A DNA stretch of 64,000 nt, taken from positions 1 through 64,000 of IMG/VR virus record IMGVR_UViG_2923098224_000002; one strand, 5' to 3'. Source of the DNA: a virus. Lineage: Duplodnaviria > Caudoviricetes. A model generated the notes under the pieces. It saw only the letters and a program-made list of their open reading frames with translations, did no database searches and was not told where the DNA came from. Each line of letters begins with the position of its first letter. Position 1 is the first letter of the stretch. Shown here in pieces: positions 1 through 64,000 of the stretch. The translations under genes and the position numbers were made by a program.

Positions 1-1047
1 ATGTCCGCAAATAGAACAGGAAAACGCGTCAAAAAGGAACGTACTTTACGGAAGACTACGAGCAACCTTGATGTTCTTTTCGTACAGTTTCGCGCAATTA
101 AGAAATCGGAGGGGCGAGCGCAATCAACGCTCAACCAATACGAAGATAATTACGGTTTCTTTCTAGAATTTCTTGACCGTAAGGGGATCGCGCGGTCCAT
201 TCACGAAATGAGTCGAGAGGTGATTCGTAGGTATATCGTTTACATGCAATACGAATGGGTTAAATTCGAGGACCATTATTTTAAAAAGGACGAGCACATG
301 ACGAAAGGACTTGCGCCGGGTACGATTAATACTCGACTGAAGACCTTACGCGTGTTCTTTAAAACGTTATATGACGAGGACCTTATCGAACATAACCCGA
401 TGGTCGGTATAAAGAACGTTAACGAACCCGAAGAGGAAGTCGTTATTTTAGACGAGGATGAGCTTCATTTGTTATTTGCGGCGCCGAATCAACGCGAATA
501 TGCCGACTTCAGGGATTACGTTTTAATGAACGTTTTACTCGACGGAATGATGCGTATTTCTGAAGCGCTAGGGCTCAAGCAGGAAAACTTCGATTTTTCT
601 GCGCGTACTTTATATATTCCGGCTACTGTTGCGAAAAATAGACGGGCACGTACGGTTCCTATTGAATTCGGCACCGCGAAAATGCTAAACGAATTAATAG
701 TAGAAAACCGTGCGGATTTCGAGAGCGAATATATTTTTCTCGCAAATTATGGCGAACGCTTAACTCGTGATCATTTCCGAAAACGTCTCGTTGAATACGC
801 GAAAGAGGTTGGCATAAAGAAGAGGGTGCATCCGCATTTATTCCGACATACGGCGGCAACTATGTACTTGGAGAGCGGTGGAGATATGCGCCATTTGCAA
901 ATGTTATTGGGGCATAGTGATTTACGCATGGTTCAAAGATACACGCATCTTTCCGGAAGCTCACTGACGGCTCAACATGAAAAATATTCCGCGATAAATA
1001 AGGTTCGCGGAAAACTAAATAAGCAGCGAAAAATAAAACGGAGATGA
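1..1047 (+). CDS. int: Tyrosine recombinase / phage integrase
   Basis: N-terminal SAM-like domain; catalytic motifs GMMRISEAL, KNRRAR, HPHLFRH, LLGH, RYTH. Confidence 0.93.
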   Translation: MSANRTGKRVKKERTLRKTTSNLDVLFVQFRAIKKSEGRAQSTLNQYEDNYGFFLEFLDRKGIARSIHEMSREVIRRYIVYMQYEWVKFEDHYFKKDEHMTKGLAPGTINTRLKTLRVFFKTLYDEDLIEHNPMVGIKNVNEPEEEVVILDEDELHLLFAAPNQREYADFRDYVLMNVLLDGMMRISEALGLKQENFDFSARTLYIPATVAKNRRARTVPIEFGTAKMLNELIVENRADFESEYIFLANYGERLTRDHFRKRLVEYAKEVGIKKRVHPHLFRHTAATMYLESGGDMRHLQMLLGHSDLRMVQRYTHLSGSSLTAQHEKYSAINKVRGKLNKQRKIKRR

Positions 1048-1077
1048 CTCGGCCACAAGGCCGGGTTATTTTTTTTG
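1046..1077 (+). terminator. Rho-independent terminator after integrase
   Basis: actcggcc-acaa-ggccgggt hairpin followed by T-tract. Confidence 0.7.
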
Positions 1078-1085
1078 CCTATTTT

Positions 1086-1112
1086 TGCGCGGTATTAATT
1101 TGGCGTGCATAT
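1086..1112 (+). promoter_or_regulatory. Copy 1 of bipartite motif TGCGCGGT-N11-GTGCATAT
   Basis: Identical half-sites and spacing at 11825 and 25586. Confidence 0.7.
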
Positions 1113-1181
1113 TATCGGTTGTAAAAAAATTTAGCAGAAAGTGTCCGTTCTGGGAATTGTATACGCAGTTACAAATGAGAG

Positions 1182-2141
1182 GTGAACAATAAGGTGGATA
1201 TTACACAAAAGCAAGAAAACGCATTACTTATACTAGACAATTTAATAGATGATGGCATAGATGTAACTAATCTAGGAAAGGAGTTAATAAACTCAACTAA
1301 GTACAATTACGGCACTGTTAGGAAGCGGTTAGAGAGGGCTTTTGGCAGCGTAAAAGAATCTCTAATTGCATACGGGCTTTACGAGCAAGTCGCAGAACCT
1401 TCTCGTTTGGAAATTGAAAGATGTTTCTTCATCGACGGCAATTATAAAGTCTCCGAGAACAAATTTATCTCCGGAGAAGTAAAAGAGTTGTACAACATTT
1501 CGGATACAAAGTTTCGCGAATACAGAAAAGAAGTCCTTGAAGATATCGAAAAAGAAGCGCTGGATGCTTACGTTAGAGATAAGTTTCCGTATGGTTTGAA
1601 ACGCGAGTATATTTACGCAAATAAGCTTTGGCACGTCGAAACTTATTTGCGTAAATTTTACGATCATAGCGCAAAGAAAATGTGCAGAGAATGGGGATTG
1701 CCCTACGAACTGGTTAACGAATCCTATGCAGCTTTCTATATAACGAAGGGGCGCGAATTTGAGTTGCTTGTTGGTGAAGTTCTTAATGCGTTGCATCCCG
1801 GATCGGTTGAGAAACAAAAACGAATTGATGACTGCATCCCGGATTTCGTTATTAATGAAACTGATTGGATCGATGCTAAGCTAAGCGAAAATACCACATT
1901 TAATCGTGCTTGCAAAACGTTCGATAAATATCTTCGTCATACGGAGCATCTTACGATTATTTTCGCTAAAGAGTCCGAAGGTACTTTCGAACATCCTAGC
2001 GTAACTCTTACACACATCAGCGAGTTTGTTCCATCGCTTTTGAAAAGCGGAAACACTGAGTTGGCTTTCCGAGTAAACTCATTTCTATCGGAACTAAAAT
2101 CCGAGGAAATAAAAATGAAGAGAGGAGTCGATGTGGCATGA
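1182..2141 (+). CDS. Protein with C-terminal PD-(D/E)XK nuclease-like domain (homing-endonuclease-like)
   Basis: GREFE...CIPDFVINETDWIDAKLS motif; N-terminal 'RAFGSVKESLIAYG'-type helical repeat; AT-richer than downstream genes. Confidence 0.55.
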   Translation: MNNKVDITQKQENALLILDNLIDDGIDVTNLGKELINSTKYNYGTVRKRLERAFGSVKESLIAYGLYEQVAEPSRLEIERCFFIDGNYKVSENKFISGEVKELYNISDTKFREYRKEVLEDIEKEALDAYVRDKFPYGLKREYIYANKLWHVETYLRKFYDHSAKKMCREWGLPYELVNESYAAFYITKGREFELLVGEVLNALHPGSVEKQKRIDDCIPDFVINETDWIDAKLSENTTFNRACKTFDKYLRHTEHLTIIFAKESEGTFEHPSVTLTHISEFVPSLLKSGNTELAFRVNSFLSELKSEEIKMKRGVDVA

Positions 2142-2557
2142 CCGACGAACATCAGCGGCTCGTATCCGTCGAATCTCAATCCGAATACAACATCACGTCG
2201 GGCAAGGCCGAAACGCGTATCTTCGTTAAGATGTACGTTGACGCCGTCAAGAAAGGCCTTATCGCAGACATCGGTGCGGAGCGTTGGCAGACTCTCTGCG
2301 TACTGTCTTCGTTCATGAACGCTAATGGCGAATGCTACCCGACACAGGATCAGATAGCCGGCGCGCTAAATCTCAGCCGAGCTGCAGCGAACAGGCGGAT
2401 CAAAGCGCTGTGCGAATATCGATGGCAAGAGCGTCCGTTAGTCGTAAAGCAGAAGGCGCGGGACCCGAAGACGCAGCGATGGGATAACGCGAGATATACG
2501 ATCATGCCGATCAGTCAGCTCGCGATATTCGATGGAGATACGGAGGAGCTTACGTAG
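2138..2557 (+). CDS. Winged-HTH protein, phage replication initiator N-terminal type
   Basis: CYPTQDQIAGALNLSRAAANRRIKAL motif typical of initiator HTH domains; short direct repeats directly downstream. Confidence 0.65.
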   Translation: MTDEHQRLVSVESQSEYNITSGKAETRIFVKMYVDAVKKGLIADIGAERWQTLCVLSSFMNANGECYPTQDQIAGALNLSRAAANRRIKALCEYRWQERPLVVKQKARDPKTQRWDNARYTIMPISQLAIFDGDTEELT

Positions 2558-2572
2558 CCATGTGACGCCGAG

Positions 2573-2710
2573 CCATACACGGCGGACCCATACACGGCTC
2601 GACTTTACACTAACTAGAACCATCTTTTAACTAGAGCCATTAATAACTAGATAAATAATAGCGCTCAATTAAAACCTTTTCGCGCAGATACTTATTAAAT
2701 AATAATTCTA
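2573..2710. repeat. Iteron-like repeats plus AT-rich tract (candidate replication origin)
   Basis: CCATACACGGC x2 (2573, 2588); TAACTAGA(A/G)CCAT x2 (2611, 2628) and TAACTAGA (2644); AT-rich region follows. Confidence 0.55.
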
Positions 2711-2789
2711 TCGCGGTAAGGAACATCCGCAAGAGTGAGCGTAAGCGAACGATTGCTAGGTCTTATTAATAAACGGAAGGATGTACGAT

Positions 2790-2954
2790 ATGTTTACGAA
2801 ATATGAGCTCGCTACTATATACGAAGCGCTCAACGATCTTCATCCGGGTACTCGCGTTCAATTCGAAGGGGGCGTAGAGGTAGCGGTATCCGATTTAAGC
2901 GAAAAGGTATTGCGACTAATTAACGAAGGAGGCGACGCCAACCATGGCCATTGA
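2790..2954 (+). CDS. Small hypothetical protein (54 aa)
   Basis: Open frame MFTKYELATIYEALND..., upstream GGAAGGA, overlaps next gene. Confidence 0.5.
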   Translation: MFTKYELATIYEALNDLHPGTRVQFEGGVEVAVSDLSEKVLRLINEGGDANHGH

Positions 2955-3267
2955 AATCCCGATCTCACCCGATTACAAACTAACGTCCGATACGCTTAAC
3001 ATCATCGTAAATGAACGCTATTTCACCGACCCGACAAAAGCGCCGAACTGGCCGAAGAAGCTTGCGGAGAACCCGAACGCTGATCCAACGCCAAAGGAAA
3101 AGTGGCGCGAAGTAGCGTATCACTCAACGGTCGAACGCGCGGTACTCGACGTAATGAATCGACGGTTGCGCGACTCGGATGCGACATCGCTGGCGGAATT
3201 AGCACGATTAATACGGGAGTTTCGAGAGGAAATAGCGGCTTTGCTGGCGGTCGAGGGCAATCGGTAG
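2944..3267 (+). CDS. Phage hypothetical protein (DUF5405-like)
   Basis: RBS GGAGG; YKLTSDTLNIIVNE...WREVAYHST pattern. Confidence 0.6.
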   Translation: MAIEIPISPDYKLTSDTLNIIVNERYFTDPTKAPNWPKKLAENPNADPTPKEKWREVAYHSTVERAVLDVMNRRLRDSDATSLAELARLIREFREEIAALLAVEGNR

Positions 3268-3302
3268 GGTCAGCGATAAAACAGCGGAGAGGCGGCGAAA
3301 AC

Positions 3303-3518
3303 ATGACCGAAGAAGTTAAACGATTGCGTTGTGCTGTGGCGGATTTGATTGGCGAGAATGAGCGGTTAAAGGCGAAGAATGAACGGCTTGAACTACGGAA
3401 TAAGGAACTCCGGCGCTGTGTTCCTGCGCTTAGTACAATCGCGACCATATCGAGTATTTCTACGGGAGATATCGTTCTTAGGGAAATCAATAGAATCGCA
3501 AAGGAGGCGCTAAAATGA
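3303..3518 (+). CDS. Hypothetical coiled-coil protein
   Basis: GGAGAGG upstream of ATG at 3303; coupled to next gene. Confidence 0.55.
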   Translation: MTEEVKRLRCAVADLIGENERLKAKNERLELRNKELRRCVPALSTIATISSISTGDIVLREINRIAKEALK

Positions 3519-3877
3519 AGCCGACAATCACGAAGGAACAGGCGGAGGTTATCGAATCGGCAAGAGGGTTCGGACACGAAGACGATTGGATATTACGTTC
3601 ACATGCGGACTTCCTATCGGGGCACGCTCCTCGCTGGTATGACGGACACACTTTCGACGATATGGACGTCACCACATTAGCGGCTGCGTTAATTAACGGA
3701 TACGAGATCGAAGGTACACCGGAAGACCGGGTACGCGAGTATTACGACGAACTTCAGGAAAAGCAACGGACTGCGCAATCCCGGGGCGTTACGTTCAGCC
3801 TTGAATGCGAAAGGGAAGGCGTTATCAATACGCTCAATCTTCTCGGAATCAAAATCGAAGGAGTGAACGCGCGATGA
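3515..3877 (+). CDS. Phage hypothetical protein (DUF1642-like)
   Basis: RBS AAGGAGG; LAAALINGYEIE motif. Confidence 0.6.
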   Translation: MKPTITKEQAEVIESARGFGHEDDWILRSHADFLSGHAPRWYDGHTFDDMDVTTLAAALINGYEIEGTPEDRVREYYDELQEKQRTAQSRGVTFSLECEREGVINTLNLLGIKIEGVNAR

Positions 3878-4224
3878 CAACGTATGAAACGAAGCCGGTC
3901 GCCAAGTGGAATACGCGCGATTTTATCGGTTACCTACACGCCAAGCACAAAGAAACTTACGGAATTCCTTACGTAACGAACAATCGCGGCATGGAGGCGA
4001 AGAACCTAAAGCTGATGATCGACGAGCAAGGCGCCGAGGTTACGCGGAGATTCATCGATAAATGTTTCGCGGAGAAAAAGCCGACGCTGAAGTATCCGGG
4101 CTGTAACTTTGCGTTCATGTTTTCATATATGCGCGAAAGTGTCTTATCGCGTGTGCTTACGGAAGTCCAAGCCGAACAGAAACGGGCTGATCGCAATGAA
4201 GGCGTGGATGATGCGTGGTTCTAA
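3874..4224 (+). CDS. Hypothetical replication-module protein
   Basis: ATGA overlap, RBS AAGGAG; helical protein ending in acidic/aromatic DDAWF. Confidence 0.6.
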   Translation: MTTYETKPVAKWNTRDFIGYLHAKHKETYGIPYVTNNRGMEAKNLKLMIDEQGAEVTRRFIDKCFAEKKPTLKYPGCNFAFMFSYMRESVLSRVLTEVQAEQKRADRNEGVDDAWF

Positions 4225-4253
4225 CGAAAACAAAAACGAGGAGGGATTGCGAA

Positions 4254-5309
4254 ATGGCTGAAACGAAAAAGTATGTACGGATTAAGAAGGCATCTATAGA
4301 GGGAGCGTGGTATGCGGATAAGCTTGGACAGATATTCGAAGTTTATTACGAAAACTCCGTTGCACTAGGTGCAGTATGTTACGGCTACTATTCCGTGCTC
4401 AGAGAAGACGCTGAAATCATCGTCACAGAAAAGCGACCAGCCAAAGTTGGCGAGCGCGTGTTGATTACGAAGCCCTCACCTATGGGAAAGCAATCGTATA
4501 AAACCGGAGATATTTTCATAGTAAATCACGAGAATACCCCTGCATTCGGGGGCGTAAGAACCTCGGACGTTACCGGATTTATCGGGCCCAAAGAATACGA
4601 AGTCATCGTCAATAACGAAATTAAAAACGAGGAGGCTGACGAAATGAAAATCGATTTGAACGCAATGGGATACGATGAGTTACTAGCGCATGGTGATGCG
4701 GTAATGGAGGCGATTAAAAAGCGCACATTTCAAGAAGGATTTCAAGCGGCTAAACAAGTTCAGCGAAAGTTGGCGGGAATGAATTCCAAGAAGAGCACCC
4801 AAGCCCGCCGTGATGAAATCGTTGAGCAGGCGAAGGCGGACGTTGAGAAACTGGCGAATAAATACGGTTACTACTACGCTTATGGACGGAATCCGAAAGC
4901 GGAATTTATCGTAAATTGCGAGAAAAGAACCGTAGTCACAATTTTACGGTGGATAGCGGATGGTCAAATCGTAGCGCGAGGAATCGCCAAAGCCGCACCG
5001 TCCGACTGCTTCAACGTTCATATTGGTCGTGCGATCGCGCTAAGACGTGCGCTAGGCCTGACGGTGCCAGACGAATACTTGAACGCTCCGCAGCCGACTG
5101 AGGTTCGTGTGGGGGACGTTGTTCGCGGCAAGTACGCGGATTACTACTACCAGTTATGCCGTGAAGGCGAACTCGGCGATGACAGTTACGAAGCAAAGAT
5201 TAGAGAAATTGCGGATGGTAAATACCGATATGTCGGCGGAGGTTACGATTTTATAGATGACGCTGACCTAACGATTATCGACGACTCACGCGAAGAGGTG
5301 GGCGAATGA
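4254..5309 (+). CDS. Phage protein with repeated K(V/A)G(D/E) SH3/KOW-like modules
   Basis: RBS GAGGAGG; KVGERV, KTGDIF, RVGDVV; GIAKAAPSDCFNVHIGRAIALRRA domain. Confidence 0.65.
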   Translation: MAETKKYVRIKKASIEGAWYADKLGQIFEVYYENSVALGAVCYGYYSVLREDAEIIVTEKRPAKVGERVLITKPSPMGKQSYKTGDIFIVNHENTPAFGGVRTSDVTGFIGPKEYEVIVNNEIKNEEADEMKIDLNAMGYDELLAHGDAVMEAIKKRTFQEGFQAAKQVQRKLAGMNSKKSTQARRDEIVEQAKADVEKLANKYGYYYAYGRNPKAEFIVNCEKRTVVTILRWIADGQIVARGIAKAAPSDCFNVHIGRAIALRRALGLTVPDEYLNAPQPTEVRVGDVVRGKYADYYYQLCREGELGDDSYEAKIREIADGKYRYVGGGYDFIDDADLTIIDDSREEVGE

Positions 5310-5509
5310 AAAAAAGGCATGTAACGTTTGGAACGCCGAAATACGTTGAGGCTACGAAGTTAGGCGAAAGACTGGGAAAGACTGATGAGTTAATCGGTAA
5401 GATCGAGTTTTTAGTGGAAGAACTCTCCCGAGGCGGTTGTCCCATAGGGATGTATAAACAACGCGAGAGAATTGACCAGTTAGCGCAGCGATTATCGGAG
5501 TTGATTTAA
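5306..5509 (+). CDS. Hypothetical protein
   Basis: ATGA coupling, RBS GAGGTG. Confidence 0.55.
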   Translation: MKKRHVTFGTPKYVEATKLGERLGKTDELIGKIEFLVEELSRGGCPIGMYKQRERIDQLAQRLSELI

Positions 5510-5698
5510 CGAAAGGAGGCGCGTGAGTGACGTACCATAGACGCTTGAAAAAAACGGTGTTTAAAAAGTATAGCGGATATGATTGGACTTGCGACGCAAT
5601 GTATCAGGAACCCCGCGTGAAGGACGCAGATAAACGAATGCGCTCGAAGCATGAAAGAACGATAAGAAAACGAATTGATCGGAAGGAGGTCCGCGAAT

Positions 5699-6478
5699 AT
5701 GAATAACGAAAATAATTGCGTACTCGCTGACGGATGCAAAGCGGCCGGGACCGACGCATGTACGCGGCACTGTACGCATTTCATCGCGATACACGGCGCA
5801 TCGGGCGAAGGGGGGCGCTCAGGGGCGGCAGGGCTTCCGCGTGAATACCGGCTCGTCACGCTGAAGAATTCGCCGGCTCGCGCTGACCAATCCGAAGCTT
5901 ATAAGGCGGCCGAGGCTTATGCGGCATCCTTTGCGCGGCAGTTCGAACAAGGCGGACCGGTTGCGCCGGCCGACCGCATTAAAGACCTATATCTGTTCAG
6001 CGAATCGCCCGGCACCGGCAAGACGACGACGGCCGCCGCACTTCTGAACGAATGGCTACGTGTCCATTATAGCGGCTCGCTGCGGCGCGGCTTCGAACCC
6101 CTACAGCGCCCGGCGTATTTCCTCGATGTGAATGCGTGGCAGAACGACTATAACGAATTCAATCGCCCGCGTGTACCGGACTCAGTCGCAGAGCCGGCGG
6201 CCGCCCGTTATTATCGCGCATTAGAAGCGGCTAAGTTGGCGCCATTTGCGGTGCTGGACGATATAGGGGTACGCGATGCAACGGACGGCTTCCGCGGCGA
6301 CCTGCACACCGTTATTAACGCAAGGGTAACGAATCAATTACCGACTATCTATACGAGCAACATTGCGCTCGATCAGCTCTGGCAAGTATTCGGTGAACGA
6401 CGTCTGGCCGATCGGGTGGGCGACTTGTGCCGGGATATTGAATTCGTCGGCGAATCGAAAAGGGGGATGCGTAGATGA
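5699..6478 (+). CDS. DnaC/IstB-like AAA+ helicase loader
   Basis: Walker A SPGTGKTT, Walker B VLDDIG, TIYTSN, RLADR; N-terminal Cys cluster. Confidence 0.88.
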   Translation: MNNENNCVLADGCKAAGTDACTRHCTHFIAIHGASGEGGRSGAAGLPREYRLVTLKNSPARADQSEAYKAAEAYAASFARQFEQGGPVAPADRIKDLYLFSESPGTGKTTTAAALLNEWLRVHYSGSLRRGFEPLQRPAYFLDVNAWQNDYNEFNRPRVPDSVAEPAAARYYRALEAAKLAPFAVLDDIGVRDATDGFRGDLHTVINARVTNQLPTIYTSNIALDQLWQVFGERRLADRVGDLCRDIEFVGESKRGMRR

Positions 6479-6984
6479 AAACGGAATTCACCTTCGGAGA
6501 TATCGTTTCGGTTGCCGGGTATGAAAATCGGATATTCTACGTCGATGCTTGGCGCGAAGTAAAGGAAACCGATGAGTGGGGCGTAAGTGAATACGTCGAG
6601 TTCGAGTTGACTGACGCCATTAACGGTGAATTCCTCGACGCGTACGAAATGGATCTGCGGCTGGTCTGCCGGAAACATTTCGCGGAAGATTACCTCTTAG
6701 CGTACGACGTGACGGATTATCCGGAGCCGACGGGCGTGGCGTTTCATTTTACGGATGATTATACTTTCGGAATAGGATACGCAAAAAAGGAGGCGGTTGG
6801 GATGGAGAAAGGGCCGAAGGAAGCGCCGAAGAAGGAACACGCGGCCGGGGCGAAACGGAAGACTGACGAGCTACTGGACGAATATAACGATAACATGCGC
6901 CTGTACGAGACGTTTGGGGATGCGGAGTATAAAACGAAGGCTGACGCTGTGATGACGAAATTGAGACGGGAGGCGGGCGAATAG
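6475..6984 (+). CDS. YodN-like protein with IDEAL-type C-terminus
   Basis: FTFGDIV N-terminus; DELLDEYNDNMRLYETFGDAEYK C-terminus. Confidence 0.55.
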   Translation: MKTEFTFGDIVSVAGYENRIFYVDAWREVKETDEWGVSEYVEFELTDAINGEFLDAYEMDLRLVCRKHFAEDYLLAYDVTDYPEPTGVAFHFTDDYTFGIGYAKKEAVGMEKGPKEAPKKEHAAGAKRKTDELLDEYNDNMRLYETFGDAEYKTKADAVMTKLRREAGE

Positions 6985-7070
6985 ATGCAGGAATTAATTA
7001 TAGGGCTTATATTTTTTGTTAGCGCAAGTATAGCTGGGTTCGTAATTGTCACGAAAGGAGAACAGAAGTA

Positions 7071-7397
7071 ATGGGCGTATGGAGATCGGATTGGGTTTTG
7101 ATTGGCGCGGATATAGACTACGATCAATTCGATGAATACAAGTACGAAGAATACGAAAAATTTGAGGGCGTGGATAGACCGGGAGAGATTACGTATTTAA
7201 TAGACGTAATGGGCGGCGATTATTTTGTCGTCGGTGAGGTCGTGACCAAAGCATCTGAATATGCGGGATTCAGACTTTCGGAAATAGAAGTCGGAGATAT
7301 TTTCGAAGATGCCTGCGAAAGAGTAAGAGCGCATATTCGCACTGAATTCGGGGTTGAAGCGGAACCGAATCTTATCGTTATCACACATTTTACGTAA
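7071..7397 (+). CDS. Acidic hypothetical protein
   Basis: RBS AAAGGAG, ORF. Confidence 0.6.
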   Translation: MGVWRSDWVLIGADIDYDQFDEYKYEEYEKFEGVDRPGEITYLIDVMGGDYFVVGEVVTKASEYAGFRLSEIEVGDIFEDACERVRAHIRTEFGVEAEPNLIVITHFT

Positions 7398-7411
7398 GGA
7401 GCTGAACGTGC

Positions 7412-8806
7412 ATGAACTACGGAACTTTACTTATATCGAAGGCCATCGAGGCGAACGATCCGAACGCCCTGCTGCGCTTCAATGTTTCCGAAGCCGACTT
7501 CCAAACGCAGGGCGAACGCAAGGCCTTCCGGTACGTTATGGATTACGCGGAGAAATACCGAGGCCAAGCGCCGACGGCCGAGATGGTTGCGAATGAGGTG
7601 CCGGACTTCCAGCCGGATTTTAATATCGAAGCCAGCTACGATTACCTTGCGAAAAACCTCAAAGAGCGGGCGGCCGAGCGCGAATTTATCGAGCTGATGA
7701 ACGGCCGTATTGATCCGGAAACCAATCGCCAAGTTCAGGAGCCGCAGCTCGAAAAACGATTTATTGAAGCTCAAAAAAGCGGAGATATGGGAAAATTCTT
7801 CGAGTGGTTGACGGGGCAGGCCGAAAGTCTTAAAATGAGAACAAACGTTCGAAATTCGGTCGGGACGGATATCAAACGGGACATCGACAAGTTTAAAGCG
7901 GAATATGAAAACCGTAAGGCCGGCGAGTCCTTTCGGATCTGGCGCAGCAAATTCGATTTTGTTAATAAGGCAATGGGCGGCTACGTTTCGTCGAACGTGT
8001 ACGTGATCTACGGAAAGTCGGGCCGGGGTAAATCGGCCGTATCGTTAGAAGAGGTCACTAACTGTGCGATGCAGGGGGCGAACGTTCTGATTTGGTCGAT
8101 GGAAATGGGCTGGTACGAAGTGTTGGTGCGTCTGTACGTATCGATTTCCGGAACCATGGGTGTTACGACTGCGACTCTGGACGGCGTCGATATGGAAGCC
8201 GGATTCAATTCGCGCGATGTGCGTCAGGGCAAACTAACCGACGAGTTCGAGGCGGGTTTTATGGAATTCCTCGATCGGCTCAACGAAATCATTCCGGGTA
8301 ATATTACGGTGCGAGCCGTCGACGACGAAGACTTCGGCTCAAGAACCCTGCGCGATCTAAAATCGGACATTATCGAAACGAAAGCCGACGTCGTGCTTGT
8401 AGATCCGTTTTATTACCTCGACTACGAAGCCAATACGTCAAAGACGGCAGGCGGAGACGCGGCTAATACTTCGCAAAAACTGCGCCGTCTGGCCGGGCAT
8501 ACGAAAACGACGATCTTTGCGCTCACACAGGCAGATGAGGATGACGAGAAAGAAACGGAAGACGGAGCGCGCGAGCTTAAGCTGCCGCAGCGTAAGGACG
8601 TCAAGAAAACGAAAGCCCTGCTCGAAGATGCTGCGTTATTGATCGCAGTTGATACGAACGCGAAAGAAGGCCGCGGCTTGATCGGATTGAACAAAGGGCG
8701 CGACGGCGGCGAAGGGGAAGTCGCAGAGATCATCTATTTGCCGCAAATCGGCGTAGTAAAACAGCCGGAAATGGGCGCCGGGGCTGCGGACGTGTTCGAG
8801 TTTTAG
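7412..8806 (+). CDS. DnaB-like replicative helicase
   Basis: Walker A GKSGRGKS, WSMEM, VLVDPFY, LTQA, KGRDG motifs. Confidence 0.9.
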   Translation: MNYGTLLISKAIEANDPNALLRFNVSEADFQTQGERKAFRYVMDYAEKYRGQAPTAEMVANEVPDFQPDFNIEASYDYLAKNLKERAAEREFIELMNGRIDPETNRQVQEPQLEKRFIEAQKSGDMGKFFEWLTGQAESLKMRTNVRNSVGTDIKRDIDKFKAEYENRKAGESFRIWRSKFDFVNKAMGGYVSSNVYVIYGKSGRGKSAVSLEEVTNCAMQGANVLIWSMEMGWYEVLVRLYVSISGTMGVTTATLDGVDMEAGFNSRDVRQGKLTDEFEAGFMEFLDRLNEIIPGNITVRAVDDEDFGSRTLRDLKSDIIETKADVVLVDPFYYLDYEANTSKTAGGDAANTSQKLRRLAGHTKTTIFALTQADEDDEKETEDGARELKLPQRKDVKKTKALLEDAALLIAVDTNAKEGRGLIGLNKGRDGGEGEVAEIIYLPQIGVVKQPEMGAGAADVFEF

Positions 8807-8940
8807 ATCGTTTGGAATTTACCGGATGATATTGTCAACAATTACATCTAAATTTTTGAATAGTTTCGACAAATTGCGACTGTAATTTTCGTAACAATGT
8901 CGTAATATAATTTACAAGTCTCGAAAGGAAGTGTCTCGAA

Positions 8941-9936
8941 TTGCCGATATTAAATTTGGGTGGACGTTCTGTAGACGTCGACATTCGGTATGAACTCGAA
9001 CAATTCGACTGGACCCGGCCGACGTGGGGCGGCGAACGCCTGCTGGCCGCCAGTCCATTCAGATACGATCGGACTCCGAGCTTTTACGTATACCTCGAAG
9101 ACACAGTGTCGGCAAAAGCCGGCTATTGGGGCGACTCAGGCGCCTATGACGAAGAGTTTGCGCGGGGCGGGTTCGTTAAACTGCTCGCTTTCCTGCGCGG
9201 CGAAACCGAAGACGACGCAATCGATTACTTATTGGAAACGTATGCACCGGCGGCTGAAGGCGGGCGTCTGACGCTTCGACTTCCGAAATTAAAGGCCGTC
9301 ACGAAGCAGGAGCCTTTGCCGGAATCGGTACTCGCTGACACAACGCCGGGACCTAACGCTTATCTGGCGGGCCGGGGCATTACGGCCGCGGTACAAGAAG
9401 AGGCCGGCGTATCACTTGCCGGTAACGCAGTCGCGATCCCTTGGCGGCTTCCTGACGGGCGGCTGGCTAATGTTAAGTACAGGGCAACGAAGGGGAAGGC
9501 GTTCTGGTACGTAAAAGGCGGAATGCCTATCCGGTACTTAGTATACGGAATGGATCTCGTATATGCGCAACGGATTAAAAGCGCGGTGATATGCGAGGCC
9601 GAAATCGATGCTATGGCGTGGCAGTCTGCGGGCATACCTGCGATTGGAACCGGAGGCAGCACCTTTAATTTACAGAAGGCGGACATAATTGCGCAGTCAC
9701 CTATCGAATATTTAACGGTGGTTACAGATAACGACAAAGCTGGCGAAAAGTTACGGCGGGAGATTGAGCGTTATTTGATCGGAAAGGTGCGGCTTGCGCA
9801 CGGTTATATTACGGAGGTGAAAGACGCTGATGAACTACTTATAAAGCGCGGTACAGAAGCGTTGCGAGACGTGTATGATCGTGCGGAGGTCGTGAGACAT
9901 ACTTTACGTTTAGGTTCGGGAATTCCCGTACTTTAG
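8941..9936 (+). CDS. DNA primase (TOPRIM)
   Basis: SPFRYDRTPSF, ICEAEIDAM, TDNDKAG, KDADE motifs. Confidence 0.88.
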   Translation: MPILNLGGRSVDVDIRYELEQFDWTRPTWGGERLLAASPFRYDRTPSFYVYLEDTVSAKAGYWGDSGAYDEEFARGGFVKLLAFLRGETEDDAIDYLLETYAPAAEGGRLTLRLPKLKAVTKQEPLPESVLADTTPGPNAYLAGRGITAAVQEEAGVSLAGNAVAIPWRLPDGRLANVKYRATKGKAFWYVKGGMPIRYLVYGMDLVYAQRIKSAVICEAEIDAMAWQSAGIPAIGTGGSTFNLQKADIIAQSPIEYLTVVTDNDKAGEKLRREIERYLIGKVRLAHGYITEVKDADELLIKRGTEALRDVYDRAEVVRHTLRLGSGIPVL

Positions 9937-9952
9937 GTCGGCGGAGGTTGTA

Positions 9953-10198
9953 TTAACCCTCCGTGTTGCTGTCGGATACCTCAATCCATTCGTACAGATC
10001 TTCGGACGCACAGCCGAGCATCATTGCGATATTGTAGGTTCGTTCGATGCTCGGAAGATTCCGAAGGCTGACGTAATCGGACATTTGCGTTTTTGATACT
10101 CCGACCATTGCTGCGAGTTGACTGAGACTGATTCCGCGTTTCTTGCATAGTTCGGGTATCCGACATTTGCCGACCTTAAACGTAATAAACACCTCCAT
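9953..10198 (-). CDS. XRE-family HTH transcriptional regulator, divergent from aimR
   Basis: GISLSQLAAMVGVSKTQMSDY...PSIE...LGCASEDLY. Confidence 0.85.
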   Translation of the reverse strand: MEVFITFKVGKCRIPELCKKRGISLSQLAAMVGVSKTQMSDYVSLRNLPSIERTYNIAMMLGCASEDLYEWIEVSDSNTEG

Positions 10199-10347
10199 TC
10201 GTAAAGGTGTCCAGTATATTTTATATTATCGCTTTAACAAAAACTACCGAAAATTATTATTGACATATCGATAATGCAATAATTATAATTGAGTTAGTTA
10301 AAAGTTGCTGATCGAATTTAAATAGATAATCAAGGAGGTAGGCTCAC

Positions 10348-11574
10348 TTGGAATACATCACAAAAATGGTGCATGATTTTATTGAAGACCACGATGACAT
10401 AAAAAAGACGGATGTTATGGAGTTTGTTGGAATGAGTGAAAGTGCATATAGGGATTTTTTCAAGAAAGGCAAAATAAGTTTCAAGAAACTTATTAAATTC
10501 GCTCAACTGATTTCAAAAGAAACAGGAAAGGGAAGTCAGGAAATTTTGTCAGAATGGTGTTTGCATATCACCCGGACAGAAACAATAAAAAATTCATTTG
10601 AATACTCCGCAATTACTACAAACGCTCCTCTTTTAAAAAGATTATTACTACTTCATCAAAATACTGACGGAGTTCTTAAACAGACGGTGGAAGTGTACCG
10701 TATTGTTTATAACTATATGGTAGGAACGTTGAGTGGTTTTAAACTGAAGGATGCAATAGGAAGACTCCACAACATAACAAGTAAACCACTTTTGATTTTA
10801 ATGAATATCATTCGACAGTATAACAACTATTTTGAAGGTGACATACAAAAAATAATAAATGAAGTCTCGGAAATCCAGAAGGATATAACAAACCTAGGGC
10901 CGCGAGAAACCTTTTATAAAGAATGCTTAACGTTCAGGGTCTGTGAATTATTGGCGCCTATTAGTTTGCAACTTAATGATGTGAAATCTGCGCGGGATTT
11001 TGCTGAATCTATTATTAATGCAAATATATCCGCGAAAAAGAAATCTGATGCATATTATGTTATAGGAATGTCGTACTTACCGGATGATAAAAATGTCTGT
11101 TTGTATAACCTCCGGAAAAGTTACGAGTTAATGCGTGAAGTAGGCGATTTACAGTACATCCAAGAGGCAAAGTTCAATTTAGATTTCGCTAAAGTCTTTC
11201 ATGGCGTTGAGCTTGATGAAGACTCTAACTTCAGACTGAGAGCATATCAGAAAGCGAGAAATGGGAAGATTTCTTTAGCGAAGTTACATACGATATTAGA
11301 GAGGGGCGATAAAGACAATTTTATAATATTTTTCGAAAACACAGCGGAAAAGTCAATAGATGTAATGTATAATTGCCTAGAGTCTTTTTTCTGTCAAGAA
11401 AACTTCTTCTTTGCTAGGTTAGTAGCGAAAGAGCTTGAGAAAGCAGGAGCTGACTCACGAGCGCTTAGACCATTCCTAAAATTCAAAAAATTAATTAAAG
11501 GAGAGGTTTTAATTGAAAAAGATATTATTAGCCATTTTAATCGTAGTGATGGCGGCAGCAGGATTTGCATTTAA
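10348..11574 (+). CDS. aimR: AimR-like arbitrium peptide receptor (HTH + TPR, RRNPP family)
   Basis: N-terminal HTH, 'ETIKNSFEYS' motif, TPR-like helices (KKSDAYYVIGMSYL); directly followed by a small secreted peptide gene. Confidence 0.8.
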   Translation: MEYITKMVHDFIEDHDDIKKTDVMEFVGMSESAYRDFFKKGKISFKKLIKFAQLISKETGKGSQEILSEWCLHITRTETIKNSFEYSAITTNAPLLKRLLLLHQNTDGVLKQTVEVYRIVYNYMVGTLSGFKLKDAIGRLHNITSKPLLILMNIIRQYNNYFEGDIQKIINEVSEIQKDITNLGPRETFYKECLTFRVCELLAPISLQLNDVKSARDFAESIINANISAKKKSDAYYVIGMSYLPDDKNVCLYNLRKSYELMREVGDLQYIQEAKFNLDFAKVFHGVELDEDSNFRLRAYQKARNGKISLAKLHTILERGDKDNFIIFFENTAEKSIDVMYNCLESFFCQENFFFARLVAKELEKAGADSRALRPFLKFKKLIKGEVLIEKDIISHFNRSDGGSRICI

Positions 11575-11644
11575 ATATGATACACAGAATCAAGCTAGTA
11601 CCGAAGGAGGATATAAGGTAGCCGACATTCGGGTTGGTGCTTAA
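11513..11644 (+). CDS. aimP: AimP-like pro-peptide MKKILLAILIVVMAAAGFAFKYDTQNQASTEGGYKVADIRVGA (predicted mature DIRVGA)
   Basis: TTG start with RBS AAAGGAGAGG, Sec signal peptide, 43 aa, C-terminal ...VGA; absent from the ORF track. Confidence 0.85.
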   Translation: MKKILLAILIVVMAAAGFAFKYDTQNQASTEGGYKVADIRVGA

Positions 11645-11654
11645 TTCTTTATTA

Positions 11655-11690
11655 ACCCCACAACGTAATGCTGTGGGGTTTTTTTGATTT
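11655..11690 (+). terminator. Terminator after aimP
   Basis: accccaca-acgtaatgc-tgtggggt then T-tract. Confidence 0.8.
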
Positions 11691-11824
11691 TCCAAGCTTC
11701 TGCGAAACACGAAAATCCGGTCGTATACGCGCTACTTATTTTTATATAAATAGGGTGTCGTTTTCAGATAATTACAGAAAATACTTGGTATTATTTACAC
11801 ATAGAGAAAAAACAAACAAAAAAA

Positions 11825-11851
11825 TGCGCGGTTGTGTTAGCAGGTGCATAT
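11825..11851 (+). promoter_or_regulatory. Copy 2 of bipartite motif TGCGCGGT-N11-GTGCATAT (candidate AimR operator or phage-sigma promoter)
   Basis: Lies between aimP terminator and the sigma-like gene. Confidence 0.7.
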
Positions 11852-11883
11852 AGTCGTATGTAAGCAAAAGGGAGGACGAAAAA

Positions 11884-12492
11884 TTGAGAAAAGAACAATT
11901 GAATAGCGAAGTGTTAAAGTACCAAGAAAGTAGAAGTGAATCTGCTTTCAGGGTGGTTTACGATTACTTCATAACAAGAAATGACCGAAAGTTCAAAACA
12001 ATCGGTAAATCAATTGGTGCAGATTATTATGAGGCAAGAGCGATTTATGAAGACACCTTACTTTCTTGTATTGAGTCATACAACGGAGAGCATGATTTTG
12101 AAAGATTATTTAATGCAAGTGTTCCGTTGCAGAGACGCTATTTTTTAAGGGGGAGGGTAAACAGAAACAAAAGAGAAATCATACCAAAAGGAGACCATAA
12201 GAATGCGGCAACATTCGATGTCCCCTGTACGGTAACCCCGGAAGAGCTTTTGACAACAAAAAAAGAAGTTGACCAGCGGCAACTGATCGACTTCCTATTA
12301 GGTACTACATCTGACGCAACGACAATACAAATCGCCGAAGCATATCTTTCGAGTGAAAAGCCAACTCCGACGGCAATCGGAAAAAAGTTGGGTCTACATC
12401 ACTCAACAGTCATACGCAAACTCGAAAAGCTCTCCCGCAATTTCGATACCAAACAGTTCGGCGATTACCGAGACTACTTGATCGCGCAATAA
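11884..12492 (+). CDS. Sigma-70-like RNA polymerase sigma factor / HTH regulator
   Basis: Region-2-like N-terminus (KYQESRSESAFRVVY...YEDTLLSCIESYN); C-terminal HTH TAIGKKLGLHHSTVIRKL. Confidence 0.65.
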   Translation: MRKEQLNSEVLKYQESRSESAFRVVYDYFITRNDRKFKTIGKSIGADYYEARAIYEDTLLSCIESYNGEHDFERLFNASVPLQRRYFLRGRVNRNKREIIPKGDHKNAATFDVPCTVTPEELLTTKKEVDQRQLIDFLLGTTSDATTIQIAEAYLSSEKPTPTAIGKKLGLHHSTVIRKLEKLSRNFDTKQFGDYRDYLIAQ

Positions 12493-12628
12493 CCCCGCAG
12501 CTAGGCCCGAAGGACTTTCGCTACGTCCTCATTGTATTGCATATTGTCAACGAATTCAAGAGAACAATTATGCGAACATGCCCTCGGCCTAGTGCGATTA
12601 TCCTTAAAATAACGGAGGCTAACGTACT

Positions 12629-12790
12629 ATGCATACATCGAATTTACCCACATTTAACGAATCTCAAACGCTTTTAGCGCTAGATGAGCGCAAACTAACC
12701 GATTTCATTTACCAAGGCGCATGGCCGCACGACGAAGATCCGGCCGACTATTTCCCGGCTACATCGATTAAGGCGGTGCGCGTCGGATGA
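12629..12790 (+). CDS. Small hypothetical protein (53 aa)
   Basis: RBS GGAGG, open frame MHTSNLPTF..., ATGA coupling to next gene. Confidence 0.55.
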   Translation: MHTSNLPTFNESQTLLALDERKLTDFIYQGAWPHDEDPADYFPATSIKAVRVG

Positions 12791-13305
12791 TTACCGCCGG
12801 TCAGGTCAAGTTTTCGCACCACGCACGCAAGCGCCTGAAGGAACGTTACAATATTACGAATTTACACGTAGCGCGTAAATGGATTGCGCAAAAGCTTCAG
12901 CACGTAAAGTATCTCGGGATCACCGTAGATTCTAACGGTAAGGAAGCGCGAATGTACGGCGGAAAAGGAGTCATTATACTCTTCGCGCTGAATAGCGATC
13001 ATGTACTGACCGTTCATCCTCCCGAAAAGAATACGGCGATCCGATTTATCAACGAAGCGTATTACACGATGAAACAAAGCGTAGAGGCTGCGGTTCAGAA
13101 TAACGAAAATTATGCCGCGGAACTTCACGAAGAAATAGCGCATCTGACGGCCGAGCTTAAACGAACGCGATCAAAAGCGAAGAAGATGGCGTACCAGGCG
13201 CGAATCAATGCGGTTCAGATGCGGATTGACGAATTACCCGCCGAATCCTTCGAATTAAAACGCAGGCTCACAAAAGCGGCGAAAGGAGTTGCGGCGTATG
13301 TCTGA
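12787..13305 (+). CDS. Hypothetical protein (N-terminal FSHHARKRLKER motif, C-terminal coiled coil)
   Basis: ORF; DUF4258/RelE-like N-terminal motif by eye. Confidence 0.55.
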   Translation: MITAGQVKFSHHARKRLKERYNITNLHVARKWIAQKLQHVKYLGITVDSNGKEARMYGGKGVIILFALNSDHVLTVHPPEKNTAIRFINEAYYTMKQSVEAAVQNNENYAAELHEEIAHLTAELKRTRSKAKKMAYQARINAVQMRIDELPAESFELKRRLTKAAKGVAAYV

Positions 13306-13393
13306 TCTTTCGTGGGTGGGACCGATTGCCGCCGTCATCATCGTATTAATACTGTTCGGCATGTGGACGCAAAGTGGCGAAGACGACGCATGA
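13298..13393 (+). CDS. Small single-TM protein (31 aa)
   Basis: RBS AAAGGAG; MSDLSWVGPIAAVIIVLILFGMW... Confidence 0.5.
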   Translation: MSDLSWVGPIAAVIIVLILFGMWTQSGEDDA

Positions 13394-13542
13394 TAGGCGC
13401 GTCGCGTCCTCGGAGAATGTCGGGGCGGCCGTTAGGTAATCCGTGTCGCGTCGCTACTGCCAAGCGCTGGCGGCGTTTCGGGCGCAGATACCGGCATTTT
13501 GCGAGGGCGAAAAGCCTTAATAAAAACGTAGGGGGAAAACGA

Positions 13543-14298
13543 ATGAGCATTCGAGATATCTTAAAGAAACGTGAAGAGGAACGGGATAAAGCGTCAAGTG
13601 GCGAAAGTGAATTCCCGGAAGGTGTTACGCGATATGTTCGCGTTGGAAGCTATGGAGAAATCAACAAAGACGGACGCAACTTAGTCATTCTCGCGCAGCC
13701 TGACGATTGGTACATCTACTTTGTTCACGAAAATAAAGAATACACGGGGAAAGGTTATGATCACAAATTCCGCAAACACACATGCCTGCACTCTCCACAC
13801 GATAAAGTAGGTACGGAAGAATTACAGCAGTATTTCCGTCCAGGTAAGGCTGAATGCATTTCGTGCAAAGCCGGTGCGCAACGTAAGATGTTTTTTATGA
13901 TTCCGGTCTACGATCCGAAATATAAAACCTATCGCGTAATTGATATCGCTGAGTTCCACGCGAACAATTTAATCGACGACTATGACAAGGCCGAGAAACC
14001 TGCGAAGAAGATCCTTCCGGATTACACACTCGTAGGTCAGGCGGTTCACTTTAAACAGGCAGATAAAACGTACTCGTTGGAAACGGGTGATCTCCCTGAC
14101 GAAGTCATTGAAGAAGCAAAAGCATTTATCGGCATCGATTACAAGTACGAAGAGCTCGCAAACTTTCGTGAAGAAAGCGACATTGTTAAGCTGCTACACG
14201 AAGCGAAAGACGGTGTTAAGAAATCTGTATTGCCTCCGTTAGAGGGCGGCAGTGCGACAGACTCTAATGAACCTACTTCCGAAGAATTACCGTTCTAA
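13543..14298 (+). CDS. Single-stranded DNA-binding protein (gp32-like, Zn-binding)
   Basis: HTCLH...CISC motif; acidic tail ending EELPF; RBS GGGGG before ATG 13543. Confidence 0.7.
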   Translation: MSIRDILKKREEERDKASSGESEFPEGVTRYVRVGSYGEINKDGRNLVILAQPDDWYIYFVHENKEYTGKGYDHKFRKHTCLHSPHDKVGTEELQQYFRPGKAECISCKAGAQRKMFFMIPVYDPKYKTYRVIDIAEFHANNLIDDYDKAEKPAKKILPDYTLVGQAVHFKQADKTYSLETGDLPDEVIEEAKAFIGIDYKYEELANFREESDIVKLLHEAKDGVKKSVLPPLEGGSATDSNEPTSEELPF

Positions 14299-14332
14299 TC
14301 ACGTACCAACCAAACGAAAAGGAGGCGCTTAT

Positions 14333-14767
14333 ATGGCGCATAAAGCAGAAGATACCGGCAAGTATTCGGAACTGATCGCACGTGCTGCGCTGCTGGCTAG
14401 CGGCTGGCAGGCGGTCAGTACGTCCGAAACGGAAGAAGCGTTCGATATTAGCGCAAAGTGTCCGTTGAGTGGCGAGTGGAAAACGTTTCAGGTGAAGACG
14501 ATTTATGATCGAAAGAAGCGCGGCAGCCTCATCGTTCAGGCGCGGAAAAGCGACCGGACACCGTATAAGCTCGATGAAGTCGATTACTTTATCGGCGTGC
14601 TTATCGGCCGTGGTCCGGTACCTACCGTGTGGATGTTCGAGAATCGCGAGCTTACCGAGTATTGGGGGCCGCAGTCGAAGGACGGCAAGCGGTGGGTACG
14701 GATGGATTTGAACTTTCGACGTGAAGACGTAGATCTTACGAAAATTAACGAATCGGAGGCGGTATAA
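14333..14767 (+). CDS. PD-(D/E)XK endonuclease
   Basis: GKYSELIA...FDI...FQVKT...YKLDEVDYF pattern. Confidence 0.7.
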   Translation: MAHKAEDTGKYSELIARAALLASGWQAVSTSETEEAFDISAKCPLSGEWKTFQVKTIYDRKKRGSLIVQARKSDRTPYKLDEVDYFIGVLIGRGPVPTVWMFENRELTEYWGPQSKDGKRWVRMDLNFRREDVDLTKINESEAV

Positions 14768-16030
14768 ATGGCGAAATTAAACGGCGTTAAGACACTCGAT
14801 ATGGTGAACGGTGAAATTACGAAGGTTGCGTATGGCGGCGCGGAATATGTGAAGGCGGAAGGTTTACCGAAGATGGGCGATTTGGTACTGGCCGACAAAG
14901 GCGGTTACGACATTACCTATGGCGCTTTCTACAAAATTACGGAGGATGCCGACCATGCGGACGACGTTAGATTCTTGGACGACGTGGATGATGAGCGGGT
15001 TAGAGATGACGACGATTACGTACTCTTCTGCAAAGTATCCGCTAGCACCGATCCGTCCTTAGAAGAACGCGTCAGCTCCGCGGAAGGCGAAATCGAATCG
15101 TTAAAATCCGACGTGGCTAAGTTGAAGGGTGAAGCGGGGTACGTACGGATTGACGCAGATGAGGCGAATGTGGGCGATTACGTTAAGTTCGATGATCCTC
15201 CGGACTACTTAACCGATGAGGAATATTACGAAATTGTTCGATTCGATAGTTATAGAGATCCTTGGATCACTGACGATGATGGAGACGAGTATGACGCTAG
15301 TAACCGTGACTTCGTATTCTACCGCAAAGTAAGCGCCGTAACCGCAGAAGCTGAGCCGAAGCCTGAGCGCCTGAAGGTCGGTGATTATGCGAAGGTGGTC
15401 CGTGAGGAATTCGGCCACCTGTTTGATACCGATGACATAATCGAGTTAATTGAGGCGGGAAACAACCCGAATTTTGAAGCGCGACGTCTCTTAGACGGAG
15501 AAGTTTGGTACGTCGCTGCATCGGAAGTTGTACGCGCCACTGACGAAGAAGTTGCCGAAGCTAAAGACGCAGCAGCACGCGCTAAATTCAAAAGAGGCGC
15601 TAAAGTGCGGTTGCTTTCAGGCGGCGGACCGTACCCTTTACGCGGGTTTGAGAACGGTAAGATTTACGAGGTTGGATATAATAACTTCGATCATCCTGAG
15701 GGTAAACGTATTCGAATCGTGGGCGATGCCGAGCGCTTCGGCTATGCAACGCCGGATCAGCTCGAAATTTTATCCGAAGAGGAAGTCGCCGAGATCGAAC
15801 GCCAGCAAGTCGAAGAAGCGAAGTGGGCGAAGATCGGACGCAAGGTTGGCGAGTATAAGAAAGGTGATATCGCGAGAGTAGTAGACAATCAGTGTGCTGG
15901 ACGTGTGGCAAACGGGGATATTATCGAAGTCCTCAAACAAGCATCTGGTGGGTCCATCGTGGATACAGTGCATGGATATTTTCTTAAAGTCGAACTCATT
16001 ACGCCAGTCGAGGCGCGCTTTGACCGCTAA
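14768..16030 (+). CDS. Multi-module phage protein with repeated KVGD-type SH3-like domains
   Basis: KMGDLV, NVGDYV, KVGDYA, KRGAKV, KKGDIA repeats. Confidence 0.65.
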   Translation: MAKLNGVKTLDMVNGEITKVAYGGAEYVKAEGLPKMGDLVLADKGGYDITYGAFYKITEDADHADDVRFLDDVDDERVRDDDDYVLFCKVSASTDPSLEERVSSAEGEIESLKSDVAKLKGEAGYVRIDADEANVGDYVKFDDPPDYLTDEEYYEIVRFDSYRDPWITDDDGDEYDASNRDFVFYRKVSAVTAEAEPKPERLKVGDYAKVVREEFGHLFDTDDIIELIEAGNNPNFEARRLLDGEVWYVAASEVVRATDEEVAEAKDAAARAKFKRGAKVRLLSGGGPYPLRGFENGKIYEVGYNNFDHPEGKRIRIVGDAERFGYATPDQLEILSEEEVAEIERQQVEEAKWAKIGRKVGEYKKGDIARVVDNQCAGRVANGDIIEVLKQASGGSIVDTVHGYFLKVELITPVEARFDR

Positions 16031-16394
16031 GCCGGCCTCCGTCTGCGCCGCATGTAACGCTAACCTTTACGAAGGGCGATCCGCAATTTACGATTCGCTC
16101 TTCGAGGTTTATGCGTGCGGGCCGTCTTGCTGGTCGGAGTGGTATGCGGAGAACGAAGCGGAATATAAACGAAGATGGACGGGGGCGGTCGATTTATGAA
16201 TCGGAAAAAAGAACGCGCGCTATCTTATGCGCTCGGGATATCAGTCGCATTCTCAGCGGGTCATGGCGCAAATGAATCGCCTTGGGCAACGTTGCCTATC
16301 GCGGCTATCGCTGTCATTGCGTTCGGTATTATGACCGTAGCAGATACAATCGAAAAGTAACCCGCAATTACTTCGCGAGGAAGGAGGACGACGG

Positions 16395-18680
16395 ATGGAA
16401 GGCTTACGGTTAAACTTGAACGCGCTGAAGCCGGCGGCGCCGAAATCGGACGCAGTAGAGGAGACGGCCAAGCGGAAGGCGAAAGCCAAGACCGCCGAGC
16501 CGATCGAGGAAAGCTGGCGCAAGATATTCGCGATGAAGCTATCGGATGCCGATCGCAAAAGGGTAACGGAAGTCAAGGCGGCCATGGATGCGGGCAAACT
16601 AGCGCGCGATCCGGCTGACTGCGTGAACAAGGCCGGCAACCCTAAAGCGTTCAGCAAGGCGGAGGCACTCCGGCTATGGAAGACGCTTCAGGAATCCCAG
16701 CGCGAAGAAACCTTGCGGCAGATGGTCGAGAATACGCCGGATAATTACGAATTAATTACGACTGAAGAACGATTTCAGGCGCTAATCAAGGCGTTAAATA
16801 ACGAAACAATAATCGCAGTTGATACCGAGACGACGGGCGTAGATGTCTATACGGACGTAATCGTGGGGCTTTCGCTGACGTTGCCAAACGCTGACTGGCA
16901 CGTTTATATACCGGTGGATCACGTTGATTGCGAGCAGTTAAGTCGCGAATATGTACTCGAAGGTCTGGCGCCTGTATTTAACGATGAATCAATCGGCAAG
17001 GTTTTACACAACGCGATATTCGATATTGCGATGCTTCGGCGGCATGGGTTCGATTTGAAAGGCGTCGCTTGGGATACGATGACCGCGATGCACCTTCTGA
17101 ACGAAAACGAGAGTGATCGAACATTAGGCGGAGCCGGTTCGTTTAAGCTCAAAGACTTAGCGCCTAAATACTTAAAAACACCGGCAGACACTTTCGATGC
17201 TCTGTTCGGCAGGAATGCGCAATTTAAAGAAGTTCCGTTAGACCTAGCGCTAGTTTACGCAGCGAAGGATACGGAATTAACGTGGAAGCTGTACGAATTT
17301 CAGCGTTATCACATGGCGAAAATACCGACGGTTTTGGAATATTATCAAACCGTTGAAGTTCCGTTATTGTATGTAATCGTCGATTTAGAAGCCAACGGAT
17401 ATATTCTTGACTTGGATTTCGCGAAAGAATACGGAGAAAAGCTGCATAAGCGTGCGGAGGAGTTGCGAAAGGAATTAGTTGTGGAGTTGACGCCATTCCA
17501 TGAAGGAGACGAACCGATAAATCTAAACTCGACTCATCAGATGCGGCCCGCACTTTCAAAGGCAATCGGCAAGGAGCTCCCGAATATGGACGCTAAGAAA
17601 ACGCTCAAGCCGTTGAAAGACGACTACGATGTCATTGCGAAACTCCTAGAGTACAAGAATATCGTTAAGTTGAGTGGTACGTATATCGACACGCTGCCGA
17701 CAAAGCAAAACCCAACAACTGAGCGTTGGCATTCGCGATTCAATCCGATGGGAACCGTGACGGGCCGATTCAGCTCCGGAAAGGACGAAGAGGATAAAAC
17801 GCAGCAAGGGTTTAACGTGCAGAATCAGCCACCGGAAGCACGTCCGATGTTCGGTCCTCCTCCCGGAAAGCTGCTAGTAGGCGCCGACTTTAAAGCGCAG
17901 GAAATCAGGTGTGTGGCGCACCTGTCGGGCGAACCAGTACTGATTAATGCGTTTTTAGAAGAACGTGATCCATACGCAACGATGGCATCGAACTTCTACA
18001 AACGACCGTACGAGGAAGTTTATAAGAATGCTGATGGTTCCGACACAAAAGAGCGAAAGAAAATGAAGGTCGCATGGTTAGCTACATTATACGGAATGAG
18101 TGATTATTCTCTAGCGGATATGCTAGGCGTAGGTAAGAAAGAGGCGACCGAGTTTAAAGAAGAGTTGTTCGGAAGTATGCCGAAGCTGTCGGCGTGGTTA
18201 AAAGAGAACGAAGAATTTGTGCGAAAAAACGGATACGTTTGGGCTGATCTGAATGCGCGAAAACGCCGGCTGCCAGACGCTAAACTACCCCGCAAAAACA
18301 TTCCGTACGGAAAATGGAATGATCCAAAATACGATGACGTAAGAAAACACAACTCGCGAATTAATCGCGCTTTGCGTCAAGCGACAAATGCTCGCGTACA
18401 AGGGTCGTCGTCTATTCAAACGAAAGTCACGATGATTAAAGCGCACGAATATTGCGCTAACAAACCGGGCTGGGCGTTGTGGTCAACGGTGCATGACGAA
18501 CTCATTTTTGAAGTTCCGGAGGAGTTTACGTGGGAAGAAGCGCAAGAAATTCGCGATATCATGCTTAATTCTTACCGTTGGGGAGACGTTGTGCCGAACG
18601 GAACGGATATCGAAGTGATGCGCAAATGGGGCGAAGGTGTGCCCGTAGAAGAATGGTTCAAAAAAGAGGAGGCGGTTTAA
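16395..18680 (+). CDS. polA: Family A DNA polymerase with 3'-5' exonuclease
   Basis: DTETTG, HNAIFD, YAAKD exonuclease motifs; TVTGRFSS, ADFKAQEIR, VHDEL polymerase motifs. Confidence 0.95.
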   Translation: MEGLRLNLNALKPAAPKSDAVEETAKRKAKAKTAEPIEESWRKIFAMKLSDADRKRVTEVKAAMDAGKLARDPADCVNKAGNPKAFSKAEALRLWKTLQESQREETLRQMVENTPDNYELITTEERFQALIKALNNETIIAVDTETTGVDVYTDVIVGLSLTLPNADWHVYIPVDHVDCEQLSREYVLEGLAPVFNDESIGKVLHNAIFDIAMLRRHGFDLKGVAWDTMTAMHLLNENESDRTLGGAGSFKLKDLAPKYLKTPADTFDALFGRNAQFKEVPLDLALVYAAKDTELTWKLYEFQRYHMAKIPTVLEYYQTVEVPLLYVIVDLEANGYILDLDFAKEYGEKLHKRAEELRKELVVELTPFHEGDEPINLNSTHQMRPALSKAIGKELPNMDAKKTLKPLKDDYDVIAKLLEYKNIVKLSGTYIDTLPTKQNPTTERWHSRFNPMGTVTGRFSSGKDEEDKTQQGFNVQNQPPEARPMFGPPPGKLLVGADFKAQEIRCVAHLSGEPVLINAFLEERDPYATMASNFYKRPYEEVYKNADGSDTKERKKMKVAWLATLYGMSDYSLADMLGVGKKEATEFKEELFGSMPKLSAWLKENEEFVRKNGYVWADLNARKRRLPDAKLPRKNIPYGKWNDPKYDDVRKHNSRINRALRQATNARVQGSSSIQTKVTMIKAHEYCANKPGWALWSTVHDELIFEVPEEFTWEEAQEIRDIMLNSYRWGDVVPNGTDIEVMRKWGEGVPVEEWFKKEEAV

Positions 18681-18977
18681 TTGGTTAAATTGACGATTGA
18701 ACAACTGGAAGATATGACGTTTGAAGGCGGAATTGATATCGGAGATGTGACCTATACAGTCGTAGAGGAAAGCGAATGGGAGCACGGACACAAGCACCAA
18801 AGCAAAACCGTTATTTTCACTGACGGAAATAAGCATTATCGCGGAGAACTTGGCAGATCCGGATCTGAATGGACCGATTGGACGTATGACAGCGAAATTT
18901 ACGGAGCCGACGATCTGGCCGAAATTACCGAAGTAGAAAAACGCGAAGTCGTAGTAACGAAGTGGGTGGCAGTTTGA
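18681..18977 (+). CDS. Acidic hypothetical phage protein
   Basis: RBS GAGGAGG, TTG start. Confidence 0.6.
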   Translation: MVKLTIEQLEDMTFEGGIDIGDVTYTVVEESEWEHGHKHQSKTVIFTDGNKHYRGELGRSGSEWTDWTYDSEIYGADDLAEITEVEKREVVVTKWVAV

Positions 18978-20035
18978 CGAACGCAAATGCACGATCAGCC
19001 GCAAACTCACTGCGCGCCCAATTAGCGCCGTCGCCGCCCGAACCGACCGGCTATGCACAGCAGATTGCGGATGAACTCATCGAATATCTAAACGAATGGC
19101 ACTCGCTTCCGGAAACGTGGGATAACGCACTGGACGCTCAGATACACCGATGGTACGCAGACGCTCCGAAAGTATTTCCGAAGAAGCCGTATTTCTCGCC
19201 GTCATCTGCGAATGCCTGCCCGCGTGAACTTTATCATAAGGCGCTTGGCGATCCGCGAGACATAACGCGAAAGCCTCCGTATCAAGGGCGCTGGACCCGC
19301 ATCGGAACGGCGATTGGCGATATGATCCAGCGTGATTTGCTCTTTATGGAAAAACACTTCGAAAAGAAAACCGGCCGGCCCTGCCCGTTCAGCTTCGAAC
19401 GCAACGAAGACGGTACGCCGGTGTTCGAGGACTTCGCCAAGCGGAACCATAAGATCGAGCACGCCGGCAAGACGTTTCATCTGTATGGAACATGCGACGG
19501 CATCATGCGCTATGTCACCGAGGATGGCGAAGTATTGCGCGTAGGCCTCGAAATCAAATCGAAGCAAACGAGCGCAGCCCGTACGTCTTTCTATTCGCTG
19601 AAGAAGCCGGATGAAAAGCACATTAAGCAGTGCGTCGCTTATGCGGAGATGTATGGCGTCGACTTATACGTAATCCTCTACGTAAACGCATCGAAGAAGG
19701 CGTGGGAGTACGAAGAAGGCGAATTCGAAAAGTCGCCGGACATCCGGGCGTTCGGCCTCGAAATCGGACGCGAAGATATCGACGTGCTGCTCGATAGATT
19801 CGTAGAAATCCAGAATTCGATTGACGACGGTAAGCCGATGGCGGTCGACCTTAACGGCTGGACATTCAACGGATACAAAACGGCTATTGCGCAGTCACTT
19901 ACGGCGGCCGAACTGGAATCCATTCGTGAAAAGGTCTCGCGAGTCAAGCGATCAAACGTCTTTGATTCTACGAAAAGGCAGTACGCCGGGGCGCTAGAGT
20001 TTATCGAAAAAGTACGCAAAGGGGAGGCGGTTTGA
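18962..20035 (+). CDS. Cas4/RecB-like PD-(D/E)XK exonuclease
   Basis: FSPSSANACPREL, GTCDGI, LEIKS, QCVAY motifs. Confidence 0.75.
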   Translation: MGGSLTNANARSAANSLRAQLAPSPPEPTGYAQQIADELIEYLNEWHSLPETWDNALDAQIHRWYADAPKVFPKKPYFSPSSANACPRELYHKALGDPRDITRKPPYQGRWTRIGTAIGDMIQRDLLFMEKHFEKKTGRPCPFSFERNEDGTPVFEDFAKRNHKIEHAGKTFHLYGTCDGIMRYVTEDGEVLRVGLEIKSKQTSAARTSFYSLKKPDEKHIKQCVAYAEMYGVDLYVILYVNASKKAWEYEEGEFEKSPDIRAFGLEIGREDIDVLLDRFVEIQNSIDDGKPMAVDLNGWTFNGYKTAIAQSLTAAELESIREKVSRVKRSNVFDSTKRQYAGALEFIEKVRKGEAV

Positions 20036-20188
20036 TGGCGAGGTTTATTCTTTATACGCTAATTGCGATACTGCTTTCTACTATCATTACCTTTTTGATA
20101 TCGCTAATTAATCCGGAAGCGGGCGACGCACTATCGGTACCTGTCTCCCTTATTTTAGGGCTCATCGCAGGGTGGAAGGCGGTATTAG

Positions 20189-20752
20189 ATGACTAGCGTC
20201 AAGACTATCCGGTGCCTCGCGTTCGATACGTCGATGACCTGCCCCGGCGTCGCGATAATCGAGGTACGCAACCGAAAGCCTACGATCAAATCACTGTCAC
20301 ACGTTAAGCCGAATTCTAGCCGGTCACACGCACACAGGGCGGAGGTTATCGAAGGGTGGGCGATGATGTTTCTCGACAAAAACTACCCGCGGGGTGGCTT
20401 CGATTATGTGGTGCGGGAGGACTTCGCAGGCAAAACGTCGACTTCGAACTATCCGGTACTGGCGGCATGGAACGCGTGTGAACGGGCGGCGTCGCGATTC
20501 GCGCTGACGTTCAATAAATATTGGAAGACTCCGAAAGCAAAACAGCCGCAACTCGGCATCTCAGCAACACGCGTTAAGGCGTTGGTTGCTGGAGCAGGAG
20601 GCGCTGAAAAGAAGGAAGTCGAGGCGGCGGTGCGCCGCATGACCGGCTACACCGACGAATTCGCTAATTTCGATGAAAGCGATGCGGCTGCGATTGGGCT
20701 TGCGTGGCTAATACACGAGGGCGTAATAGATAAACCGGGGGAGGACGAATAG
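20189..20752 (+). CDS. RuvC-like Holliday junction resolvase
   Basis: LAFDTS, VVRED, VKALVAG...KKEV, DESDAAAIG. Confidence 0.8.
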   Translation: MTSVKTIRCLAFDTSMTCPGVAIIEVRNRKPTIKSLSHVKPNSSRSHAHRAEVIEGWAMMFLDKNYPRGGFDYVVREDFAGKTSTSNYPVLAAWNACERAASRFALTFNKYWKTPKAKQPQLGISATRVKALVAGAGGAEKKEVEAAVRRMTGYTDEFANFDESDAAAIGLAWLIHEGVIDKPGEDE

Positions 20753-21793
20753 ATGAATCAAGGATATTTTTTAATCGCTGGTAAAACGGAGGGGTTTAGT
20801 TATGAGGACGCTAAAGTTCTTCGTTGCGGCTCCGAGATCGATGCAGAAAGCCTTGTTAACTCACTTAGACACGAGGGCTATTCGATCTTTTACGTCACTA
20901 AAACCGTCTATCGAATCGATGATAACGCGACTATCAGGGAGGCGGAGTAATGGATAAAGCGATGGAGTATATCGATAAGCTGGCAACAAAGCTCGGAGTC
21001 GCAGCCGAACACATTTACGAAGTTCTCGTGAAGCAGGCGTACGCTAACGGGGTTGTTAATACAACAATAGGCGTCGTTCTTTTGATTGTCTGCGCGTTAT
21101 CCATTTTATTTGCGTTAATCTTGTTAACGAAAGCTAAATACGAGAATGTTCGTGGTCTCTATCACTCTTTCAAGAGTCCTAAAAACAGATACGCAGCCAT
21201 AGCGAACGCAGGAGACGGGGCAGTTTGGTATATTCTCATCATCGCCATTTTGGTGTCATGTGTTACAGGCTGTATTTACACCGTAGAAGGGATTAAGTCT
21301 ATACTCAATCCGGAATACTACGCGATCAAAGACATTCTCGAAACGATCGGAGGGAAGTGATGCGAATGTTTAAGCGGAGATTATACGAAACGCTTTCGTG
21401 GATACTTACAATCGCAACGTTCTTTCTGTTGGTTAGATTTCTGGTATGGGCGATAGAATCTCCCGTAGCAAAAGCGATCTTTACGATTGCGGCCGTATTC
21501 GGACTGCTTCTCGTCGGGCTTTACGGAATCGTCCGGTTTATCTTATGGCTGATCGTCGAACCCTACCGCGCGTATAAACGCGAGCGCGAAACGGAGGGAA
21601 CGGCCGAATGATTCACGGAGCAACTGACGAAGGTTTGCGGAATATGAGACGCTGGCTTAACGAAAAACTGATCGAAAGTGATACCGCCATCAGCTTCCAC
21701 GACCGGAAACTGATCGAGGAGCGTATCGAGCGAGAACGGACACAGGCGCGGCTGGACGAAGTGGAGGCTGAAATTGAGAGACGGAAGGGGTGA
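20753..21793 (+). CDS. Four small hypothetical genes (20753-20950, 20950-21360, 21357-21611, 21608-21793), two of them membrane proteins
   Basis: Translationally coupled ORFs with RBSs; TM segments in the 136-aa and 84-aa products. Confidence 0.6.
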
Positions 21794-21797
21794 GCGT

Positions 21798-22151
21798 ATG
21801 CTAATCGCCTATTACTCGCTGACCGGAAACGTCCGCAGATTTGTCGCTAAGACCGGCCTAGCAACCGTCGAAATTAAGCCGGGCCTGATGCTCGCCGAGC
21901 CGTTCGTATGCGTGACCGGTACGTACGGCTTCGGTCAGGTTGCCGGCACGGTTTCGGATTTCCTCGCGGATAACAGCGACTATCTTGCGGGCGTGGCTGC
22001 GTCGGGGAACCGCAATTGGGGCGATAATTACGCAAAGGCGGCCGATGTGATTGCGGCGCAATACGGCGTGCCGATAGTCGGGCGCTTTGAGCTGGCGGGC
22101 ACGGACGCAGATGTACGACAATTTATCGAAAGGGTGAATGCGCTTGGGTAA
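21798..22151 (+). CDS. nrdI: Class Ib RNR flavodoxin NrdI
   Basis: YYSLTGNVRRF, GTYGFG, SGNRNWG, FELAGT. Confidence 0.93.
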   Translation: MLIAYYSLTGNVRRFVAKTGLATVEIKPGLMLAEPFVCVTGTYGFGQVAGTVSDFLADNSDYLAGVAASGNRNWGDNYAKAADVIAAQYGVPIVGRFELAGTDADVRQFIERVNALG

Positions 22152-22350
22152 TTTACTTACGATTTATTTAAAAGGCGGTAGCGAACATACGATAAACAAC
22201 GTCAGTCTATCCGGAGATGAACTACAGCTTCTACTAAGCGACAGGAAAGGAACGTTTTCGGTAGAAGGACGCAAAAACAAACGTCGTACAATAATTTATA
22301 AATCCGAAATTACTCACGTAGTTATCGAGGAGGACGACCATGACGAATAA
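22138..22350 (+). CDS. Hypothetical protein between nrdI and nrdE
   Basis: ORF overlapping both neighbours. Confidence 0.5.
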   Translation: MRLGNLLTIYLKGGSEHTINNVSLSGDELQLLLSDRKGTFSVEGRKNKRRTIIYKSEITHVVIEEDDHDE

Positions 22351-24439
22351 ACACGCGAGCTATATCGAACTTAATAACGAAATCATGATACAGAAGGACG
22401 GCCGGTTCCAATTCGAAAAGGATCTCGAAGCCGTCCGTGCTTATTTTATCGACTACGTAAATCAAAACACCGTATTTTTCCACGACCTTCGCGAAAAGAT
22501 CGACTACCTACGCGAGAACGATTACTACGAAACCGAATTCCTTGACGCCTATACGTTCGAAGAAATCAAGTCGGTCTATCAGGCGGCTTATGCGCATAGG
22601 TTCCGTTTCCCATCGTTCATGAGTGCGTTCAAATTCTACAACGACTATGCGCTGAAGACGAACGACGGCAAAAAGATTCTTGAACGCTATGAGGACCGCG
22701 TTTCTGTTGTCTCGCTATTCTTCGCGGGAGGAGACGCAACCAAGGCGATCGAGTACGTAAATCTTATGATGCGTCAGGAATATCAACCGTCAACGCCGAC
22801 GTTCTTAAATGCCGGCCGGAAGCGTCGGGGCGAATTAGTTTCGTGTTTCCTGCTCGAAGTGGGCGACTCGCTGAATGACATCGAAAGAGCCGTCGGGATC
22901 TCGATGCAGCTATCGAAAGTAGGCGGAGGCGTATCGTTGAATCTATCGAAGATTCGCGCGAAAGGTGAATCGATTAAGGGCATCGAGAATGTAACGAAAG
23001 GTGTCGTCGGTGTTATGAAGCTTCTCGATAACGCATTCCGATATGCAGATCAGCAAGGTCAAAGACAAGGGTCGGGTGCGGCTTATCTCAACGTATTCCA
23101 TGCGGACATCCACGACTTCCTCGATACGAAGAAAATCTCGGCGGATGAAGACGTACGCGTTAAAACGTTATCGATCGGCGTGGTCATTCCGGATAAATTC
23201 ATCGAACTGGCGCGAGAGAATCGGCCGGCTTACGTATTCTATCCGCACACCGTTTACAAAGCGTATGGCCAACACTTAGACGAAATGGATATCGGAGAGA
23301 TGTACGATCAGCTCGTCGATAATCCGGCCGTCCGTAAAGATAAGATCGACGCACGGAAGTTGCTCGAAAAGCTCGCCGTGCTGCGTTCCGAATCGGGCTA
23401 TCCGTACATCATGTTCGAAGGTAACGTAAACGCAGAGCACGCGAACGGTCACGTATCGAAGGTTAAATTTTCGAATCTGTGCTCGGAGGTTCTTCAAGCG
23501 TCGCAAGTATCGGAATACACCGACTATGGCGAGCCGGACGAAATCGGCCTCGACATTTCGTGTAACCTCGGATCGCTCAACGTTGCGAACGTTATGGCAA
23601 ACGGCGACTTCGAAACGATCGTTAAGCTGTCCGTCGATGCCCTCACGCGAGTCTCGGAAACATCGAATATCAAGAACGCGCCGGCTGTTGCGCGAGCTAA
23701 CCGGGAGATGCGTTCGATCGGACTCGGCGCGATGAACTTGCACGGCTATTTAGCGCAGAATGGTATCGCATATGAATCGGCTGAAGCTCGCGATTTCGCT
23801 AACGTATTCTTCGCGCTCGTGAATTATTGGTCGCTTGTGCGTTCGAATGAATTAGCGAAAGAAACCGGCAGCACGTACGAAGGATTCGAGGGGTCGACGT
23901 ATGCGGACGGTAGCTATTTCGATAAGTACGTCGCAGAAGATTTCCGTCCTAAAACGGAGAAGGTCGCGAAGCTGTTTGAAGGCGTTGAAATTCCGAAGCG
24001 CATCGATTGGGTTCGCTTGGAGGCTAACGTTATGCTCCACGGACTCTACCATTCGTACAGACTTGCGATTGCACCGACCGGATCTATTTCGTATGTGCAG
24101 TCGGCTACGGCGTCAGTCATGCCGATTATGGAGCGCATCGAGGAGCGTACGTACGGCAACTCGAAGACGTACTATCCGATGCCGGGATTATCGCTGCAGA
24201 ATTGGTTTTTCTACAAGGAAGCGTACGACATGGATATGTTCAAAGTCGTCGATATGATCGCAACGATTCAGCAGCACGTCGACCAAGGTATCTCGTTTAC
24301 GCTGTTCTTGAAAGATACGATGACGACGCGCGATCTGAACCGGATTGACTTATACGCACATCATCGTGGTATCAAAACGCTATATTATGCGCGGACGAAG
24401 GATACCGGGCAGGATTCGTGCTTGAGTTGCGTAGTTTAA
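22340..24439 (+). CDS. nrdE: Class Ib ribonucleotide reductase alpha subunit
   Basis: TPTFLNAG, SCFL, SNLCSE, CNLGS, APTGSISY, TLYY, C-terminal CLSC. Confidence 0.97.
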   Translation: MTNKHASYIELNNEIMIQKDGRFQFEKDLEAVRAYFIDYVNQNTVFFHDLREKIDYLRENDYYETEFLDAYTFEEIKSVYQAAYAHRFRFPSFMSAFKFYNDYALKTNDGKKILERYEDRVSVVSLFFAGGDATKAIEYVNLMMRQEYQPSTPTFLNAGRKRRGELVSCFLLEVGDSLNDIERAVGISMQLSKVGGGVSLNLSKIRAKGESIKGIENVTKGVVGVMKLLDNAFRYADQQGQRQGSGAAYLNVFHADIHDFLDTKKISADEDVRVKTLSIGVVIPDKFIELARENRPAYVFYPHTVYKAYGQHLDEMDIGEMYDQLVDNPAVRKDKIDARKLLEKLAVLRSESGYPYIMFEGNVNAEHANGHVSKVKFSNLCSEVLQASQVSEYTDYGEPDEIGLDISCNLGSLNVANVMANGDFETIVKLSVDALTRVSETSNIKNAPAVARANREMRSIGLGAMNLHGYLAQNGIAYESAEARDFANVFFALVNYWSLVRSNELAKETGSTYEGFEGSTYADGSYFDKYVAEDFRPKTEKVAKLFEGVEIPKRIDWVRLEANVMLHGLYHSYRLAIAPTGSISYVQSATASVMPIMERIEERTYGNSKTYYPMPGLSLQNWFFYKEAYDMDMFKVVDMIATIQQHVDQGISFTLFLKDTMTTRDLNRIDLYAHHRGIKTLYYARTKDTGQDSCLSCVV

Positions 24440-24600
24440 ACGAAGAGGAGGGAACGAGCATGAATCAACGACTATCGGACGAAGATCTGGCGAAATTGAG
24501 ACGGTACGCAAGTCGGTGTTGTGATCTTATGAATTACGCGAATATCCCGCCGGGAGTTCTGATCGCATTGTTGGACGGATATAAAAAGGAGGACGAATAA

Positions 24601-25584
24601 TTGACGAACGCAAACGCAATCCATACGGCGGCCGACTGGTCGCGCCACGAAGACGACTTCACGCAAATGTTCTACGCGCAGAACGTTAAGCAGTTCTGGC
24701 TTCCGGAAGAGATTTCGCTTAATGGCGATCTCCTTTCGTGGAAGGCGCTGAGCCCGGCCGAGCAGACGACGTACATGCGGGGCCTTGCCGGCCTGACGCT
24801 CTTGGACACGGAGCAGGGAAATACCGGAATGCCTATCATCGCGCAGCACGTCGCCGGCCACCAACGTAAAGCCGTCCTTAATTTCATGGCGATGATGGAG
24901 AACGCTGTCCATGCGAAGTCCTATTCGAATATATTCATGACGCTGGCACCGACGGAGACGATCAACGAAGTATTCGAGTGGGTTAAGGTCAATCCGTATT
25001 TGCAGCGGAAGGCGGCGTTGATAACCGGCCTATATCGCGACATAAAAGAAGGCGATGTCCTTTCGCTATATAAGGCGCTTGTGGCTTCGGTTTACCTCGA
25101 AAGCTTCCTGTTTTATTCCGGCTTTTATTATCCGTTATATTTCGCCGGCCAAGGCAAGCTAACGAGCAGCGGCGAGATCATTAACCTTATCATTCGCGAT
25201 GAGGCGATCCATGGCGTGTACGTCGGCTTCTTGGCGCAAGAGATTTACGGAAAGCAAGAGCCGGGCGTCCAGCTTGAGATGCGCGACTTTGCCGTCGAGC
25301 TGCTGACGGAATTGTACGATAATGAGGTCGCATATACCGAGGATCTATACGATGCGGTCGGCTTAACACACGATGTAAAACGATTCCTTCGTTACAACGC
25401 GAATAAGGCGCTACAAAACCTCGGCTTCGATCCGTATTTCGAAGAGGAAAGGCCGAACCCTATCGTCATGAACGGACTGAATACGAAGACGAAATCGCAC
25501 GACTTCTTCTCTCAAAAAGGAAACGGCTATAAGAAGGCGACGGTCGAAGCGCTAAAGGATTCGGATTTTTATTTCGAGGGATAA
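24601..25584 (+). CDS. nrdF: Class Ib ribonucleotide reductase beta subunit
   Basis: [36 protein letters not shown]. Confidence 0.97.
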
Positions 25585-25585
25585 T

Positions 25586-25612
25586 TGCGCGGTTTTTCTA
25601 CTAGGTGCATAT
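25586..25612 (+). promoter_or_regulatory. Copy 3 of bipartite motif TGCGCGGT-N11-GTGCATAT
   Basis: Directly after nrdF, upstream of the dut/thyX block. Confidence 0.7.
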
Positions 25613-25806
25613 TATTTCACATAGGATGTCGCAAAAGTACGCATGCCGAGGAGGTCATCGCCTATGAAACGATTTATCAGCGCCACGGCAACGATCATCG
25701 CCGGACTGCTTTTCGTTCTACCGTACATCCATACGATAGGATTCCGGTGGTTTTCGATAGTGGCCGTGTTCGCCTTGATTGCGCTATTAACGAAGGAGGA
25801 AACGAA

Positions 25807-26355
25807 ATGAACGTAAATATAAAACGGTTATCACCGGACGCACAGATTCCAGCTTATGCACACGCAACGGACGCCGGCTTCGATCTAGTGGCGGCAAAGG
25901 ACGTTATTATAGAGCCGGGCGAAACTGCGTGTGTGCCGACGGGCTTGGCGTTCGAGATTCCGGAGGGATACGAAATGCAGATCCGGCCGCGCTCGGGCAT
26001 TACGCTGAAGACGCCTTTACGCGTTCAGCTCGGAACAGTTGACGCAGGTTATCGAGGGGAAGTAGGAGTGATTGTCGATAATATTGCGCAGAAAAAAGTA
26101 CTAGGTCTCGATCTTAACCAGCAAGCTATCGAATACTCTGAGATCGATTCGCCGGAAGTCATTAATGGTTCGTTAGAGAACGAGTGGGATTATTTCGGAT
26201 ATTATCCGAACGATACGTACATCATCCGCAAAGGCGATCGCCTGGCGCAAGCCGTAATCAAGCCGGTCGAGCAGGCGGTGTTTACAGAAGTTGATATGCT
26301 CGGCGATAGCGATCGAGGTGCGTGTGGTTTCGGGAGTAGCGGGGTGTCGTCGTGA
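25807..26355 (+). CDS. dut: Trimeric dUTPase
   Basis: AGFDL, RPRSG, GTVDAGYRGE, RLAQ, RGACGFGSSG; RBS AAGGAGG before ATG 25807. Confidence 0.93.
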   Translation: MNVNIKRLSPDAQIPAYAHATDAGFDLVAAKDVIIEPGETACVPTGLAFEIPEGYEMQIRPRSGITLKTPLRVQLGTVDAGYRGEVGVIVDNIAQKKVLGLDLNQQAIEYSEIDSPEVINGSLENEWDYFGYYPNDTYIIRKGDRLAQAVIKPVEQAVFTEVDMLGDSDRGACGFGSSGVSS

Positions 26356-26576
26356 TGGCGCAAATATATGCGTGCTTTCTGAACGGCAAGCTGTACGGAT
26401 GGGGTGACCTCGAATATATGAACGAGCTATTTCGCGATTACGTTGTTTATTGCGAGATGTATGGAAGAGACGACTGTACATTCCGGATAACTACGCAAGA
26501 GAAAGCTCGCCGTTTATTGATTAACGAAACTATTCGAGAAAACGGCGAAGCATTAAACCGATTGGAGGACGAATAG
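26352..26576 (+). CDS. Hypothetical protein
   Basis: Coupled ORF. Confidence 0.55.
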   Translation: MMAQIYACFLNGKLYGWGDLEYMNELFRDYVVYCEMYGRDDCTFRITTQEKARRLLINETIRENGEALNRLEDE

Positions 26577-27362
26577 ATGGCGGAAACCAGAATGAACGTA
26601 CAGCTAATCGCACATACGCAACTAAGCGGATTCTTTCATGAATCGGAGGATTTATTTTACGAATGGGCCGGAAACGCAACCGACGGCCAAGCGGTCGCCC
26701 TAACCGCAATCAGATCGTGCTATAGCGCCAATAAACCGACCGAAATCGTCGCAAAGGAAGGCGCCAAGTATTTCGGCTCCAAAGCGTCAGATGGTGGCGA
26801 AGGCACAGACGCCGATCGGTTGTTCCGACACATCTTCGCGTCCAAACACACGTCGACGTTGGAGCATATCTCGTTCACCTTTGCGATCGAAGGCGTCAGC
26901 CGGGCGTTACTCGCGCAGCTTACACGTCATCGCGTCGGTTTTAGCTTCAGCGTCCAGTCACAGCGTTATGTGCGGATGGGAAGCGATGATAAGATCGGCG
27001 GGTTCGATTATGTATTGCCGGATAAGGTTAAGACCTGCACGAAAGAATTAGATTTATTCGGAGGAGGCGACGCCCTGTTTAACGCGAGAGAGATATTCGA
27101 AAATGCTCTACGTGATATACAGGATGCTTACGATCACTTACGCGAAATGGGCGTTCCAGCAGAAGACGCGAGAGCCGTCCTACCGAACGCAGCCGCAACT
27201 AATCTCGTAATGACTGCGAACCTGACTGCGTTGCTTTCGTTCTATTCTAAACGGAAACCCGGAAAAGGCGCCCAAAAAGAAATCACCGAATTAGCCGAAG
27301 CGTTAAGACGCGAAGTGGTTGCCGTGGAGCCATGGACGGATCAATTCTTCGAGGAGGTGTAA
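26577..27362 (+). CDS. thyX: Flavin-dependent thymidylate synthase
   Basis: HTSTLEH, QLTRHRVGFSFSVQSQRY, EDARAVLP, AQKEI. Confidence 0.95.
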   Translation: MAETRMNVQLIAHTQLSGFFHESEDLFYEWAGNATDGQAVALTAIRSCYSANKPTEIVAKEGAKYFGSKASDGGEGTDADRLFRHIFASKHTSTLEHISFTFAIEGVSRALLAQLTRHRVGFSFSVQSQRYVRMGSDDKIGGFDYVLPDKVKTCTKELDLFGGGDALFNAREIFENALRDIQDAYDHLREMGVPAEDARAVLPNAAATNLVMTANLTALLSFYSKRKPGKGAQKEITELAEALRREVVAVEPWTDQFFEEV

Positions 27363-27940
27363 GCATCGGTATACTAACGAATCTAGCGATGTCAACGCAA
27401 TTACTCACGAACCCGACCGCCAAGCCACCTGAGCCACCTCGCATTACCGAGGAAGAATACGCGTTACAGAAGGCGGAAGCCGTTATCGAAGGCAAGGACG
27501 CTGAACTGGCGTCCAAGGATGCGAAGATAAAAGCGCTCGAATCCGAACTTGCTTCCGTAAAAGACGAAGTCAAGGCGCGAGCTAACGAAAAGAACGAGAA
27601 GCCTCCGCAGAAGAACGAAGAGCCTGCCACATGGCAAACGTTCGAAGCGACTGCGTATACGGCTTATTGCGCGGAAGGATGTACCGGAACCACGGCGACC
27701 GGCCTCGACGTCAGCCATACGATCTATCACGCAGGCAAGCGTATTATAGCGGTCGATCCGTCAGTGATTGCGTTAGGCTCGACGGTTGAGGTGCGGCAGG
27801 CAGACGGCACGACGTTTGAAGCCGTGGCACAGGATACAGGCGGCGCGATTAAGGACGCCAAGATTGACGTATTAGTTGCGAATGAAGCTGACGCGGTACA
27901 GTTCGGACGGCAGTCGGTGCAGGTTCGCGTAATAAATTAA
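27332..27940 (+). CDS. Coiled-coil + 3D-domain cell-wall protein (start uncertain)
   Basis: ATAYT, IAVDPSVIALGS, AQDTGGAIK, IDV motifs. Confidence 0.85.
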   Translation: MDGSILRGGVSIGILTNLAMSTQLLTNPTAKPPEPPRITEEEYALQKAEAVIEGKDAELASKDAKIKALESELASVKDEVKARANEKNEKPPQKNEEPATWQTFEATAYTAYCAEGCTGTTATGLDVSHTIYHAGKRIIAVDPSVIALGSTVEVRQADGTTFEAVAQDTGGAIKDAKIDVLVANEADAVQFGRQSVQVRVIN

Positions 27941-27955
27941 CGGGAGGGCGATCGG

Positions 27956-28801
27956 GTGGATTGGTTCAGTGATGAGGCGAAAAGAGCTAAATCAGAATAT
28001 GATCGAATATTAAGGAGGAATATCGATAATATGGCGAAGGAAATCGTAAATGCGAACGCTAAAATCCACGTACTGGCTGACGAAACACTTGGCGGCATCA
28101 AGCGCGAATACGTTGAGGTCGATAGGAAGGCGGAGGTTGGCGATAAGATCGTAATTGTTGATAGAAATTCACGGAGCGAATCGTATGAGAACGGCGAAAT
28201 CTTTACTGTCGAGCGTGTATGGAAACCGTTAGAGGGCGACGTAGAAAGCGACGAAGCTAAATCTGACGCGAATGGTGACGGACTTATCTTCCGTAGGGAA
28301 TATCACGTACTCGAACCGACCGACATCGTTCATATTGACGGCGAGCGCTACAAAATGGTCGAACGTGAGGCGAAAGTGGGCGAGAAGATTATCGTTGTTA
28401 GACCTGACGAAGGTCTAGGGAACGATAAGGAGGCCGGTATCGTAGGTATAGTTAGTTCGCTCTATTCTGCCGGAGACGTAGGCGTAAAAGATTTTGGCTT
28501 TGTGCTTGGCACAGAATATCGCGTCCTCGTCCCGGTTGAATCTGCCGAAGACGAACCGAAGCCAGCCGACCCGATCGACGTTATCGCCAGTTTAGCGCAG
28601 GAGGTAGCGTCTTTAAAACGAACGGTCGATCGCCATAGAGACGAAATTGACACGCTCCACAAAGACAAACGGACGCTCGGCGAAGAGTTAGCGCGGTTGA
28701 AGCAGGACGGGAATACACAGCAACCGACCGGAACTTCATTCGCGGATTTCTGTGAAGGATATATTGCGTATTCAAAAGCGTTAAAGGAGGCGCGACAATG
28801 A
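27956..28801 (+). CDS. Phage protein with repeated KVG(D/E) SH3-like modules and coiled coil
   Basis: RKAEVGDKIV, REAKVGEKII, EYHVL/EYRVL repeats. Confidence 0.6.
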   Translation: MDWFSDEAKRAKSEYDRILRRNIDNMAKEIVNANAKIHVLADETLGGIKREYVEVDRKAEVGDKIVIVDRNSRSESYENGEIFTVERVWKPLEGDVESDEAKSDANGDGLIFRREYHVLEPTDIVHIDGERYKMVEREAKVGEKIIVVRPDEGLGNDKEAGIVGIVSSLYSAGDVGVKDFGFVLGTEYRVLVPVESAEDEPKPADPIDVIASLAQEVASLKRTVDRHRDEIDTLHKDKRTLGEELARLKQDGNTQQPTGTSFADFCEGYIAYSKALKEARQ

Positions 28802-28898
28802 ACGATGTAGATTACGTGATTTATTACGGAGAGGATATTTGCCTTAGAACTTACATTTATTGCGAATATTTCGAAGAGTCGGAGGAGGAGGAGCGCCC

Positions 28899-29474
28899 AT
28901 GAAGCTCGCCCTAACCGCATCTTTACGTGCAGGCAAGTCGCAGGCCGCCGGCTATCTATCGACGTATTACGATTTCCAAACGTTCGCCTTCAGTGACGAA
29001 TTAAAAGCGGCTTTCCATCGCGCATTCCCTTCCGTACCTGAAAAGCCGAAGCCACGCGCGTATTATCAAGAATTCGGTCAGGCAGCGCGGAAGATACTCG
29101 GCGAGAACGTCTGGATAGACGCATGTATGGCGAAAGTCGACGCATACACGGCGCTCTTTTCTCGTAAATGTGATTGCGGCCTATCACCGTCCCTGAAGAA
29201 TCGCGTACTGATCGAAGATGTTCGGCAGCAGAACGAATATGGCCGACTTCGCGCCGAAGGGTTTACGATTGTCCGCATCACAGCGCCGGAAGAATTACGG
29301 ATTGAACGCGCACGGAAGGCCGGCGACGATTTCGATTTAGCAGCGCTCGATCATCCGACTGAAAAAGCGCTGCAAACTTTCGAAGTCGATTACGAAATTG
29401 TTAACGATGGGACGTACGAGCAGCTCTATGCGAAGTTGGACGCGCTGGCTGCCGAGTTACTTGGCCGAGCTTAG
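28899..29474 (+). CDS. Deoxynucleoside monophosphate kinase-like P-loop protein
   Basis: ALTASLRAGKS, FSDELK, IEDVRQQNE, HPTE, IVNDG. Confidence 0.8.
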   Translation: MKLALTASLRAGKSQAAGYLSTYYDFQTFAFSDELKAAFHRAFPSVPEKPKPRAYYQEFGQAARKILGENVWIDACMAKVDAYTALFSRKCDCGLSPSLKNRVLIEDVRQQNEYGRLRAEGFTIVRITAPEELRIERARKAGDDFDLAALDHPTEKALQTFEVDYEIVNDGTYEQLYAKLDALAAELLGRA

Positions 29475-29849
29475 ATCGAAAGCATAAACGCCGGAAGGGT
29501 ACGCCATATACGCCTGCTTCGCGGCTTCCTCTTCGCCAATCATCTGAAAGCGTAGCGGAAGGTCCTCGTCTTTGAAGCCGGCCGCCTTAATTACTTTGCT
29601 TGCGGCTTTATTATACGAACGTTTATCGAATTTGAACGGAGTCGCATCGGCCTTTACGCTTTCAGGCTTTGCGCAAACAAGGCGATTCGCTTCGTCATCG
29701 TAACCGATCGTCAGGTAAAACGGTGCTTTGTCGGGCAGGCCGATGATCTTACGTGCGCCGGACGAAACGTATATTCTTCGTTGTTTATCAAGCGTTATGT
29801 AGGCGTCATTACTTTGCGCTGAAATCCAATTAATAACCACGTAATTCAC
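29457..29849 (-). CDS. Hypothetical protein, divergent from the methyltransferase
   Basis: ORF; ITLDKQRRIYVS suggests an AbrB-like fold. Confidence 0.55.
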   Translation of the reverse strand: MNYVVINWISAQSNDAYITLDKQRRIYVSSGARKIIGLPDKAPFYLTIGYDDEANRLVCAKPESVKADATPFKFDKRSYNKAASKVIKAAGFKDEDLPLRFQMIGEEEAAKQAYMAYPSGVYAFDLSSAK

Positions 29850-29884
29850 CTCGGTTATACATTATACGGAAATTATATTCGCTT

Positions 29885-31144
29885 TTGGGGCGAAAGTCAA
29901 ACGAAAAGGGGACGATTTCTATAGGGAAAGCTGATCGCAAACGATGGGAAGGAAACGTTAAGTCGATGGAAATCATCGCGAAAGCCCGCGACCAAATAAC
30001 CGAAGAAGATATCGAATTCTTGCGGAAAAATTATACGTCGGCAGGCGGGTTACTGCCGAATGCTTTTAGCGGTGGGGCCTTTTTCACGCCTACTCACATT
30101 GCAAAGTTCGTATGGGATGTATTAAAGCCGCGGCTGCCTGAGACTCCGAAGGTTCTGGAGCCTTCCGTTGGTGCCGGTGTATTTCTCGAACATGCGCCGA
30201 AGGCCGCCAACGTCACAGCGTTAGAACTCGATAGTACAAGCGCGAAAGTAACCTCGCTGTTATATCCAGACGCTGAGATTATCGAAGGGAATGCGCTAGT
30301 ACATGGCCGCCGAGATTATTACGATTTAGTAATCGGCAACCCGCCATACGGAGTAAACGTTAAATTCGAGCCGCAAGAAGACGAGGAGTGGCGGTCAATT
30401 ACTAAAAAGAAGGGAGAATACGGAGGCAAGTCGGAGGTTGCTTTTATCGAACTCGCTATCAAAGCGGTTAAGCCCGGCGGTTATATTGCGTTTGTACTTC
30501 CGTTAGGCATATCCTTCGCTAACTATGCATCTAAACTTCGAAAGTTTATGCACGAAACGTGCTGGCAGGTCGCGACTATTTTACTTCCGGGAGAAACGTT
30601 CCAACACGTAGGTACTACGATTGCTACGCAGATATTAATACTGCGGAAAGCACCGCCTAGAACGGAGTTGATACAGCCAGCAACTACGAAATGGCGCTCA
30701 AATTTCAGAAGAGGCGGTGACACTGACATATCGGAATATAACGCAAAATTTCTCGAAGGTCAGCCGCCTGCTTATTTCGCACAAGTAACAGACATTGGGT
30801 GGGATGCGAAAGGAAAGTCAACCGATGCGTCGGGCGATGGTCTGACGCAACTTGACGAACTCCTTGACGATTTCACTGACGATAACCTTATGCGCGAAAA
30901 TCTATATCCACACTTACCTAGCTGGCATGGAATCGACAAAGGAAACGAGGCATTCTTCTTCTCACATGGCAACGGTCAGTGTGACGGCTTAAGAGACGCA
31001 GCAGCCACTTTTCCGGAAGGTCCTTATCGCTGGAATGAACTAACGTTAGGCGCCGGGGATGAGATCGAATGGAATGGACGTATGGTGAGCTCGTTTGATT
31101 TCGATTGGCAGGACGAAATCGTTCGCAATTATTTCGATAGATAG
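29885..31144 (+). CDS. Orphan N6-adenine DNA methyltransferase
   Basis: FFTP, VLEPSVGAGVFL (motif I), IGNPPY (motif IV), GGYIAFVLP. Confidence 0.88.
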   Translation: MGRKSNEKGTISIGKADRKRWEGNVKSMEIIAKARDQITEEDIEFLRKNYTSAGGLLPNAFSGGAFFTPTHIAKFVWDVLKPRLPETPKVLEPSVGAGVFLEHAPKAANVTALELDSTSAKVTSLLYPDAEIIEGNALVHGRRDYYDLVIGNPPYGVNVKFEPQEDEEWRSITKKKGEYGGKSEVAFIELAIKAVKPGGYIAFVLPLGISFANYASKLRKFMHETCWQVATILLPGETFQHVGTTIATQILILRKAPPRTELIQPATTKWRSNFRRGGDTDISEYNAKFLEGQPPAYFAQVTDIGWDAKGKSTDASGDGLTQLDELLDDFTDDNLMRENLYPHLPSWHGIDKGNEAFFFSHGNGQCDGLRDAAATFPEGPYRWNELTLGAGDEIEWNGRMVSSFDFDWQDEIVRNYFDR

Positions 31145-31177
31145 CGCGATTACTAGAGCGAGAAGGAGGTTTTACGT

Positions 31178-31561
31178 ATGGGAACGGTAAAAGTCGATCT
31201 CCACCGAAAGGATCGCGAGTTTAACGCCGCATATGCGCTCGACGACGCAGAGGGCGTCAAGTTGCTACTCGCCGATTACCAGAAGTTCGTCAGCCGAAAA
31301 CGCTGCGGCGACTATGCGGCCATGGAAGTGTTGATCGACATTCATAAGGCGATCGAGCTCGCCTGCTTAACGGATCGGCAACGGCAGGCGATCGAGCTCG
31401 TTTACTTCGGAGAATTAACGCAAACCGAGGCGGGCGAACGGATGGGTATTGCGCAAAAGAACGTAAATGAAGCCCTCGACAGAGCCTCCGAAAAGCTTGC
31501 GGACATTTATTACTATTGGGCCGGTCACGGCGAAGGATATACGACAAGGGGGACGGATTGA
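31178..31561 (+). CDS. Sigma-70 region-4 HTH regulator
   Basis: LTDRQRQAIELVYFGELTQTEAGERMGIAQKNV. Confidence 0.8.
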   Translation: MGTVKVDLHRKDREFNAAYALDDAEGVKLLLADYQKFVSRKRCGDYAAMEVLIDIHKAIELACLTDRQRQAIELVYFGELTQTEAGERMGIAQKNVNEALDRASEKLADIYYYWAGHGEGYTTRGTD

Positions 31562-32046
31562 TGGATAAAACGATTTTGGACGAAACGATTACGGAAATGT
31601 ACGCACGAACTAAGGCCGGTAAGATGTCTCGGCAGGAGCGAATTGAGGCAATAACGGCCCTGTCAGACGCTTACTTCGACTCTACCGGAGATCACCCGGA
31701 GCCCGCAGCGCTTGAGCGAATGGCTAATCTCGTACTCTATGAAGAGCTTTCCGATACTAACAAAAACAAGATGAAGGCAGAATACCCATTTATGAGTGAG
31801 CGAATGGAAAAGACTCGAAGATCCGGGGAAACGTCCGAAAAGATGGCAGAAGAATATGACCGCTTTGGAAAAAATCAGAGCAAACCTGTTCGTAGGCACC
31901 TTTCTACTTACGAAGGTATTCAAGTCGATAAACGCGCTAAATCTCAAAATAAAGATCGCAGAAAACGTTATTCGGCATTCGTTAACGGAAGATCCGACGG
32001 ACAATTCACCGTAAATATCGCAACTGGCGAAAAAGTTTATCACTAA
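31561..32046 (+). CDS. Conserved phage hypothetical protein
   Basis: ATG at 31561 after GGGGG RBS; LERMANLVLYEEL. Confidence 0.6.
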   Translation: MDKTILDETITEMYARTKAGKMSRQERIEAITALSDAYFDSTGDHPEPAALERMANLVLYEELSDTNKNKMKAEYPFMSERMEKTRRSGETSEKMAEEYDRFGKNQSKPVRRHLSTYEGIQVDKRAKSQNKDRRKRYSAFVNGRSDGQFTVNIATGEKVYH

Positions 32047-32133
32047 TACCCGCATTTTACCGCGTTAGTTGTCTATACGTTATGAGGGCGCCCGTTCAGC
32101 GCTCTTTTATTTTTGCGAAAAGGAGACGGTTTA

Positions 32134-32934
32134 ATGAAGAGATTACGAGTTATTAATACGGAGACAGGCGAAGACTGGTCGGAAATGTACACGCTGCGGC
32201 ACCGCAACCAAGACGCAGCCTTTCGTCAGCAGCAAGAAAAAACAGCCGATCGGCGCGATTTCTCAAACGCCAATATGTCTAATATTCACGAAGTCTATGA
32301 CGCTCTTACGACGGCACAGTGTGGCTATCTGATGCTGCTTCAGTGCTACGTCGACTACAACGGTGTTCTAATAAAATCCAGCCGTAATAAAACGCCGATG
32401 ACCACCGCGGACATGATGGACGTTTTGCAGCTCAGTAAAAAACGGATGACCTTTTACGACTTCCTTTCCGCCTGTACCGAGCACGACATCATCCGGGAAG
32501 AGAACGGCCGCTACAGTGTAAATGACCGCTACCACTTCAAAGGTAATTTCGGTAGTCAGCAAGTCGTTAAGCTATACAGCGCGAAGATCAAACGTGTGTA
32601 CAGCGAAGTGAAGGCGACTGACATCGGTCTGATCTATCGTATGCTGCCGTTCATTCATTACGAAACAAACGCTCTGTGCGCAAATCCTTTCGAAAAGAAT
32701 CCGAAGCGCATACGTTGGTTTAACAAAAAAGAGCTTGCGGCGGCGATCGGTGTTACCTCGGATACGCTCGGCCGGCGCCTGAAGCAGATGAAATTCGACG
32801 GCGAATACGTTGTTGCGCGAATTAAAGTCGGAAGCGAGCCGGAGCGCTATACGTTTAATCCTAACGTATTCTATCGACAATCCAAGACGCCGGACAAAAC
32901 GCTGATTGCGCTGTTTAACGTTAAGAAGGTATAA
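32134..32934 (+). CDS. RepL-like / double winged-helix DNA-binding protein
   Basis: INTETGE N-terminus; two wHTH-like units ending YSVNDRYHFKG and YTFNPNVFYR. Confidence 0.55.
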   Translation: MKRLRVINTETGEDWSEMYTLRHRNQDAAFRQQQEKTADRRDFSNANMSNIHEVYDALTTAQCGYLMLLQCYVDYNGVLIKSSRNKTPMTTADMMDVLQLSKKRMTFYDFLSACTEHDIIREENGRYSVNDRYHFKGNFGSQQVVKLYSAKIKRVYSEVKATDIGLIYRMLPFIHYETNALCANPFEKNPKRIRWFNKKELAAAIGVTSDTLGRRLKQMKFDGEYVVARIKVGSEPERYTFNPNVFYRQSKTPDKTLIALFNVKKV

Positions 32935-32935
32935 T
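32906..32935 (+). promoter_or_regulatory. Candidate SigA promoter for the arbitrium-array mini-gene
   Basis: TTGCGC-18 nt-TATAAT; RBS GGAGGTG at 32947-32953. Confidence 0.5.
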
Positions 32936-32959
32936 TTTACTATACCGGAGGTGAGGCGA

Positions 32960-33043
32960 ATGGGAATGCCACGAGGAGCTAATCCGTTAGAGAGTGCGAT
33001 TAGAGGCGCAGGTCCAGCGGAAAGCGCATCACGCGGAGCATAA
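32960..33043 (+). CDS. 27-aa poly-arbitrium peptide MGMPRGANPLESAIRGAGPAESASRGA (tandem GMPRGA, SAIRGA, SASRGA)
   Basis: Translated directly from the sequence; strong RBS, downstream terminator; three RGA-ending hexapeptides at a 10-aa period. Confidence 0.88.
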   Translation: MGMPRGANPLESAIRGAGPAESASRGA

Positions 33044-33047
33044 AACG

Positions 33048-33079
33048 AAAAAGGACGCCTTATGCGGGCGTCTTTTCTT
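33048..33079. terminator. Possibly bidirectional terminator after the mini-gene
   Basis: aaaaag-gacgcct-tatgc-gggcgtc-ttttctt. Confidence 0.75.
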
Positions 33080-33221
33080 CGTCATCTTCCGTTTGTAATT
33101 CAAGAACTTCGATCTGCGATTTTAAGATAGCTATGTCTCGGCTGTTTAGGTTCGTAGGTAATTCAAAGCGCGCAATCTGCCCGTTTGTAAGCGCAATGCG
33201 AGCGTATTGTTTTTCGTCCAT
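33060..33221 (-). CDS. Small hypothetical protein MDEKQYARIALTNGQ... (53 aa)
   Basis: RBS AAGGAG on the minus strand, open frame. Confidence 0.55.
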   Translation of the reverse strand: MDEKQYARIALTNGQIARFELPTNLNSRDIAILKSQIEVLELQTEDDEEKTPA

Positions 33222-33260
33222 TCGTATAGCTCCTTCGGTGTTTATGTCTTAAATATATCA

Positions 33261-34073
33261 TCAGCTCTTCCACGAATCAAACGAAGGTATCCGCAGCAGT
33301 CCTTTGCGCGTCTTAAATCGATGCTTCACACGGCATTTTATCGGCTCTATATTCACGTATTTATCCGTTTCTCCTACGTCTTTCCGCTCCGAATGAAATC
33401 TCCGCCGTTCAGCGTGCGGCATAAACTCCATCAGGCCCGCATAAGCACCGTCCTCATACGCTAAAACAAGCGCATTATCCTCTTTCCGATAGCCCGTAAT
33501 CCAAACGTCAGTATATTCGTAATTAACGATCTTCAGCCAACGATCTGACCGCTTATTTTCCGCGTAGGACGAGTTAGCGCGCTTCATAACGACTCCTTCA
33601 ATGCCGGAGCTTTTCGCTAATTCGAAAACAGCGCGGCCATTACCTGTAACGCTATCGACAATCTTAACGTTTGGATGATCGAGGGCAAGGCCGCTTAATA
33701 ATTCCTTCCGCTCATATAACGGTTTCGACGTAACCGATACGCCGTCGAGACGCAATATATCAAACACGCAGAATACTATCGGATGATAGCTTTTTTGCGA
33801 TTGAAACCGCTCCATCATAGCTTCGAAGTCTCCGGCGCCTGTCGGTCCGGGCACGATAAGCTCGCCATCCAAAATGGTACCGTCCGGAATTTGTATCGTG
33901 TGGAGTTCGGGGAATTTAGCGGTGACTTCGTTGTTGTGGCGCGTGTAGAGGCGCATGCGGCCGCCATCTTTGGACGCGAGCAGGCGGATACCGTCGAATT
34001 TGATTTCCGTAATGTAATCGTCAGAGTCGAACGGGTCTTTTGCGGACTCTAATAGCATTGGCGAAATAAACAA
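33261..34073 (-). CDS. ATP-dependent DNA ligase (SPbeta LigB-like)
   Basis: EIKFDGIR, LDGEL, FDIL, EGVVMK, WLKI motifs. Confidence 0.92.
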   Translation of the reverse strand: MFISPMLLESAKDPFDSDDYITEIKFDGIRLLASKDGGRMRLYTRHNNEVTAKFPELHTIQIPDGTILDGELIVPGPTGAGDFEAMMERFQSQKSYHPIVFCVFDILRLDGVSVTSKPLYERKELLSGLALDHPNVKIVDSVTGNGRAVFELAKSSGIEGVVMKRANSSYAENKRSDRWLKIVNYEYTDVWITGYRKEDNALVLAYEDGAYAGLMEFMPHAERRRFHSERKDVGETDKYVNIEPIKCRVKHRFKTRKGLLRIPSFDSWKS

Positions 34074-34164
34074 AAAATCACCTCGTTTCAGCTTCGTAAT
34101 ACTATAATGATATAGTAAGAGTCGGCTAGAACGAAGTGATTAGGTACTGGTAATTTATGGTTAA

Positions 34165-34560
34165 TTAATTCTCTTTAAATATTCCGGAAGCTTTAAATCT
34201 ATTTAATAATCTATTCATTTCTTGTAGGGTGAAATCGTGGCTGTTAATAAGATTGACAACATCCTCGTCAGTCAATTCTCTTCTCTCAATAACCTTACGT
34301 CTTTCGATAACCTCACCAGTCGCAGTTACACTTTTTTCTTCTTCTTCCACGGAAATGTTCCATCCGTGAAGATTGATTCCTAGAAAACGGTGTCTCGAAT
34401 CTCCAATAGGTTTATATGTGATAATTGCTCCTGGATTTCTTCCGCCGTCTTGCTCATACGCCGTTTTGTTAACCGATTGCTCTCTTTCTCGTAATTGAAT
34501 GATTTCTTGCAATAAGTCCAAACGATACACCTCTTTTATATATTCTTTTTCATTCCGCAT
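34165..34560 (-). CDS. AT-rich hypothetical protein
   Basis: ORF. Confidence 0.5.
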   Translation of the reverse strand: MRNEKEYIKEVYRLDLLQEIIQLREREQSVNKTAYEQDGGRNPGAIITYKPIGDSRHRFLGINLHGWNISVEEEEKSVTATGEVIERRKVIERRELTDEDVVNLINSHDFTLQEMNRLLNRFKASGIFKEN

Positions 34561-34715
34561 CTTCTACATTCGCGCAAAAACTTTCCGCTCTTCACCGAGC
34601 TTTTGAACAGCGTATAGTCACAGTTGTCGCATCGTCCTGCGCGCTTGTCCGGAAATTCCTTGTATTCGTAAGTGATCGACGTATCAATGCCGTTAGTCTC
34701 GTATTTTTCCTCCAT
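34536..34715 (-). CDS. Small zinc-ribbon protein (59 aa)
   Basis: RBS GGAGG; CDNC...CRRC. Confidence 0.65.
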   Translation of the reverse strand: MEEKYETNGIDTSITYEYKEFPDKRAGRCDNCDYTLFKSSVKSGKFLRECRRCGMKKNI

Positions 34716-34845
34716 TTTCGCTGTACCTCCGTGTCCTACATCGTTGTATAGAACGATTATACCACGAAATTACAACGAGAGAGCCGCTTCAGACGCGTTC
34801 AGGTACGATAGGTATCCGAAAGCTTGAAACGGCTCAGTTCGTTCA

Positions 34846-35283
34846 TTATTTAACGTTGAATTTCGCTGACTCAAACGTACCGACGTATTTGCGCTTTCCT
34901 GAATCCGAATAGCAGTCGATCTGAATAACGTAGGTGCCTTTGCCGGTCTTGCTGCGGATCGATTTCGCACTAAACGACTTCAGCGGCGTTGATGTCTTGA
35001 AGCTTCCGCGTTGTAACAAGCCGGTTTCAGTCATCCCGCCGCCGCTGCGCTTTTTATAAACGCCGGCCGTGTAGTACAGCGTTGAGCCGCCTTTCTTCTC
35101 GGCTTTCCAGTCGACCGTGCTTGCGCTACTGCTGTACGTGGTTGCGTCCGTATATACCCGCGCCTTGTGTCCGAACTTCTCCGTCTGCCAGCCCGACCAT
35201 GCCGCGTCAGCTTGCGGAGCCAGCGCAATAGTGCCGGTAAATAGGGTGGCGGTGATTACGAGCGATTTGACTAAACGTTTCAT
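34846..35283 (-). CDS. Secreted basic protein (YqgA-like cell-wall protein)
   Basis: Signal peptide ending ADA|A; SGWQ...RVYTDATTY...TPLKSF. Confidence 0.6.
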   Translation of the reverse strand: MKRLVKSLVITATLFTGTIALAPQADAAWSGWQTEKFGHKARVYTDATTYSSSASTVDWKAEKKGGSTLYYTAGVYKKRSGGGMTETGLLQRGSFKTSTPLKSFSAKSIRSKTGKGTYVIQIDCYSDSGKRKYVGTFESAKFNVK

Positions 35284-35296
35284 ACGATTTCCTCCT

Positions 35297-36034
35297 TTAG
35301 AAGCCGACAACTTCATCGTCAATAGTCGATTTTGTATAATCGATGGTATTTCCGTCGCGATGACCGCTACTATACGCAAACATTTCCTCAATATCCGGGA
35401 CTTGTATTGCGCGTGCAGTTCCGAACGACTTCGAAAGCTCTTTGTAGGCGTCGCTTACTTCCTTCGGTTTAATAACCATCAAACCGTATTCTTCTTTCAT
35501 CTGACGCAACTGCTCGGCGAATTTTTCTTTAAGCCCGTCAAGGAATCCCTTCATGTAAGAGTTTTTTAGGTCATTGGTCTTTTTTACGGTTCTGGTGGCG
35601 TATTCTTCGTCATAGTAGGAATTTATGAAACGCTTTGAGTAGAACTGAATCGCATCATAGGCGAGTACAAACATTTCTTTCGCAAGCTGCACATCGTTGT
35701 CATAACCGAAGAAGATTACAGTTTTCTTCCTTCTTTGCTCACCGTCAAAACGTTTATTATTGTAATAAAATTCAACTTTGAAGTTATCCGCGATAATTCG
35801 TGCTAACGAACGTTCCCACCAGAAAAGCCGCTTATAAGCCGTTGCCTGACCTTTTACGATCTCTTGTTCAGCACATCTTTCCGTTATCTCACCGGAAGAA
35901 ATATCGTGCTTAATCATGAGTTTCTGCGCCAATAGGAACGCGCTTTGCGATTCCTCATCGCTTTTATTGTCGTTTGCAATTGCCAATAGGCCGCGAATTT
36001 TCTTTATGATCGACTCGTTGCGCGTAGAAGTCAT
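35297..36034 (-). CDS. DUF2786-domain protein
   Basis: IIKKIRGLLAIA...EESQSAFLLAQKLMIKHDI; SYMKGF. Confidence 0.75.
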   Translation of the reverse strand: MTSTRNESIIKKIRGLLAIANDNKSDEESQSAFLLAQKLMIKHDISSGEITERCAEQEIVKGQATAYKRLFWWERSLARIIADNFKVEFYYNNKRFDGEQRRKKTVIFFGYDNDVQLAKEMFVLAYDAIQFYSKRFINSYYDEEYATRTVKKTNDLKNSYMKGFLDGLKEKFAEQLRQMKEEYGLMVIKPKEVSDAYKELSKSFGTARAIQVPDIEEMFAYSSGHRDGNTIDYTKSTIDDEVVGF

Positions 36035-36147
36035 ACGATTTCCTCCTCAACTTCCAGCCGCGTACCACACGTAGGGCAGCACGCGTCCGGCTTGATTTCG
36101 ATATCTAACTTAGCGTAATTGCAATCGTGGCAAGTGTATTCAATCAT
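36031..36147 (-). CDS. Small zinc-ribbon protein (38 aa)
   Basis: MIEYTCHDC...CPTCG, coupled to neighbours. Confidence 0.55.
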   Translation of the reverse strand: MIEYTCHDCNYAKLDIEIKPDACCPTCGTRLEVEEEIV

Positions 36148-36340
36148 CGTTATGGATCTCCGTTTCCTTTTCGATTAAGTACCCGAAGTAGGTAAGCGCC
36201 GTATTAAAACCGATCTGATACGCGCGCCCGCTGTCCTGAAATAGCGTCATCGGTCGTTGGTATAGGTCGAGGATCTGCGCTTTTTGTTGCGCCGTTAATG
36301 GCGGCGTATCCGACCACAGGCGTCTTATATCAAGCGTCAT
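36140..36340 (-). CDS. Hypothetical protein
   Basis: ORF from ATG 36340. Confidence 0.5.
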   Translation of the reverse strand: MTLDIRRLWSDTPPLTAQQKAQILDLYQRPMTLFQDSGRAYQIGFNTALTYFGYLIEKETEIHNDD

Positions 36341-36503
36341 TTTCCACACCGCCTTTCCGCCGTAAGAGCAGAAGGACAAAAAACACGATCGCCGATCCGA
36401 TTCCGATATAATCGAGCGCGGAAAGCTTGGCGAAATTCATGCTCGCGATCCATGAGACAAGGACGACAATTAGCAAAATTTCCGTGGTATTAATCCGTTT
36501 CAT
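36330..36503 (-). CDS. Small two-TM membrane protein (57 aa)
   Basis: MKRINTTEILLIVVLVSWIAS...IGIGSAIVFFVLLLLRRK; no clear RBS. Confidence 0.5.
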   Translation of the reverse strand: MKRINTTEILLIVVLVSWIASMNFAKLSALDYIGIGSAIVFFVLLLLRRKGGVENDA

Positions 36504-36545
36504 ACGTGGTATAATTGATTGACAGGGGCTTTCGCCCCCGTTGGA

Positions 36546-36692
36546 TTATGTGCGGCGACGGTGTTTCTTGGTCGGAATCCGTCGCTCTTTTGCTTTCGCC
36601 TCTTTGCGCATCTTGCGAAGTTCTAGCGATAGTTTGAAAATCGCTAACCAAGTGCCTAGGAGCGCTGAAAGCTTTACGATGATGTCAATCAA
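36546..36692 (-). CDS. YonT-like type I toxin candidate MIDIIVKLSALLGTWLAIFKLSLELRKMRKEAKAKERRIPTKKHRRRT
   Basis: RBS AAAGGAGGTG; N-terminal hydrophobic helix plus highly basic tail; opposing TGnTATAAT at 36507-36515. Confidence 0.65.
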   Translation of the reverse strand: MIDIIVKLSALLGTWLAIFKLSLELRKMRKEAKAKERRIPTKKHRRRT

Positions 36693-36807
36693 TTTACCGT
36701 TCACCTCCTTTCGTTACTTTAATTATATCGCATAAACGTTATAACGTCAATACGTTATTGATAAAAATATCGTTTTTACGTTATAATAAGCGTAGGAGGT
36801 GGCGGAA

Positions 36808-37038
36808 ATGATCGCAAAGATAAAGGTAGGCGAGGCGTTAAAGCGCTCGGGCAAGACGCAGGGAGAACTCGCTGAACTAACCGGAATCCGTCCGAATACA
36901 ATAAGTGAATTAGTCCGCGGACATAGAGAACGTATCCAGCTCGACCATCTCAGCCGGATTGCGGCGGCGTTGAATATAAAAGACATACGTGAACTGATCG
37001 ATCTTGTAGACGAAGAAAACGGAGGCGCTGACGAATAG
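36808..37038 (+). CDS. Cro/CI-type (HTH_26) regulator
   Basis: KTQGELAELTGIRPNTISEL...IQLDHLSRIAAAL; promoter TTGATA...TATAAT upstream. Confidence 0.85.
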   Translation: MIAKIKVGEALKRSGKTQGELAELTGIRPNTISELVRGHRERIQLDHLSRIAAALNIKDIRELIDLVDEENGGADE

Positions 37039-37104
37039 TTGGCGTCTTTTTTCGTGGGTTCGTTTAGTCTGCGATTCTCAATTACGATAATCTAAATGAT
37101 AATG

Positions 37105-37155
37105 AACACGACTTTATTCGTACAAATCGGGCAAAAACACGACTTTATTCGTACA
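37105..37155. repeat. 20-bp perfect direct repeat AACACGACTTTATTCGTACA x2
   Basis: Copies at 37105-37124 and 37136-37155 (31-bp period). Confidence 0.85.
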
Positions 37156-38250
37156 CCCGAAAAGTGGGTTCACGCTTAGAGCCGCAAGGGATACAGCCGT
37201 TTTAGTCCGCCAATCACTTCTTAGTCTTGTGAGTCACAAGCCTCCGGAACTACGGCTCCGCCTTCGTCCGGGGTTAACGCAATCAATATATCTATTAATA
37301 TCTGCGCGTATGTAGGGAACGAAGTGACCGGAGTTAGCGCTATGTTTAAATACAAGCGGAAGACACTCGTTAATATAGCGTTAATCTAACGAAATAAATA
37401 ACGGAAGGGCAACGATAATACCGTATAATTTACCTCGATATGCTGTCTTACGTAATAGAAGGACGTAACATACCGTATAACCTAGCGATAGGCAGGCGGG
37501 ATATAGCCGGCACACATACGCTATATGTAACACCGTATAGGCATACGTATAGTTATATAGGAAGGAAGGCGGCGGAGAGGCGTCCGGTTGCGATGCGCGA
37601 TGAGGCGGACAGCAACGAGCCACTGCCGGAGGATGAGCCCTTCCGAAACTCACGGGGTCAAACCGAATGACCAACGCAATATGCACGATCCTATACATAG
37701 CATACGGCACAGGGCATGCGGCAGGGTGCAGGCGTGGCGCGGGTTCTCGAATGCATAAACAATGTACGTTTAATTGCGATGAGTAAACGATGACGAACGT
37801 TATCATATCAACGTTTGTCTATTGATTCGAATGTAACTCAATTTACTTCTGTTAAATTCGTTATTCATAAATATGTATTTAATATACGATGACCCAAACG
37901 AAGAATCGCGGAAACGCCGGGCCCCCAACCGCCCCCAAAAATACCGGTGCAACTGCTGTCCGGAACTTGCGCACAATTTTTCGAACTCGGGGCGTCAACT
38001 AAACGGAGGTGCTACCGCTGGAAAATTTCGAAATCATATGTAAGTGTTGCGGATCAAAGAACGTTGTAGCTTTCGGAAACTTCGACATGGCTGCGCACTT
38101 TTATTGCGAGGATTGCAACGCAGACGAAATAGAATACAATTATTCCACGAAATAAGCACGCCACAGCCGTTTTAATCCGGCCGGAGAGTATTCGATAGGG
38201 TAGTGGTCAGAAACGCTACTTTCGTGCGATTTCGAAGGGAGGACGAAAGG

Positions 38251-38532
38251 GTGGCGAAATATCGTAAAAAGCCGGTTGAAATAGAAGCGGTAAAATTCGA
38301 GGATACGACGGAATCTATATCGGCTATAGCGGAGTTATCCCACGATAGGTTAATTCGGGTAGACTATCGACAAAAGCCGGTCGTAATGTATATACCGACG
38401 TTAGAAGGCGTAATGGTTGCGCAAGTTGGCGATTACATTATTCGCGGCATTGCGGGCGAACTTTACCCGTGCAAGCCGGACATTTTCGAAAAGACTTACG
38501 AAAGGGTGAACGAATCGAATGGCGGAATTTAA
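38251..38532 (+). CDS. Conserved phage protein (KYRKKPVEIEA family)
   Basis: IPTLEG...GDYIIRG...YPCKPDIFEKTYE. Confidence 0.8.
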   Translation: MAKYRKKPVEIEAVKFEDTTESISAIAELSHDRLIRVDYRQKPVVMYIPTLEGVMVAQVGDYIIRGIAGELYPCKPDIFEKTYERVNESNGGI

Positions 38533-38680
38533 TACGTTAAAAGAAATCGTCGAGCAGCTTAAAGATTGTGGATATGAATGCGAGGCAGGACCGTTAGTCA
38601 ATAACGTAGCTTTTCAAAAGCTTGCGGAATTAGCGGGTGTTGCGGCTGAGTCGGGAGAGGAAATTTACTACGTCCGTTAA
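38519..38680 (+). CDS. Small hypothetical protein (53 aa)
   Basis: MAEFNTLKEIVEQLKDCGYECEAGPL... Confidence 0.55.
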   Translation: MAEFNTLKEIVEQLKDCGYECEAGPLVNNVAFQKLAELAGVAAESGEEIYYVR

Positions 38681-38698
38681 TATACGGGCAAATCACGG

Positions 38699-38829
38699 AT
38701 GCGGTGGCGGAATAGGTAGACGCAATTCGCGGATGCAGCGAGAGAGTGAAAGACTCCTAACTTTGCTGGTATAGAAGCACACACGGCCCGGGATAACCAG
38801 TATGCGAGGTGCAAATCCTCGCCCGCATA
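38699..38829 (+). ncRNA. tRNA-like RNA with an enlarged central region
   Basis: ATGCGG/CCGCAT acceptor stem, D-arm TGGCGGAATAGGTAGACGC, T-arm GCGAGG-TGCAAAT-CCTCGC; ~80-nt central region. Confidence 0.6.
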
Positions 38830-39113
38830 ATAAACGAATAGCCAAGGCGGCGTGTCAAGTTATCGCAACTTGCTAAAAGCCAACATACGCAATCAGAACG
38901 AGGCTTCCGCACCCTACGGCGGAGGTCTTTTTGTGCTTGCGTACTCCGGCGGAAAACGGAGCTGCAAACACTGGCTCACCGTATAGGATCGCAACCTGTA
39001 CGTAGATCTACCGTTTTTACTGTACGTTCCGCAAACAGGACGAGGCTGCCAACGATTTTGGCGGTCTTTTCGTGCTTGCGTAAAGCAGGCGAATAAGAAA
39101 CGAAAAGGAGACG

Positions 39114-39371
39114 ATGAAGATGACGAAGACAGAGGAATTGTTCGCATATCTAGATCGCCTGATTGCGCTGCAGTCTGCCGGACATGCGGTGCGCAAAGAG
39201 ATTGCGGAGGTTATATCTGCGATTAGGCGAGAGAACAGGTCCATATTAAACAGCGAAGAAACGACGGAGGTTATCGAAGTGTCACCAACAGAAGTGGCAA
39301 CTATCGACGTTGATATGACGAGACACGTATACCCAGGCCCTGTGAAAATTTATGTCGAGACTGCCGAATAG
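39114..39371 (+). CDS. Hypothetical protein
   Basis: RBS AAAGGAG. Confidence 0.55.
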   Translation: MKMTKTEELFAYLDRLIALQSAGHAVRKEIAEVISAIRRENRSILNSEETTEVIEVSPTEVATIDVDMTRHVYPGPVKIYVETAE

Positions 39372-39384
39372 GAGGCGTTTTAGA

Positions 39385-40080
39385 ATGCATCCCGATTTGG
39401 CAGAAAAGGTAACTAGTAGAGGAACCAGGTACTATGAGTCTCACTCGGGACAGGTGATCGCAAAAGCTTGCAGGAGGTGCGGTGATGTTTTTGCTCTCAC
39501 TGATTTCCGAAAATCCCAAGGATTTGCCGGACGTAGTTCGGAATGTAACTACTGTAAATTGAAGAGGGACGCCGAATACAGAACGAAAAACAAACAAAAA
39601 AGAGCTGAATACAGCCGAGCATACTGCTCTGCCCGCAAAGAGCATTACGCAATACTGAAGAAGAGATGGCAAAAGAAAAACTCAATAAGCATTATTCTAC
39701 AGAATCAAAAAAGGCGCGCTAAAGTTAAAGACCTTCCAAATGACTTAACTCAGGCAGATAAACTCAAGATACAAGATTACTTTGGCGGATGTGCCTTAAC
39801 TGGAAAATCTTCAAATATACATTGGGATCACGTAATACCGCTGAGTACAGGATTCGGAGGAACAACAAAAGGAAACATGATCCCACTTAGCTCGGAACTA
39901 AATATTAGTAAATATAACTCAAATATCTTTGAGTGGTTTGAGGCTAATAAAGATCGATTTAATTTGTCGTCAGTAAAGTTTGACAACTTAATAAGCTATT
40001 TAGCCAAAGTTAATTGTATGAGTGTAGAAGAGTACAGCAGATATTACAACTCTTGTTTTAATAAGTCCCAACAGAGCTAA
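39385..40080 (+). CDS. HNH endonuclease with N-terminal zinc finger
   Basis: CRRC...CNYC; CALTG...WDHVIPLSTG..GTTKGNMIPL...NISK. Confidence 0.8.
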   Translation: MHPDLAEKVTSRGTRYYESHSGQVIAKACRRCGDVFALTDFRKSQGFAGRSSECNYCKLKRDAEYRTKNKQKRAEYSRAYCSARKEHYAILKKRWQKKNSISIILQNQKRRAKVKDLPNDLTQADKLKIQDYFGGCALTGKSSNIHWDHVIPLSTGFGGTTKGNMIPLSSELNISKYNSNIFEWFEANKDRFNLSSVKFDNLISYLAKVNCMSVEEYSRYYNSCFNKSQQS

Positions 40081-40106
40081 TAGAGTTAATTAAAGGAGGA
40101 AAATGA

Positions 40107-40576
40107 ATGGCGGACAAACGCGAATCAACAGGAATGAATAACAGGAACGGAGTTATCCTCGGGTATCATAATCCGAATTTCAGCCTAGAATCTAAAACCG
40201 GAAATATCTACTCAACGGGTGACATCAACGTAAAAGTAGCCGTAGATGTATCCGAAGCTATTACCGCCCTCAAAGCGCTTCAACGCGAAGCAAAGGCGGC
40301 GACACAGGCGCTAGCTGAATTGCGGGAGGAGCAGGCGAAACACGGAGGCGATCGCCTATGACGAATAAGCAAACGGAATCCCACTGCGCCCCGTCTAATT
40401 GTTCGCGCCATTTCGAAGTTTGCGAATGCAAGTCGATGTGTCTGCTGCGGTATGGAGCCGAAATACGGAAGCGGCAGGAAGAAGTCGGAGCTGCAGTCGG
40501 CATATACGAAAAAAGACGAGCACACCTACGTTGGCTGCGGCTCAAACGTTGGGGCGCCCGTCGTCTTATAGATTAA
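40107..40576 (+). CDS. Two small hypothetical genes (40107-40361, 40358-40576)
   Basis: RBSs and ATGA coupling. Confidence 0.5.
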
Positions 40577-41114
40577 CATTCGCGTATACTTCGTCGATCC
40601 GGTCCTGATTGATTCCGATATATCTCAACGTGACCGACTGCTTCGAGTGGTTGAAAATCGATTGAAGTAGCGTAAGATCTGTGCCGTTCTTGTACGCGTG
40701 GTAGCCGAAAGTCTTACGCAACGAATGGCAGCCGATTGTGCCGAGCTTCTCTGAAAGGCCTGCGCGCTCAATAGCTTCGTTAAGAATCCCGTAAGCACGG
40801 ACGCGGGTAATAGCTTTCGAACCTTTCCGAGAAGGGAAAAGCCAGTCGTCGTCGTTTGCTTCGGCCGGAATCAGGTCAGCAACGGCTTTCTTGATTGCGG
40901 CATTGAAGAAGAAACGTTTTGACTTCTTCGTTTTCCCTTCCGTAATCGCAACGAAGTCCTTTCCGCGCACATCACCGACTTTGAGTGCGAGTATATCGGA
41001 AATACGTAGGCCGGAATTAATGCCGAGCGTAAATAAAAGCAGATCACGCCCGCGAAGGGCTTTTTTTATTGCGTTTATTTGGCGTTTTTCTCTAATCGGT
41101 TGGACTTCGTTCAT
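40566..41114 (-). CDS. Second, short tyrosine recombinase (catalytic domain only)
   Basis: GLRISDIL, EGKTKK, HSLRKTFGY, FNHS, TLRYIG. Confidence 0.9.
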   Translation of the reverse strand: MNEVQPIREKRQINAIKKALRGRDLLLFTLGINSGLRISDILALKVGDVRGKDFVAITEGKTKKSKRFFFNAAIKKAVADLIPAEANDDDWLFPSRKGSKAITRVRAYGILNEAIERAGLSEKLGTIGCHSLRKTFGYHAYKNGTDLTLLQSIFNHSKQSVTLRYIGINQDRIDEVYANVNL

Positions 41115-41196
41115 GCGAACTTCACTCCGTTCTCAATATGTTAAATTCATATTAACGAAATTAAAAACGAAAGTCAAGCGAAAGGAGGGCGATAAT

Positions 41197-42951
41197 TTGG
41201 CGTATATTAACGGGAAATGGTTGGATCGTGAAGAGCGGCAAGAACGTATCGACTTATTGATCGAGAGTGTGCGTCGATTAGCGGCCCTCATTAAAGCGAA
41301 AAAAGCCACCGATTACCATATCGATATGTTCCGGAAGAACAAGGCCGAATTAATTAAGCTGAAGCGTGTTCATCGTGCCGAGGTGGATATCGCATATTTC
41401 ACCTACGAGTATTTGAGCGACGGCCTAAATCCGGAAAACGAGGATAATGTCGTAAGGAACTCGGATGACGGGACGCCTCACGATGGCATTGAAGATATCG
41501 CAAAGATACACGAAGAGTTTTTCGAGCTTTGCGATTACGTCAACGAAGAGAAAAGGAACGCGCGGCTTGCAATCGCGGCTGCTCGGGGCCACTCGAAATC
41601 CGGTATGTTTTCGAACGCCTTGCCGTTACATCAGGCGGCTTACAGAAAACGCAAATATATTCTTGTCATATCAGAGACGGATTCGCTCTCGAAAAAGCTT
41701 ATCGGATGGGTTAACAAGCAGATGAAGTTTAACGCTAAACTGCGGGAAGACTTCGGCCCTATGATGCACGAGTCGGCGAGCCGCAACGAAAAGGATAACG
41801 AAGAGGCGTTCATTACCACGACGAATATCCTTATCGAGTCGTCATCTTCCGGTAAGCAGCTTCGCGGTAAGCGTCACGGAGCTGTCCGGCCGGATCTCGT
41901 AATAATTGACGACCCGTCATCGACAAACAACGAAGGAACCAAGGAAGCACGTGAAAAGCTCGTTCATTGGTTTAACTCGGTCGTTGTTCCGATCGGGTCT
42001 AAGGCGACGGCAATCGTGTTAGTCGGGACAATGGTTTCGGCGACCGGGCTTCTTAACCACGTTCTGAAGCGTAAGGATTTCAAGGCGAGCTTTCACGGAG
42101 CGATCATAAGCGAGCCAACACACCCGGAATTATGGGACAAATACTGCGAGGTCTATGCGAGAGCAGAAACGATCGAAGAGGCTGACGAATTTTACGAAGC
42201 GCATAAAGAGGCGTTGGAGGACGGCGTCGAACTGGCGTGGCCTTGGCGCTGGACCTATCGCGAGCTTATGCACGAAAAAGTAAACATGGGAACGCGTGCA
42301 TACAATTCGGAATTCCGAAACTTGGCTTTCAGTGAAGACGAGCAGTTCTTTTTCCCGGAGAATTACGCTTATTACCACTACTACCACGAGAACGGAACTG
42401 CCCATGTCGTATATAACGAATTGAAAATACCGATCAGCGATCTTTTGATCGTCGGTGCGTGGGATATCGCGCAAGGAAAAAATGCGCGGTCCTGCTATAA
42501 CTCGGTTATTACCCTCGGTAAACACGAGCCGACCGGCTATATTTTCGTACTGGACGAATACGCGTCGAAGGAACCGGCGCACGTATACATTGACGTCATT
42601 ATTCGGAAGATCAAACAATACCGGCATCGTTCCTTCAACGTCGAAACAATAAACGCGCAGCACGAATACTATCGTCAGCTTCAGGAGCGGGTCCGGCAGG
42701 AAGGTCTTTATACGTGCCGCGTGAACGATGTGAAATCGCATAAGTCTTCGAAAGACGAGCGTATTCAGTCGATGGAACCGATGCTGCATAACAAAACGCT
42801 GATTCTGAACGATAGGCACACGATGCTGCTCGATCAGATGGCGCAGTATCCTTTCGGCGATTACGTTGATTCACTCGACGCGCTTCAGCAGGCGCTCGAA
42901 TCCGTATTCAGGCCGAAAACAAGGCTGGTGAAGAAGCCGGGATGGCTATAA
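41197..42951 (+). CDS. terL: Terminase large subunit
   Basis: AARGHSKS Walker A, IIDD Walker B, WDIA and DSLDA nuclease motifs; TTG start after AAGGAGGG. Confidence 0.9.
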   Translation: MAYINGKWLDREERQERIDLLIESVRRLAALIKAKKATDYHIDMFRKNKAELIKLKRVHRAEVDIAYFTYEYLSDGLNPENEDNVVRNSDDGTPHDGIEDIAKIHEEFFELCDYVNEEKRNARLAIAAARGHSKSGMFSNALPLHQAAYRKRKYILVISETDSLSKKLIGWVNKQMKFNAKLREDFGPMMHESASRNEKDNEEAFITTTNILIESSSSGKQLRGKRHGAVRPDLVIIDDPSSTNNEGTKEAREKLVHWFNSVVVPIGSKATAIVLVGTMVSATGLLNHVLKRKDFKASFHGAIISEPTHPELWDKYCEVYARAETIEEADEFYEAHKEALEDGVELAWPWRWTYRELMHEKVNMGTRAYNSEFRNLAFSEDEQFFFPENYAYYHYYHENGTAHVVYNELKIPISDLLIVGAWDIAQGKNARSCYNSVITLGKHEPTGYIFVLDEYASKEPAHVYIDVIIRKIKQYRHRSFNVETINAQHEYYRQLQERVRQEGLYTCRVNDVKSHKSSKDERIQSMEPMLHNKTLILNDRHTMLLDQMAQYPFGDYVDSLDALQQALESVFRPKTRLVKKPGWL

Positions 42952-42967
42952 GAAAGGAGGCGATAAA

Positions 42968-43399
42968 ATGTCGCGTATGAAAGAGCTTGAAGCAAAACTA
43001 ACGCTTCAGCAACGTAAGGCAGCGCAAGTCGTTGCGAGTAATGAAGTCACGCCCGAAGACGGGAACAAACGAAGTCAGGACGCGCTGGCCGAAGAAATCG
43101 GGGTAAGTCGTATGACGCTCTATCGATGGCGGTTTCAAAATCCGATATTCATCGAATACATGAACCTATTAGCGGACGACATGCTTTCCGGGCACCGGTC
43201 CGAAGTATACGGGCAGCTCCTAAAGCTGATAAAAGGACCGCAGCCTTCAGTTAAAGCTATCGACTTGTTCATGCGTCGTCATGGCTTACTGACCGATCGT
43301 CAGATAACGACCAATGAAGCAGACGGAGGCGCCCGCAGTAACGAAGATATCGAGAAGGAACTCGAAGAACTGGCTGACATTATCGGAGAGGAGGAATAG
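42968..43399 (+). CDS. HTH protein, putative terminase small subunit (phBC6A51-like)
   Basis: LAEEIGVSRMTLYRW; position between terL and portal. Confidence 0.65.
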   Translation: MSRMKELEAKLTLQQRKAAQVVASNEVTPEDGNKRSQDALAEEIGVSRMTLYRWRFQNPIFIEYMNLLADDMLSGHRSEVYGQLLKLIKGPQPSVKAIDLFMRRHGLLTDRQITTNEADGGARSNEDIEKELEELADIIGEEE

Positions 43400-43401
43400 C
43401 G

Positions 43402-45033
43402 TTGGGGTTTTTCAATTTACTAAAGAAACACGACCAGCCTTCGGATGAGTACACGGTTAGAAAGACGTACAGCATCATTCGGGAAGGCGCGCAATTTCCT
43501 CCGGACGATTCAATCAAGAGGTTGGCGAAATATAAACGTATGCGTAAGCTCTTCGAAGGAAATCACCGAGACGTATACGAAAGGGCTGCGGACATTTTAA
43601 AAGATTCGCCACAAGCGAAACAGCTCGAAAAGCTCTACATCGCTATCAATCTCGCGGATATTTTGGTAACGAAGCCTGCGGATCTGTTGGTAGGAGAACC
43701 GGTTCACTTTGAGAGCGGACTGGACGACACTAGCGAAGAGCAAAAGGCGCTCAACCGATATGTAGAAGAAAACGATCTCAATCAACTGCTGCACGAGAGC
43801 GCCATGTCGAACGGATATCGCGGTGACGCGTGGATTAAGGTTCGATTTGGCTACCGCCAAGACTATTCCGAACTTATCGCGAGGGGCTTAGAGATTCCAG
43901 AAGATGCGAAAATGGAGTCCGTTGTTGAGCATGTTAATGCGAATAGCGTTTTCCCTGAGTTTTCAGCCGGGAACGTTAAGCAGATCAAAGCGGTCAATAT
44001 AGCCCAAGTCGAATGGGTAGAGACGGAGCAGACGGAAATTCCTTTCCTAAACGTAGAGCGCCATATACCGGGACACATCTTCTATACGCGCTACAGACTA
44101 TATCAGAATGGCGTCGATGTTTCAGGTGGCGCCCCAATCAGCGTTTTCAATATAGGCGAAGAGGTGCCGACGGGCCGCGAAGAAGACCACGAAGAAACAT
44201 TCCTCCCGCACATTCCGGTATTTCACATCCCGTACAAGTCTATTGATGACAGTTATTTCGGTATTGGTGGATTGGAGAAGATTGAAACGGTATTCGCAGC
44301 GATCAACGACCGGCTTGTTCAGATCGATTATATTCTTTGGAAACACAGTGACCCCACAGCGTACGGTCCGGATTTAGAATCAACTAACGGAGCCGTTCAG
44401 TTTGGTGGCAAATACATTCCGGTAAATAAAGACGACCCAACGCCCGGATATATGGTGTGGCAGGCTCAGCTTGATGCCGCGTTCAAACAGCTCGACATGC
44501 TATTGAGTATTGTCTTTCAGATGTCTGAGACTCCGCAATGGCTTTTCGGAACAACAATGTCCGGAGACAATTCAGGCGGAACAGGCACGTCGCATACAGA
44601 CGGTGCGGCGATCAAAGCTCGCTTCATGCCGATTCTTTCGAAGGTAAAGCGGATACGGGCGCACTATGACCGAGCGGTAAGAGACGCCCTTTGGACGTGT
44701 ATGCTGCTCGAAAAAGCAGTCGGTGTCATCGACGTTGAAAATGCGGTTTATCCACGGGCTATTTGGAGCGATGGACTTCCGAAGAATGAAAAAGAGCTCG
44801 CTGAAATTATGCAAATCCGTACAGGCGGCAAGCCTACGATTGACGTTCGTGGAGCCATTAAGCAGCAGGACGACGTGGACGACGAGAAAGCTGACGAAGT
44901 CATTCGCCGCATTGAAGAAGACGAAAAAACGACGAGCGGCTTTGTTGACGGATCGATTTTCAATAAGGAAGGACCGGAAAATAGCCACTCAGACGAGGAT
45001 AAAGAGGAAATCGCAGAGGAGGACGGTAGTTAA
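43402..45033 (+). CDS. Portal protein (SPP1 gp6-like)
   Basis: Size, position, acidic tail. Confidence 0.85.
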   Translation: MGFFNLLKKHDQPSDEYTVRKTYSIIREGAQFPPDDSIKRLAKYKRMRKLFEGNHRDVYERAADILKDSPQAKQLEKLYIAINLADILVTKPADLLVGEPVHFESGLDDTSEEQKALNRYVEENDLNQLLHESAMSNGYRGDAWIKVRFGYRQDYSELIARGLEIPEDAKMESVVEHVNANSVFPEFSAGNVKQIKAVNIAQVEWVETEQTEIPFLNVERHIPGHIFYTRYRLYQNGVDVSGGAPISVFNIGEEVPTGREEDHEETFLPHIPVFHIPYKSIDDSYFGIGGLEKIETVFAAINDRLVQIDYILWKHSDPTAYGPDLESTNGAVQFGGKYIPVNKDDPTPGYMVWQAQLDAAFKQLDMLLSIVFQMSETPQWLFGTTMSGDNSGGTGTSHTDGAAIKARFMPILSKVKRIRAHYDRAVRDALWTCMLLEKAVGVIDVENAVYPRAIWSDGLPKNEKELAEIMQIRTGGKPTIDVRGAIKQQDDVDDEKADEVIRRIEEDEKTTSGFVDGSIFNKEGPENSHSDEDKEEIAEEDGS

Positions 45034-45857
45034 TGCCTCGTTCTCCTGAGCCTCAATACGATTATCAGACGAATCGGCTTGCCGGATATTATCAGGAAGC
45101 GATACAAGACATCCTGACCGAGCTTGAACGAATTGACCTCGATAATTTTCGAAGGGCTAACGCGTTGGCGACCTTGAAATCTATTAGCGAGATCCTCAGC
45201 GATTTAGACGAAAAATCTTCCGCATGGGTCAAAAAGAATGTTCCGAAGGCGGCCACCGATGGTATTGCGCGAGCACTGGTCGCTCTTGACGTAGCAAAGA
45301 CGGTAGCTGACGCAGAAAAAATCGTTGCTTTTAACGAGGTAAACAAGTACATGGTTGCGGCGGCTGTAGCGGATACGCAGTCGGATTTATTAGCGATTAC
45401 GCAAAACGTCGATAGGAAGACGCGGGCTGCCGTCAGGAAAGCCGTTTCGGATTCGATGCGGCTTAATATGACCAAAGGGACGAACGGACGGCGCAGCATA
45501 ACGGATCTGGTGCGCAAGTCTCTTCGAGCTTCAGTGAGTACCGGCATTATTGATGCGAGGGGGAATCGATGGAAGCCGGAAGTGTATGCGGATATGGTTG
45601 TCCGTACAAAGATGATGGAAACCTATCGGGAGGCCCATACGAATGAGGCGGTAAGTCGTGGCGCATATTATGCGCAAATTTCGTCGCACGGAGCGAAGGA
45701 TCTATGCCGTCTCCACGAGGGACAAATCATTAAGCTGACTGACGATGCTCCCGGCAATTATCCGACATATGACGAACTCAAAGCGACCGGGGAGATATTT
45801 CACCCGCGTTGTAAGCACGTAATTTCTACAATAAGAAACCCATCAAGCGCCGTGTAG
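45033..45857 (+). CDS. Minor capsid / head morphogenesis protein
   Basis: YADMVVRT, SSHGA..C, FHPRCKH. Confidence 0.8.
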   Translation: MPRSPEPQYDYQTNRLAGYYQEAIQDILTELERIDLDNFRRANALATLKSISEILSDLDEKSSAWVKKNVPKAATDGIARALVALDVAKTVADAEKIVAFNEVNKYMVAAAVADTQSDLLAITQNVDRKTRAAVRKAVSDSMRLNMTKGTNGRRSITDLVRKSLRASVSTGIIDARGNRWKPEVYADMVVRTKMMETYREAHTNEAVSRGAYYAQISSHGAKDLCRLHEGQIIKLTDDAPGNYPTYDELKATGEIFHPRCKHVISTIRNPSSAV

Positions 45858-45947
45858 CGCTTTTTTATTTTGTCCGAACGTTATGACGTTAAAAGAAACG
45901 GCTGCATCACTCAATAGCCGACGGGCTTTAAGCGGTGGAGGGACTGT

Positions 45948-46619
45948 ATGAGCGAAGAACTTAAAGAAACGCAAACAAGTGAGGTTACCGATCAAACTAC
46001 GGCTGAGGTGCCGGAAAATAAACCTGAAGTGCAGACGGTGACTATGACGCAAGAGGAATTTAACGCTGTAATTGCTCGCGAAAAGGGGCGCGTTAAGAAC
46101 AAGTATGCTGACTATGACGAAGTGAAAGCGAAACTCAGCGACTACGAAAAAGCCCAGAAAGAACGCGAAGAAGCAGAACTGACCGAGCTGGAAAAGCTTA
46201 CGAAACAGCTCGATGAAAAGGCCGAAGCTGAAGCCACCTACGTTAAGCAGATTGAAGATTTAAAAGCGGCTGCTGAACAGGAAAAAGTGGCGAACGAATT
46301 TATCAAGGTTGCTACGAGCAACGGCATCGCCTACATTGACGACGCTTTACGTCTGGCTGACCTATCCGCGGTAAAGGTTGAGGACGGAAAAGTAATCGGC
46401 ATGGAGGACGTTGTAAAGGGGCTCGTTGACAATAAACCATACTTGGTTGCGAAACAGCAAACGCTGAAGCCGATCGGCCAACCCTCTAATAGCGGAGGAG
46501 ACGGAGACGGCGGAGAAATCAAGACGTTAGAAGCGCAGCTAAGCGAAGCAAGGAAAGAAAAGAATTTTTCGAAGGTTATCGAGCTTTCAAACAAATTGAA
46601 ATCACTTTTGAAGAAGTAG
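45948..46619 (+). CDS. Capsid scaffolding protein
   Basis: TQEEFN...KYADYD; coiled coil; KPYL. Confidence 0.8.
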   Translation: MSEELKETQTSEVTDQTTAEVPENKPEVQTVTMTQEEFNAVIAREKGRVKNKYADYDEVKAKLSDYEKAQKEREEAELTELEKLTKQLDEKAEAEATYVKQIEDLKAAAEQEKVANEFIKVATSNGIAYIDDALRLADLSAVKVEDGKVIGMEDVVKGLVDNKPYLVAKQQTLKPIGQPSNSGGDGDGGEIKTLEAQLSEARKEKNFSKVIELSNKLKSLLKK

Positions 46620-46630
46620 GGGGAAAATAA

Positions 46631-47734
46631 ATGTTAACTAGTTACGATTTTAAAGATCAGGTACGGCAGCTTGATGCGGGAATTGAACTTATTATTCAGG
46701 ATGAACCAACGTTGCTTGGTCTGATCGGCTTAAACGGAGAGGCACTTTATCAGACTAAATTCGAGTGGATGTCTGACCGACTGAACTCAAACCTCGCGAC
46801 TGTTAAATCGGTAGCGGAAGACGGAAAAATTACTGTGGCGGAAGATGACGGGGAGAAGTTCCGTAAAGATGCCATCGTTGTTATTGGCGAAGAGTATCTG
46901 AAAGTCACAAACGTGTCCGGCGATGTGCTGACGGTTGTTCGCGGATTTGACGGAACAGTTCAAGAGGAAATCGAGGCGGGCTCTGAGCTGCGCATCGTTT
47001 CCCGTCCGCAAAATGAAGGCGCTGGTGTCGGTATCGATGAAGGTCATGACCGTTATGTAGATTACAACTTCACGCAAATTATCGAAAGGTATGCTGCTGT
47101 ATCAAAAACCCAACAAGCGGTCCGCACACACAATGTGACGAGTGAGCTTGACTACCAAGTAAAGCTACGTCTTAAAGAGATGGCGCGGGAATTTAACGAC
47201 TGGTTGATCTATGGCCGCAGAATTGACGGTAAGCCTCGTACAACGGGTGGTCTTCTACACTTCGCTAGCTTGAAAAATGCTACTAGAGCTAACTTAAAAG
47301 GCGCAGAGGTTGGAGCTAAGGCAATTAACGATGTTATGGAACAAGTTTATTTAAGAGGCGGATCTGCTAACACGATTCTCACCAATACTGCGGGAGCTCG
47401 TCAAATTTCAAAATTGGCGAAAGATACTATCCGCACAGAGAGAACGGACACAGTTACAGGCCACAGAGTGAGCACCTTTGTTTCTGACATGGTAGGCGGA
47501 GGCGAGGCGACTGTAATCGTCGATCCAAACTTCCCTAAGAACAAAATCGCTTTGTTTGACCGTAACATTCTCTCTCTGCATCCATTGAGCGAGCGCTCTG
47601 TCTACGACGAGGATGCCACAGTTCCGGGAGCTGACTTTGTTGCGCGCCAGATCCGTGGCGAATACGGAATCAAGATCAAAAACGCGAACGAAAAAATCGC
47701 CATCCTCGAAAATATCTCGACAACTGTATCTTAA
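46631..47734 (+). CDS. Major capsid protein (DUF5309/SU10-like)
   Basis: FEWMSD, NFTQI, RTTGGL, GEYGIK; follows the scaffold gene. Confidence 0.8.
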   Translation: MLTSYDFKDQVRQLDAGIELIIQDEPTLLGLIGLNGEALYQTKFEWMSDRLNSNLATVKSVAEDGKITVAEDDGEKFRKDAIVVIGEEYLKVTNVSGDVLTVVRGFDGTVQEEIEAGSELRIVSRPQNEGAGVGIDEGHDRYVDYNFTQIIERYAAVSKTQQAVRTHNVTSELDYQVKLRLKEMAREFNDWLIYGRRIDGKPRTTGGLLHFASLKNATRANLKGAEVGAKAINDVMEQVYLRGGSANTILTNTAGARQISKLAKDTIRTERTDTVTGHRVSTFVSDMVGGGEATVIVDPNFPKNKIALFDRNILSLHPLSERSVYDEDATVPGADFVARQIRGEYGIKIKNANEKIAILENISTTVS

Positions 47735-47744
47735 AGACAATCGA

Positions 47745-47766
47745 CGGGCTTCGGCCCGTCTTTTAA
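47745..47766 (+). terminator. Terminator after the major capsid gene
   Basis: gacgggc-ttcg-gcccgtc-tttt. Confidence 0.85.
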
Positions 47767-47784
47767 TTTGAAAGGAGGCCAACA

Positions 47785-48021
47785 ATGGCAATTACAGATG
47801 AACAGAAACGGAGATTAAATGAATCTATGCCAGTCGCCAACGATCTAAAGCTCGGTGACATCATTCAGGAGTTACAAGAAAGCGGTGGGACTGCCGGACC
47901 AAAAGGCGATCCCGGTCCGAAAGGCGACCCAGGACCAAAAGGAGCGGACGGGTTCGGTACCAAGGCGCAGTATGACGACATCATCGCGCGGCTTAAAGCG
48001 TTAGAGGGAGCTGGCTCGTAA
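47785..48021 (+). CDS. Small collagen-like (Gly-X-Y) head fibre/decoration protein
   Basis: GTAGPKGDPGPKGDPGPKGADG. Confidence 0.65.
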   Translation: MAITDEQKRRLNESMPVANDLKLGDIIQELQESGGTAGPKGDPGPKGDPGPKGADGFGTKAQYDDIIARLKALEGAGS

Positions 48022-48023
48022 TA

Positions 48024-49778
48024 ATGGCCGTCTATAAGGCTTCTCCGTTTTATTCCGTAGGCACCGACCAGACGATTGTTTTCGACCACAAAGGCGTTTA
48101 TGAAACCGATGTGCCTGCCGAAATCAAGCAGTTGAATGCATTATGTCCGCGATGGATTAGCTGTATTGCGTCAGACGATGAGACGGAAAAGGCGGAGGCT
48201 AAGGCGCCGAAAAAGCCTGCACGTAAGTCCTCCGGAAAATAAGGGGGCTGTGCGTATGGCTTTAAGCGTAGAAGCTGCAAACGAATATATTAACCGAATG
48301 ACAATCGATAACGAGGATTGGAACGACTATGACGACGCAAAGCAGCAGCGTGTACTAAACGTAGCCGAGGACGTCTTGGCTCGAAAGTTTCGTAAGTACG
48401 TCATTCCTGACGACGCAGTTTACGAGTTTACGAATGTGCTTGCGACTGCTTATAACGATACGAACCGCCTGAATAAGCATGGCATCGCGTCTTACTCAAT
48501 CACCGGCGTCGGGTCGTTTACGTATAAGGAAACGCTTCGAGCTGACGATGAGTCTCTCATACCGAAAAAGACGATCGATCTGATCGAAGAAGCGAACGAT
48601 GTGAAACTTAGCGGCCGGACCGTAAAAGCGACGGTGATGTAATTGGCGATCATACCGATGCGTCAGACCGTGACCGTTACTCGTGCTTCAGATGATATAG
48701 ACGTGTGGGGAAACCCTGTGAGCGTCAAGCCGTTCGAAATTAAGTGCCGAATCGACGAAGGATCTACTATTGCGAATTCACGTTCTTCCGGCGTTGTAAA
48801 GAGCGAGGAAGTCGTAGCTACGGCGCGTATATTGGTCGATAAATTAGCCGACATCAGGTATACGGATACACTCGCATTCACGAACGAGTTGGGCGAAACC
48901 ATTGAGCGTAAGCCGAAGGAAATAAACGTAAAGCGGCAAGTCAGTGGTAAGCCGATTCTGACCGAGGTAATCGTATGAGTTTTACGTTGGATGCTGGAGA
49001 TTTTCTGTCGATGTTGGATAACCGAGAGGTAGCCGTTGAGCAGGCAGCAAAGACAGCGATGCATGATAACACGGATGACCTCGCTAGACTTGCGCAAAAT
49101 ATCGCTCCGATTGACAAAGCTACGCTCCGTCGAGGCATGAAGAAGAAGGTTACGTTAAAGCGGGATAGTCTGATCGGTGAAGTATCGTTCCGGGCCGTCG
49201 ATAAAGGCTTTAACTATGCGCTATGGACGCACGAGGCGGATTACAACCTCGGACCAGTTTCGGCAGGTGCAGGCGGCATCAACGGTTATCCGGTCGGAAA
49301 TAAGTACCTAGAACGTCCGCTGAAAGGTGAATCGCAGAAATACATTAATCACGTAGCAGACGCGGTGAGAAGGGAGTTGTGATAATCGTTGAAGATAACC
49401 GAATTAATCTCGTTTATACAGTCGCGGGTTGACGGCGTTTATTACGCGAACGGATTCCCGCGGAATGCGGCAGACGAATGTACTTATGTGCGCTTTACAG
49501 GCGGATTTCCTCCGTCTCAATGGACCGGAAAGAGTCAGCCGTCGTTTCAAATAATCGTACGAGGAAAGGCTCAAGGCGACGCTGATTGCGAAGAGAAAGC
49601 GTACCGGCTTCAGGAAGCGTTAACGAATCTCCGTGAAGTGTTTATCGGTAATAGCTCAATCGTTGTTATCCGCGCGGCCAATTCGGTGCCATTATTTATC
49701 GGATATGACGACAATGATCGTCCCCAATACTCGTTAAATTTCGATTGTGTAGTGCGCCCTAACCGGGCGCTTTTTTAA
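48024..49778 (+). CDS. Head-tail joining/completion genes (48024-48242, 48256-48642, 48643-48978, 48975-49382 HK97 gp10-like, 49389-49778 tail terminator)
   Basis: Canonical order and sizes; APIDKATLR...YALWTHE...KYLERP in the gp10-like protein. Confidence 0.7.
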
Positions 49779-49802
49779 TGCAAAAATAAAGGAGGAAAAC
49801 GG

Positions 49803-50357
49803 ATGGCTGGAATTAAAACGATTCAAGTTCCTATCGGCCCCGCAATCGTCGAGTACGGCGAGGGTAAGGATATGGTGACGTTTGACATCACGAAGGGCGG
49901 CATCGTTTTTAAGGCGCAGATGTCTAAGCAGGATACAACGGTCGACCAATACGGTGACTCGATTGTAGGCTCACGGACAAAGGGCGGAACTTGCGAATGT
50001 ACCGTACCGTTTGCGATCTATGATTTAGAAAAGATTCATAAGGCGGTTCCGAACAGTAAGTACGTGTCTGACGGAGACAAAAAGAAGCTTGTAGTCAGCG
50101 GTAAAGCCGGATATGACTTGCTGAAGGACGCGAAGCCTTTACGAATTAAGCCGACAGATCCAGAAGCTACGGCCAACGACTGGCTCACGATTCCGTTAGC
50201 TGGTGCGTCGACTGACATCGAATATACCTATGATTCCGATAATGAGAGGATCGCTAACCTAACGTTTACCGGTTATCCGGACACGATGGGAGAAGGCGAT
50301 CTTTTTATTATGGGCGATGAAACGGCCGGTACCTCTTCTGGCTCTGGTAGCGAATAA
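49803..50357 (+). CDS. Major tail tube protein
   Basis: Position, size, beta-rich; followed by a terminator and the chaperone gene. Confidence 0.75.
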   Translation: MAGIKTIQVPIGPAIVEYGEGKDMVTFDITKGGIVFKAQMSKQDTTVDQYGDSIVGSRTKGGTCECTVPFAIYDLEKIHKAVPNSKYVSDGDKKKLVVSGKAGYDLLKDAKPLRIKPTDPEATANDWLTIPLAGASTDIEYTYDSDNERIANLTFTGYPDTMGEGDLFIMGDETAGTSSGSGSE

Positions 50358-50414
50358 CGAACGAAAGGCATCGTCGAGAGGCGGTGTCTTTTTAATTAAC
50401 GAAAGGAGAGTCGC

Positions 50415-51118
50415 ATGAACATTTTCAAAAAGAAACAGGAGACTGATTCGATCCAGCTCGGTAAGTATCCGGTCGAGGTTGCGAAGCTCACTCCGGCCAA
50501 GTGGAAACAACTTTTCGCAGCACTCGATAAAATTCCGTTTCTAGTTCTGGAAGTCTTTAGCGCGCCTAAAACTGATTTCTACTCGTATTTAGTAAGCGCG
50601 ATTGAAGTCGGTATGGATGAGCTCGTCGAAATTACGGCATTATTGAGCGGCGTAGATGCCGAGTACATCCGTGAAGAAGTCGGAACGGACGAAATTATCG
50701 AGTACATCACGCTCACTGTTAAAAATAACCGTCTCGATTCGCAAGCAAAAAACGTGAAGAGCCTTCTTCCGAAACTCGAAAAGTAGACGAAGAGGGCGAT
50801 CCGTATACGATTGACGATTATCTGATCGAAGCGGCGATCAGTTTAGGTGTCACGCAGTATCAAATAGAAAACGAGTTTTATATGGTGGACATACCGAAAT
50901 TTGTGCGTGCCAAGACGAAGCAAGGCGCGGTAAGGCGAATAGAAGACATTCGCGTACTTCTCGCGACGAATAGCCGGGCAAGTGAGGACGACGAGTATAA
51001 ACAGCTCATGAATACGTTGATTCGGGCGGCTGGGCTTCGTCCGGAAGTGAAATTCGACCGTGAGAAATTCGAACAACTACGGGCTTTACAGGGGAATTTT
51101 CGGAAAGGAGGTAAATAG
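50415..51118 (+). CDS. Tail assembly chaperones G (50415-50786) and G-T via -1 frameshift at A AAA AAC (50747-50753)
   Basis: Slippery heptamer; -1 frame is open to the stop at 51118 just before the tape measure gene. Confidence 0.8.
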
Positions 51119-53920
51119 ATGGCCGGAACAACAGTCGGAGAAATCCGGGCGCGTCTCGTATTAGACATGGCGGACTGGTCCCGTCGATCTCAGCAAGCTC
51201 GAAGCGATATGGATCAAATGGGCCGTTCATCTGCGAATCTCTCGAAGCAAATGGGCCTCATCCAAAAGGCTTCGCTTGCGGTCGGTGGCGCAGTCGTAGC
51301 CGGTATCGGCGTTTCCGTCAAGAAAGCGGCTGACTTCGAGGAGGCCATGTCGCGAGTTAAAGCGATCAGCGGCGCGACCGGTCAGGACTTCGAAGATCTG
51401 AAGAACATCGCGGCTAAGATGGGAGCCGAAACAAAATATACCGCAGTCGAGGCGGCCGAGGGTCTTCAATACCTCGCAATGGCGGGCTTCAGCGTAAAAG
51501 CGCAAGTCGGATCGTTGCCGGCCGTGCTTAACTTGGCGGCAGCTTCAGGCGAAGGACTCGGACGTTCAGCGGATATCGTTTCGAACATCATGACCGGCTT
51601 CGGCATTAAAGCGGAAGACTCCGGGCATGCCGTAGACGTACTTGTAAAAGCGATGACGACGGCCAATACGGATCTGCCGCAATTAGGCGATGCAATGAAA
51701 TTCGTCGCCCCTGTTGCGCACTCTCTCGGATACTCCATCGAAGATACTGCGACAGCCGTTGCGAAAATGTCAGACGCCGGTATTCAGGGATCGATGGCGG
51801 GTACGGCGCTTCGTGCGTCACTCTTACACCTTACGAATCCGGTCGGCCAGTCGGCCAAAGCGATGAAAAAGTACGGAATCGAGGTAAAGGATGCCCACGG
51901 AAATCTAAAGCCGATACCCGAACTCGTCGGCCATATTTCGAAGCAGTTCGAAGGGATGACGTCGGCGCAGAAAACGGCCGCAGCGGCACAGCTCGTCGGA
52001 GTTGAAGCGGCTTCCGGATTCGTTACGCTCTTGGGCGTCGGAGAAAAGGGACTGCGCAACTATTCGAAGACGCTGAAGGAAGCCGGCGGGACAGCGGACA
52101 AAGTAGCGAAAACGCAGATGGATAACCTCAAAGGGTCATTCGAACAGTTTACGTCTGCGCTCGACGGCCTCGGAATTGCGATCGGTAACGAGTTTTTACC
52201 TACTTTCCGAAAAATTGTCGATACCGGTACGAAGGTGGTCGAGTTCCTTAGCGAGCTGAATCCGGGAATCATTACGACAGGCCTCGAAATGGCGGGTGCG
52301 GCGGCAGCGGTGGCGCTAGTTGCGTCTTCCATGATGAAACTCGGAATCGCAGTGCGCGGTTTGTTCGTTGCGATGGGTCCGGCCGGATGGGTGATCACCG
52401 GGCTCTCTTTATTAGCGGGAGCGCTTGTCGGGGTGAAAGCGGGATACGATCAGATGAACACCGTTAGTTTAGAGGCGGCCGAGTCGAAGCAGAAGGAAAT
52501 AGATTCTATCAACAGCTTAACGAAAGAGTTCGATAAACTTCAAAATAAAACGAAGCTGACTGCCGATGAATTCGTTTACTATCTCGATTTGAATGATCGA
52601 ATTAAAACGGAGACGGATGCCAATTCCATTAAACGGATGAAGGAAGAACAGGAAGAACTGCGAAAAAAATCAGGTCTTACAAATGAGGAATTTAATCGCT
52701 ACTTAGATTTAAACGATAAGGTTATCGCAAAAGCTCCGGACACTGCGGCCGCAATCAGCGAGCAAGGCAATGCCGCAGCAAAGAACACGGACGCATTAAA
52801 GCGTCTTAACAAAGAAAAAGCCGAGGAACTCCGGCTGGAGCTGGAAACCCAAAGGGCTAAAGCTGAGGCCAATATGTCTAAATATATAGCCGAAGAAGCG
52901 CGATTAAAAGAAAAAGTTAATGCGTTGACGAGAGAGCGATCCGATTTAGAGCAGCAGGTATCTGATCAATTACAAGTTGTGGCAGCTAAAGAGAGCGAAT
53001 TGGCGGCAGCTAAAGAGGCTAAAGACACAGCACGGGTGGCAATAGCTGAAAATGAGCTCAACTTAGAGCAGACAAAGTTACAGAGATTGCGCGAGCAGTT
53101 TTTTACAAATATGGAAAACCTGAGCTCTAAGAATCAAGAGCTCCAAAAGACCCGTGAGAACATCAATCAGCTAGATGTCGTTAATCAGAAAATGATCGAC
53201 CTTGAGCTCCGTCAAGTTGGATTAAACGCCAAAAAGGGCGAAGGCGTTAGAGTGATCGATAAGGAGATTGGACGCTTACAAGATGCGAAGGCGAACCTTA
53301 AAAATGTTACGAATGTTGCTGATCGTAAAACGGATGAGTACCGGAAGTCTGTTAAAGCAATTGATGACGAGATAGCAAACCTTCGTACAGCAAGAGGGCG
53401 GGTCGCGGATATTACGTCGGAAGCCCAAAGGATGAACGCTACTCTAAGTAAGGACATCACGAAACGAATCACGACAATTACTTCGGATGTTTCTATGAAG
53501 ACGGAGCGTGCCGTAAGTCGTGGAAAAGGGAACGAAGGTACTTACCACACCGGCGGCATCATCGGCCTCGGACAGATCAATAAACTTCACATCGGCGGCC
53601 TCGCGTCTCAATTCGCTAACCCGATGAGCCACGAAGTCGATATCCGGGCCCTGCGTAACGAAATGGTGCTTACTGAAGCGCAACAGGCGAATCTTATGCG
53701 AATGATTGACGCAGGCCACACGACGGGCCTCGGAGGAGATTCCGGCTTATCTTCGGATATGCTGCGTGCGCTCAGTTCGATTGAGCAGGTGATTAAGACG
53801 AAGGGCGGCGCTTCTATCGTGATGGATAGTGAAGTTGTTGGCCGTATTGTAGAGCCGCACATCAGTCGCATTCAGCAGGACGGATATGATTTAGAACGGA
53901 TGAGAGACGGGAGGTGGTAG
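51119..53920 (+). CDS. Tape measure protein (TP901 family)
   Basis: FEEAMSRVKAISGA...AGTALR core; TM region; coiled coils. Confidence 0.93.
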   Translation: MAGTTVGEIRARLVLDMADWSRRSQQARSDMDQMGRSSANLSKQMGLIQKASLAVGGAVVAGIGVSVKKAADFEEAMSRVKAISGATGQDFEDLKNIAAKMGAETKYTAVEAAEGLQYLAMAGFSVKAQVGSLPAVLNLAAASGEGLGRSADIVSNIMTGFGIKAEDSGHAVDVLVKAMTTANTDLPQLGDAMKFVAPVAHSLGYSIEDTATAVAKMSDAGIQGSMAGTALRASLLHLTNPVGQSAKAMKKYGIEVKDAHGNLKPIPELVGHISKQFEGMTSAQKTAAAAQLVGVEAASGFVTLLGVGEKGLRNYSKTLKEAGGTADKVAKTQMDNLKGSFEQFTSALDGLGIAIGNEFLPTFRKIVDTGTKVVEFLSELNPGIITTGLEMAGAAAAVALVASSMMKLGIAVRGLFVAMGPAGWVITGLSLLAGALVGVKAGYDQMNTVSLEAAESKQKEIDSINSLTKEFDKLQNKTKLTADEFVYYLDLNDRIKTETDANSIKRMKEEQEELRKKSGLTNEEFNRYLDLNDKVIAKAPDTAAAISEQGNAAAKNTDALKRLNKEKAEELRLELETQRAKAEANMSKYIAEEARLKEKVNALTRERSDLEQQVSDQLQVVAAKESELAAAKEAKDTARVAIAENELNLEQTKLQRLREQFFTNMENLSSKNQELQKTRENINQLDVVNQKMIDLELRQVGLNAKKGEGVRVIDKEIGRLQDAKANLKNVTNVADRKTDEYRKSVKAIDDEIANLRTARGRVADITSEAQRMNATLSKDITKRITTITSDVSMKTERAVSRGKGNEGTYHTGGIIGLGQINKLHIGGLASQFANPMSHEVDIRALRNEMVLTEAQQANLMRMIDAGHTTGLGGDSGLSSDMLRALSSIEQVIKTKGGASIVMDSEVVGRIVEPHISRIQQDGYDLERMRDGRW

Positions 53921-53923
53921 CGT

Positions 53924-55348
53924 TTGAGTAATACAGATTTTATAAAGAAAATCGCCCCGGATGCGCAGAAGATATTTGTAAATTATAAAATCCTTGCAAG
54001 CCTTGTAATCGCGCAGGGATGTCTCGAAAGTGCGTACGGAACCAGCGGTCTTGCCGTTAATGGAAAGAACCTTTTCGGAGTCAAGGGCGAATATAACGGA
54101 AAATACGTCATCATGAAAACGTGGGAAGTAATCAACGGAAGGAACGTTCAGGTTGACGCCAAGTTCCGAAAGTACCCGACGTGGTATGAGTCGATGCAAG
54201 ACCTTGCGAAGCTTTACGTAAACGGCGTCAGTTGGGACCCAAACCATTATAAGGCGGTCGTAGGTGAGAAGAATTACAAAAAAGCGACTGCTGCGCTGGT
54301 AGACGCCGGTTATGCAACGGACCCGTCTTACGCGTCAAAGCTTAACAGAATTATTGAAACGTACAACCTGACGAAGTATGACACCGCCCCGTCTCCGTCG
54401 AATCCGTCCACTCCTTCTACGCCGGACACAAACAACCCGGCTCCGGTTGTCGTTGAAGAGCCGGAGGTATCTATCGACGTTTTTTCAAGCGTTTATACAA
54501 CACCTCCATCCGGTGTCCCTATTACGGATAGCAACTTCCGGATACTTTACAAGGACGGCCGCATAATTGACATGGCTCGCGATTTATCGGTCCTTGTAAG
54601 GAGCTTCAAAATTGCATCGCCCACTCCCGATATCGATTACGAAACGATTCCGGGAAGGGACGGCTTAGTTCGAGTAGGGAAAAACTTCGGAGCCCGAACG
54701 CTGACTGCCGAATGTCTCTTGCTCGGAGCGGATGATGTTGATTTTCATTTATTACAAGCGGAACTCTTTCACGCGCTTCATCGCGAGGAGGAGTTCTTTT
54801 TAGTTTCGGAAGCGACGCCGAAAAAGCGATGGCGAGTCGAGTTAAGCGCATCTTTCACGCCTGACCGAATCGGCAGCTTCGGCGACTTTACGCTGACTTT
54901 CCAAAGTGCCTCGACTTATTGCGAATCAGTTGGCACAACGTTGGATGCATTTACTTTTGATGCGAACAAATGGCAGATAGGCGAAGGGCTGACGGATGAT
55001 ATCCCATCGTATAAACACAAGACGAAGACTTTCCGTATTTTCAATGCGGGAGCCGTCCGGCTAGATCCGAGATACATGCCTTTAAAAATTACGTATAAAG
55101 GCGCGTCTAGCAAATTGTCGATCAAAAATAGAACAACAGGCGATCTGTGGACGTTTTCCGGCACATCTGCCGCGAAGGAAGCGATTCAAATTTCCGGGGT
55201 TACTGCGAAAAAGGGGAACGTTAGCATCTTCGGGCAGACAAATTTCGGACTCATTACGTTAGAGCCCGGGTGGAATGACTTTGAGTTAAGCGGAACGAGC
55301 GGGGATTTTGAGGTCGCGTTTGATTTCAGATTCCACTATTACGCGTAG
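53924..55348 (+). CDS. GH73 glucosaminidase fused to distal tail (Dit) protein
   Basis: AQGCLES, NLFGVKG, FRKY, GYATDPSY; P/S/T linker; then IPGRDG...LEPGWN Dit fold. Confidence 0.82.
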   Translation: MSNTDFIKKIAPDAQKIFVNYKILASLVIAQGCLESAYGTSGLAVNGKNLFGVKGEYNGKYVIMKTWEVINGRNVQVDAKFRKYPTWYESMQDLAKLYVNGVSWDPNHYKAVVGEKNYKKATAALVDAGYATDPSYASKLNRIIETYNLTKYDTAPSPSNPSTPSTPDTNNPAPVVVEEPEVSIDVFSSVYTTPPSGVPITDSNFRILYKDGRIIDMARDLSVLVRSFKIASPTPDIDYETIPGRDGLVRVGKNFGARTLTAECLLLGADDVDFHLLQAELFHALHREEEFFLVSEATPKKRWRVELSASFTPDRIGSFGDFTLTFQSASTYCESVGTTLDAFTFDANKWQIGEGLTDDIPSYKHKTKTFRIFNAGAVRLDPRYMPLKITYKGASSKLSIKNRTTGDLWTFSGTSAAKEAIQISGVTAKKGNVSIFGQTNFGLITLEPGWNDFELSGTSGDFEVAFDFRFHYYA

Positions 55349-55359
55349 GGAGGTGCACC

Positions 55360-56760
55360 ATGTCTAGTCTAATTGTAAAGAATCTCGCTAATCAGGTCGA
55401 AGCTCTAACGGACTTCAGCGTGACGAAGAAAGATGAAATCGATAACGGTAGATCTTTAGACGTATCAGTTATACAGACGGATCGGAACGCGCACTCCTTT
55501 CCACTGATTCAAAATGAAGGCTCTCTTTTTTATGAAGACGAGGAATTTGTCATCAGAAAGATGCGGTATGTTCCTATTAGTGGCAAGAGACTGAAGGTCG
55601 ACATTACGGCCTTGCAACGTTCGTTTTCTGATCTCGGTGAGAATTACGTATATGAAACATCCGGGAAAAAGAAAAAACTTTACATCGAAGACATGCTGGA
55701 CATCGCATTGAAAGGTTCTGGGTATTCTTACGAGATTTTACCGGAAGGGCTAGGTGATTCGTTTGATGTAGAGGATTTTGGAAACGGCTACTCTCTCGGA
55801 TTATTAAACGATATAAAGGAGAAATACTCGGCTGAATTTGAGTGCATTGGAAAGAAAGTCTATTTCGCGAAGGAGATAGCACGAGATACAGACTACATCA
55901 TCCGTGACCGTGTAAATGTAAAAGACCCCTCTCAGGAAATAGACACCTCTTCCATAAAAACGTACATTAAAGGATTCGGAAAGAAGGATGAAAAGACAGG
56001 AAAACATGCGGTGGAAGCCGAGTACACAAGTCCATTAGCCTCAGTCTATGGGATCAAGCATGCAAATCCCATTTTTGATGACTCGTACACAGCAAAGGAT
56101 GAGGGAAAGCTCGAAAAACGGTTAGAAAAAGAACTGACCGATAAAATTGAAATATCTATCAGCCTTACGTATATAGAGGTTAAACAATTAAACATGCAGG
56201 ATATTCGCAAAGGCGATTATGTATGGTGCGTATTAGAGCCCTTTGATTTGAAGACGAAGCTGCGTGTAGTCAGTGTGGAGTCTTATTCAGATCCTAAAAA
56301 GTCTCCGGTTTTTACTTTCGGAAAGGTTCGGGCGAATATCAAAAAAACAACTGCTAAATTAGGGCGGGGACAAAGCTCCGTCTCTAAGCTTATCGATACG
56401 TCGACCGGAAAGGTGAAAGGCAGCGCCATAAGCGGAAACATAACTATCGGAAAAGACGCGATTTACGAAGACGGCTACGATCCGACAAAGCTGACGATTC
56501 CTACGTACGGCCGGGCAAACGCAACAACGGACGGGCTTATGAGCTCGTCGGACTACGTGAAGCTGGCGAGTATCGTATTAGGGCCTGACGGTCAAGTTTC
56601 TGTCTCGCTGGCTACCGAAACAACGGACGGATTAATGAGCGCATCTGACTTCGCAAAGCTGAAGCGCATCAAGGTCGGTACGGCTACGGTGGATATATCG
56701 ACACTTTCGCAACAGCTCGAATCTATAAACAAGCGCCTGACCGCGCTGGAGAATAAATAA
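55360..56760 (+). CDS. Tail-associated (Tal / prophage endopeptidase-like) protein
   Basis: TYIKGFGK, EYTSPLASVYGIKHA; C-terminal TDGLMS repeats. Confidence 0.75.
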   Translation: MSSLIVKNLANQVEALTDFSVTKKDEIDNGRSLDVSVIQTDRNAHSFPLIQNEGSLFYEDEEFVIRKMRYVPISGKRLKVDITALQRSFSDLGENYVYETSGKKKKLYIEDMLDIALKGSGYSYEILPEGLGDSFDVEDFGNGYSLGLLNDIKEKYSAEFECIGKKVYFAKEIARDTDYIIRDRVNVKDPSQEIDTSSIKTYIKGFGKKDEKTGKHAVEAEYTSPLASVYGIKHANPIFDDSYTAKDEGKLEKRLEKELTDKIEISISLTYIEVKQLNMQDIRKGDYVWCVLEPFDLKTKLRVVSVESYSDPKKSPVFTFGKVRANIKKTTAKLGRGQSSVSKLIDTSTGKVKGSAISGNITIGKDAIYEDGYDPTKLTIPTYGRANATTDGLMSSSDYVKLASIVLGPDGQVSVSLATETTDGLMSASDFAKLKRIKVGTATVDISTLSQQLESINKRLTALENK

Positions 56761-56774
56761 CGAGGAGGAATACA

Positions 56775-59339
56775 ATGCCGAAATTTCCGTACAGAAAGGC
56801 CGGGGCAGCGTGGGACCGTGTTTTTCGTAACGACCACAACCAGAACCTCGATGACATTGCGGACGATATTAAAGGGTCATATGCGGAACTGGCCGCACAT
56901 AAGAACGCTAAAACCGCCCACACGTCGGATCAAATCGACCACGGCGGTTTTTCTTTGCGTAATTATATCGATGGCTTATACAACCGCATAAAAAATCTCA
57001 TTCTTAATGCCGACGGGACAAATGTAAAAGAAGTAGTGGACGCCCGTGTTAATGCTGATGGGGAAATTGCCCCACTGTTGAAAGAGCGTCTTGATAAGGA
57101 ATATAACAAACTTCTACGTAAGATCACCAGAAACGTTAACGTAGACGACTACGGGGCCGACCCAACCGGAGAGACAGACAGCACAGAAGCATTCAAAAGA
57201 GCGATCGGAAACGGAAAGGTGCGGCTCAATCTATCAGCCGGAGAATACGTGATAAGGGGCGTAAAGCTGCCGTCATGGACATATTTGATCGGCCAGGGCA
57301 TGGGCGTCACCACGCTAAAACTGCACGAGGACACGCCGGCCAGTGAGTGGGTTGTCACAAATGCTGATCATGCGAAAGGCAACCGGAATATCGTTGTGGA
57401 AGGTATGTCGCTTGACTGGAATCCTGATCGTCAGGGCGGCGTAGGCGCAACCGGAGGTGTACATTCAAGCTGTCTTCTTTTCGCACAAGTAAAGTTTGGT
57501 ATTGCGCGCGGCGTTGAAGGCATTAATCCCGGCTTACATTGTTTTGATGTATCAGCGCCTTCTTATGACATTACAGCAAAAGATTACACGGCAACGGGGA
57601 GCAAATATATTTGGATCGACAAGTGTGTCGGTTCGGGGTATGGTGATGACGGCATTACGACCCATTACAGCGAGTATATTTTCATCACAAATAATGTGAT
57701 GACGAACCCCCGCGGCACTGCACACCGTAAAGGGGGAGCCAATTCAAACGGAATTGAAGTGGACGACGGCTCTAAGCATGTCTGGGTTATAGATAATTAT
57801 ACAGAGGGGAATGTGCGGGGCGTAGAAGTAAAAGCCCACAAGAAATGGCCGGCACCTTGTGACGTTCATATCCGCGGCCACGAATCTTTTCGTGACGTTC
57901 GCTCATTTGATTTACGGCATATTGATCACCATCTTGTAAAAGACCCTTGGAGCGAGACGGCTCGTGATGTGACGTTAGTAGATTGCACATCCCGGGAACC
58001 CGTCTATAATTCGCTTTATGAAGGATTAGCTCCGAAAGCCCTTGTCGTTTCGGCGTACCAGCGTGTTCAGATTATCGGATTCAAAGCCATAGGTGATCCA
58101 ACATATGATTACAAAGACGGCTCGATCGTTGCTTTCCAGTATAAGAGTAGGAAGATAACAGTAAACAACTTGCATATAACCGGATTTAAAAAGGCTGATT
58201 GTGACATCTATATTACCGGCGGCGATCAGATGACTGACGACGTGTTTATTTCTGATTTTGTTATCCATGATTCCGCAAGAACCGGCATCGCGATAGGGGG
58301 TGGCGTATATAATGTCAACTTGTTAAATGGCCTTATGCATGTGGCAAGCGGAACGGCCGGCATTACATCCCCGAACACCCAGACCAATATTTTTCTTGTC
58401 AGAGCTTACGGCTATAAAGATGCGGCTGTCCTTGCCGGAGAAAAACATTCAGTCGTTCCGAATAACGTCAAGGGAGGCTTTCGAGCAGCTTCCAGCTCAG
58501 GACATGCACTTACGAAATACAGTGCGATTATTGCGTGTACGGGGCCGACGTACGCGAAAGGTGAGCGCAACCTGCTTGCAGGAAACGCCGGCGGCTCTTC
58601 CTCGGAAGGATCGCGCAACGGCGTCATGTTTTCATACGATTCTCATACAACAGGAGACGGGCCGTCCTCGGGTGTCATGTTCTCGAAGGCTACCAAGAAT
58701 AGTAAATCTTACACATTGGCTTTAGGCCATGGAAACGGCAAAGCCTCGGAAGCCAACAAAAAAATTGAATTAAACGCAAAGAATGGAACAGTCAAGGCTA
58801 CTGGCGCAATAGAAAGTGTATCGAATTTAAAAGACTTGGCGGAGTATTTTGAATCAGCTGACGGAGCAAAGATAGAGGCATCTTATCTTGTAGCGTTAGA
58901 GGGGGACAAAATCCGAAAAGCGCAAGAAGGCGACAAGATACTCGGGGTCGTTTCTAAGACTGCCGGCGTTGTGCTTGGCGGAGCTGCCTTCTATTGGAAT
59001 GATCGTTTTCTTCGTGATGAATTTGGCGGCATTATCTACCGGGAAGTATTTGACGGTGAGGACATCATTACGATTCCAGCTGAGAACCCGAACTATGATC
59101 CGGAAGCTGAGTACAAGCCACGAGAGGAACGAGACGAGTGGCATATTATTGGATTGATTGGTCAAGTGTTTGTGCGCGTTGATGATACCGTTAACGTCGG
59201 TGACAGTGTTTCAGCAGTTGACGGCATCGCGACAAAGGCGGAAAGCGGCGGATACGGAACTGTGATGAGATTTGAATCCCCGTACGATGCGGAAAAAGGA
59301 TACGGTGTGGCGCAAATGATGGTTACACCGCAGCACTAA
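56775..59339 (+). CDS. Tail spike / pre-neck appendage with beta-helix and peptidase-G2 chaperone
   Basis: EVVDAR, VNVDDYGADPTG..DSTEAF, DLAEYFES, GLIGQV. Confidence 0.85.
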   Translation: MPKFPYRKAGAAWDRVFRNDHNQNLDDIADDIKGSYAELAAHKNAKTAHTSDQIDHGGFSLRNYIDGLYNRIKNLILNADGTNVKEVVDARVNADGEIAPLLKERLDKEYNKLLRKITRNVNVDDYGADPTGETDSTEAFKRAIGNGKVRLNLSAGEYVIRGVKLPSWTYLIGQGMGVTTLKLHEDTPASEWVVTNADHAKGNRNIVVEGMSLDWNPDRQGGVGATGGVHSSCLLFAQVKFGIARGVEGINPGLHCFDVSAPSYDITAKDYTATGSKYIWIDKCVGSGYGDDGITTHYSEYIFITNNVMTNPRGTAHRKGGANSNGIEVDDGSKHVWVIDNYTEGNVRGVEVKAHKKWPAPCDVHIRGHESFRDVRSFDLRHIDHHLVKDPWSETARDVTLVDCTSREPVYNSLYEGLAPKALVVSAYQRVQIIGFKAIGDPTYDYKDGSIVAFQYKSRKITVNNLHITGFKKADCDIYITGGDQMTDDVFISDFVIHDSARTGIAIGGGVYNVNLLNGLMHVASGTAGITSPNTQTNIFLVRAYGYKDAAVLAGEKHSVVPNNVKGGFRAASSSGHALTKYSAIIACTGPTYAKGERNLLAGNAGGSSSEGSRNGVMFSYDSHTTGDGPSSGVMFSKATKNSKSYTLALGHGNGKASEANKKIELNAKNGTVKATGAIESVSNLKDLAEYFESADGAKIEASYLVALEGDKIRKAQEGDKILGVVSKTAGVVLGGAAFYWNDRFLRDEFGGIIYREVFDGEDIITIPAENPNYDPEAEYKPREERDEWHIIGLIGQVFVRVDDTVNVGDSVSAVDGIATKAESGGYGTVMRFESPYDAEKGYGVAQMMVTPQH

Positions 59340-59355
59340 GGAGGGATAAGAGACG

Positions 59356-60633
59356 ATGTATAAAACGGGCAGCGTGCCGATCAACATTAATACAAATCCA
59401 ATCAATGGCCGGAGTACAAATATACAATTTATGACGCAAGACACGGGCAGCGCAAAGCTGTTTTTTTCTTTTACAAAGGATGGTGTACCGTTGCCTCTGT
59501 CAGCCGTAGATGCAAAAATTGTCCTACTGTATGATGATGGATCGTTTTATAAAAAGAGCCTCACCATCACTGACAAGGTAAACGGCACAGCGGAATATGT
59601 GTTGTCCAATGCAGAACTCAAGCATTACGGAACGGTTAAGGCGGAAATCAAACTATATTACACGAACGGCCAAGCGCTGGCGACTTCATTTTTTACTTTC
59701 TCTATCGCCAAAACGTTAGAGGATCAGAACATCGTTCCGACAGCTGACTATTACATTGATGATTTTGAAACGCTGAGAGATGGGATAAACCACATTGTCG
59801 AAGAAATCAGTCAGACTGTCGAGGAATTACAGAAGAAATTTGCCGATCTGGAAGCTATTGAAACGAAAGAGGGCGCGCAGCAGAAGGCGGATGATGCAGA
59901 GGAAAAGGCCAGAGCTTATACGGATGAACATGCGAATGACGAAGAAAAGCACATTACAGCTGCCGAAAGAAAGGCGTGGAATGCCAAGGAAACTCCCTCC
60001 GGCGCGCAAAAGAAAGTAGACGCCCATGCGAACGATCAAGAAAAGCATGTTTCTTCAGCAGATCGGAAGGCTTGGGACAGTAAAGAAACAGAAAGCGGGG
60101 CGCAAGAGAAGGTAAATACTCACGCCAATAATACGGACATTCATGTTACCAAACCTTTCAAAGATACATTAGAAGAATTATCAAAGCTGTTCACAGCGGG
60201 TTTTAAAGATGAACTGGAAGAATTATTACGTCAGTTCACGGCCCATAATTACAACCAAGAACGACATATTTCTAAAGCTGAACGGAAGACATGGAACGGA
60301 GCTGCCACCTATGCCAACATCATGCTGAAGAATGGAGCCGCCGCAGGGACGCGGACACCGATGTACGCAAAGTGGGGGGCGTTTTTAATCTTACGGGGGC
60401 ATGTGAAAACAGACGCCGAAATTATATTCGGCTCCATCCCCGCGGAATACGCACCTGCTGGCGGTTCCGTTATAACAGTGCCGTTAAGTGGTACAGGCGG
60501 CACAGCCGATTTGATCATTTATGATAATGGGGATTTAAAAATAAAATACCCGGACCCGGCGGACTCAAGTAAGATGGGCGGAGGCTACTATCTGGATGTG
60601 GTCGTCGGCTTTCAGGAAGGAGGGACAGCATGA
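59356..60633 (+). CDS. BppU-family baseplate upper / fibre protein
   Basis: FMTQDTGSAKL N-terminus; repeated KETxxGAQxK / HANDxxxH units. Confidence 0.8.
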   Translation: MYKTGSVPININTNPINGRSTNIQFMTQDTGSAKLFFSFTKDGVPLPLSAVDAKIVLLYDDGSFYKKSLTITDKVNGTAEYVLSNAELKHYGTVKAEIKLYYTNGQALATSFFTFSIAKTLEDQNIVPTADYYIDDFETLRDGINHIVEEISQTVEELQKKFADLEAIETKEGAQQKADDAEEKARAYTDEHANDEEKHITAAERKAWNAKETPSGAQKKVDAHANDQEKHVSSADRKAWDSKETESGAQEKVNTHANNTDIHVTKPFKDTLEELSKLFTAGFKDELEELLRQFTAHNYNQERHISKAERKTWNGAATYANIMLKNGAAAGTRTPMYAKWGAFLILRGHVKTDAEIIFGSIPAEYAPAGGSVITVPLSGTGGTADLIIYDNGDLKIKYPDPADSSKMGGGYYLDVVVGFQEGGTA

Positions 60634-60992
60634 TTCAGGTTTATGAATACGATGAAAATTTCATTTTGACTAAACCCGTTCCGGTTGAGCCTGATGAAGA
60701 AGGGAACTACACAATCCCTGAGAATTGTACAACCGTCCAGCCTCCGTCTTTCATAAAGGCGATGTATCATCCCGCTGAGAAGACATGGACGGAGGCGGCC
60801 ACCCAGGAAGAAAAAAAAGCCCTGGAAAAGCAAATTGAAAGCGGGCGGGTGCCTTTTACCGTTGATGAATTGAAAGCTCAGAACGCGGCCATTACAGAAC
60901 AACTTGCGGAAGCGCAAAGCCTTGCCGAGTCACAAGCGCAAATGATTGCCAATCTTTATCTAATGCTGGCGGAGGGGGGGAAAGGGGTATGA
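60630..60992 (+). CDS. Tail fibre assembly-type protein
   Basis: YEYDENF...IPENCTTVQPP. Confidence 0.6.
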   Translation: MIQVYEYDENFILTKPVPVEPDEEGNYTIPENCTTVQPPSFIKAMYHPAEKTWTEAATQEEKKALEKQIESGRVPFTVDELKAQNAAITEQLAEAQSLAESQAQMIANLYLMLAEGGKGV

Positions 60993-61177
60993 TGGATTGG
61001 TTTACAAGCGTAAAAACCATCTACGGATGGGGGCCGCAGTATTACAGTAATGCAGACGTGGCCCGTTTTGTTGAGTGGGGAAGAATTACAGAAGATGAAT
61101 ACAAACAAATAACCGGCTTAACCTATCCGATGACAAAACAGCCTGTCAGTGTGGATTTAGGCGGCGCCGCAAACTGA
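60989..61177 (+). CDS. XkdX-family protein
   Basis: DVARFVEWGRITEDEYKQITG. Confidence 0.8.
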   Translation: MMDWFTSVKTIYGWGPQYYSNADVARFVEWGRITEDEYKQITGLTYPMTKQPVSVDLGGAAN

Positions 61178-61228
61178 TCAACACCCGGAGAGGTGTTTTT
61201 TATTTTGCCTCGAAGGAGGTGATAACAA

Positions 61229-61651
61229 TTGGAGGGAATATACGTGTGGATGAATTTTGAGAGCTTACAGATCGCAAGAGCATATCTTTTTGGGGAGGTG
61301 AAATATCTTGATTTAATGCTGGTGCTGAACATCATTGACATCATTACCGGTGTGATAAAGGCATGGAAATTCAAGGAGCTTCGGAGCCGTAGCGCATGGT
61401 TCGGCTATGTGCGTAAGATGCTCAGTTTCCTTGTGGTTATTGTGGCGAATGCTATTGATACGATTATGGATCTGAACGGCGTCCTGACCTTTGCGACCGT
61501 TCTTTTTTATATTGCAAATGAAGGCCTTTCCATCACAGAGAATTTAGCGCAGATCGGCGTTAAAATTCCGGCCGTCATCACTGACCGGCTTCACGTAATT
61601 GAAAGCGACAACGATCAAAAAACAGAAAAAGACGATCAGGCCGCAGGTTAA
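61229..61651 (+). CDS. Holin (phage holin 4 family)
   Basis: DIITG...S...G..RK, NEGLSITEN...GVKIP. Confidence 0.85.
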   Translation: MEGIYVWMNFESLQIARAYLFGEVKYLDLMLVLNIIDIITGVIKAWKFKELRSRSAWFGYVRKMLSFLVVIVANAIDTIMDLNGVLTFATVLFYIANEGLSITENLAQIGVKIPAVITDRLHVIESDNDQKTEKDDQAAG

Positions 61652-61698
61652 TCCGGCGGCTTTTTTATATTTCAAAACAGAATAGGAGACGATGAAAC

Positions 61699-62601
61699 AT
61701 GGTGAAAATCACTAAAGACTTTATTCCAGTGGGGCACAATAACAGACCGGGATATGCAATGGACCCGGCATACATCACCGTTCACAACACGGCGAACACG
61801 GCAAAAGGGGCAAGCGCAGCCATGCACGCCCGTTATGAGAAAAATCCAGAAACACCCACCAGCTGGCACTTTACAGTAGACGAGAAAGAGATATATCAGC
61901 ATCTGCCATTGAATGAAAACGGATGGCACGCGGGAGACGGAAACCGCGGAACCGGGAACAGGAAATCTATCGGCATTGAAATCTGCGAGAATAGCGATGG
62001 AGATTTTGAGAAAGCCGTGGCGAATGCTCAATGGTTGATCAAAAAGCTCATGAAGGAGCAGGGGATTTCACTTGCAAACGTGGTACCTCATAAACATTGG
62101 TCAGGGAAACAATGCCCGCGCAAGCTGCTCGATCGATGGGACTCTTTTAAAGCTGGCATCAGCGGGGCATCGTCGTCTTCGCCAGAAACAAAGCCCGGGG
62201 CGACCTACACCGTTAAGAAAGGTGATACTTTATCCGAAATTGCACAGGGGACAGGCGTAAGTATGGCAAACCTCCAGAAATGGAATAACATCAAAGACCC
62301 GAATAAAATTAAAGTGGGCCAAGTGCTGAAGCTCACGGGGGCATCCAGCTCTTCTAAGCCGTCATCCAGCGGTAAGAAATACGTTTACCTTCCGGCTTCT
62401 GCCGACTCATGGCGCATCTATTCGACTAACAAAGCGCCGGTTAAAGGGAATGAATGTGGATTCCTCCGTCCGAAGAAGTTCGGCGGCCTGAAGTACGAGG
62501 TTCTCGGAAATCCGCAGACCGACGTGTACACGATTAAGACGGATCAGTTCGGCAAGGTAAACGTTTATGCTGCGAAGTCCACAGGCGCAACAGTAAAGTA
62601 A
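61699..62601 (+). CDS. N-acetylmuramoyl-L-alanine amidase endolysin with LysM (XlyA/XlyB-like)
   Basis: ITVHNT, SWHFTVD, WHAGDG, IGIEICE, CP; LysM YTVKKGDTLSEIA. Confidence 0.93.
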   Translation: MVKITKDFIPVGHNNRPGYAMDPAYITVHNTANTAKGASAAMHARYEKNPETPTSWHFTVDEKEIYQHLPLNENGWHAGDGNRGTGNRKSIGIEICENSDGDFEKAVANAQWLIKKLMKEQGISLANVVPHKHWSGKQCPRKLLDRWDSFKAGISGASSSSPETKPGATYTVKKGDTLSEIAQGTGVSMANLQKWNNIKDPNKIKVGQVLKLTGASSSSKPSSSGKKYVYLPASADSWRIYSTNKAPVKGNECGFLRPKKFGGLKYEVLGNPQTDVYTIKTDQFGKVNVYAAKSTGATVK

Positions 62602-62621
62602 ACGAAAAGGGAGACGATATT

Positions 62622-62879
62622 ATGGAAGAAGTATTAATTTTCGCGACTATCCTCGCGCCCATCTTAACGGCGCTCGTTCAACTCGTTAAGAAGACGATTA
62701 AGCTGCCGACGAATATTGTGCCGGCTCTCAGTTTCGTCATCGGTATCGGGTTGGGCGCGATTGCCTATCCGTTTACTGACCTCGACTTGGTGCTGCGTTT
62801 GTGGGCCGGCGGCTTTGCGGGTCTGGCAGCGACAGGTCTTTTCGAAATCGGAACAAAACGCGAGGGAACTACGAAATAA
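62622..62879 (+). CDS. Second holin-like membrane protein
   Basis: Three hydrophobic segments; GLAATGLFE motif. Confidence 0.75.
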   Translation: MEEVLIFATILAPILTALVQLVKKTIKLPTNIVPALSFVIGIGLGAIAYPFTDLDLVLRLWAGGFAGLAATGLFEIGTKREGTTK

Positions 62880-62971
62880 AATAACGGAACTTTTTGCGGG
62901 CGCTTGCGTATGAATATGTAGGTGTCCGTTTACATAACTGAAAAATAAGTTATCATTAGAAGAAAAAGGTC

Positions 62972-63532
62972 GTGATCGTATTGAAGAGGGTTGGGCTACT
63001 TTTTTCTGCGTTAATAGCTGCGTTTTTAATCGGTGGGTGTTCATCTGATTCGCAGCCTCATAACAAAGACAGTACGGCAAAAGCTGAGGAAGTGAGCACA
63101 AATGAAAATCTAGGTGAAGATAGTGCTATTTGGGCTTATTCAGCAGAAATGAATGATAAGGCAAATTACGATGGGCTAGATATTAAAATCGATCGGATTT
63201 TGATATCGCCATCAAGCGCCCACATTGCGATAAAAGGATCGATAGAAAACATCGGGCATTCTTCCTTTGAAGCGTATCCGGCAGCGGAAACAATCAAGCT
63301 TAACACCGGAGAGGAATTAGGTCCGGAAGAAGTGATAAAAGTAGTTGATGACGGCACGAATAAATTAAAGAAGAAGGGCGATCGTCTCGATTTCTTCTAC
63401 GCTTGGCCTATGTCCAATACAACTCCGAACGAAGTGACAAGCATAAACCTATCTTGGAATATCTACAAAACGCTTGGAGATGACGCCGTAAACTCAGCTA
63501 CCTTCACGCGAAATTACACACTAAAACAATAA
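62972..63532 (+). CDS. Lipoprotein (moron)
   Basis: Lipobox LIGGC after a hydrophobic signal. Confidence 0.75.
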   Translation: MIVLKRVGLLFSALIAAFLIGGCSSDSQPHNKDSTAKAEEVSTNENLGEDSAIWAYSAEMNDKANYDGLDIKIDRILISPSSAHIAIKGSIENIGHSSFEAYPAAETIKLNTGEELGPEEVIKVVDDGTNKLKKKGDRLDFFYAWPMSNTTPNEVTSINLSWNIYKTLGDDAVNSATFTRNYTLKQ

Positions 63533-63547
63533 CGATAAGCCCCGTCC

Positions 63548-63892
63548 TTAACCGGATGGGGCGTTTTTTACGTTTATGATATCCGCAAACCTCACGAAAT
63601 TAGTATCGCCCTTGGCGTCCTTCACACGAAATTCCTTCCGTATGTGATCCACGTAATGAACTGCACCGATTACTTCGCGTATGTATCCGTCGTCATAAAG
63701 CTCGAACGACAAATCTGCGCCTACTTCCATCGATTGCGCGACCGTCACTTCCATATCCTCGATCTGCTGCGCGTCCAGTTGCGGCTTCTCTACTTTAAGC
63801 TTGGCCTCAGCCAATCGCTGAAACCCTTCGCGTAATTCCGGCAAGATAAAACTCGAAGCCCACAGTTTGTTATCGCTAGTCATGCCGAACAC
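63548..63892 (-). CDS. YolD-like protein
   Basis: WASSFILPE...KPQLD...FADII. Confidence 0.8.
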   Translation of the reverse strand: MFGMTSDNKLWASSFILPELREGFQRLAEAKLKVEKPQLDAQQIEDMEVTVAQSMEVGADLSFELYDDGYIREVIGAVHYVDHIRKEFRVKDAKGDTNFVRFADIINVKNAPSG

Positions 63893-63910
63893 CTCCGGCT
63901 TTATTATATG

Positions 63911-63924
63911 CGAATATGTGTTCG
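63911..63924. promoter_or_regulatory. LexA/DinR SOS box upstream of the yolD-like gene
   Basis: CGAATATGTGTTCG versus consensus CGAACRNRYGTTYG. Confidence 0.7.
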
Positions 63925-64000
63925 GATATCAATCGGAAATATCAGCCATAACGAGGAGCTATTGTTGTTCGTCTTTTTTAAAAGCGCTTCGCAATTTCTC

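Follow-up and report, generated by a model that had tools for sequence, protein, structure and literature searches.

A 27-codon phage mini-gene encoding a tandem array of other phages' arbitrium signals: a candidate for signal forgery

What might a phage do with a gene that spells out, letter for letter, the communication signals of other phages? The question is raised by a mini-gene found in a 64,000-nucleotide stretch of viral DNA (Duplodnaviria; Caudoviricetes; positions 1 to 64,000 of the IMG/VR record IMGVR_UViG_2923098224_000002; hereafter, the window). Arbitrium has so far been treated as private talk, from a phage to its kin. In 2025–2026, leakage of similar native signals between phages was shown (bioRxiv 10.1101/2025.10.13.681967; PMC13220667). 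The mini-gene, carried by a Bacillus prophage, is tiny, has neither an export signal nor a receptor of its own, and holds the exact six-residue dormancy signals of three rival phage types; hence its probable role is to manipulate the phages with which the carrier competes.

The mini-gene and the signals it spells out

The features of the locus are as follows.

32113..32934, + strand: DNA-binding gene, 273 aa, the last gene of a sigma-factor operon (phrog_9501, E 1.9e-122)
32906..32911, + strand: weak -35-like hexamer TTGCGC, 18 nt before the -10 box, inside the upstream gene; 3 of 6 consensus positions
32930..32935, + strand: perfect -10 box TATAAT, at the 5' edge of the shared module, overlapping the stop codon of the upstream gene
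32947..32954, + strand: ribosome-binding site GGAGGTGA, five bases ahead of the mini-gene ATG
32960..33043, + strand: mini-gene, 27 codons and TAA, M-GMPRGA-NPLE-SAIRGA-GPAE-SASRGA-stop (ATG GGA ATG CCA CGA GGA GCT AAT CCG TTA GAG AGT GCG ATT AGA GGC GCA GGT CCA GCG GAA AGC GCA TCA CGC GGA GCA TAA)
32963..32980, + strand: unit 1, GMPRGA, the SPbeta signal, directly after the start Met; SPbeta yopL ends in ...YEVAGMPRGA
32981..32992, + strand: spacer 1, NPLE; [NS][PSL]L[EQ] in all family members that have spacer 1
32993..33010, + strand: unit 2, SAIRGA, the phi3T signal; phi3T AimP ends in ...TVASAIRGA
33011..33022, + strand: spacer 2, GPAE; GPAE or GPTE where members have a third spaced unit
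33023..33040, + strand: unit 3, SASRGA, a BUCT082-type SPbeta-group signal; BUCT082 AimP ends in ...TVASASRGA; the C-terminus is free
33045..33082, either strand: bidirectional intrinsic terminator, -19.9 kcal/mol, z -4.7, none of 200 shuffles as good

Translation of the window DNA gives the same product as in the preliminary description, with the three RGA ends at an exact 10-residue period and a different set of RGA codons in each unit (CGA GGA GCT, AGA GGC GCA and CGC GGA GCA). The 27-residue product contains no hydrophobic stretch, in agreement with the claimed absence of a signal peptide. GMPRGA and SAIRGA, attributed earlier to SPbeta and phi3T, are indeed the exact C-terminal hexapeptides of the annotated AimP genes of SPbeta (yopL) and phi3T, and SASRGA, named earlier as another SPbeta-group signal, is the exact C-terminus of the annotated BUCT082 AimP. 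In the six-frame translation of the whole window the mini-gene is the sole occurrence of each of the three, the chance expectation being 0.002 to 0.03 occurrences per window for each hexapeptide. The DNA pattern RGA-N21-RGA-N21-RGA-stop appeared in none of 100 shuffles.

The copied signals are common ones. A sample of 49 IMG/VR clade-2 arbitrium loci contains GMPRGA (15 loci), SASRGA (10), SAIRGA (8), SIIRGA (6), SPSRGA (5) and GFGRGA (5), and thus the window array copies 33 of the 49 signals exactly.

The mini-gene family and its genomic contexts

The family occurs in 20 IMG/VR provirus records and also has variants in a protein database; 20 distinct products were counted overall. The window array consists of three units, those of its relatives of between two and four. 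Of the 17 distinct units, eight equal natural arbitrium signals (GMPRGA, SAIRGA, SIIRGA, SASRGA, SPSRGA, GIVRGA, GFTVGA and ELNPGA), and the family as a whole holds copies of five of the six signal types in the clade-2 sample. Seven of the eight were found in the sequences themselves, including ELNPGA of locus L127, which belongs to another AimR clade; GFTVGA is taken as a natural signal from the accessible text of PMC13220667. The other nine units match no known natural signal, seven of them being one residue off one; units without a natural match found include the SIVRGA, GPVRGA, GFPRGA and EIKPGA types. The targets had been described as SPbeta-type phages, which holds for the three window units but is too narrow for the family, as some arrays contain ELNPGA-type signals, those of the carrier's own AimR clade.

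The preliminary description proposed to look for homologues whose hexapeptides swap among AimP types while the surroundings stay, and this is what the family looks like: the hexapeptides are exchanged within a constant frame of ribosome-binding site, spacers and terminator. The ribosome-binding site GGAGGTGA is kept in all 20 carrier records, six of which came from a terminator-anchored pattern that made no use of it. The spacers have a conserved Glu, Gln or Tyr at the end and Pro at the second position, and the array units are preceded by E, Q, Y, M or by the ...GA of the preceding unit. Some arrays begin with MGE..., where an extra Gly would stay after removal of the Met.

Conservation at the peptide level, claimed earlier for the window, is seen in the family, where identical units carry different codons. 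GMPRGA is encoded by five synonymous DNA forms, and SASRGA also by five, with Ser as TCA, TCT or AGT and Arg as CGC, AGA or AGG; the 3' ends of native aimP genes use other codons again for the same hexapeptides. The numbers of variable sites by codon position are 13, 12 and 25. Judged from these sequences, selection on the mini-gene is at the peptide level.

The same comparisons bear on the possibility that the mini-gene has no function and is a leftover, either untranslated or neutral, from recombination between aimP 3' ends. Its ORF is very short, and no record examined annotates it. Against a leftover, frameshifted homologues, which had been named as a refuting case, do not occur: every indel in the family is in frame, and the ORF is intact in 20 of 20 records, behind the same strong ribosome-binding site throughout. 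Moreover, the synonymous switches run between the Ser and Arg codon families, the DNA of the mini-gene shows no similarity to native aimP 3' ends past the coding requirement, and Rfam gave no match at E up to 1 for positions 32700–33300. We therefore regard absence of function as extremely improbable.

An insert of about 108 nt, the mini-gene separates the stop codon of the DNA-binding gene from that gene's terminator. The stop codon (32932–32934) falls inside the TATAAT box. In relatives without the mini-gene this stop codon is followed at once by the same terminator. The DNA-binding gene has about 80% nucleotide identity to genes annotated as "DNA binding protein" or "AsnC family protein" in Bacillus phages 268TH007 and phi18-2, where the insert is absent from the corresponding site, and among 13 further loci with readable downstream sequence it is present in just one. 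As most relatives do not have the insert, the mini-gene is accessory. In a second context (b), the same module stands behind a different upstream gene. Homology between the two contexts starts at GGTATAAT, where context b reads TGGTATAAT, an extended -10. The module is also carried by an SPbeta-like phage.

The 18-nt string of ribosome-binding site and start yielded no family members among 50 stretches in GTDB species genomes, and the terminator-anchored pattern none among two hits in JGI metagenome contigs. With the first pattern used (RGA three times at a 10-codon period, then stop), 21 of 23 stretches were repeats or pentapeptide-repeat genes. With the 27-mer as tblastn query, none of 50,697 phage records matched at E up to 10, and blastn against cultured phages matched the flanking genes alone, which is weak evidence of absence in cultured phages, because the query is short and the low-complexity filter was on. 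The searched parts of the arbitrium and AimP literature contain no description of such a gene.

Expression, targets and proposed action

A candidate SigA promoter had been proposed for the mini-gene. The perfect TATAAT, 18 nt from TTGCGC, is there, but TTGCGC matches the -35 consensus at just three of six positions, and for this reason the consensus scan listed no promoter. Since TTGCGC is missing from context b, it lies outside the shared module. Nor need the gene stand alone: the mini-gene sits between the last gene of an operon and the terminator of that operon, so read-through transcription is equally possible. The ribosome-binding site and the terminator were described correctly, and the hairpin can terminate both ways, because an A-run precedes it and a T-run follows.

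One RNA-library contig (346 nt, depth about 3), identical to the window, spans 32846–33191, and two others (2.5 to 3.9 kb; depth 56 and 91) span the whole region; these two belong to a relative in which 3 bases are added after 32965. Strand, ends and level are not readable from these contigs and DNA carry-over is possible, hence they give a weak hint of transcription of the mini-gene. Among the RNA material, X18 did not cover the mini-gene.

The carrier has an arbitrium switch of its own, separate from the mini-gene, which serves here as the "self" reference.

10348..11574, + strand: the carrier's own AimR (Pfam AimR PF22871, E 5.9e-26)
11513..11644, + strand: the carrier's own AimP, 43 aa, with a signal peptide, ending in ...KVADIRVGA (NCBIfam AimP_fam, E 1.5e-5, 25.1 bits, under the cut-off of 35)

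This pair lies 21.4 kb upstream of the mini-gene and its AimP ends in ...DIRVGA, matching the distance of about 21 kb and the own signal given earlier. The absence of the own signal from the array recurs in the family: in the 13 carriers whose own AimP is known, the array never includes the hexapeptide of that AimP. This is a plain count, as DIRVGA, INAIGG, NQLGG and similar own-type signals occur in no array. Further, neither Pfam nor the clade profile finds an AimR in two carriers rated 100% complete. These observations, together with the failure of the AimP features described below, are evidence that the array does not serve the carrier's own switch.

The array might be a second own signal of the carrier, read by a receptor that is not AimR-like. 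In the two complete carriers without AimR, self-use would be possible only through such a receptor, and leaderless RRNPP signals reportedly exist, going by a title cited in PMC10075063. However, what the units copy exactly are the signals of other phages, and they differ even between near-identical carriers, while a private channel should not vary there. The module also travels without a candidate receptor gene in the contexts examined. Signalling to kin is thus hardly probable at all.

On balance, we consider it fairly probable that the mini-gene is a dedicated arbitrium forgery, whose product, once outside the cell, would be cleaved by proteases of the host; after import, the fragments would bind the AimR of rival phages and send the rivals into lysogeny. 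The transcript would either be a read-through product of the sigma-factor/DNA-binding operon or start from the TATAAT at the 5' edge of the mini-gene, which has a very strong ribosome-binding site. Methionine aminopeptidase would strip the start Met before Gly, exposing the N-terminus of GMPRGA. Because the product has no export signal, it would leave the cell at phage lysis. Extracellular Bacillus proteases would then cut after each ...GA and after the spacer-end Glu, Gln or Tyr, for which Phr provides a precedent. Neighbour cells would import the hexapeptides, and these would bind SPbeta-group AimR, as is established for the same free hexapeptides. This binding would shut off aimX, favour lysogeny and lower prophage induction. 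The carrier would gain in that rivals stop killing shared hosts, its own cells included, and its own AimR, of the DIRVGA type, would not be addressed. On this reading, point mutations, in-frame deletions and patch recombination change the units, and the arrays thereby shift among the commonest signals in circulation.

The same forgery might act inside the producing cell. The product would be made in the lysogen or soon after induction, be trimmed by peptidases of the cytoplasm and bind the AimR of superinfecting or co-resident SPbeta-like phages, with no export or re-import, so that the rival enters lysogeny or stays in it. In favour of this are the cytoplasmic location of AimR and the lack of a signal peptide on the product; with the Met-Gly start, an enzyme of the cytoplasm can bare the N-terminus of GMPRGA or GFTVGA, and the C-terminus of the last unit is free already. 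The perfect -10 in the mobile module, extended in context b, is as expected for a prophage-expressed moron. Moreover, it has been argued that driving a superinfecting phage into lysogeny lowers the mortality of the resident prophage (bioRxiv 10.1101/2025.10.13.681967). Nevertheless, this route seems rather unlikely. The spacer-end Glu, Gln or Tyr and the second-position Pro resemble protease sites, the precedent for which is extracellular (the part of PMC11343458 available). Forced co-lysogeny predicts co-residents matched to the array, yet in all three visible cases, a very small sample, the co-resident signal is absent from it, so that these cases do not bear out the earlier proposal of co-resident phages as targets. 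The element neighbouring in carrier G000 has the signal GFGRGA, the SPbeta-like record sharing a name prefix with carrier L045 has SIIRGA, and the SPbeta-like carrier G007 encodes SAIRGA itself, each missing from the respective array. Finally, the internal hexapeptides would have to be released exactly, and we know of no cytoplasmic route for that.

Another possible target is the host, if the freed hexapeptides altered Bacillus colony development or sporulation rather than rival phages. SAIRGA is reported to alter colony development in B. subtilis and to increase sporulation independently of AimR (bioRxiv 10.64898/2026.08.23.746533). This does not explain why several phage signals should be collected, nor why the arrays should track the commonest rival signals and leave out the carrier's own (0 of 13), and we consider a host target very improbable.

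Whether the forgery amounts to a new phage-versus-phage weapon is, in our estimate, evenly balanced. Such a weapon would be a modular cassette without a receptor or export signal, holding the dormancy passwords of rivals now in circulation, from at least two arbitrium clades, updated by swapping units, and moving between unrelated phages, an SPbeta-like one included. If it is such a weapon, arbitrium diversification would be partly driven by escape from forgeries, and the array content of a prophage would be a record of the rivals it fought. If the reading as a dedicated forgery is true, a gene holding other phages' signals alone would be the first evidence that dedicated signal forgery has evolved in phages. 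Forgery would then put a tangible selective pressure behind the rapid diversification of aimR-aimP pairs and their horizontal exchange. The mini-gene could also serve as a simple, testable genetic tool of about 110 nt with which to make rival temperate phages in Bacillus communities go dormant.

Gene callers pass over 27-codon ORFs. Detectors of RRNPP systems demand a signal peptide and an adjacent receptor (PMC10075063, as far as its text is available). Mini-genes of this kind are therefore invisible to both, and the present one exposes a blind spot of current searches for signal genes.

Comparison with known systems

AimP (SPbeta yopL, phi3T, Goe11; NCBIfam NF033802) is the source of the closest likeness. 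The array units are its mature C-terminal hexapeptides, letter for letter, and the last unit of the array ends the protein, as SASRGA does in the window. Unlike AimP, the array has no signal peptide, whereas the native AimPs examined have a basic N-terminus followed by a hydrophobic segment; it does not adjoin or overlap a cognate aimR (21.4 kb off in the window); and it comprises several different signals, none cognate to the carrier. It also has no [VT]A cleavage context. In most native AimPs examined, and in all clade-2 ones, [VT]A precedes the mature peptide, and, since the spacers are unlike these cleavage sites, native-like processing is not to be assumed. The NF033802 profile gave no match to the 27-aa or 39-aa array forms at E up to 10, while the AimP of the neighbouring element scores 81.5 bits (cut-off 35). 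As far as can be read from sequence, the only defining feature of AimP that the array has is the hexapeptides themselves.

Several units in one precursor have been seen before. The tandem Phr propeptides of phages phi3T and phi105 contain several pheromone units with spacers, as the array does, and their internal pheromones are freed by the extracellular proteases WprA and Bpr (PLoS Biol 2024, PMC11343458, available portion). However, the Phr precursors are secreted via a signal peptide and adjoin a Rap receptor, which all their units address, whereas the array units are foreign, with no adjacent receptor and no signal peptide. The natural AimP of locus L116 likewise has two units in one precursor (...SDKVGG-FILF-SDKVGG), but both are identical and the phage's own, and this AimP has a signal peptide and overlaps the end of aimR.

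In its genomic setting the mini-gene resembles prophage morons, being a small insert that some relatives do not have at that position, bordered by a -10 box and followed by a terminator. It differs in using the terminator of the upstream gene, in having a promoter that is a candidate, and in a product that is a chain of signals and not a protein domain.

In its proposed effect it is closest to natural crosstalk within the SPbeta group. The non-cognate peptides SIIRGA, SASRGA, SPSRGA and GVVRGA act on phi3T AimR, raising lysogeny and lowering induction, and emitting non-cognate signals raises the fitness of the emitter (bioRxiv 10.1101/2025.10.13.681967, available text); cross-recognition of clade-2 peptides has been demonstrated (Cell 2026, PMC13220667, available text). 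The accessible parts of these two papers contain no decoy, orphan or mimic gene. In both the natural crosstalk and the proposed action of the array, a non-cognate peptide acts on a rival AimR, with early lysogeny, less induction and a benefit to the emitter. In natural crosstalk, however, the emitter's signal is its own working AimP and the effect is a by-product of similarity, whereas the array is a separate, receptor-less gene with exact copies of several foreign signals.

Mini-gene, its expression signals and its family

The window comes from an IMG/VR provirus record of 95.5 kb. The mini-gene, a chain of arbitrium hexapeptides (units) joined by spacers, and its signals are located as follows:

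32960-33043, + strand: mini-gene M-GMPRGA-NPLE-SAIRGA-GPAE-SASRGA-stop, by translation of the window sequence
32947-32954: its ribosome-binding site, GGAGGTGA
32930-32935: perfect TATAAT, overlapping the stop codon of the upstream gene for a 273-aa DNA-binding protein
33045-33082: strong hairpin 3' of the mini-gene (-19.9 kcal/mol, z -4.7), with an A-run and a T-run on its sides

When the window is translated in all six frames, GMPRGA, SAIRGA and SASRGA each occur at a single site, the chance expectation being 0.002 to 0.03 each. The -35 box proposed in the preliminary description, TTGCGC with an 18-nt spacer, is present, but just 3/6 of its positions agree with the consensus, and this promoter was not called by the scan. 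RNA-library contigs span the mini-gene, which proves little about its transcription.

DNA-pattern scans of IMG/VR yielded 19 further records with the mini-gene. The pattern of three RGA ends plus stop was true in 2 of 23 stretches, one unit plus spacer in 8/8, and the ribosome-binding-site/start string in 13/23. The fourth pattern, the ORF end plus terminator, needs no ribosome-binding site and was true in 19/19; it recovered all 13 earlier records and added six. More variants came from one protein-database search. The preliminary description had suggested looking for homologues in which hexapeptides of known AimP types are swapped, and these were indeed found: the family has 20 distinct products composed of 17 distinct units, and it is real. 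Examples of the products are:

GMPRGA-SPLE-SIIRGA-GPAE-SASRGA
GMPRGA-SPLE-GIVRGA
GMPRGA-NPLE-SAIRGA-SPSRGA
GMPRGA-SPLE-SIIRGA-GPVRGA
G-ELNPGA-GPQLY-GMPRGA-SPLE-SIIRGA-GPAE-SASRGA
G-EIKPGA-NPLE-SIIRGA-GPAE-SASRGA
GFTVGA-KELPKPKY-GFPRGA

In 20/20 records the ribosome-binding site is the same and the reading frame stays open up to ...G[AV]-stop, with the terminator directly after it, and the length differences between members (3, 12, 30 and 36 nt) are all in frame. GMPRGA has five synonymous DNA forms across the family; SASRGA also has five, spanning the Ser (TCA, TCT, AGT) and Arg (CGC, AGA, AGG) codon families. Codon positions 1, 2 and 3 contain 13, 12 and 25 variable sites, respectively. Judging by these sequence patterns, the mini-gene is coding and selected as a peptide. 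Native aimP 3' ends use yet other codons, hence the units were not copied from aimP DNA recently. Between the window and the near-identical locus L014, nine of the differences are bunched within a 24-nt stretch at unit 2; of these, five are silent, and the others change NPLE-SAIRGA to SPLE-SIIRGA. Such a cluster suggests that a patch was swapped. SPSRGA and GPVRGA may derive from GPAE-SASRGA via a 12-nt in-frame deletion and one change.

Insertion site and genomic contexts

The flanking gene is about 80% identical to that of 268TH007 and phi18-2, B. subtilis phages of roughly 65 kb. These have no mini-gene: the same terminator comes immediately after the stop codon of their DNA-binding gene. 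A homologue of this gene, with readable sequence downstream, is present in 13 further loci; only one of them (record G036) has a mini-gene, and in nine the DNA-binding gene runs straight into the terminator. The insert length is about 108 nt. By these comparisons, the mini-gene is an accessory insert. In locus L166 (record G021), the site after the DNA-binding-gene homologue is occupied by a different small ORF, encoding a 39-aa acidic protein and having its own ribosome-binding site; thus small accessory genes seem to insert preferentially at this site, as at a hot spot.

The module occurs in two contexts, whose homology begins at GGTATAAT. In context a, the insert is 3' of the 273-aa gene, and in context b, it is 3' of a 147-aa DnaD-like or HTH gene, the -10 sequence, TGGTATAAT, being an extended -10. 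The SPbeta/phi3T-like phage G007 (loci L031 and L053; 83 kb, 65% complete) acquired the module along with three genes lying upstream of it (154, 59 and 147 aa), and there is a chimeric ORF at the recombination joint. The phage's own aimR is broken: it has two stops, and an IS/transposase fragment lies upstream of it. The aimP, which encodes SAIRGA, is intact.

Relation to native arbitrium systems

The window phage has its own arbitrium pair, 21.4 kb upstream of the mini-gene:

10348-11574: AimR (Pfam E 5.9e-26)
11513-11644: AimP, with the end ...KVADIRVGA

The aimP start is 62 nt within the aimR 3' end (11513-11574), in a different frame, an overlap also found in most relatives of the window's AimR clade. 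The 202-aa ORF at the SPbeta-type aimX position (11884-12492, +) has no PHROG match.

The carriers' own AimP ends are DIRVGA (five records), ANQLGG (three), INAIGG (two), EIKVGG and ELRPGG (one each) and SAIRGA (G007), and the own hexapeptide is present in the own array in 0/13 carriers. Five carriers are fragments without AimR. In G048 and G049 (L182 and L183; about 68 kb each, both rated 100% complete), where the mini-gene is GFTVGA-KELPKPKY-GFPRGA, AimR was found neither by Pfam nor by the clade profile; one of them shares the record-name prefix with the carrier G036, which has AimR and an identical mini-gene. Given the absence of the own signal from the array and the complete carriers without AimR, the mini-gene serves no receptor in cis. 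Neither Pfam nor, even at E 10, the NCBIfam AimP model gives a match to the 27-aa or the 39-aa product. Of the features that define an AimP, the product has the hexapeptides alone.

In annotated phage records, the AimP C-termini are ...YEVA-GMPRGA (SPbeta), ...TVA-SAIRGA (phi3T), ...TVA-SASRGA (BUCT082), ...KVA-SPSRGA (SPbetaL3) and ...QVA-GIVRGA (Goe11 and SPbetaL4). The survey of 49 sampled IMG/VR loci coding for SPbeta-type AimR gave the ends GMPRGA (15), SASRGA (10), SAIRGA (8), SIIRGA (6), SPSRGA (5) and GFGRGA (5); hence the window array exactly copies the signals of 33/49 systems. Of the family units, 8/17 are identical to natural signals, seven of these eight being observed as native AimP ends; seven of the other nine are one residue away from a natural signal. 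The AimP of locus L127, which belongs to the carrier's own AimR clade, ends in ELNPGA, and PMC13220667 names GFTVGA among the clade-2 (SPbeta-type) signals. The secreted native AimP of L116 (IMGVR_UViG_2919414237_000001), encoded just 3' of the AimR gene, contains the mature peptide twice, ...SDKVGG-FILF-SDKVGG, and is a natural tandem arbitrium precursor.

Three co-resident arbitrium elements were seen, and their signals are absent from the array: GFGRGA of the element adjoining the carrier in G000, the record holding the window (68133-69011, beyond the window), SIIRGA of an SPbeta-like record with the same name prefix as the carrier L045, and SAIRGA of G007's own aimP. Therefore incoming or neighbouring rivals fit better than residents as targets, at n=3. 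The element in G000 contains a second arbitrium locus (L110, G000:C1:66633-70511, about 4 kb past the window end), with an ORF that resembles SPbeta-type AimR (Pfam E 2.8e-72) but is only 320 aa long and seems to lack the N-terminal part, a secreted AimP ending in ...TFHVAGFGRGA, and neighbouring genes for an Xre-like repressor and an excisionase-like protein. Of the 49 sampled loci, five lie in similar GFGRGA elements, about 35 kb in size.

Candidate mode of action and known systems

No such gene is described in the searched papers on arbitrium, AimP and the unit hexapeptides, nor in the Discussions and term-search matches of two crosstalk papers (bioRxiv 10.1101/2025.10.13.681967; PMC13220667). 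A 2020 review, in its relevant passages, merely speculates about arbitrium exploitation via orphan receptors or cheaters. RRNPP_detector, as outlined in parts of PMC10075063, depends on a signal peptide and on a receptor encoded alongside, hence the mini-gene would escape it.

According to passages of the same crosstalk papers (bioRxiv 10.1101/2025.10.13.681967; PMC13220667), cognate and near-cognate hexapeptides bind AimR, lower aimX expression, increase lysogeny and reduce induction, and their emission benefits the emitter. That the mini-gene forges signals, the extracellular and intracellular variants taken together, is quite probable; the array spacers, unlike the native AimP [VT]A cleavage context, and the absence of the three co-resident signals from the array count against forgery. 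With moderate confidence, we read the mini-gene as a dedicated forgery of rival phages' signals. The leaderless product would be made in the cytoplasm, lose Met before Gly and be set free at lysis; extracellular proteases would then cleave after every ...GA and behind the E, Q or Y that closes a spacer, and neighbouring cells would take up the freed hexapeptides. Among the secreted enzymes of B. subtilis is Mpr, a Glu-specific endopeptidase. The main rival is the same forgery inside the producing cell. The conserved -10 and the product without a leader favour it; the way the spacers are built speaks against it, as does the fact that no cytoplasmic route of maturation is known. For the forgery acting on neighbouring cells, tandem phage Phr propeptides, in which, as described in parts of PMC11343458, processing by WprA/Bpr frees the internal units, the C-terminal cut included, provide a precedent for the release of the internal units of the array.
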